A stretch of 64,000 nucleotides of DNA from Blastocatellia bacterium (GCA_963765495.1 CAVXWP010000009.1:832001-896000); one strand, 5' to 3'. Counted from the stretch's first letter, positions 1 to 64,000 are shown. Made by a program: numbers and translations. The notes: generated by a model not told the origin, from the letters alone.

Positions 1-297
1 TCCAGATATAATCCTTACTGGTACAACTACGGCTGGGGATACAGCGGCGGATATTATAACGGCGGAAGCTCAAGCGGCGGACAAAATACTGGAACGGGCG
101 GCGGAACCGCAAGCAATCCCGGAACCGGAACGGGCGGCGGACACAAAGGCGGACACAAAGGCGGCGGCGCGGCTGGCCCTCCGCGTCTGCCAAACCCCGG
201 AAGAGGCAGAGATTTCGGCGGCGCTCCAAGCATTCCAAGAACCGAGATGCCTGCGCCAAGCTCGGGCGGCGGGAAAGGCCACAGACACGGTAACTGA
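1..297 (+). CDS. 3' end of a protein with a Gly/Tyr/Pro-rich low-complexity C-terminal tail (partial)
   Basis: Frame 1 is open from base 1 to TGA at 295-297 (SRYNPYWYNYGWGYSGGYYNGG...GKGHRHGN*) and is followed by a terminator. Confidence 0.7.
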   Translation, partial: SRYNPYWYNYGWGYSGGYYNGGSSSGGQNTGTGGGTASNPGTGTGGGHKGGHKGGGAAGPPRLPNPGRGRDFGGAPSIPRTEMPAPSSGGGKGHRHGN

Positions 298-338
298 GGC
301 CGGTTGATACGGGATCGAATACAAGTTCGAATAAGATT

Positions 339-370
339 AGGCGCTCTTCAAGGGGCGCCTTTCTTTTTTT
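339..370 (+). terminator. Rho-independent terminator
   Basis: AGGCGC(TC)...(GG)GCGCCT hairpin followed by TTCTTTTTTT. Confidence 0.75.
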
Positions 371-393
371 CTGTCCGGCTCACCTGCTTTTAA

Positions 394-1718
394 CCATCCG
401 TAGCGAGAAGTCCCCTGCTCTTTAGGCGGGGGATGAATCGCGGCGGTACTAACTGAGATTTGGTACTGCTATGAACGTGTTTCGTGCTATAATGATGACG
501 GCTCAAATCAGCACTTGCGATGCCAATCTGAGCCTCACCGATGCCGACTATAGGAGAGTCAACATGGCTGATGGAATCATAACACAAAGAGCCTACCGCT
601 ACAGAATCTATCCCTCTCACGCTCAAATCACACGACTTGAACAGACGCTTTCCTACTGTGCGGAGTTGTATAATGCGGGCCTTCAAGAAAGAAGAGACGC
701 TTACCGGATAGCTCGAAAGTGTATCTCTTACAAAGAGCAGCAAAACCAGCTTCCAGAAATCAAAGCTGTTCGACCTGAGTGGAACACGGTGCATTCTCAG
801 GTATTGCAGGATGTTCTCAAGCGACTTGATAAGGCTTTCGATGCGTTCTTTCGCAGAGTCAGAAGCAAGCAAGGCAAAGCCGGATTTCCGAGATTCCGCG
901 CCCGCTCTCGCTATAATAGCTTCACCTATCCTCAGTCTGGATTTGCAATAGAGAATGGCAAGCTTAGACTTTCTAAAATCGGCCGCATCAAAATCAAACT
1001 CCATCGCCCGATTGAGGGTGCTATCAAAGGATTGACTATCACGCGCAGTTCCACGGGCAAATGGTTTGCCTGCTTCACAGTAGAACAGGTAATCAATCCA
1101 GAGCCGCATAAGGGCAAGGCTGTAGGCGTGGATGTAGGTATAAAGACCTACTGCACATTGTCTGACGGAACTGAGATTGATAACCCGAAGTTCTTTAGAG
1201 TGGAGGAAAAGAACCTTGCCAAAGCACAGCGCAAACTCTCTACCTTCAATAAAGGTTCTGATGAGTATCGGAAGCAGCGCAAGGTAGTAGCTCGCATTCA
1301 TGAGCGAATCACAAATAAGCGAAAAGACTTCGCGCATCAACTCTCTCATTACTTCGCTATTACTTATGCACTGATAATCTTTGAGAAGTTGAATATCAGA
1401 GGCATGGTGAAAAACCATTGCCTCGCCAAATCCATTCAGGATGCCAGTTGGAATCAGACTATTCAGTATACGACCTACAAGGCAGCATGGGCCGGGGGTA
1501 TGTCGCTGAGAGTCAATCCAGCAGGCACAAGTAATACGACTCACTGCTGCAAGGCGAAGGTTGATATTACGTTGGCAGATCGTGTAATCCATTGTCCTCA
1601 GTGTCATCGAACTATAGGCAGAGATGAAAATGCATCTCTGAATATTTTGAGTCTGGGATTACAGACTCTTGGCCTTAGCGCCATAGAAGCCGCTTCCTTT
1701 GGGTAGCGGAATAGTCAC
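394..1718 (+). mobile_element. IS200/IS605-family element, tnpB-only (IS1341-like)
   Basis: Left-end hairpin AAGTCCCCTGCTCTTTAGGCGGGGGATGAA; right-end GAAGCCGCTTCCTTTGGGTAGCGGAATAGTCAC ending in TCAC; no tnpA; TTTAA just left of the inferred left end. Confidence 0.8.
564..1706 (+). CDS. tnpB: RNA-guided endonuclease TnpB
   Basis: RAYRYRIYP N-terminus, GFPRF, RuvC motifs GVDVGIK / FEKLNIRGM / RDENASLNI; GGAGAG RBS before ATG 564. Confidence 0.93.
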   Translation: MADGIITQRAYRYRIYPSHAQITRLEQTLSYCAELYNAGLQERRDAYRIARKCISYKEQQNQLPEIKAVRPEWNTVHSQVLQDVLKRLDKAFDAFFRRVRSKQGKAGFPRFRARSRYNSFTYPQSGFAIENGKLRLSKIGRIKIKLHRPIEGAIKGLTITRSSTGKWFACFTVEQVINPEPHKGKAVGVDVGIKTYCTLSDGTEIDNPKFFRVEEKNLAKAQRKLSTFNKGSDEYRKQRKVVARIHERITNKRKDFAHQLSHYFAITYALIIFEKLNIRGMVKNHCLAKSIQDASWNQTIQYTTYKAAWAGGMSLRVNPAGTSNTTHCCKAKVDITLADRVIHCPQCHRTIGRDENASLNILSLGLQTLGLSAIEAASFG

Positions 1719-1782
1719 TCAACCGCAAATAGGGATAAAATTGGCCTCGGAATGGAAACCGGAAGGCGGGTCCGGAACCTTT

Positions 1783-2259
1783 ATGGCCTACATCGTAGAC
1801 GGCAACAACGTAATGGGTCAAACGCCGGGCTGGCATCGCGACAAATCCGGGGCGCGCCGAGGGCTGCTTGAGCAACTGGCCGCTTTCGCGCATGTCAAAA
1901 AGGCTCGCGTAACGGCCGTATTTGACGGCGCTCCTGACGAGGGCGTGCCGGAGGGGTCTGCCTATCACGGCGTCAAAGTGCTTTACGCTAAGAGGGGATC
2001 GGATGCCGACACTCGAATCGAACAACTCGTAGAGTCGGCCCGTGATCGGCGCGGGCTGATCGTCGTCACATCGGATCGACGGCTTGCGCACGCGATTCGC
2101 TCGCTCGGCGCATCCGTCCTGCGGTCGGGAGAGTTCAGGAATTTGATCGAAGAGGTGATTGCCGGTCGCCCGCTCGCCGAAGACGGAGAGCAGTTCGATC
2201 TCGGAGATATGAATGAGTGGCTCAGATATTTCGGCGCTTCGCCCGAAGACGATGTGTGA
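1783..2259 (+). CDS. YacP-like NYN/PIN domain protein
   Basis: YIVDGNNV, VFDG, SDADTRI, VVTSDRRL motifs. Confidence 0.85.
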   Translation: MAYIVDGNNVMGQTPGWHRDKSGARRGLLEQLAAFAHVKKARVTAVFDGAPDEGVPEGSAYHGVKVLYAKRGSDADTRIEQLVESARDRRGLIVVTSDRRLAHAIRSLGASVLRSGEFRNLIEEVIAGRPLAEDGEQFDLGDMNEWLRYFGASPEDDV

Positions 2260-2338
2260 TGGGTGATATGTGATACGTGATACGTGATTCGTTGTCTTGA
2301 TTGCCATCTCCGGTCACGCATCACGAATCACGTATCAC
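2256..2338. repeat. Heptamer-tandem inverted repeat element (GTGATAC type)
   Basis: (GTGATRY)n followed by the complementary (TCACGNA)n; related copies at 35147-35241 and 41293-41386. Confidence 0.75.
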
Positions 2339-2368
2339 TTACCCTGTATCACGAAGGAGGTAATAGGC

Positions 2369-4030
2369 ATGGCTTACGAACGGCCTCGAGCTTACCGCGA
2401 TGTAAGGGTAGGCGAATTGCTCACGCTGCTTGCGCGAGACTACCCGCAGAACGAGGCGCTGATTTATCCCGACCGCGAGCTTAGATACGATTTCAGTCAG
2501 CTTGAATGGTTCGCCCGCCAGATAGCCAGAGGGCTGTTGAGCATCGGTGTAGAGCGGGGCGACCGCGTGGCCCTGTGGGCGCATAACATCCCGGAATGGG
2601 TCGTCTTGCAATTCGCCCTCGCAAAGATCGGAGCCATACTCGTTACCGTAAATACCAGCCTCCGCGCTGCGGAAATCGAATACCTGCTCAGGCAATCGGA
2701 GACCAGCACGCTCATCACCGTGGCGGGCTTTCGCGATCTTGATTATGTAAAGACCATCTACGAGATCATCCCCGAATTGCGCGGGGCGAAAGAGGGCGCG
2801 CTCCATTCAATGAAGTTCCCCTATCTTCGCAACATAATTTATATCGGCGATGAGCATCCGGGTGGGATGCTCCGTTACGACTCTTTGCTCGACCGTTCGG
2901 GGCGGGTGAGCGATGATCAGCTAAACGCCCACTCGGATATGCAGGACCTCGACGACGTGATAAACATGCAGTACACCTCGGGCACAACGGGCTTTCCAAA
3001 AGGGGTTATGCTGACGCATCGCAACATAGTAAACAACGGCTACTGGCTGGCCGAAGGGCTTGCGCTCACTTCAAGCGACAGGTTGTGCGTGCCCGTGCCT
3101 TTCTTTCATTGCTTCGGCTGTGTGATCGGAGTGCTGGGTGCTTACACTCACGCGGCTGCGATGATTCCGCTTGAATACTTCGACCCGTTGCGAGTGCTTC
3201 AATACGTGGAACGCGAAAGATGTACAGCCCTTTACGGGGTGCCGACCATGTTCATAGCCGAGCTTGAACAACTCGATTATCACTGTTTCGATATGTCGAG
3301 TTTGAGGACGGGCATAATGGCGGGCTCGCTGTGTCCCGAATCGCTCATGCGAAAAGTGATGGAAAAGATGAACCTGACCGAGATGACCATCGCCTATGGA
3401 TTGACCGAAGCCTCGCCCGGAATAACGCACACGCCGCGAGATGACAGCATCGAGTTGCGTACGCAGACCGTAGGCCGCGTGATGCCCGAAATGGAAGTCA
3501 AAATCATCGACCCGGCCACGGGCGAAGAATGCCTGCCCGGCAAATCCGGTGAGTTGTGCTGTCGCGGTTACAACGTGATGAAGGGGTATTACAACAACAA
3601 ACAGGCCACAAGTGAGGCGATTGATGAAGAAGGATGGCTGCACACGGGCGATCAGGCCAGTATGGATGAGCGGGGGTATGTCAGGATCACCGGGCGTATA
3701 AAAGACCTGATAATTCGCGGCGGCGAAAACATCGCGCCAAAAGAGATTGAAGACCTGTTGCGCACGCATCCGAAGATCGCCGATGCCTATGTTTATGGTG
3801 TGCCCGATGAACGCTACGGCGAAGAGGTCGCCGTGGCTGTCCGCCTAAAGCCCGGCGAGACGGCAACCCCGGATGAAATCCGCGCATATTGCGAAGGCCG
3901 CATAGCCAAATTCAAATATCCGCGCCACATCCGTTTCGTCGAATCATTCCCCATGACGGCTTCTGGCAAGGTGCAGAAGTTCAAGCTGAGAGAAATGCAT
4001 GCTCGGGGGCCGGGGGCCGGGGACCAGTAG
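2369..4030 (+). CDS. AMP-dependent acyl-CoA synthetase
   Basis: [46 protein letters not shown]; AGGAGG RBS. Confidence 0.93.
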
Positions 4031-4186
4031 GTGGGGGCCGGGAAGCATAAGATTACTTTTCGCTTGCTAACTCCAATAGCAAATCAGCAAGCGACATTAT
4101 AAAGTACGCTTAGCCTTGATTGGTAAACCGGCCCCTGATCCCCGGCCCCCGGCCCCTACCTTATGGCCCCTGACCCCCGGCCCCCA
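4005..4186. repeat. GGGGCCG-type heptamer inverted repeat element between convergent genes
   Basis: GGGGGCC(G) tandem units on the left, CCCCGGC units on the right; overlaps the 3' end of the acyl-CoA synthetase gene. Confidence 0.7.
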
Positions 4187-4188
4187 GT

Positions 4189-5727
4189 TCAGTGCTTGAT
4201 CTTTTCCCAGTATGTCTGCAAATCGAAAGCGGGACTGGTCTCCGGCGTGTGGCACGCCGCACACGTGGATTTCATGTCGCTTATGTGGCCGTACCCTTTG
4301 GCAGGTTTTGCTATGTGCTCGCCTGCCGGGCCGTGGCACGCCTCGCATTGTACGTGTTGAAGTTGAGGCAGATTGTTCTCGCTTATCAAAGTTCCTTTTT
4401 GCAGCCCGCTCGCGTGACAGTTCAGGCAACTCGGTTCAAACTCCGCAGGCTTGAAGACGACAGGCCCCGTCGCCCGCGCGTGCAAAGTGTTTGCCCACTT
4501 TACATATTCCTGGGTGTGACACTGAGAACACGCCGAGGCTGAGGCATAGACATCTCCGTGCTCTGCGCTTTGGGGCGAATCCGCGGAATGTCTGCTTCGC
4601 TGCATTCTGGTGCTCGCCTGCCAGTCGAGCAATATCTTTTTTGATGTCTTTCTGAAATTGATTTCCGCCTCATTAGCCTGATTGATAGGCCCGACCGCGC
4701 CCGGCGCATCGGGTACCAGATCGTCGAGCACGATCTGACGGTCTTTGATTGAAAATCTGCCCCGCTCGTCTCGGTAAAATCTAAGCTCGCCGAGCGCCCT
4801 GGTTTCATAAGGCGTAAAGGCTACGAGGGTCTGCCCCGCGTCATAGGAACGAGTGATTATATCGCCGTTGCCCGCTATGATGACATCGATGTCGGGGACC
4901 TGCCGGGCTATGTTGAGCGCCTCGGTCGTCGAGACGTGCGCGAGCGCCACAAGGAAATCAGATTTCTGTTTTGCCTCTGCTACAGACTTGCGGGCGGCTT
5001 CTACGGGGTCGATGATCTTGAGACCGCGCGGCGGTGCGGGCTGCGCGCCTGTAAGACCCAGAAAGGCCACCCGCAGAGGTTTCGTCAAAGATGATTCCTG
5101 GCTCTGGCGGACGGGGATTTCTCGAACGACGAACGGCTGAAGAAGGGCGCGGTCACCCGAATCGCTTGCGATGTTGGCCGACACGAGGCGGTTGAATATC
5201 GAATAAGTGTCGCTTGGATGAGCGGCATCTGTTTGTTTGAGCGCATCGGCTATATAGGCCAGGTCTTTCGCCGCTATGTTTACGGCGTCGAACCCGACCT
5301 GTTCATAGGCCTTGAGTATCATCTCGTTCATCACGGCAGCATCGGCCCGGAGATAGCCGTGAGTGTTGCGTCTGTCGGAGAGGAAGTTGCCGGTATCAAC
5401 GACGAGCGCCGGTATCTTATCGAATTTTTCTCGGAATACCTTAGTATAGCCGACACGCCGTGCCAGCCCCCCTACGCGGGGCCCCTTTCAACCACAGGTT
5501 CCGAGTTCGCCGTGAGTATCGCCTCCGAAATGAATGACGAAGGCGGCCCCGTCGTCCGCCCCGAGCCTTTCGGCAAGCGGCACACCCGTGGCGACGAGTT
5601 CGGTCTTACGCTCGGCAGGTTCCTGCGAGGCGCTTGTCTGCTGGAAGGGCAGGTAAGAGCATAAAAAGGCAGCGATCAGCGTGATAGCCGATAACTTGAT
5701 GCGTTTGATTAGAGTTTTATGATGCAT
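4189..5727 (-). CDS. Secreted UshA/5'-nucleotidase-like selenoprotein (CGU motif) fused to a tetraheme cytochrome c domain, about 512 aa
   Basis: ORFs 5488-5814 and 4189-5334 are in frame across one TGA (5488-5490): GDTHGELGTCG-U-KGPRVGGLARRVGY...VDTGN; N-terminal signal peptide; four CxxCH motifs. Confidence 0.85.
5464..5490 (-). promoter_or_regulatory. Candidate bacterial SECIS hairpin
   Basis: UGA AAGG-GGCCCC-GCGUAGG-GGGGCU: GC-rich stem with a G-containing apical loop directly 3' of the UGA. Confidence 0.55.
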
Positions 5728-5965
5728 TGAGTTCAACCCGTTCGGTAAAAATCCTTTTGTTACGGTGAAAAAAGTCGAGTAAAAGACTCTAATTGATCCG
5801 GCATCGCTCCGCAAGCATTCGCGCCCGTCCCGGCCTGTTCCAATTTCTCTTGCTTACATTTTGGGAAACAGAACTATCCTGAGATGCTCTCAGTTTGTTT
5901 GCAACAACCCTGGAATTTGTATTGATCGGTTTGTTCTTTTGTAGTACGCTCCCGACAGATTTGGT

Positions 5966-6009
5966 GAAAGCCCCCGCTCGGCCCATTGGCCGGGTGGGGT
6001 TTTCTTTTT
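5966..6009 (+). terminator. Terminator-like hairpin immediately upstream of pilT
   Basis: GAAAGCCCCCGCTCGGCC-CATT-GGCCGGGTGGGGTTTC followed by a T tract. Confidence 0.55.
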
Positions 6010-6019
6010 GGGGGAACGC

Positions 6020-7054
6020 ATGAATCAGGAAATTCTAAATCAGTTCCTTGCTGTGGCCGTCAAGAATCGCGCCTCAGATGTGCACCTCCAGGTAGGCGAA
6101 CATCCACTGCTGCGCATAAACGGTCTTTTGACCCAGGTAAAGTACCACCCGCTCACGTCCGATGATATGCGTTCCATAGTCTCTGCGCTCGCCGGGCGTG
6201 AGAGATTCGAAAGCGACTTTCACAGAAGGAATGAATTCGACACCTCCTACGAAATCGCGGAAATCGGACGCTTTCGCGCAAATATCTTCAGACAGCGAGG
6301 CCATTACGGCGCGGTGCTGCGCGTAGTCCCGCTCGAAATAAAGACTTGTGAAGAACTCCACCTGCCGCGCGTCTATGAAAAGATCGCGCACCTCAGTCGC
6401 GGGCTTGTGCTGGTTTCGGGCGCTACCGGGAACGGCAAATCCACCAGCGTAGCCGCCATCGTCGAACACATAAATCGCTCGCGAAAGGCTCACATCGTGA
6501 CCATCGAAGAGCCTATAGAATTTCTCTTCAAGAATAAGAAATCTGTCATCTCGCAAAGAGAAATAGGCACAGACACCGACAGCTTTGCAGACGCGCTGCG
6601 CTCGGCAATGCGCCAGGACCCGGATGTGATCTATGTAGGCGAAATCCGCGACCGGGAAACCATCGACATCGCGCTCAAGGCCGCTGAAATAGGGCATCTC
6701 GTGATCTCTACGATTCACACGCCCGACGCGCAACGGACCATAGGGCGTTTGATCAGTTTCTTTCCCGCCGAAGAGCATATGGCCGTGCGCGAGCGGCTGG
6801 CTCAAAACCTGATGGCCATTACAAGCCTGCGGTTGCTGGCAAGCTGCAACGGCAGCGGGCGACTCCCCGCCGTAGAAGTCATGCTTGTCACGCGCAGCAT
6901 CGAAGAGTGTATTCGCAACCCTGAAAAGACCGGAGAGATTCAGCAGTATATTCAGAAAGGAACCGAGCTTGGCATGCAGAGCTTTGATCAACATCTGGTC
7001 GAGTTGTTGCAGCAAGGCAAGATTTCTATAGATACGGCTAAACTCGCCGGGTAG
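6020..7054 (+). CDS. pilT: Type IV pilus retraction ATPase, PilT/PilU family
   Basis: ASDVHL, GRFRANIF, Walker A GATGNGKST, RQDPDVIYVGEIRD, GHLVISTIHT, GMQSFDQ. Confidence 0.9.
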   Translation: MNQEILNQFLAVAVKNRASDVHLQVGEHPLLRINGLLTQVKYHPLTSDDMRSIVSALAGRERFESDFHRRNEFDTSYEIAEIGRFRANIFRQRGHYGAVLRVVPLEIKTCEELHLPRVYEKIAHLSRGLVLVSGATGNGKSTSVAAIVEHINRSRKAHIVTIEEPIEFLFKNKKSVISQREIGTDTDSFADALRSAMRQDPDVIYVGEIRDRETIDIALKAAEIGHLVISTIHTPDAQRTIGRLISFFPAEEHMAVRERLAQNLMAITSLRLLASCNGSGRLPAVEVMLVTRSIEECIRNPEKTGEIQQYIQKGTELGMQSFDQHLVELLQQGKISIDTAKLAG

Positions 7055-7111
7055 TGCTAAGAAAGTAATGCTGGTGAAGACTAGCTCAAGGAACACTTTC
7101 CATCCAACCTG

Positions 7112-7196
7112 GCCTAACTCGTCATTCCAGCGGACGCGCATGCCAACCGCTCGCGTTCCATCAGCTACCGGCGCGCCGCTGAACTCGTCGTTAGGC
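7112..7196 (+). mobile_element. Integron attC site 1
   Basis: GCCTAAC...GTTAGGC ends; inner TTCCAGCGG/CCGCTGAA pair with one extrahelical base; 85 bp. Confidence 0.9.
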
Positions 7197-7253
7197 TTCC
7201 CTTGCCAAAGCAGGCACCAGACATTCAATTTCAAATAGGCTATTATACTAACG

Positions 7254-7727
7254 ATGGGAAAGACGGCTATCTATATCGAAACGAGTGTTGTCAGCTACCT
7301 TGTGGCAAGGCCAAGCCGCGACCTTATTGTTGCGGCACACCAACAAATTACCTCTGACTGGTGGCATAGCCATAGCCATCAATATGATCTTTTTATTTCA
7401 CAAATCGTCCTTGATGAATCAAGAGCAGGCGATAAAGAGATGTCGAACAAGAGACTTGCTGCTATACAAGACTTGTCGCTTCTGGATATTAATGAAGATG
7501 TTATTCAACTCGCTGAACATCTTGTGAATTCTAATGCTGTTCCTCAGAAAGCAGCACAGGATGCTCTACACATTTCTACAGCATGTGTAAGTGGCATGGA
7601 TTATCTTCTCACCTGGAATTGCAAACACATCGCAAATGCAAAAATGCGAAATCAAATTGAAAAAGTGTGCCGAGAAGCGGGTTACTTGCCGCCAATCATA
7701 TGCACTCCTGAGGAACTGGAGGGTTAA
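7254..7727 (+). CDS. PIN-domain (VapC-like) toxin, cassette gene
   Basis: IYIETSVVSYL, DALHI, DYLLTWNCKHIAN, PIICTPEEL. Confidence 0.88.
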   Translation: MGKTAIYIETSVVSYLVARPSRDLIVAAHQQITSDWWHSHSHQYDLFISQIVLDESRAGDKEMSNKRLAAIQDLSLLDINEDVIQLAEHLVNSNAVPQKAAQDALHISTACVSGMDYLLTWNCKHIANAKMRNQIEKVCREAGYLPPIICTPEELEG

Positions 7728-7729
7728 GT

Positions 7730-7921
7730 ATGTGGAATGACCCCATAGTAGAAGAAACCCGTAGAGTACGAGAAGTCTTAGCATCAAAGTTTGACTATGA
7801 TGTTAGACTACTGGGCCAATACTATAGATCTCAACAGATAAACGAAGGGCGGACTATCGTACGCAGGCAACCAAAGGATCGAGCACAAAGAGTGGAAGAA
7901 AGTCCTGTGGTTATGGACCAA

Positions 7922-7927
<6 letters not shown>
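7730..7927 (+). CDS. Small putative antitoxin partner of the PIN toxin
   Basis: MWNDPIVEETRRVRE...FDYD pattern typical of partners of this PIN family; stop codon lies inside the attC R'' box. Confidence 0.75.
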
Positions 7928-8834
<907 letters not shown>

Positions 8835-8874
8835 ATGATCCGAGGAATAAGAAGGACTTTGGTAAACTATTCGC

Positions 8875-9760
8875 ATGACAATCGAACAAATCAACAATCT
8901 CAAACCTGCAAGACTCCGCGCCTTGACCCGCATGACGACAAACGCCCTTCAACAATTGTTGTCTACTACCGTGCCGGTCTTGGTTCATCTCCGTCAACAG
9001 GCCAAACTTCTTCGCCCTGATCGCAAACGCGCTCTCGGTGGCGGTAGAAAACCCAAACTCACTCCTTCTCAGGAGGTCTTGCTCGTTCTCATCTACCTGC
9101 GTCACAACCTCGCTCACGCGCGTTGTCGCAGCCTTGTTTGGTGTTAGCGCCGACACCTCCGAGAATCTCTTTCACGAGATTGTCCCCTTGCTCAGAGAAC
9201 TCTTTCCCTCCAATCGCTTTGAGGCACAGAAGAGGTTTCGAGGTCAGGAACCGAGCCTCAAAATCCAAGAGATTGACCGAATTCTCATCGACAGTTTTGA
9301 GACGCCAATACCCCGCCCCTCCAATTATGAACGTCAAAAACGGGTATATTCTGGTAAAAAGAAATGCCACACGCTCAAGAGCCAAGTAGAGAGTGATCGA
9401 AAGGGAGAAGTGCTGGGTATCAGAGGAGGGCATCGCGGGCCAGCATCGGATAAGCGAGTATATGAAGCCAGTGGAGTGGGGGAGAAATATCGAGAAGCGA
9501 GCAAGCAAGGGGATTTGGGATATCAGGGCACAGAGGGAATCGAAGTACCACACAAGAAGCCGAAAGGAGGTGAGCTAAGTGATGATGAGCGAGAGGAGAA
9601 TCGAGCGAAGGCGAGTGTGAGGGTACAGGTAGAACACGGCATAAGAAGAGTGAAAGGATTCAAGATCATGAGAGAGAAGTATCGGCTGGCAATGGGGTTG
9701 TTCCCGATGGTAGCGTCGGCAGTAGTCGGATTGGTACATCTCAACCGAATCCTTATGTAA
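8875..9760 (+). pseudogene. IS5-superfamily (DDE_Tnp_4 / HTH_Tnp_4 type) transposase with a frameshift near 9118-9121
   Basis: ORF1 RKRALGGGRKPKL...LIYLRHN continues in another frame as VVAALFGVS...IDSFE..IPRP...YSGKKKCHTLK...DLGYQG...RVQVEHGIRRVK. Confidence 0.8.
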
Positions 9761-9942
9761 GCAGACTGCAAAGGGTGAAGTGTGCCCATCTGACGGTGGG
9801 TCGCCCAAGCACGCTTCATTTTTTATTTATCGGATCATCTAATGAGAGTGTCGACTTGGATGTGGCCTGGCGATTGCACATAATTTGAAGATAGATTGTT
9901 TCCTATAAGTATGGGATTACAATCAAGAGACGGCACGCGGCA

Positions 9943-10713
9943 GTGGAGGAAAGGAGAAAAAGATTGAAGACCGTTGCCCAAAGATCGAGAAAACGACTGA
10001 CGGTGATGGTTCTTTCCTGTCTGTTTGTTATCTTTGCGTCGGTCTTCTTGATGAATCTCGAATCGCCGGGCAGCACCGATACGGGCGAGCCGACGCCTAT
10101 CTACAAACCTGTTCTCGCCCCGTCTCCTCCAGAAAGCGCGCCTCATCCGAGCCGGGCCGACAATATGCAATCTGAGCAGAAGCCCAGAGAGCCTCAACCT
10201 GCCACGGGGTCCGAGGTCGGTGTGCAACCTTTGTCTGCGGCGGCGAGCAGTGTCGGCAATGCTGATCTCACTTACCTTGGCACAAGGAATCTGCTCATAC
10301 CCGTTCAGGGCGTAGCCGCAAATCAGCTACACGACTCTTTTTACGAAGGGCGCTCGGAAGGAAGAACGCACGAAGCGCTCGACATCATGGCCCCCAAAGA
10401 CACGCCCGTTCTCGCAACGACTGACGGGGTTATAAGAAAACTGCACGAGAGCGTGAGGGGCGGCATTATGATTTACGAGATGGACCCTTCGGGGCTTTAT
10501 GTATATTACTACGGCCACCTGTCGCGCTATGCAGACGGCCTGAGCGAAAACAAACAGGTAAAACGCGGAGAGATAATAGGCTACGTGGGCGACACCGGAA
10601 ATGCGGGTGCGGGAAACTATCACCTGCACTTTGGCATTTCGAAATGCAGCGCGCCGGGCAAGTGGTACGGTGGCGACCCGATCAATCCTTTTCCTTTGCT
10701 CGGTGGAAGGTGA
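9943..10713 (+). CDS. M23 family metallopeptidase with N-terminal membrane anchor
   Basis: HEALD, YYYGHL, GYVGDTGNA, HLHF. Confidence 0.9.
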   Translation: MEERRKRLKTVAQRSRKRLTVMVLSCLFVIFASVFLMNLESPGSTDTGEPTPIYKPVLAPSPPESAPHPSRADNMQSEQKPREPQPATGSEVGVQPLSAAASSVGNADLTYLGTRNLLIPVQGVAANQLHDSFYEGRSEGRTHEALDIMAPKDTPVLATTDGVIRKLHESVRGGIMIYEMDPSGLYVYYYGHLSRYADGLSENKQVKRGEIIGYVGDTGNAGAGNYHLHFGISKCSAPGKWYGGDPINPFPLLGGR

Positions 10714-10782
10714 TTCTTCCCACCCCCTCGGCCCGATTCAATACACCAACGTACTCAATAAGAACGACAGCGCAAACAACGG

Positions 10783-10810
10783 GGCCGACGCTTTCAAGAG
10801 CGCCGGCCCG
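10783..10810. terminator. Hairpin between convergent genes
   Basis: GGGCCGACGCT-TTCAAG-AGCGCCGGCCC. Confidence 0.5.
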
Positions 10811-10836
10811 ATTAAAAATTGAGCTTTTATGGATTC

Positions 10837-11346
10837 TTACCAATCGTTGTTCTTGATGCGTTTTTTGATCTTGCGTTTGACCAGGTCTCGCTTCAACGGG
10901 CTTAAGTATTCAATGAACAGATCGCCATCCAGGTGATCCGTTTCGTGTGCCACACACCGCGCTTCAAGGTCCATCAGGTCGAGCGTGAAAGGGCTGCCGT
11001 TAAAATCCTGAGCGCGAACCACGAGGCGTTGGGGGCGTTTCACCTGAAAGAAGATACCCGGGAAACTCAGGCACCCTTCTTCGCCTACCTGCTCCCCTTC
11101 TTCGGTTTCGATCACAGGGTTTATCAACGCCAATTTCTGCGGTCTATTCTTGCCACTGCTGCAATCCATAACGAACAACCGCTTGAGCACGCCTACCTGA
11201 GGAGCCGCAAGCCCTACGCCCGGCGCTCCATACATAGTCTCAAACATATTGTCTATGAGCCGATGCAGGTCTTCATTAAATTCCGTAACCTCTTCAGCGC
11301 GTTTTGTGAGCACCGGGTCGCCGTATTTAACAATATCTAAAATCAT
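10837..11346 (-). CDS. def: Peptide deformylase
   Basis: [23 protein letters not shown]. Confidence 0.96.
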
Positions 11347-11684
11347 CTCTCTATTTCGAACTCCTTCTGTCTCTCTTCGAGCTGTCGCCGCTCGGCAAGT
11401 TTCTCGCTGAGCAGATGCTTGATAACAGCGGTTCTGGCCCTGAATCCGGTCACTTCTCGCCAGGCTACGAGGGCCAAACCTATCAATATTATAACAGCAC
11501 CTACAATGGTATGCGTAGCATGTCCTATGGCGAATCCAATGAAAATTATGGTCACAAGCAAAAGATAATAAAATATACCGTGGGTCCGCGTAGAGTTGAT
11601 AGACTGGCGAAGTTCATCCACCTCGTGGTCTATCTCTTCCAACCTTTTCGTCGGCCCATGCTGATCGCGGCTCGTGCTTATCAT
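11343..11684 (-). CDS. Hypothetical two-TM membrane protein
   Basis: Two hydrophobic segments flanked by coiled-coil; 4-bp overlap with def. Confidence 0.7.
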
Positions 11685-11706
11685 ATATTCACCCCTCGCA
11701 CAGGTC

Positions 11707-12882
11707 TCAGTATCGTTTGAGTTGTTCGAGATAGCTCTCGAAGTTTCGCTTCATCTCTCCTGTGCTGTCGCCGCCAAATTTCTCTCGCGCGGCATCGGCA
11801 AGCACAACAGCCACCATCGCCTCGCCGATCACGCCCGCCGCCGGAACCGCCACTATGTCGGAACGCTCAAAAGCCGCGACTGACTCTTGCTTGCTCACTA
11901 CGTCAACGCTTGAGAGCGGCTGTCTCAGAGTCGAGATAGGCTTCAGATGGCCGAGCACTCGCACCTCTTCGCCGTTCGTGATGCCGCCTTCGATACCGCC
12001 CGCGCGATTCGTGGGCCGCGTAAATGTGCGTTCCGTATGATTATACCCGATCTCGTCATGTATCTGCGAGCCTGTAGCCCGGCTGACCTCCACGCCCGCG
12101 CCTATCTCGACCGCCTTCACGGCAGGCACGCACATAATAGCCTGGGCCAGCCGCCCGTCAATCTTGCGGTTCCACTGCACGTGCGAGCCGAGTCCGGCAA
12201 CTACGCCACGCGCCACGACTTCGAATATCCCTCCGAGCGTATCCTTCGCTTCTTTGGTCGAATCAATCAAGGCGATCATCCGTTGCTCGACTTCTTTATC
12301 CACACAGCGCAGTTGAGCGTCATCCGCGATGGCTACGATCTGGTCCCAGTCAGCCGTTAATGGGATTTCGGGCACGCCGCCGATCATAGCCGTGTGGCTT
12401 GCTATCTCGATGCCGATCTCTTTGAGGAGCAGTTTAGCGAAGGCCCCTACGGCAACGCGAGCGGTTGTTTCCCTTGCGCTCGCTCGTTCGAGTATGTCGC
12501 GCAGGTCGTGCGTATCGTATTTGAGCCCGCCCGCAAGATCAGTGTGGCCGGGCCGGGGCCGCGTCACCCTGCGCGCTCGCTTCTCTTCGGCAAAATCTGT
12601 CGGAGTGACGGCCATCACATCCTGCCAGTTCTGAAAATCCCTGTTGTGAACCAGAAAAGAGACGGGTGAGCCGAGAGTGCGCCCGTGACGCACGCCCGAA
12701 AGGATTTCAACTTCATCGCTTTCGATCTTCATGCGCCCGCCGCGACCGTAGCCTTGCTGTCGCCGCCATAACTGATGGTTGATGAACTCTACATCAACCG
12801 CCAGCCCTGCGGGCAGCCCTTCTATTATGGCTACAAGCCCTTTGCCGTGTGATTCTCCCGCTGTGATGAAGTTGAATTCCAT
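11707..12882 (-). CDS. aroC: Chorismate synthase
   Basis: [39 protein letters not shown]. Confidence 0.96.
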
Positions 12883-13105
12883 AACTCCTGTTCCCAACCA
12901 TTCATATCAAATGCGGGGATTCTATCAATCGAGCCGCTCGCATCACAAGGAGCGCATAAGTGGCGCACCGAATCAGAACCGCCGGATATTGATTACAAGT
13001 AAATTTGAACGGACCGTAAAGCCTAATAGTCCGGGACGGACGCGGATTCGACGGATTAGCGCGGCTCAGATCATATTCCGCCGGGTCCTGATCGAGTAGT
13101 GATTT

Positions 13106-15091
13106 TCATGACATTTCGATCTCGCGGTTTCGCAGGTACTTGAGCTTGTCACGCAATTCGGCGGCGCGCTCAAACTCCAGACGTCCGGCGGCGGCGCGCA
13201 TCTCGTGTTCCAGGCGCTCGATAGTCTCGCCGAGTTTGTCGGGCGAATATTCTTCGATCTCATCGAGATTTAATGGCACTTTGAAATAGTCGGCTTCGAC
13301 TATGGAAACGAGCGTAGAATCGATCGCCTTCACGATTGATTGAGGCGTGATGCCGTTTTCGCGGTTGTAAATCGCCTGCTTCTCGCGGCGGCGCTGAGTC
13401 TCGCCAATTGCGCGCCGCATGGAATCGGTTACGCGATCCGCGTAGAGTATGGCTTTGCCGTTTATGTTGCGAGCGGCGCGGCCTATCGTCTGAATGAGCG
13501 ACATCTCCGAGCGCAGGAACCCTTCTTTGTCGGCGTCAAGTATCGCGACAAGCGAGACCTCGGGCAAATCCAAACCCTCGCGCAGAAGGTTTATCCCTAC
13601 CAGCACATCGAAATCGCCCGCGCGCAAATCTCGCAGTATCCTTATGCGATCAAGTGTAACGATCTCCGAATGCAGATAGCGCACGCGCACGCCCAGTTCG
13701 GCGTAGTATTCGGTGAGGTTTTCGGCCATCTTCTTGGTAAGCGTTGTGACGAGCACGCGCTCGTTTCTCGACACCCGTTCGCGTATCTCGTTCAGCAAAT
13801 CGTCTATCTGCCCTCGCACGGGACGCACGTCTATCTCAGGGTCTATCAACCCCGTAGGCCGTATAACCTGCTCGACCACCTCGCCGCCCGTTCGGGTCAT
13901 CTCGTAAGGGCCGGGCGTGGCGGAAACAAAGATTACCTGATCGATTCTGCGCTCCCACTCTTCAAAGTTGAGCGGGCGGTTGTCCATGGCCGAAGGCAGG
14001 CGAAACCCGTACTCTACAAGCGTTCGTTTGCGCGACTGATCGCCCGCGTACATGCCCCGGACCTGAGGAACCGTCTGGTGGCTTTCATCCACAAGCACGA
14101 TAGCATCGCGCGGCAGGTAATCGAGCAAGGTCGGCGGCGGCTCGCCCGGCTGTCGCCCCGTCAGGTGGCGTGAATAGTTCTCGATTCCGTGACAATAGCC
14201 AAGTTCCTTGAGCATCTCAAGGTCATAAAGCGTTCGCTGATGAAGGCGCTGGGCTTCCAGTACGCTGCCTCGCTCGATCAACTGCGGCTCCCACTCTTCC
14301 AGTTCCTGCTTTATGGTCTTTATCGCCCGTCTGATAGTGTCCTGCGACATTACGTAGTGAGTCTTCGGATAGATCGGCAACCTGTCGTGACGCTCTATCA
14401 CCTCGCCCAGCAGCGGGTCTATCGTGGAAATCGAATCGATTTCATCGCCCCAGAATTCTATGCGTATCGCCTTGTCCTGATAGACCGGATAGATCTCGAC
14501 CACGTCGCCGCGCGCGCGGAAACTGCCGCGCTCAAACGCCACATCGTTGCGCTGGTATTGAATCTCCACGAGCCTTTTCAATAGCGCCGTGCGTGACAAC
14601 TGCTGGCCTCGCTCTACGAAAACCACCATGCCGTAATAGGCATCCGGGTCCCCCAGACCGTATATGCAAGAGACGCTGGCTACGATCACGCAGTCACGCC
14701 GTTCAAACAGGCTCCGCGTGGCCGACAGCCTCAGCCGGTCGATCTCTTCATTGATCGTAGCCTCTTTCTCGATGAATGTGTCGGTAGAGGGAATGTAAGC
14801 TTCGGGCTGATAGTAGTCATAATAACTAACAAAATACTCTATGGCGTTATGAGGAAAAAAAGATTTGAACTCCTGATAAAGCTGCGCGGCAAGTGTCTTG
14901 TTATGAGCCATGACAAGCACAGGCCGGTTGATATGCTCGATGACGGCGGCAAGCGAAAACGTCTTTCCGCTCCCGGTCACGCCGAGCAGCACCTGATGCT
15001 CGGCCCCTTCCCGGATGCCGCGTACGAGTTGCTCTATTGCCTGGGGCTGATCTCCCTGGGGCACATAATCCGATACGAGTTTGAAATCCAT
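13106..15091 (-). CDS. uvrB: Excinuclease ABC subunit B
   Basis: [29 protein letters not shown]-terminal UVR domain FERAAELRD. Confidence 0.97.
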
Positions 15092-15270
15092 TGATCGCCT
15101 TTCTCTGTCTGTCTGTCGCGCCGCTTCAAATCTGAGCGCCAGCGACGACGCATACGGTAACACCCGTTTGAGAGATTATACAGGCAGTCGAAAAGGGCAA
15201 GCAATCGAGGTAAAACAGACCGCGATGAGAAAAAAAATTGCCTGAATATAGATGGTTCGGCGATGTTCTC

Positions 15271-15299
15271 TTGACATTAAAACTCACGATGTCGATAAT
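15271..15299 (+). promoter_or_regulatory. Sigma70-type promoter for purC
   Basis: TTGACA-N17-GATAAT. Confidence 0.6.
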
Positions 15300-15384
15300 G
15301 CGACTTGCCATCACAAAACCAAAAAAATCGATAGCATATATCCTCGCAAATTGACAGTTTTACTCTGATAGAAAGGACAAAACA

Positions 15385-16272
15385 ATTAGTAAAGTAATCA
15401 CTCAAACCGACATCCCCGGCGTAGAGCTTTTCCGGCGCGGCAAGGTGCGTGATGTTTATGCCGTTGAAGACAAGCTGCTCATTATTGCGACCGACCGCAT
15501 CTCGGCCTTCGACGTAGTGCTTCCGAGTGCCATCCCGCGCAAAGGCGAAGTGTTAACAAAGCTTTCGCTCTTCTGGTTCGATTTCTTCAAAGACAGGGTA
15601 GCCAATCACCTGATCACGACCGATGTTGATTCGTATCCGTCTCCGCTTGCCGATTACCGCGATCAGATCGAATCTCGCTCGATGCTTGTCACGCGCGCTG
15701 ATGTGTTCCCTATAGAATGCGTGGCGCGTGGCTATTTGAGCGGGTCGGGCTGGAAGGAGTATCAAAAGACGGGCGAGGTCTGCGGCATAAAATTGCCCTC
15801 CGGGCTCACCGAATCCGACAAGCTCTCCGAGCCTATTTTCACCCCGGCTACTAAGGAAGAGACCGGACACGATATAAACATCAGCGAGCGCGAGATGGCA
15901 AACCGCATTGGCGAAGAAGCGACCCGAAAGCTCAAAGAGTTGACGCTTACCATCTACTCCGAAGCCGCCCGATATGCCTTGAGCCGGGATATAATCATCG
16001 CCGATACCAAGTTTGAGTTCGGCGAAAAAGACGGGAAAATTCTTCTGGTAGACGAAGTGCTGACTCCGGATTCATCGCGATTCTGGCCAAACGAAACATA
16101 CGCGCCGGGTCGCGCCCAGCAATCTTTTGATAAGCAGTACGTGCGCGATTATCTGGAGACTCTCGATTGGAACAAACAACCTCCGGGGCCAAACCTCCCC
16201 GATACGGTGGCAGAGAAGACCAGCGAAAAATACCTTGAGGCATACAGCCTGCTGACGGGCCGGGAAATTTGA
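15385..16272 (+). CDS. purC: SAICAR synthase, probable ATT start
   Basis: GKVRDVY, TDRISAFD, IADTKFEFG, DEVLTPDSSRFW, SFDKQ; no ATG/GTG/TTG in frame upstream of the GKVRD motif; AAGGA 7 nt before ATT. Confidence 0.92.
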   Translation: MSKVITQTDIPGVELFRRGKVRDVYAVEDKLLIIATDRISAFDVVLPSAIPRKGEVLTKLSLFWFDFFKDRVANHLITTDVDSYPSPLADYRDQIESRSMLVTRADVFPIECVARGYLSGSGWKEYQKTGEVCGIKLPSGLTESDKLSEPIFTPATKEETGHDINISEREMANRIGEEATRKLKELTLTIYSEAARYALSRDIIIADTKFEFGEKDGKILLVDEVLTPDSSRFWPNETYAPGRAQQSFDKQYVRDYLETLDWNKQPPGPNLPDTVAEKTSEKYLEAYSLLTGREI

Positions 16273-16363
16273 GAGATATTAGGTTTTGGATTTTGGATTG
16301 GCCGGACACAATCGGGCCCGGTTTTTCAAGTCCAAAATCCAAAACCTAATGTCGGGAACGGTA

Positions 16364-16888
16364 ATGACGGTTCTCGATTACTTCGTTCTGATTGTCGTCC
16401 TGGCATCTGTAGTCTCAGGAGTCACAAAAGGTATTCTCAAAGGCATTATTTCGATAATCTCTGCGCTGGCCGGGCTGGTTGCAGCCGCCTATCTGTATAC
16501 GTATGCGGCAACCCTGTTTAGCCGTTTTACCGAGACGGCGCGGGCGGCAAATCTTCTGGGGTTTGTGGCAATCTTTTTGCTTGTGCTCATTGCCGGGAGC
16601 CTTTTAGCAAGACGGCTGCGCGGCTTGCTAAAGCGTGCCAGGCTCAATTGGATAGATCGCGCTCTGGGAGCCGTTTTCGGGCTCTTGAGGGGCTGGCTCA
16701 TCTGCTCGGCTATATACCTGGCGTTGACTGCTTTCCCGGTACGGCTCGACGCAGTCGAGCGAGCCATGTTTGCGCCCGCGCTCCTGGAAGGGACGCGAGT
16801 AATCGCCTATTTGACTTCACGCGAGTTGAGAGATCGGTTTCTGGATGGTTACAGGTCTGTACAGAATTTGTGGGAGCAAAAAACTTAG
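16364..16888 (+). CDS. cvpA: CvpA (colicin V production) family membrane protein
   Basis: LD..V...G..KG pattern, DRALGAVFGLLRG, four TMs. Confidence 0.85.
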   Translation: MTVLDYFVLIVVLASVVSGVTKGILKGIISIISALAGLVAAAYLYTYAATLFSRFTETARAANLLGFVAIFLLVLIAGSLLARRLRGLLKRARLNWIDRALGAVFGLLRGWLICSAIYLALTAFPVRLDAVERAMFAPALLEGTRVIAYLTSRELRDRFLDGYRSVQNLWEQKT

Positions 16889-16927
16889 AAAACAAAAAAC
16901 TGTGCCCCCGCGATTACAGGAGATGCT

Positions 16928-17227
16928 ATGACGATGAAGGCCCGGTTAGAAACGCTTGTGACTGAGATGGTTGAGAGGGGAATTCTTTTTGAGGATGCGG
17001 TTGCGGAATTCGAAAAACATTTCATTCTTTCTGTGCTTGATCGGACTAATGGCAATATGTCAAAGGCCGCCGAAGAGCTTCGCATTCACCGCAACACATT
17101 ATCCAAGCGCATAGAAAAATATTATCAGAACGGTAATATGACGGACGGCCATCGCCGCCTGCCTCGCACGCGAAAAAAATCTCAAACCAGGCGAGTGGCA
17201 AGCGCCCCCACGCGTAAAAGAAGATGA
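16928..17227 (+). CDS. Fis-type HTH DNA-binding protein
   Basis: FEKHFI..VL.RTNGNMSKAAEELRIHRNTL. Confidence 0.85.
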   Translation: MTMKARLETLVTEMVERGILFEDAVAEFEKHFILSVLDRTNGNMSKAAEELRIHRNTLSKRIEKYYQNGNMTDGHRRLPRTRKKSQTRRVASAPTRKRR

Positions 17228-17319
17228 GAAACCGGCAGATAAGACGTGGCAAGCAGAAGCCGCTTAACCGGATCGCTCTTTCAAATGAGAACGACTTTTG
17301 ATGGCACCCCGGCCCGGCT

Positions 17320-18369
17320 TCACAGGATTAAGTTCAAATCGCCAAACTCGTGCCATAAATAACCTTCTCTTACCGCCTCTTCGTATGATTGCCTTATCTC
17401 TTCCGCAGGCAAAAACGCCGTCAATAGATCGAGGTGGCTGGCCTCGGGCTCGTGCAAACCTGTGAGCAGGCCATCCACACCCCTCAGAATGTGATCGGAT
17501 GTTATCCGTAGTCGCGTGTATCCGTGACCTGATTGCACGAATCCCTCTTTATCGGCGGTTGACTCTATGGCTCTCACAACCGTTGTGCCCACAGCGATGA
17601 CGCGCTTGCCCTCGGCGCGAGCGCGGTTTATCTTGTCGGCCGCCGTTTCGCTTATCATGTACTCCTCTTCCGAAGCCGGATGCTGCGCGTCAAGATCGTC
17701 ATCCATATAAGATGACAACCCCGTGTGCAACAATATGTAAGCCGTCTCGACGCCCCGGCGTTTCAGATCAAAAAGCAGTTTCCAGGTAAAAGCCCGCCCC
17801 GCCGACGGCATCTCGGCAGAACCCGGCTCCTGCGCGTATACGGTTTGATAATAATCCAGGTCCCACGGCGCCGATACGTATTCGTAGCGAACAGGCCGTC
17901 CGAGTCTGTAGATCGAATCTACAAGCTCGGTTCCGCTTTTTGAGAAGCGTAACCTCCAAAGTCTGGGAATGTTTTCGTCGCGGTCATAAACCGATCCCGC
18001 CAGCCCTTCGCCGAAGTCTATCTCCATTCCGCCCCTTAACCCGCACGAGAACGGGTCTCCGTCCTCACACAACAGCAGCGCAAGCCACGAATCATCAGGC
18101 AAATGCTCGGCCAGCCGGACCTCAATGCAAGGCCCGCCCAGCACGCGGCAACCCTTTAAGGAGGCGGGAAGCGTGCGGCTGGTGTTGAAAACCAGGAGAT
18201 CACCCGAGCCTATGAATTCCCCTAGATGATCGAAGCGAGTGTGAACAACTCGCCCCGTTTTGCGATCATTGACCATCAGCCGGACTCTATCGCGTGCAAT
18301 GCCTCGGCGCTCAGGCGGCTCTTTCGCCTGAAGCTCAAGTGGGAGTGTGAAATGAAATGGAGTAGCCAT
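17320..18369 (-). CDS. QueA-family paralog (SAM:tRNA ribosyltransferase-isomerase-like)
   Basis: GDLLVFNTS, YQTVYA, AVGTTVVRAIE; non-canonical GSAEMPSAGRAFT, GLHEP and WHEFGD motifs. Confidence 0.8.
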   Translation of the reverse strand: MATPFHFTLPLELQAKEPPERRGIARDRVRLMVNDRKTGRVVHTRFDHLGEFIGSGDLLVFNTSRTLPASLKGCRVLGGPCIEVRLAEHLPDDSWLALLLCEDGDPFSCGLRGGMEIDFGEGLAGSVYDRDENIPRLWRLRFSKSGTELVDSIYRLGRPVRYEYVSAPWDLDYYQTVYAQEPGSAEMPSAGRAFTWKLLFDLKRRGVETAYILLHTGLSSYMDDDLDAQHPASEEEYMISETAADKINRARAEGKRVIAVGTTVVRAIESTADKEGFVQSGHGYTRLRITSDHILRGVDGLLTGLHEPEASHLDLLTAFLPAEEIRQSYEEAVREGYLWHEFGDLNLIL

Positions 18370-18400
18370 ATTCGCTCCTGCATCAAATTAACCTGCGAAA

Positions 18401-19171
18401 TTAACCTGCATCGGCCGACAGCTTCTTATCCGAGCGCCCCCAGTCTTCCTCCTGCGCCTGGAATCTTTGCCCGTTCACTTCCCGGCTTTCATCCGAGGCC
18501 AGATAGATAAATACATCGGTCACATCGGCGGGATCGGCCCACTGAGTCGGGTCTTCCTCCGGTTCGGCGGCCCTATGCATATCAGTGTTCATCTCGCCGG
18601 GGTCCACCCAGTTGATGCGCACACCCGATTCGTCGAGTTCCGCAGCCCAGGTCTCGGTCATTCCCTCAATACCGAATTTAGATATACCGTAAGCGCCCCA
18701 TCCGGGATAACCTACACGCCCCGCGTCACTCGTCACGTTTATAATTGATCCGCCGTGTTCGAGCATGGCCGGCAACGCCTTTTTGATTATCAGGTACGGA
18801 GCGATCAGATTTACATCTATTACCCGGCGGAAGTCTTCGAGCGGATAATCGAGCAGATAAGGCATCGGTGTGGGGCCGAGGTCAGAGGCATTGTTTACGA
18901 GCACATCAAGGCGGCCTCCGAATTCGGCAAGCGTAGTCGCAACGACACGCTCGACATCTTCCTGACGGCTGAGATCCGCTTCTATCGCTACGACCTTCGC
19001 GTCGGGCGCAATCTGCTTGATTCTGTCCCGGACGCCTTTTAAGGCTTCAAGGTTACGCGCTGAGATGGATATGCCGCTTGCGCCCTGTCGGGCGAAATCA
19101 ATGGCGAGTTGCTCTCCCAGCCCCTTTGAAGCCCCCGTAATCATTATGTGTTTGCCCTTAACTCTATCCAT
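18401..19171 (-). CDS. SDR family oxidoreductase
   Basis: TGASKGLG, VLVNNAS, YGISK. Confidence 0.9.
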   Translation of the reverse strand: MDRVKGKHIMITGASKGLGEQLAIDFARQGASGISISARNLEALKGVRDRIKQIAPDAKVVAIEADLSRQEDVERVVATTLAEFGGRLDVLVNNASDLGPTPMPYLLDYPLEDFRRVIDVNLIAPYLIIKKALPAMLEHGGSIINVTSDAGRVGYPGWGAYGISKFGIEGMTETWAAELDESGVRINWVDPGEMNTDMHRAAEPEEDPTQWADPADVTDVFIYLASDESREVNGQRFQAQEEDWGRSDKKLSADAG

Positions 19172-19298
19172 AATTTCCTCCTGGCCTGACAGAGGGCCTT
19201 GGCCCTCTGTCAACTCTTCTCACGAAAATCCCGGCACGAACGCCCCCCGGCACAATCTAGCTTGCGCTTCATTGCCCCTCATTGCCCTTCATTGCCCT

Positions 19299-19628
19299 TT
19301 ACTGGATGTGTCTTTCGAGAACTTCCGAGAGCACATCCTTGCTGACTGCGCCGACTACGCGATCCTCTTCTTTGCCGCCCTTAAACAGTATCAGCGTAGG
19401 AATCCCTCGCACGCCGTAGCGCCCCGCCGTTTCATGATTTTCGTCCACGTTCAGCTTTACGACCTTCGCCTTGCCCTGATACTTCTCCGCAAGCGCTTCA
19501 ACGGTCGGAGCTATCATTCGACACGGTCCGCACCATGTCGCCCAGAAATCCACAAGTACCGGCTGCTCCGATTGAAGCACATCCGTTTCAAAACTGTTGT
19601 CGCTCGTGTCATTAACGTAATTGCTCAT
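19299..19628 (-). CDS. trxA: Thioredoxin
   Basis: VDFWATWCGPC, GIPT; AGGAG RBS. Confidence 0.95.
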   Translation of the reverse strand: MSNYVNDTSDNSFETDVLQSEQPVLVDFWATWCGPCRMIAPTVEALAEKYQGKAKVVKLNVDENHETAGRYGVRGIPTLILFKGGKEEDRVVGAVSKDVLSEVLERHIQ

Positions 19629-19651
19629 GCTTTGTCTCCTTACCAAATATT

Positions 19652-19670
19652 TGTAACTGCTTCTGCTACA
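19652..19670. promoter_or_regulatory. Second putative Rrf2 operator upstream of trxA
   Basis: TGTAAC-N7-GCTACA. Confidence 0.55.
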
Positions 19671-19696
19671 GATCGGATCAAAAAAATTTCAGACCA

Positions 19697-20131
19697 TCAT
19701 TTCTTTGACTTCGACTGCTTCCTGACGGATTCGAGTATTTCCTCAACCGTAATCTCTGATAAAACCTGTTCCATAGCCGTTTCGACTCTGCTTAACACAT
19801 CACCGAGCACCGGCGCGATGTTTGCGCCTATGCGGCAGCCGGGGTCAGGCGGCTGCCGATGCAGAGAGAATATCTCTCCTCCTTCGACCGCCCTATACAC
19901 ATCGAGAAGGCTTATCTGGTTCGGAGCGCGGGTTAGCTTCGAGCCGCCGTATGCGCCCGTCTGCGATGTGATAAGCGAGGCTTTTGAAAGTGCCGACATA
20001 ATCCGTCTTATTACAACCGGATTCGTGTTAACGCTACAGGCCATGTCTTCCGACTTTAATTGCTCATCGTCGTAATAAGCCATCAGCGCCAACATATGTA
20101 CGGCCACCGCAAAACGACTGCTTCCTGACAT
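19697..20131 (-). CDS. Rrf2 family regulator (YwnA/HypR/SaiR-like)
   Basis: SRFAVAVH, SVNTNPVVIRR, ISLLDVYRAVE, PGCRIG. Confidence 0.9.
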   Translation of the reverse strand: MSGSSRFAVAVHMLALMAYYDDEQLKSEDMACSVNTNPVVIRRIMSALSKASLITSQTGAYGGSKLTRAPNQISLLDVYRAVEGGEIFSLHRQPPDPGCRIGANIAPVLGDVLSRVETAMEQVLSEITVEEILESVRKQSKSKK

Positions 20132-20146
20132 ATCATCCCTCTTTAC

Positions 20147-20181
20147 TGTAACAAGTATAGTTACAAATCAAAATTTGTCAA
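20147..20181 (-). promoter_or_regulatory. Promoter with an overlapping palindromic Rrf2 operator
   Basis: TTGACA-N16-TATACT on the minus strand; TGTAAC-N7-GTTACA (20147-20165) straddles the -10 box. Confidence 0.75.
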
Positions 20182-20493
20182 GGCCCAATTTTAGGCGATC
20201 CAATTTTTTGACTCTTCGAGCAATGGACAGAAAAAGAGTAATAAGGTTTATTTGAGCGAATGGAGGAGGGGAACAGGCCACGGATGCCGCGGATCAGGCG
20301 GATTTATGCGGGGCCGATCATATGATGACTAATCCGCGAAAACACGTCTGATCCGCGTTTATCCGTGGCCTATTTCTATTTTGCCTTTCAAAATTTTGGA
20401 AATCTGAATGAGTTTGCCCTACTGCTAACTGTTGCACCGAGTCCAGGTTGCCAGCTTGCGCTACCCGAGCGGCGCAAGATAAACTCTTGCCTT

Positions 20494-21546
20494 ATGGCGA
20501 CAACCGAGAGTGCTCAACTGTACTTCAAGCAAGCCAAAATGATCGGGCCGGTAGTATCGAATCCGCCGGTCTGTTTGTATCTGGAAACAACCAACCGATG
20601 TAATCTGCTCTGCCAGCACTGCCCTCGCACATTTGCTTCGGTCGAGCGCCCGGCCGATCTTTCATTCGAGCAGATGAAGCTGATCGTCGAACAGGTGCCC
20701 AACCTCAAGCAGGCAGTTCTACACGGCATCGGCGAGCCGTTAATCAACAAAGAATTGCCCGCTATGATCAGCTATCTGAAGGAGCGAGGCGTCTATGTTC
20801 TGTTCAATTCCAACGGCACGATGCTCTATCCGCACATTCAGAGACAGTTGATTGACAGCGGTTTGGACGAGTACCGCGTATCGCTCGACGCAGCGGACGC
20901 GAAAACATTCGCAAGGGTTAGGGGGCTTCCCCGTTTCGATCTGATTGTCAAAAACGTGCGCGAGCTTGTTGCGCTGAAGAAGCAACTTGGCATAGAGCAT
21001 CCGCGCCTGTCGCTCTGGCTTGTAGGGATGAAAGAGACGCTCGCCGAGCTTGTGGCCTTTGTCCAGCTTGCCCACGATATGGGCGTAGGCGAAGTCTATT
21101 TGCAGAGGCTGGTTTTCTTTGACGACCAGCAGAACGGGCAAGGGTTTGCCCGACCCGACCAGGCGCTTTTCGGCACGGTTGATGAGGAAGAGGCGCGATT
21201 GATTGCCGAAGCCCATATGATAGCCGATGAACTGGGGGTGACGTTTCACGCATCGGGGGCGACTACGCCAGAGCAAAGCCTGATGCCCCGCGACGATGAT
21301 CAGCCGTGGAATCTGTGCCGACGCCCCTGGACGTTGATGTACATAACGGCTAACGGCAATGTGCTGCCGTGCTGCATTTCGCCCTTCGCCGAACGCGATT
21401 ACGATTCGCTCATTTTAGGCAATGCGTTCGAGCAGCCTCTGATGGACATATGGAATGAACATCTCTATCAGAAATTCAGAAACGATCTTCAAAGCGATCA
21501 CCCGCACAGCGCGTGCAAAAACTGTGGCGTGCGTTGGAGCCTGTAG
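20494..21546 (+). CDS. Radical SAM protein with SPASM/twitch domain
   Basis: CNLLCQHC, GIGEPL, CRRPW...NGNVLPCC...CKNC. Confidence 0.9.
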   Translation: MATTESAQLYFKQAKMIGPVVSNPPVCLYLETTNRCNLLCQHCPRTFASVERPADLSFEQMKLIVEQVPNLKQAVLHGIGEPLINKELPAMISYLKERGVYVLFNSNGTMLYPHIQRQLIDSGLDEYRVSLDAADAKTFARVRGLPRFDLIVKNVRELVALKKQLGIEHPRLSLWLVGMKETLAELVAFVQLAHDMGVGEVYLQRLVFFDDQQNGQGFARPDQALFGTVDEEEARLIAEAHMIADELGVTFHASGATTPEQSLMPRDDDQPWNLCRRPWTLMYITANGNVLPCCISPFAERDYDSLILGNAFEQPLMDIWNEHLYQKFRNDLQSDHPHSACKNCGVRWSL

Positions 21547-21600
21547 TCGGTGAGCCCTTTAACACGCCGGGCACGACCCTGTAAAACAGGAGATGATTTG

Positions 21601-22428
21601 ATGAGACGAGTGTTTGTGATGGCAACGATGATTTTGGCGGCTTTGCCAATCGTTGCTTCGAGTCAGACAAAGACCAGACGCCCGCGCCGCAACGTGCGCC
21701 CCGGCCTGAGCCTGGAGCAGACCCTGAAGAAGATGGAAGGCGAATTGTTCGAAGCCTTCAAACAGCGCGACCGGGCGGCGCTTGATCGGTTGATGACCCC
21801 GGATTACATGGCCACAAATCAGGACGGGTCGACGAGCAATAAGGCGGAGACTCTTGAGGCGTTCAAAAACGACGCGGTTTCAATCGAGTCATTCGAGACC
21901 GAAGATGTTTTGGTGCGCCCTTTGGGAAATACGGCCATCATAACCGGCCACTCCAGGTGGAAAGGCCGCAGAGGCGGACAAGAAGCAAGCGGGCAGTTTC
22001 GCCATACAGGAGTGTGGGTCAAGCGTCAGGGGCGATGGCAGATCGTGTCGTGGCAAGAGACAGCGATAAAGGAACGAGCCGTGATCGGGAAGGAAATCAC
22101 TACACCTACGGGGTTGAAATACATCGATCTGGTCGAAGGCACGGGAGAGAGCCCAAGACCCGGTCAGATGGTCACGGTAGATTATACGGGCACGCTCGAA
22201 AACGGAGAAAAATTTGATAGTTCGCTTGACAGAGGCCAGCCTTTGATTTTTCAGATCGGTGTCGGGCGCGTTATCAAAGGGTGGGATGAAGGCGTTATGA
22301 GCATGAAAGTAGGCGGCAAACGCAAGCTCATCATACCCGCGCAACTCGGCTATGGGGAGAGGGGCCGGGGCATGATTCCGCCAAACGCGACTTTGATCTT
22401 CGAGGTGGAATTGCACGGAGTGAAGTGA
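21601..22428 (+). CDS. Secreted DUF4440 (NTF2-like) + FKBP peptidyl-prolyl isomerase fusion
   Basis: Signal peptide; [14 protein letters not shown]; [25 protein letters not shown]. Confidence 0.88.
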
Positions 22429-22476
22429 TTTGAGATTTGAAATCTCAGATCTGCTTACCCGGATTGAAGTTTTGCC

Positions 22477-23475
22477 ATGAGTGGGGAACATAAACACGAG
22501 CACAAACACTCTCACGGTTCAGCAAACAACCGGCGCAGACTCTCTGTTGTGCTCGCGCTCACATTCCTTTACATGCTGGCGGAGGCAATCGGCGGGTATT
22601 TAACAAATTCGCTCGCGCTGTTGTCGGACGCGGGTCACATGATGACCGACGTTGCCGCGCTCTCGCTGGCGCTGCTCGCGTTATGGTTCTCGACTCGGCC
22701 GATCACACCAAAGAAGACATACGGCTATTACCGTATGGAGATACTTGCGGCGCTCGCAAACGGCGTGGGTCTTGTAGTCATTTCGCTGCTGATTTTTTAC
22801 GAAGCTCTGCATCGCATCAAACAGCCTCCGGCAGTCGAAGGTTTCGAAGTGACGCTGATCGCGATTGGAGGGCTGGCAATCAACGGAGTGAGCGTGTGGA
22901 TGTTGCACGCGGCGTCTGCGGAAAACCTCAATATGCGCGGCGCGTTTCTGCACGTCATCAGCGATGCGCTCGGCTCGGTGGGTGCAATCACGGCGGGGCT
23001 TTTGATTTGGCTGAAGGGGTGGACGATCTCCGATCCGATTATAAGCATCGCCATGTGCCTGCTTATAATCTACGGCGCGTGGCAACTCATACGCGAATCG
23101 GTAAACGTTCTGCTGGAAGGAACGCCGTCTCATATAAACATACTCGCGGTCATAGAGGCCATGCACGAAATCGAAGGCGTCACAAGCGTACACGACCTAC
23201 ACGTATGGACGATCAGTTCGGGCAACGAAGCGCTTTCGGTTCACGTTACGATTGAGCCGGGCGCATCGCACAAGGAAACCCTCGAAGCGCTTCAGTATAG
23301 GCTGCGATCAGGGTTCAAAATAGGACACCTGACCATACAGGTGGAATCGCCGGACGAGCCGGTTGTGGACAACGTCAAGCTTTACAAGATCAACCCAAGG
23401 AGCGAAACCTACACGGATGCGCCAAGCACTAGCGGTAGCCGCAAAAGCGCCGCAGCCCGGAACAGTAAAGACTAG
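22477..23475 (+). CDS. Cation diffusion facilitator (CzcD/ZitB-like)
   Basis: His-rich N-terminus, SLALLSDAGHM, AFLHVISD, HDLHVW. Confidence 0.92.
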   Translation: MSGEHKHEHKHSHGSANNRRRLSVVLALTFLYMLAEAIGGYLTNSLALLSDAGHMMTDVAALSLALLALWFSTRPITPKKTYGYYRMEILAALANGVGLVVISLLIFYEALHRIKQPPAVEGFEVTLIAIGGLAINGVSVWMLHAASAENLNMRGAFLHVISDALGSVGAITAGLLIWLKGWTISDPIISIAMCLLIIYGAWQLIRESVNVLLEGTPSHINILAVIEAMHEIEGVTSVHDLHVWTISSGNEALSVHVTIEPGASHKETLEALQYRLRSGFKIGHLTIQVESPDEPVVDNVKLYKINPRSETYTDAPSTSGSRKSAAARNSKD

Positions 23476-24124
23476 GCTGCACTCACTTCTTTCCATTGAC
23501 GACGCGACCGAATTGTATCGCTGCTTTCTCAAAGATACTCTTGCGCTGATGGAAAGCGTCCCCGAAACCGAAACCGTGATATCTTACACGCCCGCCGGGG
23601 CCGAACACCATTTTGAAGGAATAGCCTCAGGCAACCATCGCCTCCTGCTGCAACGCGGCGAGAGTTTTGGAGACAAGCTCTATCACGCGCTCGCGGATTT
23701 GCTGAGAGAAGGGTTCCGAAGCGCCGCCATTATGGACGCCGACAGCCCGACTTTGCCTCCCCGGTATCTGGCGCAGGCATTTGAAGAACTGGCGCGACCG
23801 GGCGACCGCGTAGTCCTCGGCCCCGCCCTGGACGGAGGCTATTACCTTATAGGGATCAAGCAACCACACAGACAACTCTTCGAGCGAATAACATGGTCGA
23901 CCGAGATGGTTCTCGCCCAGACCATCGAGCGCGCAAGAGAGATAAACCTCGAAGTGTCGCTGCTTCCCGAGTGGTATGATGTAGACAACGTCACCGAATA
24001 CGAGCGACTGATGGAAGAGATAAAAACCGCCGCAAACGAAAGGACCGACTTGAACGGGTTTGCGGCAAATACCCGGCGTTTCATCCTGTCGCGCCGGTCG
24101 CAATATCAGGCAGACGGGAAGTAA
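23417..24124 (+). CDS. TIGR04282/DUF2064-type glycosyltransferase-like protein
   Basis: AKAPQPGTVKTRL, QRGESFG, DSPTLP, VLGPALDGGYYLIG, WYDVD. Confidence 0.85.
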   Translation: MRQALAVAAKAPQPGTVKTRLHSLLSIDDATELYRCFLKDTLALMESVPETETVISYTPAGAEHHFEGIASGNHRLLLQRGESFGDKLYHALADLLREGFRSAAIMDADSPTLPPRYLAQAFEELARPGDRVVLGPALDGGYYLIGIKQPHRQLFERITWSTEMVLAQTIERAREINLEVSLLPEWYDVDNVTEYERLMEEIKTAANERTDLNGFAANTRRFILSRRSQYQADGK

Positions 24125-25695
24125 TGACAAGTCATTCGAAGCTCTTGCCAGGCGGTGTCGAGCGAGAAATGCTGACCTTCATAATATTCAAGGTCTCGCT
24201 TGTCGCTCTCGGCATTTTGAGCCTTGCGCTTTATCACATCAGCGCGCCTCTTTACCGCTATTCGCCGGGCAACGTAACCTACATCGCCACCTTTATCGGC
24301 CAATTCGCGTTTTACCTTCTGGCCTGTTACGCGGTTACTCGCTTTCGCGCAACAGACGCGGCCCGCAATTTATCATCGGTCACGATTTTCACGCTGATGA
24401 TAGTGCTGATGTTTGCGGCGGCTTTTCGCGCAAGGCTTGTGACCGAGCCGCCCTTCCTGTCGAGCGATGTTTACCGCTATATCTGGGACGGTCGCGTGCA
24501 GGCATCGGGCATCAACCCTTACCGTTACATTCCGGCAGAAGAGGAACTGGCTCCTCTGCGAGACGACCTGATCTATGCCAACATAAATCGCAAGGATTTC
24601 GCGCATACGATCTATCCACCCGTAGCGCAGGCGATATTTTTGGCCTCATACCTTGTACGGCCATCGAGCGTGACGACATTCAAAGTAACGATGAGTTTGT
24701 TTGACGCGCTTGCGGCGCTGGCCATAATGCTTGCGCTTGCGCGGGCAAGGATGGACCCCGCGCTTGTCATCTTTTTCGCATGGCATCCACTGGTAATCTG
24801 GGAAGGCGCGCACAGCGGTCATATCGAATCGGCAAGCATGGCGTTTCTGGCGCTCGCGCTTCTCTGTTGGACCTATGAAAAACGCGCTCTTACCGGCGTA
24901 GCCCTCGCGCTCGCAACCCTGGTCAAACTCTATCCGATCATGCTGCTGCCGGTGTTTGCCGCGGCGAAATTGCCGCAGGGGCCAGCTTCGCAGGGGCCAG
25001 CTTCGCAGGAGCCAGGGGCCGGGGGCCAGCTTCGCAGGGGCCGGGGGCCGGGGGCCGGGGGGCTGGGGGCTGGGGATGAGAAGAAAGCTACAGGCAAGAA
25101 AATTGACCTGATAAACCTACTGGCCCCCGGCCCCCGGCCCCTGCTCCATCTGGCAGCTGCATTTATCCTCACGATCATAATCGCGTATCTGCCTTATCTG
25201 AGCGTAGGCGCGAAAGTGATAGGATACCTGCCGGGATATTTGAAAGAAGAAGGATATATGCACGCCGGGAATCGCTATTTTCTGCTGAGCCTCGTGCGAT
25301 GGTTTGTCCCTTTGCCGACTGCCGCATACTCTGTTTTTTCGGCCCTCGCTCTACTGGGGTTCGGCGTGTGGCAGCTATTGAAACCGAAACGCAACGTTAC
25401 GGATGTCGCTCGCGGAGCCGCTCAGTTGATAGGGCTTTTCATGATACTCAGCAGCCCTCGCTATAGCTGGTATGTAGCGTGGATAATTCCATTTCTCTGC
25501 TTTGCGCCACGGGCGGCCTGGCTATATCTGACCGGCGCTTCGGTCTTGCTTTATCTGCTCTGGTTCACGACCGATTATCCCAATATCCCTTTATGGCTGG
25601 GCGCGGCGATTTATGTGCCGGCCCTCGCGCTGTTTATCAGGGATAGGGTCAAGATAAAAGTTGTGAAAGAGAAGGCAAGCGCGTCACAGGCTTGA
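24124..25695 (+). CDS. GT-C fold membrane glycosyltransferase (GT87/DUF2029-like) with an in-frame repeat insertion
   Basis: SSDVYRYIWDGRVQ..GINPY, TIYPP, FAWHPL, GHIE, KLYP, WYVAW. Confidence 0.85.
   Translation: MTSHSKLLPGGVEREMLTFIIFKVSLVALGILSLALYHISAPLYRYSPGNVTYIATFIGQFAFYLLACYAVTRFRATDAARNLSSVTIFTLMIVLMFAAAFRARLVTEPPFLSSDVYRYIWDGRVQASGINPYRYIPAEEELAPLRDDLIYANINRKDFAHTIYPPVAQAIFLASYLVRPSSVTTFKVTMSLFDALAALAIMLALARARMDPALVIFFAWHPLVIWEGAHSGHIESASMAFLALALLCWTYEKRALTGVALALATLVKLYPIMLLPVFAAAKLPQGPASQGPASQEPGAGGQLRRGRGPGAGGLGAGDEKKATGKKIDLINLLAPGPRPLLHLAAAFILTIIIAYLPYLSVGAKVIGYLPGYLKEEGYMHAGNRYFLLSLVRWFVPLPTAAYSVFSALALLGFGVWQLLKPKRNVTDVARGAAQLIGLFMILSSPRYSWYVAWIIPFLCFAPRAAWLYLTGASVLLYLLWFTTDYPNIPLWLGAAIYVPALALFIRDRVKIKVVKEKASASQA
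24978..25142. repeat. GGGGCC-type palindromic repeat element inside the GT gene
   Basis: GGGGCCAGCTTCGCA units and (GGGGCCG)n ... (GGCCCCC)n; translated as QGPASQGPASQEPGAGG...LAPGPRP. Confidence 0.8.
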
Positions 25696-25755
25696 TAACC
25701 GGGTGTGCTTGATAGAAACTTATTTTCCACATTTTTGCGAACCGGGGAGAATTGA

Positions 25756-26565
25756 ATGCCTACTTTAGATCAGGAATTTGACTTTGATTTCAACGAGCGA
25801 TCCCTCGAAGGCCGGGTGATTTTAGTGGCGGGCGGAACAGGCGGTCTCGGAAGCGCCACGGTCGCATTGCTCGCGCGCGAAGGTGCTCAGCTCGTAGTCG
25901 GATATTGCAGCAACCGCGACCGGGCAAGGGCGCTCAAACAGGTAGTCGAAGCCGCATACGATACTACTCTTCATCTGGTTGAAGGAGATATTTCCGATCC
26001 CGACCAGCGCAGGCGTTACATCGAAACAGCCGACCGGCTAGGAGATGGCCTCTATGGGCTGATCTGTTTCACAGGCGACCCGGCTCGCGTGAAATTCGAG
26101 GAGATGACCGATGAAGACATGCAGGCTTCGATGGAAGAGAATTACATCGCGCCCGTGTTGCTTGCGCGGCAGGCGGCTGAGAGCATGAAGCGCCGGGGCC
26201 AGCAGGGCGCAATAGTGTTGACTTCGACCATGCAGGCAGTGGCGGTCTTTGAATCGAGTGTAAATTACGCAGGGCCGAAAACGGCTCTGATACAGGCAGC
26301 ACGCATAATGGCCAAGCAGGCGGGCGGGCCCGCCGACATTCGTGTGAACGTGATAGCGCCCGGGGTCAATCGCGCAGGGATGGCGATGAAGTCAATCGAG
26401 TCGGGCAAATATGACTTCTTCATCGATCAGGAAGTCATTCCACGCTTCGGTCGCCCCGAAGATATTGCTCGCGTCGTGCGCTTGCTCGTCGAGCCTGATA
26501 ATTACATAACCGGCCAGGTAATCACCGTAGACGGCGGGCTGACCCTGCGGCGAGATCGTGGATAA
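25756..26565 (+). CDS. SDR family oxidoreductase
   Basis: AGGTGGLG, YAGPK, IRVNVIAPG, YITGQVITVDGG. Confidence 0.88.
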   Translation: MPTLDQEFDFDFNERSLEGRVILVAGGTGGLGSATVALLAREGAQLVVGYCSNRDRARALKQVVEAAYDTTLHLVEGDISDPDQRRRYIETADRLGDGLYGLICFTGDPARVKFEEMTDEDMQASMEENYIAPVLLARQAAESMKRRGQQGAIVLTSTMQAVAVFESSVNYAGPKTALIQAARIMAKQAGGPADIRVNVIAPGVNRAGMAMKSIESGKYDFFIDQEVIPRFGRPEDIARVVRLLVEPDNYITGQVITVDGGLTLRRDRG

Positions 26566-26618
26566 AGATAGCCCCTTGCCCGTACGGCGGTCTATAGACA
26601 AAAACCAGAAGGAGCAAA

Positions 26619-28196
26619 ATGCGAATTAATTTTCGGTTTTTCAACAAGAGTGTAATCACGAGCCTGATTCTGATTGTGGCCGTTTCCTGTATGGGGGCGC
26701 AGCAGAAGAGTGTCCGGCAATCGGCTCTGACCCGGAGCAGGCAGGCGACTCTTGATCATATCTCCGCTTCGTCGCTCGAAGGCCATCTGTCATTTATCGC
26801 CTCTGACATGCTCGAAGGGCGCAACACTCCATCAACGGGGCTCGATACTGCCGCTCTGTATATTGCCGCGCAGTTTCGCCGCGCAGGTCTCGAACCCGCG
26901 GGCGATGATGGTTATTTTCAAACGGCCAACTGGCTTGTTTCAGAGCGTACGCCTGATGGGTTTGAGCTAAAGTTTGATACCGGGAAAGAGACTATCAAGG
27001 TCGATAAGGATCGGGTGAGCATTTCTCTTAATCAGGCCCTCGATCTTTCGCGCGCTCCTTTGCTCAAGGTGAATTATGAAGATTCTGCGGCTATCTCGGC
27101 GCTTGGCGTTGATGCGCAGGGAAAGGCGATACTGACCGAGATACCCGATTTTCGCAAAGCAGACCGTTCTCGACGGGGCGAACTGTATCAGGCCAGAAGC
27201 CAGTTCATGAGGAAGATGGGAGAGGTTAAAGCGGCTGTGATTATTTCGATTGACCGGAGCAGTCCGACCGGCACAGGCCCCGCGTCCAGCCGGTTGATAG
27301 ACCCCGAAAACCGCCGAGATATCGCTTCAACCGCTTCAACGCCTTTCATCACCGTTCACGATCCGGCAGTAGTAAAAATGTATGACTCGATGGCATCTGC
27401 ATCGAATACGGGTACGGTCTCTATTCATCTTGCCGCGCCTGACGAGCACCCCGTCAAGCTGCGCAATGTCATAGGCATCCTGCGCGGATCGGACCCGCAG
27501 TTGAAAGATACTTATGTGCTGGTCACAGCGCATTACGATCATATTGGCGTGGACCCGAGTCTTCCGGGCGACAAAATATTTAACGGCGCGAACGATGATG
27601 GGAGCGGCACGGTTTCGGTCATCGAGATAGCATCGGCCCTGGCCACGCTGAAGGCGCGACCAAAACGGACCCTTGTTTTTATGACCGTCTTTGGCGAAGA
27701 GAAAGGGCTGCTCGGCTCGCGTTATTACGGACGGCACCCGATCTTTCCAATCGAGAAGACTGTAGCCGACATCAATCTTGAACAGGTAGGCCGCACCGAC
27801 AGCACCGAAGGGCCGCAAATCGCTAATGCCTCGCTGACGGGTTTTGATTATTCCGATGTAGGGGAGATTCTGAAACAAGCCGGCTCGCTTACAGGCATCA
27901 CCGTCTATAAGCATGCCCAGAATAGCGATGCCTATTTTGGCCGCAGCGACAACCAGGCGCTTGCCGATCAAGGTGTCCCCGCTCATACGCTGTGCGTGGC
28001 TTTCGATTACGCCGACTATCACGGCGCGGGCGATCACTGGGAGAAAATAGACTATGCAAACATGGCTAAGGTAGACCGCATGGTAGCTCTCGCGCTCATA
28101 ATGATTGCCGATAGCCGGGACGCGCCAAAGTGGAATGAAGCAAACCCAAAGACCGCCCGCTATGTGAAGGCATGGCAGGAGCACCACGGGAAGTAA
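26619..28196 (+). CDS. Secreted M28 family peptidase with PA-like insert
   Basis: TAHYDHIG, NGANDDGSG, GEEKGLLGS, RSDN, DYH. Confidence 0.9.
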   Translation: MRINFRFFNKSVITSLILIVAVSCMGAQQKSVRQSALTRSRQATLDHISASSLEGHLSFIASDMLEGRNTPSTGLDTAALYIAAQFRRAGLEPAGDDGYFQTANWLVSERTPDGFELKFDTGKETIKVDKDRVSISLNQALDLSRAPLLKVNYEDSAAISALGVDAQGKAILTEIPDFRKADRSRRGELYQARSQFMRKMGEVKAAVIISIDRSSPTGTGPASSRLIDPENRRDIASTASTPFITVHDPAVVKMYDSMASASNTGTVSIHLAAPDEHPVKLRNVIGILRGSDPQLKDTYVLVTAHYDHIGVDPSLPGDKIFNGANDDGSGTVSVIEIASALATLKARPKRTLVFMTVFGEEKGLLGSRYYGRHPIFPIEKTVADINLEQVGRTDSTEGPQIANASLTGFDYSDVGEILKQAGSLTGITVYKHAQNSDAYFGRSDNQALADQGVPAHTLCVAFDYADYHGAGDHWEKIDYANMAKVDRMVALALIMIADSRDAPKWNEANPKTARYVKAWQEHHGK

Positions 28197-28395
28197 AACC
28201 GTGGCAACTGAATTTTAGTTTTCCTCAAACGGATTAGCTCATATTAGGTCAGATCCGCGTATATCCGCCGCATCCGCGTCCGTCCCGGCCTATTAACCCC
28301 GCCTTTCATTCAAATCCATCTGCACCGATCTCTCGGGGTATGATTTAGAGGCTGTGACCGCAAATATGCAAAACTCGTCTAAGGGGGAGCATGCT

Positions 28396-28551
28396 CAGGG
28401 CTATTGCAAAGTAGCTTGACATGTATGGTAGGGGCAGGGCTTGTCCCTGCCCGGATCGCCCGAAGGGCGATGACTGTCATCGCGCTTACGCGCGATTCGG
28501 GCAGCCACAAGGGCTGCCCCTACATTTTTGCTCGACTTTGCAATAGCCCTG
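28396..28551. mobile_element. 156-bp MITE enclosing a GTAG-type REP doublet
   Basis: 17-bp TIR CAGGGCTATTGCAAAGT; 10-bp TSD GGAGCATGCT (28386-28395 and 28552-28561); inner GTAGGGGCAGGGCTTGTCCCTGCCC...GGGCAGCCACAAGGGCTGCCCCTAC. Confidence 0.9.
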
Positions 28552-28643
28552 GGAGCATGCTAAAGCAGATTTCCCCATGTCTGCTCGCTCCATTACAATA
28601 CAAACAGGACGCTGTGAGCAGATGTCGGTAGCAATCGAGGATT

Positions 28644-29282
28644 ATGCAGCTATTGCTTGCAGTGCTCATAGAGTTCTGGAGTCTCCTCAGAAAACTCGGG
28701 GGGCTTGGCCTGATCCTTATGGGTTTTCTTGACAGTTCCGTCATTCCAACCCCGGGCGGGTTGGATTTGCTGACCATCGTGCTTGCGGCGGGGCAAAAAA
28801 CCTGGTGGCCTTATTATGCCGCGATGGCTGTTGCCGGGTCGGTTATCGGCGGGTATCTGAGCTATGAACTTGGGCGCAAGGGCGGTGAAGAGGCCATTGA
28901 AAAAAGAATGTCCAAAAAGAAATTTGACCGCGTATGCCGAGCCTTCGAGAAATGGGGATTCGGAGCCGTCTTTGTACCCACGATCCTGCCTCCCCCTTTT
29001 CCGATAGGTCCGATTTTTATGGGCGCGGGGGCGCTTGATTATCCGCTCAAAAAATTCCTGCTCGCGCTCACCGCAGGCCGCGTCATCAGATTCACTATAG
29101 TCGCTTACATGGCTTCAAGATATGGCCAGTACGTAATAAAGTTCTTCTCAGATAATTACGTGATGATACTCCTGATAATCGCGGGGCTGACGGCAGCAGG
29201 AGGCTTAGCCTTTTTTCTTTTCCGCTCACACGACAAACAAACCAAAAAGAAAGCGTCCGATGCCACGGCAAGCGGAGATTAA
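28644..29282 (+). CDS. YqaA/DedA (VTT) family membrane protein
   Basis: LDSSVIP.PG..D, GSVIGGYLSYELGR, LPPPFP, GRVIRF. Confidence 0.85.
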   Translation: MQLLLAVLIEFWSLLRKLGGLGLILMGFLDSSVIPTPGGLDLLTIVLAAGQKTWWPYYAAMAVAGSVIGGYLSYELGRKGGEEAIEKRMSKKKFDRVCRAFEKWGFGAVFVPTILPPPFPIGPIFMGAGALDYPLKKFLLALTAGRVIRFTIVAYMASRYGQYVIKFFSDNYVMILLIIAGLTAAGGLAFFLFRSHDKQTKKKASDATASGD

Positions 29283-31405
29283 ATGACCGGCACAGGGACG
29301 GCCATCTCTTCTCCGCCAACAGGCGCAAGTGGAATTATTAACCGGAACTCGGTTCCGTGGCCGTCGCGTGCGGGGCTCTTGAGTTCTATAATGCCGCCAA
29401 GCTCAACGATACGGCGCTGAACTATGGCAAGTCCCAATCCCGTGCCTCTGGACTTGGTGGTATAGAAAGGCTCGAACACCCGGCGCTGATCTTCTTCGGG
29501 AATGCCCGGCCCCGTGTCTGTGATCGTAAGCATCACGCTGGACGAAGACGGGGTGCCTCTCTCCGAGTGGGTCTTTTGCCTGTCGAATTCCACGCTCGCA
29601 ACCACGGCGACCTCTCCCCCCTCGCCCGTTGCCTGAAGACCGTTGAGCACAAGATTGCCGAGCGCCTCGCGCACCGCCGAGGCCTGCGCGCCTGTAAGCG
29701 TCACATCCTGATCAACCACAACGTTCAGCGCGACGCGCAGTTCGCGAGCCTCTTTGCCAATGAGTGCCATCGTGGAGTCGAGCAATTCCGACATCGACAC
29801 GGGGCGGCTGTCTTGATGATTTGGGCGCGAGAAGGCGAGAAGTTGCGAAACAGTCCGGTTGAGGCGATCTATTTCGCTGACGATCAACTCCAGATCACGG
29901 TCGTATTCCTTGAGCGACTCTTCTTCGCGCATCACCTGGGCTATGGATTTGATCGAAGAGAGCGGGTTTTTGACTTCGTGCGCTACGGTAGCGGCCATCT
30001 GTCCAAGCGTAGCCAGTCGCTCGCGCGCGGCAAGCTCACGTTCGAGTCGTATCTTTTCTTCTACAAGCAGGCAGCCTTCGACTTCGATGGCTACCTGCCC
30101 CGCCAGCACATCGAGAATAGATCGCTTCTCAGATGTCAACGTCTGAGCTTCGGCCTCTATTATCATCAGCCCTATAACTTTGTTTTCGCGTCTGAGGCCG
30201 TAAGCGATGCTCGCGCCCAGTTCCGTCAAATCCTCGTCCGTCTCGATCATATCCGATTGCCAGAGGCGGAGCTTTTCAATCAGCCGCCGCTCGGGGCCTT
30301 CGGCGAGCGTAGCGATTGAAGGGACTACGCGAACCCGCGCCAGATCAAGCCCCCGGCGAATGATCTCTTCCGTGTACCGCACAACCGCGTCGAGTTCACC
30401 AAGCCCCGCAGTGCCTGCCGACACCTGTCGCACAACGTCGCGGTACAACCCGATCTCATGAGCAAACAGGCGATGCACCATTCTCTCGATCACCCGTATG
30501 ACGGGACCGGCCAGCGCGACCATCCCGAGTATCAATATCGCTTCGATCACTCCGGGCCGCGACCCAAATCGCTCGACAAAAAATTGATCCAGTTGCCTCA
30601 CGCCGTAAGTGTAAACCGCTATAAAGACGACCGCGAATCCCGCGTACATCAAGCTGTCTTTTATGATGATGTCCACTATCTTGTAGCGATAGACGTAGTA
30701 GGCCACAAAGAAAGTCGGCAAAAGCGACAGCAAAATGTAGGCTACCCAGAGAAAATCGTTCGGGCCTGAGCGACGCAACCCGACTATGGCGAATTCGAAC
30801 CCGCCTATGATGAACAGGAAAATGGCGAGCAATTTGAAGAACGCTCGCTCGCGTGTGGCAGATATATTTAGGCGATCCTTGATCACCCAGTCAATTGCCG
30901 ACGCCGACCAGAAGGCATACATCCACCATACGGAATAGGGAATAAGCAATCTTCTGAGCTTTACAAAAAACAACTGGTAATCGCCGGTATTGATCAGGTA
31001 GATCGCATAAGGCAGCACGATCATCGGCGCATAAAAAGCCAGCCCCGCGATTCGGGCCTGCCTCTCGCTTGCAGTCCGATTCTTATTAAATGAACTCCAG
31101 ACGGCAAAGTGCGCGTGAAGTAGCGCGGAAGGGACCAGCGCTACGCCGATCATAGTAATGGTATCCCAGACTCTCAAAAGAGAGGTTAGCCGCTCGCTGC
31201 CAAGCAGCAGAAGGTGCAGCATAGTGAGCATATTTCCGAGAAACCACCCGCCCAGACAAAGACCCAGCAATACGAATGTGCGTTCGGCAAGCGTCATATG
31301 CTCGCGTGCGCCCAGCCGCCTCTTCCAGATCAACCAGGCGATGTAGAGGTGCAGCGCCGCCCCGGTGGCGAATCCTACGAGCTTTAATATTTCAAGCAGT
31401 GACAT
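29279..31405 (-). CDS. Multi-TM sensor histidine kinase with GAF-like domain
   Basis: VAHEVKNPL H-box, NLVLNG, DTGPGI, FYTTK..GTGLGL; polytopic N-terminus. Confidence 0.9.
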   Translation of the reverse strand: MSLLEILKLVGFATGAALHLYIAWLIWKRRLGAREHMTLAERTFVLLGLCLGGWFLGNMLTMLHLLLLGSERLTSLLRVWDTITMIGVALVPSALLHAHFAVWSSFNKNRTASERQARIAGLAFYAPMIVLPYAIYLINTGDYQLFFVKLRRLLIPYSVWWMYAFWSASAIDWVIKDRLNISATRERAFFKLLAIFLFIIGGFEFAIVGLRRSGPNDFLWVAYILLSLLPTFFVAYYVYRYKIVDIIIKDSLMYAGFAVVFIAVYTYGVRQLDQFFVERFGSRPGVIEAILILGMVALAGPVIRVIERMVHRLFAHEIGLYRDVVRQVSAGTAGLGELDAVVRYTEEIIRRGLDLARVRVVPSIATLAEGPERRLIEKLRLWQSDMIETDEDLTELGASIAYGLRRENKVIGLMIIEAEAQTLTSEKRSILDVLAGQVAIEVEGCLLVEEKIRLERELAARERLATLGQMAATVAHEVKNPLSSIKSIAQVMREEESLKEYDRDLELIVSEIDRLNRTVSQLLAFSRPNHQDSRPVSMSELLDSTMALIGKEARELRVALNVVVDQDVTLTGAQASAVREALGNLVLNGLQATGEGGEVAVVASVEFDRQKTHSERGTPSSSSVMLTITDTGPGIPEEDQRRVFEPFYTTKSRGTGLGLAIVQRRIVELGGIIELKSPARDGHGTEFRLIIPLAPVGGEEMAVPVPVI

Positions 31406-31576
31406 AACCGAAGACAATAAACTTCAACTGGATGGCAAGTCAGGTCTAAACGCTACGGCTTACTGTAAACGTCGGCGGAAAGAAATGTCAAAGCCCTTTG
31501 AGGGCGAGCGAGAATCCGCGTGGCCTGATCTATGATATGTGGATACAATGTCAGGGCGGGAATCAAGGATCAGCAA

Positions 31577-32263
31577 ATGAAGGCCACCGACAAAGAAGAG
31601 ACTCTCAAGGCTTATGAGCGCCACGCCTCATCGGTAGACGCGGAGTTTCACCGTGTCTTCGAGCAGTTTGCCGACCGCATGCAGTGCGGTAAAGGCTGTT
31701 CGATGTGTTGCAGTCAGATGTTTTCGATCTCGCTAATCGAAGCCGCCTACATATCTCGCGCAGTAAAAGCTATGCCCGAAGAGCGCCGCCACCGCCTGCG
31801 CGCCTCGGCTCGCGATTACATCGCAAAGGCCAGAAAATTGACCTTAGACAACGATGAAGACGACGGCGAAGAAGCCATAACGCCGCGCCCCGGATTGAGA
31901 CTTCCCTGCCCGGCGCTCATCGATGATGCCTGCTCGATCTATGATGCGAGGCCGCTCATCTGTCGCAAGTGGGGCATACCGCTTTTCAATCCAAAAAAGC
32001 CTGTGGAACTTCAAGCCTGCGAGCTGAATTTTCGCCCCGGCGAAGAGGTTGATATAACCGGATTGCTCGAACCCCAGGTGTCGCTGCTGGAAGAGTGGGT
32101 CGAACTCAAAGACCAGACAAGAAAAACTCTTCGCCATCCGAAGATGACAACTACCGTGGCTGAAGCGATAATGTATGACTTTGAAGATATCTTATTTAAC
32201 GAAGAAGAAGGACAAAGAAAACATGGTTTTGAAGCTGCAAGAACTGAGACGATACGTGATTGA
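31577..32263 (+). CDS. YkgJ family cysteine-cluster protein
   Basis: CGKGCSMCC, CPAL...CSIYDARPLICR. Confidence 0.88.
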   Translation: MKATDKEETLKAYERHASSVDAEFHRVFEQFADRMQCGKGCSMCCSQMFSISLIEAAYISRAVKAMPEERRHRLRASARDYIAKARKLTLDNDEDDGEEAITPRPGLRLPCPALIDDACSIYDARPLICRKWGIPLFNPKKPVELQACELNFRPGEEVDITGLLEPQVSLLEEWVELKDQTRKTLRHPKMTTTVAEAIMYDFEDILFNEEEGQRKHGFEAARTETIRD

Positions 32264-32513
32264 TAATCGAGTTGAAATCAAATTCAGCGACCCCGATTCC
32301 AGCCACCAGTTCCTACTCAACAACAAGGGGCAGATAAAGATTTTAAGCGAAGACAAGGATTCCCGCCTTGAGGATATTTTTGCCTCTGTTCAAACCTTTG
32401 AGGTAATCAATGAAGATAAGACGCAGCAGATGTCGCGGGCGGCTCTGGCCGAGGCAGTCGGCGAAGCGTTCAAGCGGCGCGGATTTGCCGCCTGGAAAGA
32501 TGAGGAAGAGTAA
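32223..32513 (+). CDS. Hypothetical protein
   Basis: Plausible ORF overlapping the upstream gene and ending just before a terminator. Confidence 0.6.
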   Translation: MVLKLQELRRYVIDNRVEIKFSDPDSSHQFLLNNKGQIKILSEDKDSRLEDIFASVQTFEVINEDKTQQMSRAALAEAVGEAFKRRGFAAWKDEEE

Positions 32514-32516
32514 TTC

Positions 32517-32556
32517 AAAAAGGCCACCGAGATATTTCGGTGGCCTTTGTTGTTTT
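32517..32556. terminator. Bidirectional terminator
   Basis: AAAAAGGCCACCGA-GATATT-TCGGTGGCCTTTGTTGTTTT. Confidence 0.85.
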
Positions 32557-32572
32557 CAAATCAGAGGTCAGG

Positions 32573-34699
32573 TTAGTCGCCAAAACCGGCTCTCTCCTCC
32601 TGCGCCTGCCCCTTCCCCTTGCTTCCCATCTGCACCAGCTTCCCTTCCACCTTCGGCCCTACTCCCAACTGTACCAACTTCGCCTCCGGCTCCCCGCTCT
32701 CTTTCAATACGTGCTGCCGGTACAACTTCGCCATCCTCAAGTTCTCCGCTTCGCTCAACTTCGCTGCCCTCGCCCTCTGCTTCTCTTCCCTCGCCGTCTT
32801 CGCTATCCCTAACTCGTCCAGGTCGTGTTGCACTTCCCTCGTGATTATCTCTTCCTTCAACACCAGATTGTGCTCTACACTGTTTAACTCTACTGCTCTC
32901 CCTCCCGCAAATATCTCGTGCCTCCCGTACTCCTCATACCACTTCGTCAAACTCGCCGTCATGTGCATCTTCTCTACTATGTTCCTCCACCCTATCCCCG
33001 TGTTGTATGCGCAGAAACTTATCTCCCCTTCCTGCGTCGCATACGGGATTATGCACCTCTCCGTCCGCCGAAAATCATAGTTGAACAAATCCTGAAACCA
33101 CATCCCCGCTATGAACAGGAAGTTCCACCTGTCTGCTCTCCTCTTCTCTATGTCTTCCTTCGTCCGGTCTCCTGAAACCTTCCCATAATTCTTCCCCGTC
33201 GCTCCCCACGTCTTGTCAAACTTCGTCAACAAATCCTTTAACTTGAAATGCGTCGGCGACTGGTACGGGTCGTAGTTCTTCATCAAGGCCAGGGCCATCC
33301 CCACTATCGACAGCCACTTCCCTCTCCCAGCATCGTTGACCTTCATCACATCCTTCGCCAACTGCTCCCCGTCCAAAAACGCCGTCACTGGCACCGACTC
33401 CTTCGTCTCCTTGTCCACCATGATCGCCATACCTACTCCACAATTCGGATGGCATCCACAACTCAACTGCCCCCAGTCCGCCTCTGGCCCGTGCACCAGA
33501 TCCGACCAGTCTGAAAATGTGCTCATAAACGAGATCGGAAACCAGTCTCTCACTGGCTCTCCCAGCCCCGTCTGTTTCTTCACATCGTGCGCCAGGTGCG
33601 ACAGCGTGTATCTCTGCGCCATTCTCCGCTCGTCCGTGATCGCCTCATCTCGCCCCGTGAACGAAACGGGCTGGAACGACAAAAACGAGGTCTTCTTTGG
33701 ATTATCTAGCGCAAACTGGATTATCCGCCCCACCTGCTCGTTGTTTATCCCGTTTATGATCGTTGTCACTGGCACAATCTCCACTCCCGCGCTGTGGAGG
33801 TTCTCGATTGCTCGCAACTTCACATCAAAGAGGTTCCCGACTTTTCTGTGCTCGTTTGCAGCGTTGCCGATCCCATCGAATTGCAGATACGCATATCTCA
33901 GCCCCGCTTCTGCCGCTTGACGCGCAAACTCGGCGCTCTTTGCAAACTCTATCCCGTTTGTAGCCGCCTGCACGCTGTTGTAGCCAACCTTGCGTGAATA
34001 CCTGACGGCATCCAAAAAGTAGGGCGAAAGCGTTGGCTCCCCGCCCGAAAACTGAACGCTCAACTGGCGGCGGGGCTTGATAGAAATCGCGTTGTCGAGC
34101 ATGGTCTTGATGTCATCCCAGGTGAGTTCGTGAACAAAGCCAACCTGATTGGCATCCATAAAACAGGGGTCGCACATCATGTTGCAGCGATTTGTGAGAT
34201 CTATCGTAAGGACAGAGCCGCGCCCGTATTTTATGGTAGAAGAGCCGTGATCGTGAAGGGTCTCGTCGTTGTGAGCGCGGATGTCAGAGCCAGGAAAGAC
34301 CTGTTCAAGGTGTTTGAAGAAATCGGCGTCGATAGCCATGATGTCTTCGAAGTGGCCGTGTTTAGGGCAATCCTTGACCATGAGGATATTGCCGTCGCGT
34401 TCGATGATCTGGGCCTTGATTTCGCCGATGCGTTCATTTTTGAGGATATCGACGGGAAGAATGCCGTCGAGGACCTGCTGGCGGATTTCGGGAACGCAGC
34501 GAGGGCAGAGGGAATCGGTAGTGCGAGGCCAGCCGAGAGGAGGCTTGACCTTCTGATAGGATTTCAAGAGAGGCTTATCGCTCCAGGCAGGAGTGAAGGA
34601 GGGATTCTGTTTGATGCGATTGAATCTCTCGAACAGGGCCCAGGAGCCGCGAGCGGCCAAGGTCAATCCTTTTTCAACATACTTTATTGGCTTGTGCAT
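32573..34699 (-). CDS. tes: Radical SAM protein, tetraether synthase (Tes/GDGT-MAS) family homolog
   Basis: SLCPRC...KDCPKHG metal site, TNRCNMMCDPCF, QFSGGEPT, YLQFDG, CHPNCG, MWFQD..NYDFRR..RCII, SFCAYN. Confidence 0.82.
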   Translation of the reverse strand: MHKPIKYVEKGLTLAARGSWALFERFNRIKQNPSFTPAWSDKPLLKSYQKVKPPLGWPRTTDSLCPRCVPEIRQQVLDGILPVDILKNERIGEIKAQIIERDGNILMVKDCPKHGHFEDIMAIDADFFKHLEQVFPGSDIRAHNDETLHDHGSSTIKYGRGSVLTIDLTNRCNMMCDPCFMDANQVGFVHELTWDDIKTMLDNAISIKPRRQLSVQFSGGEPTLSPYFLDAVRYSRKVGYNSVQAATNGIEFAKSAEFARQAAEAGLRYAYLQFDGIGNAANEHRKVGNLFDVKLRAIENLHSAGVEIVPVTTIINGINNEQVGRIIQFALDNPKKTSFLSFQPVSFTGRDEAITDERRMAQRYTLSHLAHDVKKQTGLGEPVRDWFPISFMSTFSDWSDLVHGPEADWGQLSCGCHPNCGVGMAIMVDKETKESVPVTAFLDGEQLAKDVMKVNDAGRGKWLSIVGMALALMKNYDPYQSPTHFKLKDLLTKFDKTWGATGKNYGKVSGDRTKEDIEKRRADRWNFLFIAGMWFQDLFNYDFRRTERCIIPYATQEGEISFCAYNTGIGWRNIVEKMHMTASLTKWYEEYGRHEIFAGGRAVELNSVEHNLVLKEEIITREVQHDLDELGIAKTAREEKQRARAAKLSEAENLRMAKLYRQHVLKESGEPEAKLVQLGVGPKVEGKLVQMGSKGKGQAQEERAGFGD

Positions 34700-34861
34700 A
34701 ACTATCTCCTAGTAATGTGCGAAGCCTCAAAAACATATTTCCAACTTCGCTGTTGCTGTCAGAATTTAAGCACAGCGGATCAACCGGATAACCGCTTCCC
34801 GATTGCGCCAGTGCCTGGCAAATACGTTCGTCCCCGAATCGAAAAAAGCTCCGGCGAAAGC

Positions 34862-35137
34862 TCAAGCCAGATATTCGGCAAGCTCCCGCTCAAGTTCTTC
34901 CGGGCCGACCTGCTCACCCCGATTAAGCCGGTCCAGAGTGCGATCAATTACGGCCTTCGCTTCATCCTTGTGGTCCTCACTCAAGAACCCATCGAGGAAA
35001 TGATCCCCCGCGAGGGCGTGGTTGATCTCCGATTCCTTGTTGTGCTCGTCCAACTCCGTGAAGTAGACAACCTTGTATTTGCGGTTGTAGCTGGCTTCAC
35101 GATAAACCTCAAACATTATCTTTTCCGAATTTCGCAT
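34862..35137 (-). CDS. Small acidic hypothetical protein within the pls/tes cluster
   Basis: Co-oriented ORF with plausible composition. Confidence 0.7.
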   Translation of the reverse strand: MRNSEKIMFEVYREASYNRKYKVVYFTELDEHNKESEINHALAGDHFLDGFLSEDHKDEAKAVIDRTLDRLNRGEQVGPEELERELAEYLA

Positions 35138-35146
35138 ACTCAAAAC

Positions 35147-35241
35147 GTGACCAGTGACGCGTGATTCGTGAAAAGGGAATCAACTGATGACGATTCGGGT
35201 CCCTGAAAATCACGCATCACGCGTCACTGGTCACGAATCAC
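35147..35241. repeat. Heptamer-tandem inverted repeat element (GTGA-type)
   Basis: GTGACCAGTGACGCGTGATTCGTGA ... TCACGCATCACGCGTCACTGGTCACGAATCAC. Confidence 0.75.
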
Positions 35242-35245
35242 TTTC

Positions 35246-38200
35246 CTAGTCTCCCGAAGCGCCTATCTGATACTGTGGCACATTGCCTGAAAGCACGGGC
35301 AGCGAAATAATTGAACCTCGCCGCGAACTGGCTTTCTCTTCTGCCTCGGCCTGCAATCGCAGAAGACGCTCGAATTCGGCAAGCTTCTCTTCCAGCGTCC
35401 TTACCTTGCCTTTGTTCTTGATCATGTCTTCACGATAGCGCTTGAGGAAATAACCTATCGTCTCGACTCTGATCTTGATAGAGCCGGTCGGTTTATTTTC
35501 GTCTATGTCCTTGAAGCAGAAGTAAGGCGTACCCGCATTCTGAACGGTCTCTTCGACCACGGTGTAAATCGGCGCGTCGTGGCCGCATTTGAACGACGAA
35601 AGCTCCAGCGCTACTAGATTCGGATGGCGCGCCGTGTATTTCGCGGCCCAGATCTTGCGGCTGGTGTTTTCCGAATAGGAATTCTTCCACGCATCCTGAA
35701 TGTCCATCGGATGCTTGATTATTCCCGCCCGCACTTCGTCGCCAAACAACCGCCACAGTATGTCGTCATCTATCGGCAGCGAGTCCATAGTAAAGACCGG
35801 GTATCCAAGCTTCTGGAACTCTTCAAGTATCTCGTGATTGATGCCCGGATCGTTATGATAAGGACGACCAAGCATCACGACTCCAAGCCCGTCTTCGGCT
35901 TCGAGTTTTTCGAGCACCTCGCGGCCCGCGCCGCGCAGCGTCACATTATAGAGAGTATCGAGCGCCTTGAATCCTTCTTCGATGGCCCGATGATTCTCCT
36001 CCTGCGTGAGACCTAGCAGGTCTTTGAATACTTCATACATCTGCTTTTCAAGCAGTGGCGGCTCATCGAGATTCAGAATCGGGTCAAGGTATCTGGTGCC
36101 CAATTGCGCAAACAGATCGCCCTCTTTGATGAATGCCGCCTTGACCGCTTCGGGCGTTGCCGTGACGGTAGGGCATGCGCGGCTGCCCTGCGTGTTGACA
36201 AGATCGGTGGGCAGAGCGTCTATCATCGGGAAGAAGATAAAATCGAGCGGCTTCTTTTTGTGATGAACCTGGAGCAGGTTGTGAACGTGCGGTATGCCCA
36301 CCTTTGACGGGAAGCACGGATCGATGGCCCCGCGTTTCGCGCCTTCTTTGTAAAGCTGCTCGGTTGTGTAATCGGAATAAACCAGATTCTGCGGTTTGAC
36401 TCCGAGGCTTTCAAAGTAAGCCGAAACAAACGGATTGATCGAATACTGATTAAGAACGCGCGGAATGCCTATGCGCAGGGACTCGCGTTTCTTGAGCAAT
36501 TCGTTGCGCTGTTTCTGCGACTTTGTGAAAGCATATTTATGAGCCGGGTCCGCCACCTTCTGCGGATTGTAGCTGCGCCATGCGGCTTTGGCCGCGATCT
36601 CGACAAAGTTCGGATTTGCGGACTTCATCGAATCGAGCCCCTTCTTGATGACCCGCATATCGGCCACGTCTTCGACCAGCCCCTTCTCGCAAGAGTTGCC
36701 TACGATAAGGCGCTGCACGCCCGGCAGGATCGGAATCTTCGATTTGCGCGGCGGTTCGGTGCTCTCTTTATCCGACACCTTCACGTCAATAAAGGTGCGC
36801 AGACATTTGTTCTTGCAGAAGTAACACCTGGTGTCCTCATTGCGATGCGTGACATAGGTGATATCCTCGACGCTCTTCAATCCGATAAAGCTTGTCCGGC
36901 GACCGTTTTCCCAGAGTCTTACCGCTTCGATTGCAGCCCCAATCGCGCCCGATTCGCCGCAGTGCTCGTGGACTATGATTCGCGGCTGGATATCTTTGCC
37001 CTTAAAGCGCGACTCGATAAAATCAACCTGAGACTTGACCGCCGCGAGGTTGTGCTGAGTGCCGCCCTGCAAGACGAAGTTTGTACCGAGCGCGGCGATG
37101 TTTGGTATCTGCGAAACATAGAGCCAGATGTTTTTCGGAAGCACGGCGGCAAGACCCGCCATGATCTCTTCGGGCTTCCAGCCCTGTCGCTGAAAGTCAA
37201 CAATGTCGGATTGCATAAAGACCGCGCATCCGTAACCGAACGTGGGCATCGCCTGCGCGCTGAAGGCTATGTCGGCGTACTGCTCTACCTGCATGCCAAA
37301 ACCTTCGGCCGTCGATTGCAGGAAGTAGCCGTTTCCAGCCGAGCATTGCGTGTTCAATTTGAAGTCTTTGACCTGACGATTCTTCAGGATTATCAGCTTG
37401 ATGTCCTGTCCGCCCACGTCAACGATCACATCCACATCTTTGTAAAACTGCAAAGCGGATTCGGTATGCGCGACCGTCTCGACTAAAGCGACATCGGCGT
37501 TGAGCGTGTCTCTCAAAATGTCTTTTGCGTATCCGGTAGTGCCTACGCCGAGTACGTTGAGAGTTGCGCCCTGATCGGTTACCTGCTTTTCGAGTTTGCC
37601 GAAGACTTCCATGGTGTCTTCTATCGGGTTGCCTTTTGACAGTTGATAAGTCTTCACAAGAATCTTGCGGTCCTTATCGAGCAGCACGGCTTTCGTAGAA
37701 GTCGAGCCGCCGTCCAGACCTATGAAACCTTCAACGACCTGCCCCGGTTCAAAAGTGGCGGGCGTGAACTTCTTGCGCTTGTATCTCTCCTTGAATTCCA
37801 GCAGATCCTTTTCGTCTTCCGACAGTCCCTTTCCTCCGGCCTTCTTCTTCTCTTCGATGCGACCGTAGGTGATGTAATACTCAAGATCGGCAGTGCCGCG
37901 ATAAACGCCTATACTATCGTCTTCGGACTTGCCGAATTCGACAGCGCCGAGTGCCGCGAAGTACTGCGCGTTTTCCGGCACTTTTATCAGGTCTTTCGGG
38001 TCAACCCCTTCGGGCAGCGGATAGTTGCGCTCTTCCCACACCTTCGGGATATTGGACTTCCAGCCTTCGACCATGCCCCGGATGTATGTATTGGGACCGC
38101 CAAGCAGCAAAACGTGCGGGCGCAGGGTGTTGCCTCGCGTAAGCACGGCGAGGTTCTGGCCTATGATCGCTTCAAACAGCGAGGCCATAAGCTCAGAAGG

Positions 38201-38782
38201 CGGCACGCCCATTTTCTGAAGCGAGTTGATGTCGGTTTCGGCAAACACGCCGCACTTGCCCGCTACCGGATGGAGCTTTATATCGTAGTAGCCCATGTCG
38301 CAGAGCTTGTCGGGCGGGATGCGGAGTTTGGCGTTGATCTTATCGATGACCGCGCCGGTTCCGCCCGCGCATTTGTCATTCATCGAAGGGATTTTTTTCT
38401 TCTTGCCGGTTTCCGGGTCTTCCTTGAATATGATGATCTTGGCGTCCTGACCGCCAAGTTCGATGACCGAACCGGCTTCGGGGTAAAGTTTTTCGACCGC
38501 AAGCGATACGGCGTTGACCTCCTGCACAAACTTGGCCCCGATCATGGTCGCAACGTTTCCGCCTCCCGACCCTGTGATGAATATCCTCACGTTTTCTTTG
38601 GGAATCGGGAAATCGGCTTCGATGCGCTTGAGGAATTCCAGGCATTTTTCGGGCTGTTTGGTATCGTGACGCTGATAATCCTGCCATAGGATTTCGTCTT
38701 TTACGGGGTCTACAACTACCGCCTTGACGGTCGTCGAACCAACATCCAAACCTATGTATAGTTTTTCGTAGTCTTGACTCAT
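35246..38782 (-). CDS. plsA: PlsA/Ger-like protein: two BadF/BadG/BcrA/BcrD activase domains plus a reductase/dehydratase-like domain
   Basis: GLDVGSTTVK...ELGGQDAK...MNDKCAGGTG; GLDGGSTSTK...DVGGQDIK...LNTQCSAGNG; CFPSK, GRPYH, SFKCGHD. Confidence 0.8.
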   Translation of the reverse strand: MSQDYEKLYIGLDVGSTTVKAVVVDPVKDEILWQDYQRHDTKQPEKCLEFLKRIEADFPIPKENVRIFITGSGGGNVATMIGAKFVQEVNAVSLAVEKLYPEAGSVIELGGQDAKIIIFKEDPETGKKKKIPSMNDKCAGGTGAVIDKINAKLRIPPDKLCDMGYYDIKLHPVAGKCGVFAETDINSLQKMGVPPSELMASLFEAIIGQNLAVLTRGNTLRPHVLLLGGPNTYIRGMVEGWKSNIPKVWEERNYPLPEGVDPKDLIKVPENAQYFAALGAVEFGKSEDDSIGVYRGTADLEYYITYGRIEEKKKAGGKGLSEDEKDLLEFKERYKRKKFTPATFEPGQVVEGFIGLDGGSTSTKAVLLDKDRKILVKTYQLSKGNPIEDTMEVFGKLEKQVTDQGATLNVLGVGTTGYAKDILRDTLNADVALVETVAHTESALQFYKDVDVIVDVGGQDIKLIILKNRQVKDFKLNTQCSAGNGYFLQSTAEGFGMQVEQYADIAFSAQAMPTFGYGCAVFMQSDIVDFQRQGWKPEEIMAGLAAVLPKNIWLYVSQIPNIAALGTNFVLQGGTQHNLAAVKSQVDFIESRFKGKDIQPRIIVHEHCGESGAIGAAIEAVRLWENGRRTSFIGLKSVEDITYVTHRNEDTRCYFCKNKCLRTFIDVKVSDKESTEPPRKSKIPILPGVQRLIVGNSCEKGLVEDVADMRVIKKGLDSMKSANPNFVEIAAKAAWRSYNPQKVADPAHKYAFTKSQKQRNELLKKRESLRIGIPRVLNQYSINPFVSAYFESLGVKPQNLVYSDYTTEQLYKEGAKRGAIDPCFPSKVGIPHVHNLLQVHHKKKPLDFIFFPMIDALPTDLVNTQGSRACPTVTATPEAVKAAFIKEGDLFAQLGTRYLDPILNLDEPPLLEKQMYEVFKDLLGLTQEENHRAIEEGFKALDTLYNVTLRGAGREVLEKLEAEDGLGVVMLGRPYHNDPGINHEILEEFQKLGYPVFTMDSLPIDDDILWRLFGDEVRAGIIKHPMDIQDAWKNSYSENTSRKIWAAKYTARHPNLVALELSSFKCGHDAPIYTVVEETVQNAGTPYFCFKDIDENKPTGSIKIRVETIGYFLKRYREDMIKNKGKVRTLEEKLAEFERLLRLQAEAEEKASSRRGSIISLPVLSGNVPQYQIGASGD

Positions 38783-38867
38783 CGTCTACTCCAACTCTTT
38801 CTTTTCGTCGTTCATTGGCCGGTGGCCAGTCGTTATTCACAACCGGCCACCGAACACTGACCACTGC

Positions 38868-40670
38868 TTAATCGGCGGCGTAGCTGGATGCGCGTTTGCC
38901 TTTATCTTTCGCCATCAATTCGGAAACGTGCATGACAAAGTTGGCCGCCGAGCCGATCACACCCTTGTGGTGCGGCACATGGTAGAGGCCGCTTTGAAGC
39001 TCGGGGTGTTCATCAGCATAGGCGCGCACCTCGTCGAGCGTGAGGCCGGTCTGCTCAAGTATGCGGGCCATCTCCTGTTTGGCCTTCACCTTAGCTTCGC
39101 CCAGAGCCATCTGCACGCGGCTGTGCGCATTGATCTCGCCCTCGCCCGATGTCTCGATTGGCAGGTAGATCATGTCTTTATACTGATTGACGACCGCCGA
39201 TTGAGCGCCGTCTGATTGCGTGGAAGGCATACAGCCGAACGGCTTGAGCGACAGGACCATATGAGCGAGGTCTTTGTTGGAGTAGTAAATATTCTTTGCG
39301 ACTTCGAGGTGTCCTTCGCCGCCCGCCGCCCGCGAATTGTAGTAAGGATGAGCCGCTCGCTGAAGTTCGTACTGATCTACAAGCTCGTGCGGCAGGTTAT
39401 TGAGCGCCTCGCGCAGGCGATTCCACTCGCGTTTGAATATCGCTTCGGCAAGCGTAAGCTGGGTTGTCGCCTTGCGGACCTTCATCTCGTTCTTGAGTCG
39501 CTTGTCGATTCTCCAGGCCGGCGGCATCGCTTCATCTTCGCTTACGCCCTTGCGGTCAACCTTCTGCTGCTTGGCCTGATGAATCAGGTACATAATCCAC
39601 GTTCCGATTGGCTCGACTATGACCTGCGCGCCTTCGCGTTCGAGGAACTTGAACATGTTGAAGTTGCCGTCGCCTTCTGTGGTCTGAGCCCAGAATTCGC
39701 CCGTGACCTTGACGATGGGCTTGACGCGGGTGCGGTCTACCTTGACGGTTGCAAGCCGGTCGCCCACGGCCTTGAAGGCCGAGGTGTATTCATCGCCGAA
39801 CAACTGGTCTACGAATTTGCCAATGTACTCGGCCGTGCCGCCGACCTTTGGCAGGTTCTTGAGGAAGCCGCCCGCTTTGCCCTCAAGCGTAAACGAACGA
39901 TGCTTGCGATAGACTTCGCGCAGAAGTTCGAGCGACTCTTCCATAGCGGTGTTGGTATCGCCCTCGCTCAACTCGTAGGGTCGGATTTGATAGCAGGCAT
40001 CGCCGATCAGATCGCCCATGTTCAGCGCGTTCAGGATCGCGAGGAAGAAGTCTACGTTTAGCTCAAGCCCGGCTTCGGCCTCGGCCTGATTCAATCCGCC
40101 GGATTGCTGAAACAGCATTACGCGGAATCCCTCGAAGCCGGAATTGCGAAGCGCCAGCCGGTATTCGCTCTCATACATCCCAAAGCGGCACGGACCGCAA
40201 GCGCCCGCCGTGAAGAAGACATAGTTGTCTATAATATCCTGGCGAGACAGGCCCTGCTGTTCGAGCGATTGAAGATACTGCACAAGATTTCCGACCGTGA
40301 AATAGGTGGGATTGCACTGGCCGTTGTTGCCGTATTCTTTGCCCAACTGGAAAGCAGCTACGTTGGGAGTGGGCAGATACTGACATTTGTAGCCGAGCCC
40401 TTCGAGCGCACCCTGTATCAATCGCTCGTGCCTCCAGGTCAATCCGCCGAACAGGAGCGTCGTATAGGCTCGTTGCTCCTTCGTAAAAGTGCGCTCGACC
40501 GGCTTTGCGAAGTGTTCAACGCTCTTTTCCTCGATGCCCAGTTCCTGCAAAAGTCTCAATCTCTCCTGTGCCAGCTTCTTTTGAATCGTTTCTTCTTTGG
40601 ACGAGATTTGAACCAGTGATTGCAAAGACTCCGGCTGCGCGCCAGACTGCCTTTCCGTACTTGCGCTCAT
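38868..40670 (-). CDS. plsR: PlsR-like 2-hydroxyacyl-CoA dehydratase family protein
   Basis: GKEYGNNGQCNP, CGPCRFGMY, VKVTGEF, GGEG, KPFGCMP. Confidence 0.75.
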   Translation of the reverse strand: MSASTERQSGAQPESLQSLVQISSKEETIQKKLAQERLRLLQELGIEEKSVEHFAKPVERTFTKEQRAYTTLLFGGLTWRHERLIQGALEGLGYKCQYLPTPNVAAFQLGKEYGNNGQCNPTYFTVGNLVQYLQSLEQQGLSRQDIIDNYVFFTAGACGPCRFGMYESEYRLALRNSGFEGFRVMLFQQSGGLNQAEAEAGLELNVDFFLAILNALNMGDLIGDACYQIRPYELSEGDTNTAMEESLELLREVYRKHRSFTLEGKAGGFLKNLPKVGGTAEYIGKFVDQLFGDEYTSAFKAVGDRLATVKVDRTRVKPIVKVTGEFWAQTTEGDGNFNMFKFLEREGAQVIVEPIGTWIMYLIHQAKQQKVDRKGVSEDEAMPPAWRIDKRLKNEMKVRKATTQLTLAEAIFKREWNRLREALNNLPHELVDQYELQRAAHPYYNSRAAGGEGHLEVAKNIYYSNKDLAHMVLSLKPFGCMPSTQSDGAQSAVVNQYKDMIYLPIETSGEGEINAHSRVQMALGEAKVKAKQEMARILEQTGLTLDEVRAYADEHPELQSGLYHVPHHKGVIGSAANFVMHVSELMAKDKGKRASSYAAD

Positions 40671-41432
40671 AGATTTCCTCCTTAACTTTCTAGGTGCCTT
40701 TCCTTAGCAATTAAAAAAACGTCTGCCAGTGTGATTTGGAGAGTGGCTATTACGAACGGCTCCGGCCAGCTCAATTGATGAGCGGTCGCGCTGCCAATGA
40801 TTGCCGGACCCCCTGTCATATTCTTCTTGCTATCGTTTCTTACCATTCGCCGATCATACTAATCAGGCTTTGGGACGAACATTACTGCAAATAGCGTCCG
40901 TCAGGTGAAATGCTTGCGAATTATACAGATGTGAGAAAAAAATCCGTCGGTTTACAGTGGCAAGTTGCGCGCCACAATTCCTAAGAGAATATTCCTGTTG
41001 CCGACGATCATCCCTGAAAGGCGTTTCTCTAATTATTACTGCAATTAGCCATCTGCAAAAGAGATTCACAAATAAAACGCCTGACCCGATCAGGGAACGC
41101 TGTGCCTCCAAATGACCCATGCGCTTTTAGAGCCCTCTTGAAGGCGTCAGTTTGACCCGACATCCTTTTAAGGTCTTTCGTGGCCTTAAAGCGGCGTGTC
41201 CTATTGACTCATAGCAAGCAATTACAGCATTTACGAGCTGCCAATTGGCTTTCGGCAACAGGCCAATAGAATCCAAAAACCCTGAATTACGTCTGATACG
41301 TGATGCGTGATATGTGATTTAGCAAGCCTTCAAGTCCGCTTAAATCTGCGGCCCCTCCGGCGGTCACGCATCAAGAATCACGCATCCGAGGCAGCCGTTT
41401 CCTCTACCGAGCAACCCCTTGTTCATCGATAT

Positions 41433-42155
41433 TTAACGGCCAAACCGATGCGCGTCCTGGCTGGCATAGGCGGCAACCGCCGTATCGGCTACTGCGGTGG
41501 TCTTGAGCGACTCAACCACTTCGGCCAGTCTTCCGGCAGGTATGGCGCAGGTCATTTCGGAATTCGCCATTCCCGTGCGGACGCGGCTGAGCATGCAGCC
41601 TACACTGACGGCTATCTGATTTTGCTCCTTTGCCATTGGGATGATGTGGCACTGCGGTTTGCCTTCGAAGCGCAACCCCGGCACGGCATCCGAAAGCACC
41701 ATAGCCTGTTTGGCGTTAAGGCGCAGAAAGACTACATCCGGGTCAAGCCCGGCCTCTTCGAGCGGGCCGTAAGTAATGAAATTCGGGCGGTCGCTTACGG
41801 TTGGGATTTGCGGAACCACATCCATAGTCACCCACCCGGATTCGAGTAGCGCGGCCACATCGGAATTGCCCGCGACCTCTTCGAGCGTCTTGAGACCGTG
41901 AGTGAGGCTTCCGACGCTGCAATTGCCGTGGTCTTCCGGCTCGGTTGTAAAGGTCTTATTTGCGGCTTCGACCCAGAATACGCAACCCGCTGGCACTTTT
42001 CCGGTGCGCCCGTCCGGGCCGGGGTCAGGCACGGGGCCCTCGAAGCGCGGCACACCCTGTGGCGCGTCTTTAGAAAATGTGATCGCAAGCGGCGGCGATT
42101 GCAGTTTCAAAAGCGAATTAAGCTCTGAGGCCAGTTCATTCCAATTCTTGCTCAT
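41433..42155 (-). CDS. DUF169 family protein
   Basis: PLAITF, GCVFW, NCSVG, YGPLE..DPDVV, PQC, SVGCMLSR. Confidence 0.8.
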   Translation of the reverse strand: MSKNWNELASELNSLLKLQSPPLAITFSKDAPQGVPRFEGPVPDPGPDGRTGKVPAGCVFWVEAANKTFTTEPEDHGNCSVGSLTHGLKTLEEVAGNSDVAALLESGWVTMDVVPQIPTVSDRPNFITYGPLEEAGLDPDVVFLRLNAKQAMVLSDAVPGLRFEGKPQCHIIPMAKEQNQIAVSVGCMLSRVRTGMANSEMTCAIPAGRLAEVVESLKTTAVADTAVAAYASQDAHRFGR

Positions 42156-42327
42156 AATTTCAACAATTCTCTCCAGATTAAAATAGCCCGTGAATTCGTG
42201 TGGCTTATAACCAGCAGATACTATCACGCAAAGGCAGGGGTTTCACAATCGAGTTGACAGCAAATTCTCAAAAAGAAAAGAATCCATCTCGTTTATCGCC
42301 CATTGATTGCAACGAAAGGAGCACAGA

Positions 42328-42756
42328 ATGAGAGACATTCACCGGGAAATAGAAGAGATTGTAAATCGCGAGACACGGGCGTGGGACACTCAGGATGTGG
42401 ATTTATTGATGACTGTTTTTCATCCAGACATGGTCTGGCCGTGGCCGAGGACTCCAAAATCGCACGACCCTCTGGACTGGGTCATCGTATGGGGGCGGTA
42501 CGATTACGACAGATGGCGGCAGGGGTGGCAGCAATTATTTGATACACACAGACTGGTTCACAACAGGCGAGAGATCAAAAAGATCGAAGTTTCGAAAGAA
42601 GGCGACGGCGCATTTGCCGTGGTTGATATAGATACGCTCTGGCGCGACCGGGAAGGCAACGCCAACCACTGGAAAGGTCGCGTGTGCAAGGTATATTCAA
42701 GAGTCGGTGATGAATGGAAGATGACCATGCACACAGGGGTGCTCGATTATTCGTGA
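42328..42756 (+). CDS. SnoaL/NTF2-like protein
   Basis: ETRAWDTQD...WKMTMH; AAGGAG RBS. Confidence 0.8.
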   Translation: MRDIHREIEEIVNRETRAWDTQDVDLLMTVFHPDMVWPWPRTPKSHDPLDWVIVWGRYDYDRWRQGWQQLFDTHRLVHNRREIKKIEVSKEGDGAFAVVDIDTLWRDREGNANHWKGRVCKVYSRVGDEWKMTMHTGVLDYS

Positions 42757-42769
42757 GGCCATAACAAGG

Positions 42770-42893
42770 GTTTTGAGTTTTGAGTTTTGAGTTTTGAGTT
42801 TTGAGTTTTGGGATTGAGATTTAATAGCTCAGATACTTTAGTGGAACCTGCCAAGTGTCTAAAACTCAAAATTCAAAATTCAAAATTCAAAAC
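42770..42893. repeat. (TTTTGAG)n / (TTCAAAA)n heptamer inverted repeat
   Basis: Five tandem TTTTGAG units opposite four complementary units. Confidence 0.8.
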
Positions 42894-42962
42894 TTAAAGC
42901 TCATGCTTTTCTCATCGCTCATCATCTTGCATTAGCTCAGGCGTGTAATTAGACTGCCCGTC

Positions 42963-43787
42963 ATGGCTGAGGAGTTACCCGAAGAGATTGAAAGCTATCG
43001 TGACCGGATGTGGCGGCGCACGCCTGACCGGCGCGTAGAAAACGCCGTCGAAGCCGAGAGTCTGATCGAAGACCTCGGCTTTTGCTCTACACTGACAGAC
43101 GCTCGCCGCCCGGGGCCTTCTCTTTACATAGCCGTATGCGGACGGCGTGATGCTCACATGCCGCGCAATGTGCAGAAAGACCCGGAGGCCAGCCTCGCCT
43201 GGCAACTCAAGGATGAGGTGATGCGCAGGGGACGGATGTATTATGCAAAGCTCATCAAGGGACGTTCTACATTTATCGCGCCGCGTTTGATACCTCATTT
43301 CAATGCGCTTTTGGGAATGCCCCGTCGAAAGGAATCGACCGAACTCTCGACAGATGCCCGCATGATTTTGAAGATCCTGCGCCGCGAGTGGGAGATGGCC
43401 ACAAGCGATCTGCGCGCGGAAGCGGGCATATCTGAACGCGCTCGCGCTACGCGCGCTATTGACGAACTGCAAAAGGCGATGAAAGTGATACCGGCGGAGG
43501 TGCTCTACGAACCCTGGTTCACATACATCTGGATGATTGCCGAAGGGCGCTTTGCCGAAGCTTTGTCCGTCAAGGTCAAACGCGAAACGGCCCTGCGTGA
43601 AGTGGCTCGCGCATACCTGAAAGGTGCGGGCCAGACCGCTCGCGGAGAGCTGGCAAAGATCACAGGGCTCTCGCGTGTGGAAGCGGGAAAGGGCAACCAC
43701 TCGCTGGTGGACGAAGGCTTCGCCGAACGGTTAGGAGTGGGGGTTTATCGCCTGAAGGAATTAAAAGAGAGTCTTGTTGAATCCTGA
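42963..43787 (+). CDS. AlkZ/YcaQ-related winged-helix protein
   Basis: WQLKDE...YYAK...R.TFI pattern and helical HTH segments. Confidence 0.6.
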   Translation: MAEELPEEIESYRDRMWRRTPDRRVENAVEAESLIEDLGFCSTLTDARRPGPSLYIAVCGRRDAHMPRNVQKDPEASLAWQLKDEVMRRGRMYYAKLIKGRSTFIAPRLIPHFNALLGMPRRKESTELSTDARMILKILRREWEMATSDLRAEAGISERARATRAIDELQKAMKVIPAEVLYEPWFTYIWMIAEGRFAEALSVKVKRETALREVARAYLKGAGQTARGELAKITGLSRVEAGKGNHSLVDEGFAERLGVGVYRLKELKESLVES

Positions 43788-43818
43788 AAAATCCTCTTAA
43801 TCCTGTCCAAATTTCCGA

Positions 43819-44922
43819 TCAGACATCTAATTCGGTCTCTGCCAGATAGCGGGCGGCATCGGTCGGATTTAGCGGATTGATGTAAATCCCGCTGCCCTGC
43901 TCGAACCCCGCCCAGATGGTCGTCCTGACAAGTATCTCTATATGCCAGTGGAAATCGTCTCTGATCGTAGTGTAATCGCCCGCTCTCGGTCTTACGCTCA
44001 GATTCGGCGCAGAGTGTATATAGAAATTATAGGGCGGGTTGCCGAGCAATTTGTAGACTTTCATCAGCACGGTTTTCAAGATGTCGGCAAGTTCCATACG
44101 CTCTTCGGGCGTAGTCTGTATAAAGGTGTGCTGATGCGTCTTTGGAAGTATGTGAATCTCGTAAGGCATACGAGCGGCAAACGGGATATAAGCGACGAAC
44201 TTTTCATTTTCCGCCACCACGCGATCCCGCTGGCGCACCTCGACAAAGATCGTGCCGTCAGGATTGTATATTCGGTTCTCGTAATAGAAAAGCTGCTCGA
44301 TCTGTCGACACCACATACAGCCCTCGCCGTTTTGAAAGTGCTGCTTGGCTACGATGAGCTTGCCCTTGAGCGCATCCGGCACAACCGTTGTGGCGATTAT
44401 CTGCGCGTGCGGATGAGTCAGAGAAGCGCCCGCCGCCTTGCCGTGATTCTTGAATATCAGGACATATTTCAGTTTGGGGTCGCGTTCCAGGTCGACGTGA
44501 CGTTCCCACCAGGTATCTATGATCCGGGCAATCTGTTCGGGCGGTTGTTGCTCGAGATAAATATCGTGGTTAGGCGATTCGATAGCCACTTCGTGCGCGC
44601 CATATCCGGTAGCTATCTGAAACATTCCAACTTGCCGAACATTGATTTCGTTAAAGATTCCAAAGGCGGGAAACTTGTTCGGCACCACGCGGGTGAGCCA
44701 GCCCGAAGAATTTGGCGGTTCTCCGTTTTTGCGAATCGTAAAGATCTCGGGCGGCGTCTGTTCCTCGTGTCCGTAGCAAAACGGGCATCGCGCCCGCGCT
44801 TCGGGGTTTTCCTCTTCGCGCCGAGGGGTTGGGGCTTCGGGTCGCTGGGCGCGCGCGGTTGAAATGATTACCCATCGCCCGGTGACCGGGTCTTTTCGGA
44901 GTTCTGGATTTAGGGATGTCAT
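43819..44922 (-). CDS. galT: Galactose-1-phosphate uridylyltransferase family
   Basis: ELRKDPVTGRWV, CPFC, VPNKFPA, GASLTHPHAQ, FHWHIE. Confidence 0.9.
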   Translation of the reverse strand: MTSLNPELRKDPVTGRWVIISTARAQRPEAPTPRREEENPEARARCPFCYGHEEQTPPEIFTIRKNGEPPNSSGWLTRVVPNKFPAFGIFNEINVRQVGMFQIATGYGAHEVAIESPNHDIYLEQQPPEQIARIIDTWWERHVDLERDPKLKYVLIFKNHGKAAGASLTHPHAQIIATTVVPDALKGKLIVAKQHFQNGEGCMWCRQIEQLFYYENRIYNPDGTIFVEVRQRDRVVAENEKFVAYIPFAARMPYEIHILPKTHQHTFIQTTPEERMELADILKTVLMKVYKLLGNPPYNFYIHSAPNLSVRPRAGDYTTIRDDFHWHIEILVRTTIWAGFEQGSGIYINPLNPTDAARYLAETELDV

Positions 44923-45007
44923 GCTGCTCCTTATGAAATCTGAATCTTTTGCCCACGTATAGACATAGCAAGTGATTATGAGCCGGGAGACCGGTCGTAT
45001 ATGAATT

Positions 45008-45177
45008 CGGATAATCTCCCATTCCCTTCGAGGCCGTTCGCACGTCAGATCCAGGCAGATGATTGCGGTCTGCCTGATAAACGCAACCGATGTGGGCGAG
45101 CGTCAAATATACGATTGCGCGAGCCAAGCGTCAATCGAATGTTGCGGCCTGCCGGTGAAGCAGGAGGTGATTGCCCG
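45008..45177. ncRNA. Candidate structured RNA of about 170 nt, family unassigned
   Basis: Nested pairings CGGATAATC/GATTGCCCG, CTTC/GAAG, AGGCCG/CGGCCT, CAGGCAGA/TCTGCCTG, CGATTG/CAATCG in a divergent intergenic region. Confidence 0.4.
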
Positions 45178-45300
45178 TCGCGGCCGATTTCCACTTATCA
45201 TGGGTTATCTCAATCTGGTAAACTTTACACAGGCATGTGAAGCATACGCTCCAACCCGACTTATTTTAAGACGTGCCATGTAAACAGATTCGGAGGATTT

Positions 45301-46515
45301 ATGAAGTCTTTTACGCCCGTGCGAGTGACAGCCGTAGTCATTCTTTTAGCGGCGCTTTTGACCGGTTCGTTTATCAAAGGCCCGGTCGTCGAAGCGCAGA
45401 GCGGACGCCAGCCGCCCAGGAAGAAAGTCGAAAAGAAGATCGAAGAGCAGAAAGGAAATCCGCAGCAGGACAAATCACAACAGCAGGAACCGGAAGAGCC
45501 GGTCCCACCCGTCCCGCGCGATTTCAAAGACCAGCCAGCGCTCAAGCTTTCGACTCAGGTGGTCAACGTGGATGTCACGGTAGCGGATAAGAAATCCAAA
45601 CAGCTTCTGACCAACCTTACCAGGAAAAACTTCATTATCTACGAAGACGGCGTCAAACAGGAAATCACCAACTTTTCAAGCGGTGAAGGCCCCATCACAG
45701 TGGCGCTTGTGATCGATAACGGATTTCAAAATCGCCGATGGCAAGGCTGGTACACACCCTCGCTCGCGCAAGAAATTTTCGTATCTGCTGCCACCTTCGT
45801 TCGCAACTTCATGCGCCCTGAGGATTACGGCGCGGTAGTCACCTTTAGCATGAAGATAAAGGTAGTGCAGGATTTTACGAGTGACGGCAATAAGCTTTAC
45901 GGCGCTATAGTAGACGCTTCGCGCGACACGCTGAACTTCAGCGAGTCAAACATTTACGATGCGCTTGCTTTTACGCTGACGGGCGGCAAGGCCATACAGT
46001 TGTTTGAAGAGAAGGCGGGCGAAAACGAATACATGGGGCTGAATGAGATCGAAGGCCACACGGCAGCCATCCTCATCACCCACGGCATAGACACATTCAG
46101 CAAGCTCACCTTTGATAAGGCGCTGAAGATCGTCTCGAGCGCGGGTGTCCCCGTATTCACGGTCGGCGTGGGCAATCTGCGATACAAAAAGCTCGAACCA
46201 TACATGGCCCCCGAAGACCGCCTGACATGGTTGATGGCATTCAATCAACTCAGAGCATTTGCCGAACGAAGCGGAGGTGAGTATTACCCCATGACGTTCG
46301 AGGGCGAAATACCGACCATCATGCACGACATAGAGGTGCGACTGCGCAATCAGTACAGCGTCGGATACGTCCCGTCAAACACAAGGCGCGAAGGCAAGGA
46401 GCGCAAGATCAAGATAGAGATAGACCTGGACGGCGACGGCAACCCCGACACAAAACAACTGGAAATGAATTATCGACAGCGCTATGTCGAGCCGGATGAG
46501 AATCCCAAGAATTAG
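45301..46515 (+). CDS. Secreted VWA-domain protein, acidobacterial type
   Basis: Signal peptide, LKLSTQVVNVDVTV, F.IYEDGVKQEI, LRNQYSVGY.PSN. Confidence 0.85.
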   Translation: MKSFTPVRVTAVVILLAALLTGSFIKGPVVEAQSGRQPPRKKVEKKIEEQKGNPQQDKSQQQEPEEPVPPVPRDFKDQPALKLSTQVVNVDVTVADKKSKQLLTNLTRKNFIIYEDGVKQEITNFSSGEGPITVALVIDNGFQNRRWQGWYTPSLAQEIFVSAATFVRNFMRPEDYGAVVTFSMKIKVVQDFTSDGNKLYGAIVDASRDTLNFSESNIYDALAFTLTGGKAIQLFEEKAGENEYMGLNEIEGHTAAILITHGIDTFSKLTFDKALKIVSSAGVPVFTVGVGNLRYKKLEPYMAPEDRLTWLMAFNQLRAFAERSGGEYYPMTFEGEIPTIMHDIEVRLRNQYSVGYVPSNTRREGKERKIKIEIDLDGDGNPDTKQLEMNYRQRYVEPDENPKN

Positions 46516-46606
46516 GCAAAAGGGCAAAGGACAGAGGGCAGAGGGCAGAGGGCGTTTAGCTCTTCGTTCCTTGCGCTTTGCTCTTTGCCCTTTGCCCTTT
46601 GCCCTT
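46515..46606. repeat. (GGGCARA)n / (TTTGCCC)n heptamer inverted repeat
   Basis: Tandem 7-mers with a complementary block. Confidence 0.75.
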
Positions 46607-46608
46607 TT

Positions 46609-47370
46609 ATGCAATTAGAGATTCAGTTTCCCACAGCCGAAGAACCCGATTTGAATGTTATATTCGAGAAGGCGTTGCGCGAGGCGGTAAAAAAAGAGCC
46701 GCGCCCGCAATTTGAAGCTAGTTTCTATCCCTATACGGGGTTATCATCGACCATAAGATTGCGAGAAGGACGCATCTATGTCCGCATCTCGGATATACTT
46801 CGCTCGTCGCCTCCCGAAATTCTCCACGCGCTGGCTCGCATACTGCTCGCAAAGCTCTACAGATCGAAACCGTCGAAAGAGCACGAACGCATCTACCGCG
46901 AATATACCTTGCTGCCGGAGGTGCTCGAAGCATCCGACTCGTCTCGGCGCGAGCGAGGTTATAAGCTCACGACTTCGCCGCAAGGTAAGGTCTACGATCT
47001 GGAAGAGTTATTCGCCCTGCTCAACGAACGTTACTTCGAAGGAAGGCTTGAGCGGCCCGTGCTGTCGTGGAGTCAGCAGAAGACGGGCCGGGTACTGGGC
47101 CATCACGATTACGTTCACGAGGCTATAATAGTCAGCCGCACACTCGATGACGCCGCCATACCCCGATTCGTAGTCGAATATGTGCTATACCACGAAATGC
47201 TGCACATAAAGCATCCTCCGCGCGTGGCGGGCAATCGCACGATTTACCACAGCAGCCAGTTTCGTGCCGACGAGCGCCGATTCGAGCAGTTTGATGAAGC
47301 GCTAGAGTGGATGGAGAAGCTCGCAAAGCCTGTGCGCCGCAAACGCAGAAAGACCAGACGCTCGCGATGA
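46609..47370 (+). CDS. SprT-like/YgjP-like zinc metallopeptidase
   Basis: YVLYHEMLH...H...FRADE. Confidence 0.8.
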   Translation: MQLEIQFPTAEEPDLNVIFEKALREAVKKEPRPQFEASFYPYTGLSSTIRLREGRIYVRISDILRSSPPEILHALARILLAKLYRSKPSKEHERIYREYTLLPEVLEASDSSRRERGYKLTTSPQGKVYDLEELFALLNERYFEGRLERPVLSWSQQKTGRVLGHHDYVHEAIIVSRTLDDAAIPRFVVEYVLYHEMLHIKHPPRVAGNRTIYHSSQFRADERRFEQFDEALEWMEKLAKPVRRKRRKTRRSR

Positions 47371-47534
47371 TGAGAAGTTAATATCTCAGGGAACAAAATT
47401 CTTTCGCGAGCGTTAAAAAAATATGAGCGAATGATTCGGATAAAAGATGGAAGGAAGTAGAGCAGGATGTGTCAAACATTTCTTCCACTTAAATCAGAAC
47501 CTGAGTTCAGAGCAGATAATCCTTCTCCTTGGGA

Positions 47535-47560
47535 ACGGGGCGCTTATGGGGGCGCCCCGT
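47535..47560. terminator. GC-rich hairpin
   Basis: ACGGGGCGCT-TATGG-GGGCGCCCCGT. Confidence 0.45.
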
Positions 47561-47979
47561 ATCACTTCAGACAGTCAGTGACAAGTAATCGGTATCTTTA
47601 ATCCAGTATAATTCTGATCCGCGAATTTCAAATATTCGAACCTGTATTTTGTGAGGCTTAATGGCTCTACGAATTCGATTGCCAATCATCATCATCTAAA
47701 AAGATTTGGTATTGGATTCAAGAAATTGGATCACACACCTTTCCGATTTTTTTTGAAACTTCACAGAATACTTCGCGTTTATGAAGGTGTGAGTGAAGAA
47801 CGGCGACGATCTGCGATAGATTTTAAGTGCGCCTGAACATCGCGGATCGAAGCCTTGTTAATCGTTGTCGCTTTGGGGTGAATCCTCCTCATAAAACTCA
47901 CCGGGCGCTGCGGAATAAGCGTTAGTTCTCCTCAACTAAATCAACCGCAGCGCTCGATCTTTTTTCAAGAACTTTCCCG

Positions 47980-49134
47980 CTAATCCAGTCGCTTGTGAAA
48001 TCTTAAGGCGCTCATCCCCATTATTATTAAGCCAAAGACAGACAGCGCCAATATCTGAGGCCACAGGGCCGCTATGCCTGTACCTTTTAGAAATATGCCG
48101 CGAACGATCTCTACGAAATAGCGAAGCGGGTCCAGATAGCTGAGGTACTGGATCGCCACGGGCATGTTGCGGATCGGAAACGCGAACCCGCTCAACATGA
48201 AGGCCGGTTGAAAAAAGAAGAACGAGCCCATCATCGCCTGTTGCTGAGTCTGCGACACGGTTGATATGAAAAGACCCACTCCAAGCGACGTAAGCAAAAA
48301 CAGTATCGCGCAGCCGAGAAGCAACAATGCGCTTCCCCTGAACGGGATTCGAAATATCAGCAGGGCCGCCGATGTCACAAGTATCAGGTCCAGCAACCCT
48401 ATTGCCGCAAACGGAAGCGTCTTGCCTATAAGCAACTCGATTGGTCGAATGGGCGTCACCATCAATTGCTCCATTGTGCCTATCTCTTTTTCGCGCACAA
48501 TCGCCATAGCCGTCAGCATCAGCGTAACCAGCGCGATTACGTTGACGATTATTCCCGGCACGAAATAGTTGCGGCTCAAGAGTTCGGGATTGAACCAGAC
48601 CCTCGTGTCGGCTACGAGCACAGGCACGTGTGGGACAGCGGGCGCGGGAGAGGCCGTAGTCGCAGACCTGGATTGCGCGGCCTGGACCTTCTGGGCGTAG
48701 GCGCTTATGACCTGCGTGGCATAGCTTGAGATTATAGACGCGGTATTGGAATTCGATCCGTCAACCAGTATCTGAACCGATGTCGGGGTGCCGCGCGAAA
48801 CATCCCGCGCAAAACCGGGCAGCACGCGAATGATTGCCTGCACCTCGCCCCGGTCGAGCAGGTCGCGCACCTCGTCTTCGGTTGTCGGAAAATGTGTTAT
48901 GTCGAAATTCTGCGATCCTGAAAAATATGATTGCAGATCGCGGCTCGCCGGTGTGCGGTCCATATCCATCCAGGCTATGCGAGCGTGCTCTACGTCCAGA
49001 TTTACGGCAAACCCAAAGATGATGAGTTGCACGACGGGCGGGACGATGAGAACGAAACGCATGCGCGGGTCGCGCAGCACCTGCAAGAGTTCTTTTCTGA
49101 GAATTTCTCTGATTCGTCCCCACATATCCTTCAC
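47980..49134 (-). CDS. ABC-2 permease (YbhR-like)
   Basis: RVWFNPEL.S..YFVPG, REKEIGTMEQL. Confidence 0.9.
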   Translation of the reverse strand: MKDMWGRIREILRKELLQVLRDPRMRFVLIVPPVVQLIIFGFAVNLDVEHARIAWMDMDRTPASRDLQSYFSGSQNFDITHFPTTEDEVRDLLDRGEVQAIIRVLPGFARDVSRGTPTSVQILVDGSNSNTASIISSYATQVISAYAQKVQAAQSRSATTASPAPAVPHVPVLVADTRVWFNPELLSRNYFVPGIIVNVIALVTLMLTAMAIVREKEIGTMEQLMVTPIRPIELLIGKTLPFAAIGLLDLILVTSAALLIFRIPFRGSALLLLGCAILFLLTSLGVGLFISTVSQTQQQAMMGSFFFFQPAFMLSGFAFPIRNMPVAIQYLSYLDPLRYFVEIVRGIFLKGTGIAALWPQILALSVFGLIIMGMSALRFHKRLD

Positions 49135-50264
49135 GCAATCTTCTGCCTGAGCCTGCGCGCAGCCACAAGGCCTATAACAGTAGCGTACAGAATCAGGAAC
49201 CCGACCTCTCCCCAGAGAACTTCGATCCCGATGCCCTTGAGAAAAACTCCCTTGAGTATGGTCACAAAATAACGCGCCGGAACGATATGAGTAATTATCT
49301 GTATGACGGTCGGCATGTTCTCAATCGAATAAACGAATCCCGAAAGCAAAAAGGCGGGTAAGAAAGATGAAACCAGACTCATCTGATAGGCCAGCAACTG
49401 TGACCGGGCCACAGCCGAAATGAAGACTCCCCACAGCAGCGCGCCGAAAAGAAAGATGCAGCTTGTCAGGATCAGAAACAGGGCGCTTCCGCGAAACGGC
49501 ACGCGATAGATCAGCAAGGCTACAACAAGCGCGATAATGAGGTCCACGATCCCTATGCTAAAAAAGGCCGATACCTTGCCGACTATCAATTCCGACGGGC
49601 GAACCGGCGTCGAAATCAATTGCTCCATAGTGCCGTTTTCCCACTCGCGCGCAATCGTGAGCGATGTCAAAAGCGCGGCGATTATCATCAATATGACCGC
49701 GATCAAACCCGGCACGATGTAGTTCTTCGACTCCAACTGGCTGTTGTACCAGACTCTCAGGCGCGGTTCGACAGGCGGCGAGATTTGCCTGCCTGCTTTC
49801 TGGTTCATCGCCTCCAATCGCATTTCGATTGCGTAGGCCTGGACTACGCCCTCGGCATAGCCCTTGGCAATCGAAGCGGTATTTGAATCGCTGCCGTCCA
49901 GAATCAGCTGGATGTCGGTCTCCTTGCCCGACAGCAGATTGCGCGAGTAGTCCACGGGGATAACCACCGCAAGCAGACATTCATCCCTGTCTATGGAGCT
50001 TTCTATGCTCTCATAATCGCTCACCATCGCTTTGATATCGAAGTAGCGTGAGGCCCGAAAGCGCGAAATCAGATCGGTGCTTTCGGGGCTGTGATCCTGA
50101 TCGTAAATGAGAGTCTGTATGCGGTCTACGTCGAGCGTCAGCGCATAGCCGAAAAGCAGGAGCAAGAGAAAGGGCAGCCCGAGCGCCATCCCGAGACTTC
50201 TGGGATCGCGCAGGATGTGAATAAACTCCTTTCGGGCCACAGCTCGCGTCCGCCGCAAATTCAT
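49131..50264 (-). CDS. ABC-2 permease (YbhS-like)
   Basis: RVWYNSQLES..YIVPG, REWENGTMEQL. Confidence 0.9.
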   Translation of the reverse strand: MNLRRTRAVARKEFIHILRDPRSLGMALGLPFLLLLLFGYALTLDVDRIQTLIYDQDHSPESTDLISRFRASRYFDIKAMVSDYESIESSIDRDECLLAVVIPVDYSRNLLSGKETDIQLILDGSDSNTASIAKGYAEGVVQAYAIEMRLEAMNQKAGRQISPPVEPRLRVWYNSQLESKNYIVPGLIAVILMIIAALLTSLTIAREWENGTMEQLISTPVRPSELIVGKVSAFFSIGIVDLIIALVVALLIYRVPFRGSALFLILTSCIFLFGALLWGVFISAVARSQLLAYQMSLVSSFLPAFLLSGFVYSIENMPTVIQIITHIVPARYFVTILKGVFLKGIGIEVLWGEVGFLILYATVIGLVAARRLRQKIA

Positions 50265-51238
50265 GCAGTCTTTCGCTCCTCTTCCTCTATCAATCCTACA
50301 AAGACATCTTCCATCGAAGGCGAGATAACTTCGAGCCGCTCTATCTTGATGCCCTTAGCTTCGAGAATGGATCTTATCCGATCCTTTGCCTCATCTGCCG
50401 ACTCGACCGTTATGTGCAATCCGCTTCCAAAAACCGCGACATCTAGTAGCCTCTCCTGGCCTTCGAGCGATTCGAGGCTGTCGATCAAATCAGACGTATC
50501 GAGTTGTAAAAGTGTATTGGAGTACATCTGATTCTTTAACCGTTCGGGCGGCCCAAGCGCGATTATTCTCCCCTGATACATCAACGCGAGGCGATGGCAA
50601 TACTCGGCCTCATCCATATAATGCGTGGTCACGAATATGGTGTGGCCGCTCTCGGAAAGCCTGTAAATCAGGTCCCAGAAATCTCGCCGCGCTATTGGGT
50701 CCACGCCCGATGTCGGCTCGTCCAGAAAGAGAATGGGCGGCTCGTGCAGGATGGCGCACGAGAGCGCGAGTCGTTGTTTCCATCCTCCCGGCAGCACAGC
50801 GGTTTTGGCAGTTCTCCTGTCTTCAAGCCCGGCCATCTCCAGGGCGTAGGCTTTGCGTTCGTCGCGCCGCTTAACGGGCACTCCATAAATGCCGCTGAAA
50901 AAATTGATGTTCTCTTCAACCGTCAAATCGTCGTAGAGCGAAAATTTCTGAGACATATATCCGATGTGTTTCTTCACCTGCTCAGACTCGGTGACCACAT
51001 CGAAGCCGCTCACAACCGCCTGCCCGCTCGTTGGCTGAAGCAGACCGCAAAGTATGCGAATGGTCGTAGATTTGCCCGCGCCGTTCGAGCCGAGAAAGCC
51101 GAATATTTCCCCGCGACCGACCGACAGAGAGATATGATCTACGGCCGTGAAATCGCCGAATTTCTTGACCAGGTCTTTGACCTCGACGGCGGTCGTTTCC
51201 GACTCACTCGCCGTTGTTTGACTGCCGGGTTCCTTCAT
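50261..51238 (-). CDS. ABC transporter ATP-binding protein
   Basis: GSNGAGKST, LPGGWKQR, LDEPT. Confidence 0.92.
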   Translation of the reverse strand: MKEPGSQTTASESETTAVEVKDLVKKFGDFTAVDHISLSVGRGEIFGFLGSNGAGKSTTIRILCGLLQPTSGQAVVSGFDVVTESEQVKKHIGYMSQKFSLYDDLTVEENINFFSGIYGVPVKRRDERKAYALEMAGLEDRRTAKTAVLPGGWKQRLALSCAILHEPPILFLDEPTSGVDPIARRDFWDLIYRLSESGHTIFVTTHYMDEAEYCHRLALMYQGRIIALGPPERLKNQMYSNTLLQLDTSDLIDSLESLEGQERLLDVAVFGSGLHITVESADEAKDRIRSILEAKGIKIERLEVISPSMEDVFVGLIEEEERKTA

Positions 51239-52193
51239 CAGCCTGCCCCTTTGATGCCTTGCGCGAAAGGGCAATAAATACATCCTCAAGCGAAGGCGTT
51301 ATCTGTTTGAACTCTGCCTGTCCGACGCCCTTTTCACTCAGCCGCTTTTGAATCTCCTGAATCGATGTCTCTGACGGCGCTAAAAACAGGTGAAGCGTAG
51401 CGCCCGAAGGCTCTACGCTCACGACCCCTTCGATATTTTCGAGGGCCGTCCTGACCGCCCTTTGATCCGAAGAACGGACTTCGTAACAGACCTCTTCCAG
51501 TTCGTGTTTGAGCGCATCTGGTGTGTCACATCGGATCAATCGACCGCGATACATGAAGCCCACACGGTTGCAGCGTTCAGCCTCATCCAGATAAGCGGTG
51601 GTCAGGAAAACCGTGAGACCATCCCTCACCAGTTGGTAGAGTATGGCCCAGAAATCTCTGCGGCTCACGGGGTCTACACCGTTTGTCGGCTCGTCCAGGA
51701 ACAAAATCTGCGGACGATGCAGCAGGGTGCACATCAGCGCGAGCTTCTGCTTCATCCCGCCCGATAGTCTCCCCGCGCGTCGTTTGCGAAAAGGGTCCAT
51801 CCGCGTCATCTTGAGAAGATTCGTCATCAACTCTTCGCGCTCGCTACCGACTATGTCGAACAGATCAGAGTAAAACTGCATATTCTCTTCCACGGTCAGG
51901 TCGCTGTAGAGGCCAAACCTCTGCGCCATATAACCTATCCGATCTTTGACCGCGTCGGGGTCTCGCGCCACATCGTACCCGGCTATCGAAGCCCCGCCTT
52001 CGGTGATCTCCATCAGGGTGCAGAGCATTCTGAGCGTAGTAGTCTTTCCTGCCCCGTCAGGCCCTACGAGGCCGAATATCTCTCCGCGAGCGATTTCCAG
52101 ATCGAGATGATCCACGGCGGTCAAGTCTCCGAACCGCCGCGTGAGATCGGTGATCTTGATAATCGTGCTGTCGCTTGAATCTGGTGCAGTCAT
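51204..52193 (-). CDS. ABC transporter ATP-binding protein
   Basis: GPDGAGKTT, LSGGMKQK, LDEPT. Confidence 0.92.
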   Translation of the reverse strand: MTAPDSSDSTIIKITDLTRRFGDLTAVDHLDLEIARGEIFGLVGPDGAGKTTTLRMLCTLMEITEGGASIAGYDVARDPDAVKDRIGYMAQRFGLYSDLTVEENMQFYSDLFDIVGSEREELMTNLLKMTRMDPFRKRRAGRLSGGMKQKLALMCTLLHRPQILFLDEPTNGVDPVSRRDFWAILYQLVRDGLTVFLTTAYLDEAERCNRVGFMYRGRLIRCDTPDALKHELEEVCYEVRSSDQRAVRTALENIEGVVSVEPSGATLHLFLAPSETSIQEIQKRLSEKGVGQAEFKQITPSLEDVFIALSRKASKGQADEGTRQSNNGE

Positions 52194-52328
52194 CTCGGTT
52201 ATACAGCCAGTTCACGATTGTGCAAACGGGAATAGCCCAGGGATTTGACGGATGCGACGGATTTTCACGGATCAGTTCATATCTGCCACTCTCGTGTTGA
52301 TCTGTTGCGCATACTTGCTTTCAGCCGC

Positions 52329-53513
52329 CTATTTCTGATTAAGCGAGATCACAGCATCCGCGGGCATATTGGATTTCAATTCGCGGTTTGGATTCTCCAC
52401 GTCAATCTTGATTCGATAGACAAGCTTTGCCCTCTCTTCGGGCGTCTGAATCTGCTTTGGCGTAAATTCGGCCTCGGAGGAGATAAAGGTGATCTGCCCG
52501 GAATAGACTTTGCCGGGAAATGAATCGGTCGTCACTTTGACTTTGTCTCCGAGGTGCACGCGCCCGAGATCGCCCTCAGAGACATATCCGCGCAACCAGG
52601 GATGGGATACGTCGCCTATTGTGAGGACAGCCGTTCCGGCAGCCACGACTTCGCCCACTTCGGCCGATTTTACAAGCACTACGCCGTCAATCGGGCTTAT
52701 AGCTTCTGTGTCTTTCAATTGCTCTTCGATGACCGCGAGTTCCGCCTTTGCGCGTTCGATGTCAGCGCGCGCCGATTCCAACTGCTGCTGCTTCTGCTTG
52801 ACCTCAAGCCGTCCGGCTTCGGTCGTCCTCAGGGACGCCTGTGCCCGCGCCACCTGCGCCCTTGCCGCGTCGATATCCTCGCGTCTTGGCCCTTCCAAAA
52901 CTAGCGCGAGTTGCTCTTCGGCCTGCTTTAGTTGAGCGGCGGCAGTCTCGTATCGCGTCTTGTATTGGTCGTAAAGCTGGGCCGAAATATCTCTGGTTTC
53001 GTAAAGCGATTTCCCCCGTTCGTAATCGGTTCTGGCCAGTTCATATTCGCTACGGGCGCGGGTTACCACGGCCCGCGCCTGTGCGATTTCCTGAGAGCGC
53101 GAACCGGCTTCCAGTTGTCGCAACTGCGCCTGAGTCTGCTGCAATTCCGCCTGCCGTTGCCCTATCTGACCCTCGGTGGTTTCGCTCTGCAACTGGATAG
53201 CGGTCTGTAGCTGATCCATCTGAGACTGGGCTGCCTGAAGAGTCGCCTGAGCGCGATCACGCTGGCCTTCAAGCTGGGCCCGGTCGAGTCGGGCTACCAC
53301 CATTCCTTTATGTGCATCATCGCCTTCGTCTATGAGAAGCTCAACAAGTTTGCCGGGCGTCTTGAAGGCAATGTCGGTTTCGGTGAGTTCGATGTTGCCG
53401 GAAACCGATATCTCGCCCGCGTCGCTTTTCCTGAACCAGCTGCAAGAAACGACCCCCATACTCAAAACGGCAAAGAGAACTATGAAAATCAATTTTCGAT
53501 CCTGTTCGATCAT
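52329..53513 (-). CDS. HlyD/YbhG membrane-fusion protein, lipoprotein
   Basis: VVSC lipobox, SGNIE, coiled-coil, AEFTPKQIQT. Confidence 0.9.
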   Translation of the reverse strand: MIEQDRKLIFIVLFAVLSMGVVSCSWFRKSDAGEISVSGNIELTETDIAFKTPGKLVELLIDEGDDAHKGMVVARLDRAQLEGQRDRAQATLQAAQSQMDQLQTAIQLQSETTEGQIGQRQAELQQTQAQLRQLEAGSRSQEIAQARAVVTRARSEYELARTDYERGKSLYETRDISAQLYDQYKTRYETAAAQLKQAEEQLALVLEGPRREDIDAARAQVARAQASLRTTEAGRLEVKQKQQQLESARADIERAKAELAVIEEQLKDTEAISPIDGVVLVKSAEVGEVVAAGTAVLTIGDVSHPWLRGYVSEGDLGRVHLGDKVKVTTDSFPGKVYSGQITFISSEAEFTPKQIQTPEERAKLVYRIKIDVENPNRELKSNMPADAVISLNQK

Positions 53514-53542
53514 AGCTTTCCCCCGACTGGCCATCTGACGGC

Positions 53543-63335: not shown

Positions 63336-63563
63336 AGTAGAACCAAGAATCAGCTTGGGTTTTGGCGCGATGGACGACCTTAGACATCAAGCCAATTTTC
63401 CGTTCTAAGGTACCTCTAAGAAGAAAACTAATGCTATGTAGGACCTATTCAAGAAAAAAGACTCTTAGAATCAATCCTCGCGCCCTCTAGACACATAATA
63501 AAGAGAGTAGGAGGTCGATTTCTGCACTATCTAGAAGAAAAGAAGAGAGTTATTGGTCATACT
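63336..63563. repeat. About 225-bp diverged non-coding direct repeat, copy B
   Basis: See 61360-61584. Confidence 0.85.
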
Positions 63564-63756
63564 GGATTGTTTTCTAAAGCACGGGCTAATGCTAGGAACG
63601 GGAGCAGCGGCACAGGCCGAGTTGTGGCGGCACATGGGTTCGTGCGGCAGAGGCACGAGCGGACGGAGTGTCGGAAACAGGACGGCGAGTAGCCAGGTGC
63701 GAATATGAATACCTCGAAGACAAAGCGGGGCGCCTGTCACTGGCGCACACTTATAA

Positions 63757-64000
63757 TTAGGGCCTCGCGCTGTCGGCTACCCCTCTGGACGTCTCTGGCT
63801 TTTGCCTCAGCGATAACCGGTCAATGAGGAATTCACCAAGGGCGCGGTTCAGCCTGAGGCACATTTGATAATCCTTTGCCGCTTCGGCTCTTTTGCCACT
63901 GTTAGCGTAAACCGAAGCCCGATGGGCATAGGCCAGCGCGTAACTGGGATCAAGCTGTATGGCCCTGGTGTAATCTTTGATTGCGCCATCTAAATCGCCG
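63757..64000 (-). CDS. 3' end of a TPR-repeat protein (partial)
   Basis: GDLDGAIKDYTRAIQLDPSYALAYAHRA...; TAA at 63757-63759. Confidence 0.8.
   Translation of the reverse strand, partial: GDLDGAIKDYTRAIQLDPSYALAYAHRASVYANSGKRAEAAKDYQMCLRLNRALGEFLIDRLSLRQKPETSRGVADSARP

Follow-up and report, generated by a model that had tools for sequence, protein, structure and literature searches.

Probable operon joining a split PlsA/PlsR (Ger)-type enzyme to a Tes homologue in a Blastocatellia bacterium, a candidate for ether-bearing membrane-spanning lipid synthesis

Results and Discussion

A 64,000-nt stretch of DNA from a Blastocatellia bacterium (GCA_963765495.1, CAVXWP010000009.1:832001-896000; hereafter the window) contains four co-oriented minus-strand genes, g1, g2, g3 and tesL, at positions 32573-40670, which are closed by a single intrinsic terminator and probably form an operon. 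We place at about an even chance the proposal that this cluster remodels membrane glycerolipids under low oxygen and gives ether-bearing membrane-spanning products. In the proposed scheme ATP spent by the two activase domains of g2 would drive a low-potential electron onto the Fe-S centre of a catalytic core; the core would be heterodimer-like, made of the g2 DUF2229 domain and g1 (both HAD/BCR-type), and would convert an acyl ester on glycerol by reduction into a vinyl or alkyl ether. The tesL product, apparently a duplicate of a near-universal Tes-like enzyme, would remove hydrogen at the end carbons of two alkyl chains, which it would link tail to tail via its C-terminal auxiliary cluster, like GDGT-MAS, and g3 may be an accessory protein specific to the Blastocatellia version. 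The joint products would be iso-diabolic-acid-based ether-bearing membrane-spanning lipids (glycerol ethers, possibly brGTGT or brGDGT). The cluster from this soil acidobacterium is a compact, testable candidate for bacterial synthesis of ether-linked membrane-spanning lipids.

Organization of the cluster

The features, numbered from the first letter of the window, are:

40671-40862, minus strand: g1 promoter and 5' untranslated region, including the ribosome-binding site AAGGAGG
38868-40670, minus strand: g1, 600 aa
35246-38782, minus strand: g2, 1178 aa
34862-35143, minus strand: g3 from a TTG start; 34862-35137 from the ATG at 35137 (91 aa)
32573-34699, minus strand: tesL, operon copy, 708 aa
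32519-32548, minus strand: intrinsic terminator hairpin

The g1/g2, g2/g3 and g3/tesL gaps are 85, 108 and 162 nt, and Shine-Dalgarno-like strings lie ahead of g1 (AGGAGG), g2 (GGAG) and tesL (AGGAG). Within the region upstream of g1, only the ribosome-binding site is conserved among nine relatives. The terminator consists of a G+C-rich hairpin of 9-13 bp (32548-32519) followed by TTTTT, 25 nt past the tesL stop; the hairpin is palindromic and faces a convergent plus-strand gene as well. The sequence-only reading of this DNA had described four co-oriented genes ending in one terminator, with an acidic ORF of about 91 aa among them, in full agreement with the gene calls, the hairpin and the 91-aa, pI 4.85 product of g3. 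The terminator scan listed no minus-strand terminator-like sites in the three intergenic gaps. A weak hairpin with a T-run was seen by eye 3' of g3 and, because of this hairpin and the 162-nt gap, tesL may also be transcribed separately.

The g1 and g2 pair

The g2 protein, single-copy in the genome, matches Pfam BcrAD_BadFG (PF01869) in two stretches (3.7e-68) and DUF2229 (PF09989; 9.7e-47), which confirms its earlier description as a double activase. Residues 7-1117 of g2 align with residues 14-1030 of P0164, an uncharacterised one-piece PlsA-type protein of 1487 aa (29% identity, E 2e-138), and residues 57-527 of g1 align with residues 1044-1453 of the same protein (23% identity, E 8e-23), the two jointly spanning residues 14-1453. 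These matches place g2 in the PlsA/Ger type, with a pair of activase domains that depend on ATP and a single DUF2229 domain for the reduction ("BBD"); the BBD core is described as the part conserved across all alkyl-ether producers (Sahonero-Canavesi 2022). A g1-like part occurs in one chain with activase and DUF2229 domains in fused proteins of 1600-1877 aa; it is N-terminal in P0124 (1771 aa), the sole fused form checked. Because of these fusions and the joint coverage of the one-piece protein, g1 and g2 are likely to act as one unit, and the pair resembles a PlsA/PlsR (Ger)-type enzyme that is split in two and permuted in order, a candidate lipid ester reductase. The PlsA/Ger homology proposed for g2 in the sequence-only reading, and the PlsR equivalence proposed for g1, are thereby upheld by domain set and alignment.

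PlsA/PlsR of Clostridium perfringens and Ger of Thermotoga maritima and Desulfatibacillum alkenivorans likewise combine two BcrAD_BadFG domains, DUF2229 and a second HAD-type module. The order in C. perfringens is plsA then plsR (AEM 2025), whereas here the second, PlsR-like module is a separate gene upstream of g2 rather than downstream, is about 600 aa long with no match to any Pfam model, and g2 is followed by the conserved 91-aa orphan g3. PlsA and Ger are stated to be indistinguishable from sequence (AEM 2026).

No Pfam or NCBIfam model, HGD-D included, matched g1, and a sequence search of the PDB gave no matches. The AF2 model of g1 (pLDDT 80.8) was closest in fold to HadC (3o3n_B; 284 aligned residues at Z 10.4), to DCCP and to BzdO/MbdO, with near-equal scores for dehydratases, benzoyl-CoA reductases and double-cubane proteins (Z 8.5-10.4). 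The original label of g1, "dehydratase-like", is consistent with the remote alignment and the predicted fold, but no family model supports it; we would describe g1 as a putative PlsR-equivalent ("Red2") module with a predicted HAD/BCR/DCCP catalytic fold. Across 20 homologues, C119, C158, C161 and C480 show either no variation or a conservation of 90% or more, and g1-like domains are also found in one chain with ferredoxin and GltD-like NADPH oxidoreductase domains; the fusions and the four conserved cysteines argue for a redox role. Orthologues with 76-79% identity lie upstream of g2 in eight relatives. The family of g1 numbers 8000 proteins or more, of which few are characterised, and the automated names listed for g1 relatives went no further than "hypothetical" or "activator of (R)-2-hydroxyglutaryl-CoA dehydratase", much as had been expected of automated annotation.

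The lack of a family model for g1, the near-equal match to three fold classes, the low identity of both proteins to the PlsA type, the pairing of g1-like domains with other redox partners and the size of this little-characterised family would also suit a BCR/HAD/DCCP-like enzyme, a reductase or dehydratase working at low potential on ATP, formed by g1, g2 and g3 and acting on a non-lipid substrate, with tesL a neighbour by chance or through a shared electron supply. We consider this quite unlikely, since the g1 and g2 domain set and order match one-piece PlsA end to end, and the sole recurrent neighbour of the three genes is a homologue of a lipid enzyme. Furthermore, in the literature consulted, the PlsA-type architecture has so far been tied by experiment to lipid ester reduction only.

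The g3 orphan

There are 492 homologues of g3, most of them 91 aa long, the length given by the ATG at 35137; mean column identity among homologues is 74%. The gene is a conserved acidic orphan: the best 120 of the 492 homologues are all named "hypothetical protein", and among these the organism, where named, is always Blastocatellia. Nine further genomes of the family hold the g1-g2-g3 triad; in eight of them g3 comes after g2, and in the remaining one the contig breaks off within g2. The AF2 model of g3 (pLDDT 89.4) shows the order beta-beta-alpha-beta-alpha-alpha, and searches with g3 gave no fold or family match.

Relation of tesL to Tes/GDGT-MAS

The best matches of tesL in both the PDB and NCBIfam are Tes/GDGT-MAS, and the alignment to 7TOL (E 2.2e-64, tesL residues 93-579) spans the whole catalytic core. 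The motifs reported earlier are all present in the translation (CPRC, CPKHG, CHPNC and FCAYN), as is the radical SAM string CNMMCDPC. The radical SAM CxxxCxxC (C172, C176, C179) is shared with 7TOL, as are the rubredoxin-like site of three Cys and one His (C65, C68, C111, H114; conserved in 20 of 21 aligned proteins) and C420, C549 and C563, which align with cysteines of the C-terminal auxiliary cluster that are invariant in Tes representatives. With the radical SAM cluster and the three C-terminal-cluster cysteines kept, the catalytic sites are intact. The rubredoxin-like site of GDGT-MAS and the catalytic mechanism of its C-terminal cluster are described in a review (Nat Prod Rep 2026, section 2.1).

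The assignment of the radical SAM protein to Tes, made in the sequence-only reading, stands as homology and fails as membership: tesL was rejected as Tes proper by score, metal ligands and tree, and a position outside the Tes clade had been named in that reading as a refuting outcome. It scored 318.9 bits with the NCBIfam Tes model NF045702, below the curated equivalog cut-off of 450, whereas the scores of ten representatives above the cut-off span 463-638 bits. Ligands for the N-terminal [4Fe-4S] cluster (three Cys and one His, the first CxxxCxxC) are absent, the columns reading -/H/S/K in tesL and C/C/C in 9 of 10 Tes representatives, with His in all 10; HMMER aligns the motif-bearing stretch of 7TOL to HDHGSSTIKY of tesL. 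The protein also has extensions of about 60 residues (N-terminal) and 130 residues (C-terminal). In an unrooted IQ-TREE phylogeny of 27 rows, tesL fell in a clade of 13 (support 100/99) that likewise lacks the N-terminal ligands, and a 100/100 branch splits this clade from all representatives scoring at least 420 bits. From these comparisons tesL is a Tes/GDGT-MAS homologue in a sister clade to Tes proper, with no characterised member. According to a 2025 paper, no bacterial Tes homologue is experimentally confirmed. The substrate of tesL would presumably be a bacterial acyl or alkyl chain, that of archaeal Tes being phytanyl. Mss (Thermotoga/Thermoanaerobacter) is likewise a radical SAM enzyme and couples fatty acyl tails in bacteria, but belongs, as the papers describe it, to a different radical SAM lineage.

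The separate clade, the score below the cut-off, the missing metal site (one of four) and the two extensions might instead mean that proteins of the tesL clade carry out another radical SAM reaction on a lipid or hydrophobic substrate, with no tail coupling. The solo tesL copy in Blastocatellia has as its partner a further radical SAM gene of no assigned class, and this would fit as well. We hold such a reaction to be decidedly unlikely, given the three kept metal sites, the reach of the 7TOL alignment and the distribution of the gene, found in 177 of 301 sampled Acidobacteriota genomes, with whole families devoid of it. We take tesL to occur mainly in those classes from which iso-diabolic acid is known.

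Distribution and linkage

Within the class tesL is near-universal (39 of 41 genomes, triad present or not) and the g1-g2-g3 triad is patchy, ten genomes of the family holding it. Since tesL is found in most genomes devoid of the triad, its main job is independent of g1-g3. The gene lies directly after g3 in five of the ten (G000, the source genome, and G004, G016, G017 and G018) and 2.2 kb upstream of g1 in G022; it is not adjacent to the triad in G005, G007 or G014, nor in any genome outside the family. Synteny across the Acidobacteriota, proposed earlier as a check, was not borne out: plsAR stood beside tesL at 0 of 80 loci, no neighbours of tesL were conserved elsewhere, and the linkage is confined to this one family. 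The genes flanking the cluster are not common to the family genomes, and the cluster therefore moves as one unit. Among the 301 genomes g1 was found in 19, 18 of which also hold tesL, as against 177 of all 301; these genomes are related, and the co-occurrence is weak evidence.

A mis-join of the assembly at the two-copy tesL repeat has next to no probability as the source of the adjacency. The two copies of the source genome are 98.75% identical over 2165 nt and contigs of relatives often break inside tesL, which is what would invite such an error. However, a 1503-nt Logan contig from a different assembler (probably from the same sample) bridges 33708-35210, running from tesL into g3, and the same junction recurs in the other four genomes, so that the adjacency is not an assembly artefact.

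Duplication of tesL

The second tesL copy of the source genome lies on another contig and encodes a protein identical to that of the operon copy. Homology between the copies fades out no more than about 35 nt from the start codon, and at the other end it stops with the stop codon; the 17 sense-codon differences are all third-position and synonymous, and fall at nt 498-1125, a pattern that fits gene conversion with purifying selection. Two copies are present in G004 and G018 as well (80.5% aa and 85.5% nt identity), and the copy pairs include both old (74% nt) and young (99% nt) ones. The operon tesL looks like a captured duplicate, which argues for co-expression with g1-g3.

The alternative is that tesL is a housekeeping synthase of iso-diabolic acid (ester), that g1-g3 make plasmalogen-type or monoalkyl ethers on diacyl lipids, and that the extra tesL is a neutral or dosage duplication, with no tetraether formed. 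The near-universal presence of tesL regardless of the triad, its adjacency in only half of the triad-holding family genomes and the identical proteins of the two source-genome copies, which speak for no specialisation, would be expected of two such separate pathways. Most cultured SD4 strains give iso-diabolic acid glycerol ethers and no brGDGTs, according to the introduction of a paper (AEM 2026), which points the same way; as PlsA and Ger are also inseparable by sequence, the candidate brGDGT producer of the sequence-only reading is an overstatement. Sahonero-Canavesi 2022 speaks against the proposed scheme: cultured SD4 strains are reported there to lack a Ger homologue, and an elb route is indicated. 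The present genome also contains a fatty-acyl-reductase-like cluster, 46 kb away. We regard the alternative of two separate pathways as unlikely: at least five genera keep tesL immediately behind g3, and the copy pairs are both old and young, which argues for selection on the linkage.

Relation to published pathways

A route to brGDGTs by PlsAR/Ger plus Tes is already proposed in print, and the sequence-only reading, with its pairing of ether formation and tail coupling, fits this published hypothesis: PlsAR and Tes homologues were proposed for the brGDGTs of Solibacter usitatus (Halamka 2022), and joint occurrence of Tes with Ger was reported by Chen 2025 (as cited in FEMS 2026). The S. usitatus pathway involves the same two enzyme families, also in an acidobacterium; in the present case the genes are physically linked and include a dedicated copy of tesL. 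In the literature found on this route there was no mention of physical linkage, of the Pfam-less subunit g1 or of the orphan g3. The top-ranked homologues of S. usitatus and K. versatilis in Zeng 2022 have 40-42% identity (E 1e-139 to 1e-149), as against 32% (4e-61) for a weaker, E. aggregans-type match; judged from these scores, the former would belong to the closer Tes type, and tesL seems to resemble the E. aggregans type.

Results and Discussion

Layout of the cluster and its surroundings

The sequence-only reading had described four co-oriented genes ending in one terminator, and this description was borne out; the feature is real, and the reading had identified its parts correctly. The features, in window coordinates, are as follows.

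38868-40670, minus strand: g1 (PlsR-like), ORF of 600 aa
35246-38782, minus strand: g2 (PlsA/Ger-type), ORF of 1178 aa
34862-35143 as listed, with an ATG at 35137, minus strand: g3 (orphan), ORF of 91 aa from the ATG
32573-34699, minus strand: tesL (Tes/GDGT-MAS-like radical SAM), operon copy, ORF of 708 aa
32548-32519, minus strand: strong hairpin followed by TTTTT, 25 nt past the tesL stop

The intergenic gaps g1/g2, g2/g3 and g3/tesL measure 85, 108 and 162 nt, and Shine-Dalgarno-like sequences precede g1 (AGGAGG), g2 (GGAG) and tesL (AGGAG). No terminator-like site was listed on the minus strand inside the three gaps; a weak hairpin with a T-run was seen by eye on the 3' side of g3. Upstream of g1, no conserved regulator site was found across nine relatives, the ribosome-binding site alone being kept.

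The window (G000:C9:832001-896000) comes from a 7.3 Mb assembly of 17 contigs, and its gene content is that of an ordinary chromosome (chorismate synthase, UvrB, QueA, MurJ, Lgt and some insertion sequences). A soil metagenome was the sole sequencing run containing the stretch; the tesL-g3 junction was bridged by a 1503-nt contig from an independent assembler. Close homologues of g1 and g3 bear NCBI names such as "Blastocatellia bacterium" and "Pyrinomonadaceae bacterium"; Blastocatellia correspond to acidobacterial subdivision 4. Also within the window are an IS605 OrfB/TnpB-type gene (471-1706; OrfB_IS605 plus a Cas12f1-like TNB domain), a 299-nt direct repeat of 96% identity (55753-56051 and 60864-61162), and a radical SAM/SPASM gene (20365-21546) beside an FKBP/SnoaL-like gene, as far as seen unrelated to the cluster. 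One of several multi-copy elements is a DDE_Tnp_4 insertion sequence of roughly 1 kb (8826-9853), with 99% copies on five contigs; others lie at 8564-8707, 28395-28552, 7112-7196 and 7921-8004, and the repeats among them include one of 144 nt (at least 20 near-identical copies), one of 157 nt and one of 85 nt (dozens of copies, clustered on contig C2).

g1 and g2 together resemble a one-piece PlsA-type reductase

Pfam places two BcrAD_BadFG activase stretches and one DUF2229 in g2, which is single-copy in the source genome (G000); this "BBD" core is conserved in all alkyl-ether producers according to the available part of Sahonero-Canavesi et al. 2022. The g1 protein gave zero matches to Pfam, NCBIfam or PDB sequences even at E up to 10. 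Its family is large, at least 8000 members, since all 8000 candidates scored had E <= 0.001, and the annotation of its members reads either "activator of (R)-2-hydroxyglutaryl-CoA dehydratase" or "predicted nucleotide-binding protein". Together g1 and g2 span a one-piece PlsA end to end, because residues 7-1117 of g2 align to 14-1030 of P0164 (29% identity, E 2e-138) and residues 57-527 of g1 align to 1044-1453 of the same protein (23% identity, E 8e-23); this reference is a 1487-aa PlsA-type protein from a Lachnospiraceae MAG, not verified C. perfringens PlsA/PlsR or T. maritima Ger. Compared with the one-piece PlsA, the second reductase module (g1) has moved upstream in the window. A g1 search among longer proteins gave 45 matches, including proteins of 1600-1877 aa that combine a g1-like part with PF01869 and PF09989; in one fused form, P0124 (1771 aa), the g1-like part is N-terminal (residues 12-574, 51% identity). 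PlsA and Ger are indistinguishable by sequence, as stated in the accessible portions of two sources (AEM 2026; a 2025 paper).

The AlphaFold2 model of g1, built with 20 aligned sequences, reached a pLDDT of 80.8, and its nearest Foldseek neighbors were a double-cubane cluster protein, (R)-2-hydroxyisocaproyl-CoA dehydratase and benzoyl-CoA reductase catalytic subunits. With VIA-align, 284 residues of the model (positions 68-528) aligned to 3o3n_B at Z 10.4; the best eight rows all belonged to the dehydratase/benzoyl-CoA reductase/double-cubane superfamily, and the next row fell to Z 7.6. An hhalign comparison of the g1 alignment with a bona fide HGD-D protein gave a probability of 0.2, from a g1 profile polluted by fused rows. 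All 20 sequences share C119, and C158, C161 and C480 are each kept in at least 90% of them, a pattern that would fit a putative Fe-S site. A redox role for g1 is suggested by the fusion elsewhere of g1-like domains to GltD-like NADPH oxidoreductase and ferredoxin domains. In P0135-P0156 (1194-1308 aa; e.g. P0138) the g1-like domain is fused N-terminally to the GltD-like oxidoreductase and a 4Fe-4S ferredoxin, without activase domains, which may point to a form of the reductase family driven by NAD(P)H.

The g3 orphan yielded 492 homologues, and because most are 91 aa long its start is likely the ATG at 35137. Among the best 120 of the 492, the source name was always "hypothetical protein" and the organism, where named, was Blastocatellia. 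The protein has a mean column identity of 74%, no Cys and a pI of 4.85; its model (pLDDT 89.4) has the order beta-beta-alpha-beta-alpha-alpha. Foldseek found nothing in the PDB at E <= 0.001, the best wide VIA-align score was Z 4.0, within noise, and the ESM Atlas returned only the cluster of g3 itself. A likeness to the DegV/FakB fatty-acid-binding proteins, present in a few rows at Z 3.4-3.9, was discarded as not being evidence. As g3 accompanies g1-g2 in every intact family locus, it is regarded as a putative accessory of the reductase.

tesL belongs beside, and not within, Tes proper

The radical SAM gene had been called tes in the sequence-only reading, and this name did not survive closer comparison. 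Of the NCBIfam models, "tetraether lipid synthase Tes" fitted it best, with a score of 318.9 bits (curated cut-off 450), and its best PDB sequence was GDGT-MAS 7TOL (E 2.2e-64, residues 93-579). Twenty-four full-length representatives drawn from a search of 1.84 billion proteins were scored likewise: ten passed the Tes cut-off (463-638 bits), four were borderline (414-447), and those nearest tesL of the window scored 141-299 bits. The window protein was then aligned with 20 of the 24 (P0297, P0375, P0402 and P0417, with partial or no Tes matches, were omitted). The available text of a review (Nat Prod Rep 2026) counts four metal sites in Tes: the radical SAM cluster, a rubredoxin-like Fe bound by 3 Cys + His, and two [4Fe-4S] clusters, one N-terminal (3 Cys + His) and one C-terminal (3 Cys + Met); the C-terminal one holds the first substrate radical. 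In the alignment of 21 proteins, tesL retains C65/C68/C111/H114, C172/C176/C179 and C420/C549/C563. At the N-terminal cluster columns, 9 of 10 Tes representatives have C/C/C and 10 of 10 have H, against -/H/S/K in window tesL; these ligands are missing throughout the tesL clade, and the HMMER alignment to 7TOL agrees for the window protein.

A careful IQ-TREE run on 27 rows (the 21 aligned proteins plus six acidobacterial orthologues; tree unrooted) placed window tesL in a 13-member clade (support 100/99), and a 100/100 branch set the tesL clade plus the borderline P0302 apart from all Tes representatives. Because of the sub-cut-off score, the lost N-terminal ligands and the tree placement, tesL is assigned, at the level of sequence, to the nearest sister family of Tes and not to Tes proper. 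It keeps the parts required by GDGT-MAS chemistry and is without one presumed electron-relay cluster. The available part of Zeng et al. 2022 reports acidobacterial Tes homologues of 40-42% identity (E 1e-139 to 1e-149) in K. versatilis and S. usitatus and a weaker one (32%, E 4e-61) in E. aggregans; by its scores, tesL would be of the E. aggregans type. In two genomes of another acidobacterial family (G258:C14:18261-25458 and G174:C18:53990-63405), a second Tes-family gene (37% identity, probably of the closer-to-Tes type) lies 3.7-6 kb from a tesL-type gene (75-77% identity) on the same strand.

tesL is widespread, and its linkage to g1-g2-g3 is confined to one family

Pattern matches across genome contigs encoded a tesL relative in at least 595 of 598 cases. 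The best 80 relatives have 75-82% identity, and 79 come from named acidobacterial taxa of several classes, the exception being a MAG labelled Bordetella. The gene was present in 39 of the 41 genomes of the class sample, with contigs ending at or just after the gene in the two misses (G012 and G016), and in 177 of 301 evenly drawn Acidobacteriota genomes (a tally that takes in the unpublished genomes G062, G086 and G179), whole families being without it. Synteny across Acidobacteriota, which the sequence-only reading had named as a check, did not hold: none of the best 80 loci has a g1, g2 or g3 homologue within 9 kb of tesL (one has a 26%-identical activase nearby), no other neighbor recurs in more than 9 of the 80, and adjacency of tesL and the triad was not seen outside the family in the 301-genome phylum sample.

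Within the family, orthologues of g2 (86-88% identity) occur in 8 of 24 other genomes, with a frameshifted one in G022. At E <= 1e-60, g1 was found in 19 of the 301 phylum genomes, and 18 of the 19 have tesL. The constant core in family loci is g1-g2-g3. Directly behind g3, tesL is found in G000, G004 (complete), G017, and G016 and G018, whose contigs end inside tesL; in G022 it lies 2.2 kb upstream of g1, and in G005, G007 and G014 it is located elsewhere; G012 was assigned to none of these arrangements. In G034 and G038, from other families of the class, g1 precedes a g2 divided into two pieces, and both g3 and tesL are absent from the locus. None of the genes that flank the cluster in the window recurs in the loci of relatives. 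In the G022 locus (L114; G022:C18:15000-34000) the g1 and g2 orthologues are in many frames with internal stops, and g3 and tesL are intact; this may represent decay of the reductase, or it could be the product of an error-prone assembly.

A second tesL in the source genome (C14:103590-105716) encodes a protein identical to that of the operon copy, with unrelated flanks. Ahead of the start codon, similarity between the copies (window 32574-34733) is lost within about 35 nt, and at the other end it stops at the stop codon. The two coding sequences have 18 differences, one in the stop codon and 17 at third positions, all synonymous and all within nt 498-1125; no difference falls in the first 497 nt or in roughly the last 1000. 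Because of these identical ends and synonymous-only central differences, the copies are read as the probable product of gene conversion between paralogues under strong purifying selection, the alternative being a recent precise duplication of tesL in this genome. Elsewhere, G004 has two copies (80.5% aa and 74% nt identity) and G018 has two partial copies (85.5% nt identity). In the family tree of tesL, copies from nine genomes with g1 and g2 (triad or split) fell in a clade of 10 with support 96. No distinct "operon paralogue" lineage is claimed from this tree; the operon copy of G017 lies outside the clade of 10, and one tree row was faulty.

A housekeeping-type tesL appears to have been copied behind g1-g2-g3, repeatedly or long ago, and kept. 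This is the strongest evidence here that the two activities would be wanted together.

Solo tesL is preceded by an unclassified radical SAM gene of 341-378 aa in G000, G007 and L001-L003 (3 of the 80 loci, and those closest to the window's taxon); the gene is limited to Blastocatellia-like loci, is absent before operon tesL, and may encode a partner of tesL. It carries Radical_SAM and Fer4_12 domains, with best NCBIfam matches far under cut-offs, and lies 47-184 nt upstream on the same strand (L116:8424-9449 in G000:C14; L122:5704-6840 in G007). In G007 an HGD-D dehydratase-type gene and two single-domain activase genes (L122:1120-4066; contig C60) lie 3-6 kb upstream of solo tesL, and an activase-like match is placed likewise in L002 (4422-5171); these genes form a second BCR/HAD-type system near tesL.

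Proposed function and significance

Few terrestrial proxies for palaeotemperature and pH are used more than branched GDGTs. The proposed brGDGT pathway is described as unverified (FEMS 2026) and bacterial Tes homologues as without experimental confirmation (a 2025 paper), in the portions available; in those of Halamka 2022, Zeng 2022 and FEMS 2026 (citing Chen 2025), a PlsAR/Ger plus Tes route is a published hypothesis, and a 2026 preprint, likewise available in part, reports co-occurrence of tes with ger or elbD in acidobacterial MAGs.

By homology, from which the entire mechanism is drawn, the two activase domains of g2 would hydrolyse ATP to drive an electron into the Fe-S centre of a catalytic pair made up of g1 and the DUF2229 domain of g2; this pair would reduce an acyl ester on glycerol, yielding a vinyl or alkyl ether in the manner of PlsA/PlsR and Ger. 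The tesL enzyme would join the terminal carbons of two chains via two rounds of SAM cleavage, the first radical being held on its C-terminal cluster; coupling of ester lipids first is an allowed order of steps in the available text of AEM 2026 and FEMS 2026. That a lipid ether-forming reductase is co-expressed with a chain-coupling enzyme, the two yielding ether-bearing membrane-spanning lipids, is a plausible and evenly balanced proposition; true brGDGT-type tetraethers would be a rather unlikely outcome. A larger reading, doubtful when taken jointly, would treat the cluster as a minimal module able on its own to make ether-linked membrane-spanning lipids in bacteria: in Acidobacteriota, the long-sought enzyme that couples chains for iso-diabolic acid (iso-DA)/brGDGTs would be the Tes-like clade without the N-terminal cluster, the "BBD-only" Ger-type proteins of the phylum would need the Pfam-invisible g1 and, in Blastocatellia, also the 91-aa g3, and the four genes would suffice to take iso-C15 diacyl lipids to brGTGT/brGDGT-type tetraethers.

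The cluster is best described as a new arrangement of known enzyme kinds with a proposed function. Earlier reports of the two kinds concern co-occurrence only; genomic-context evidence has been lacking so far, and here a dedicated gene copy brings a Tes-like enzyme into a naturally occurring cluster with a PlsAR/Ger-type reductase. In the available portions of the literature on this pathway, we found no physical clustering of the two functions, and no mention of a dedicated tesL duplicate, an upstream Pfam-less second reductase subunit, the 91-aa orphan or the missing N-terminal cluster in the acidobacterial clade; Halamka Table S5/Fig. S10, Sahonero-Canavesi table S21, Jackson 2021 and Chen 2025 may bear on these points. 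As g1 has no Pfam domain, domain-based screens would score such loci "BBD only", as in the available part of the 2026 preprint. The accessible part of Sahonero-Canavesi 2022 lists Tes for just 3 of the 14 Acidobacteria that produce iso-DA, a low count that may arise because the acidobacterial Tes-like clade fails stringent Tes thresholds. The four genes form a defined construct for heterologous reconstitution and offer a concrete way into a standing question of lipid biogeochemistry.

At a distance of about 46 kb ahead of the window (G000:C9:784736-791335), two fatty-acyl-reductase-like genes (NAD_binding_4, one of them with additional HAD and Sterile domains) are clustered with an AMP-binding ligase and a PS_pyruv_trans-like gene; this cluster may represent an elb-like aerobic ether or fatty-alcohol route.
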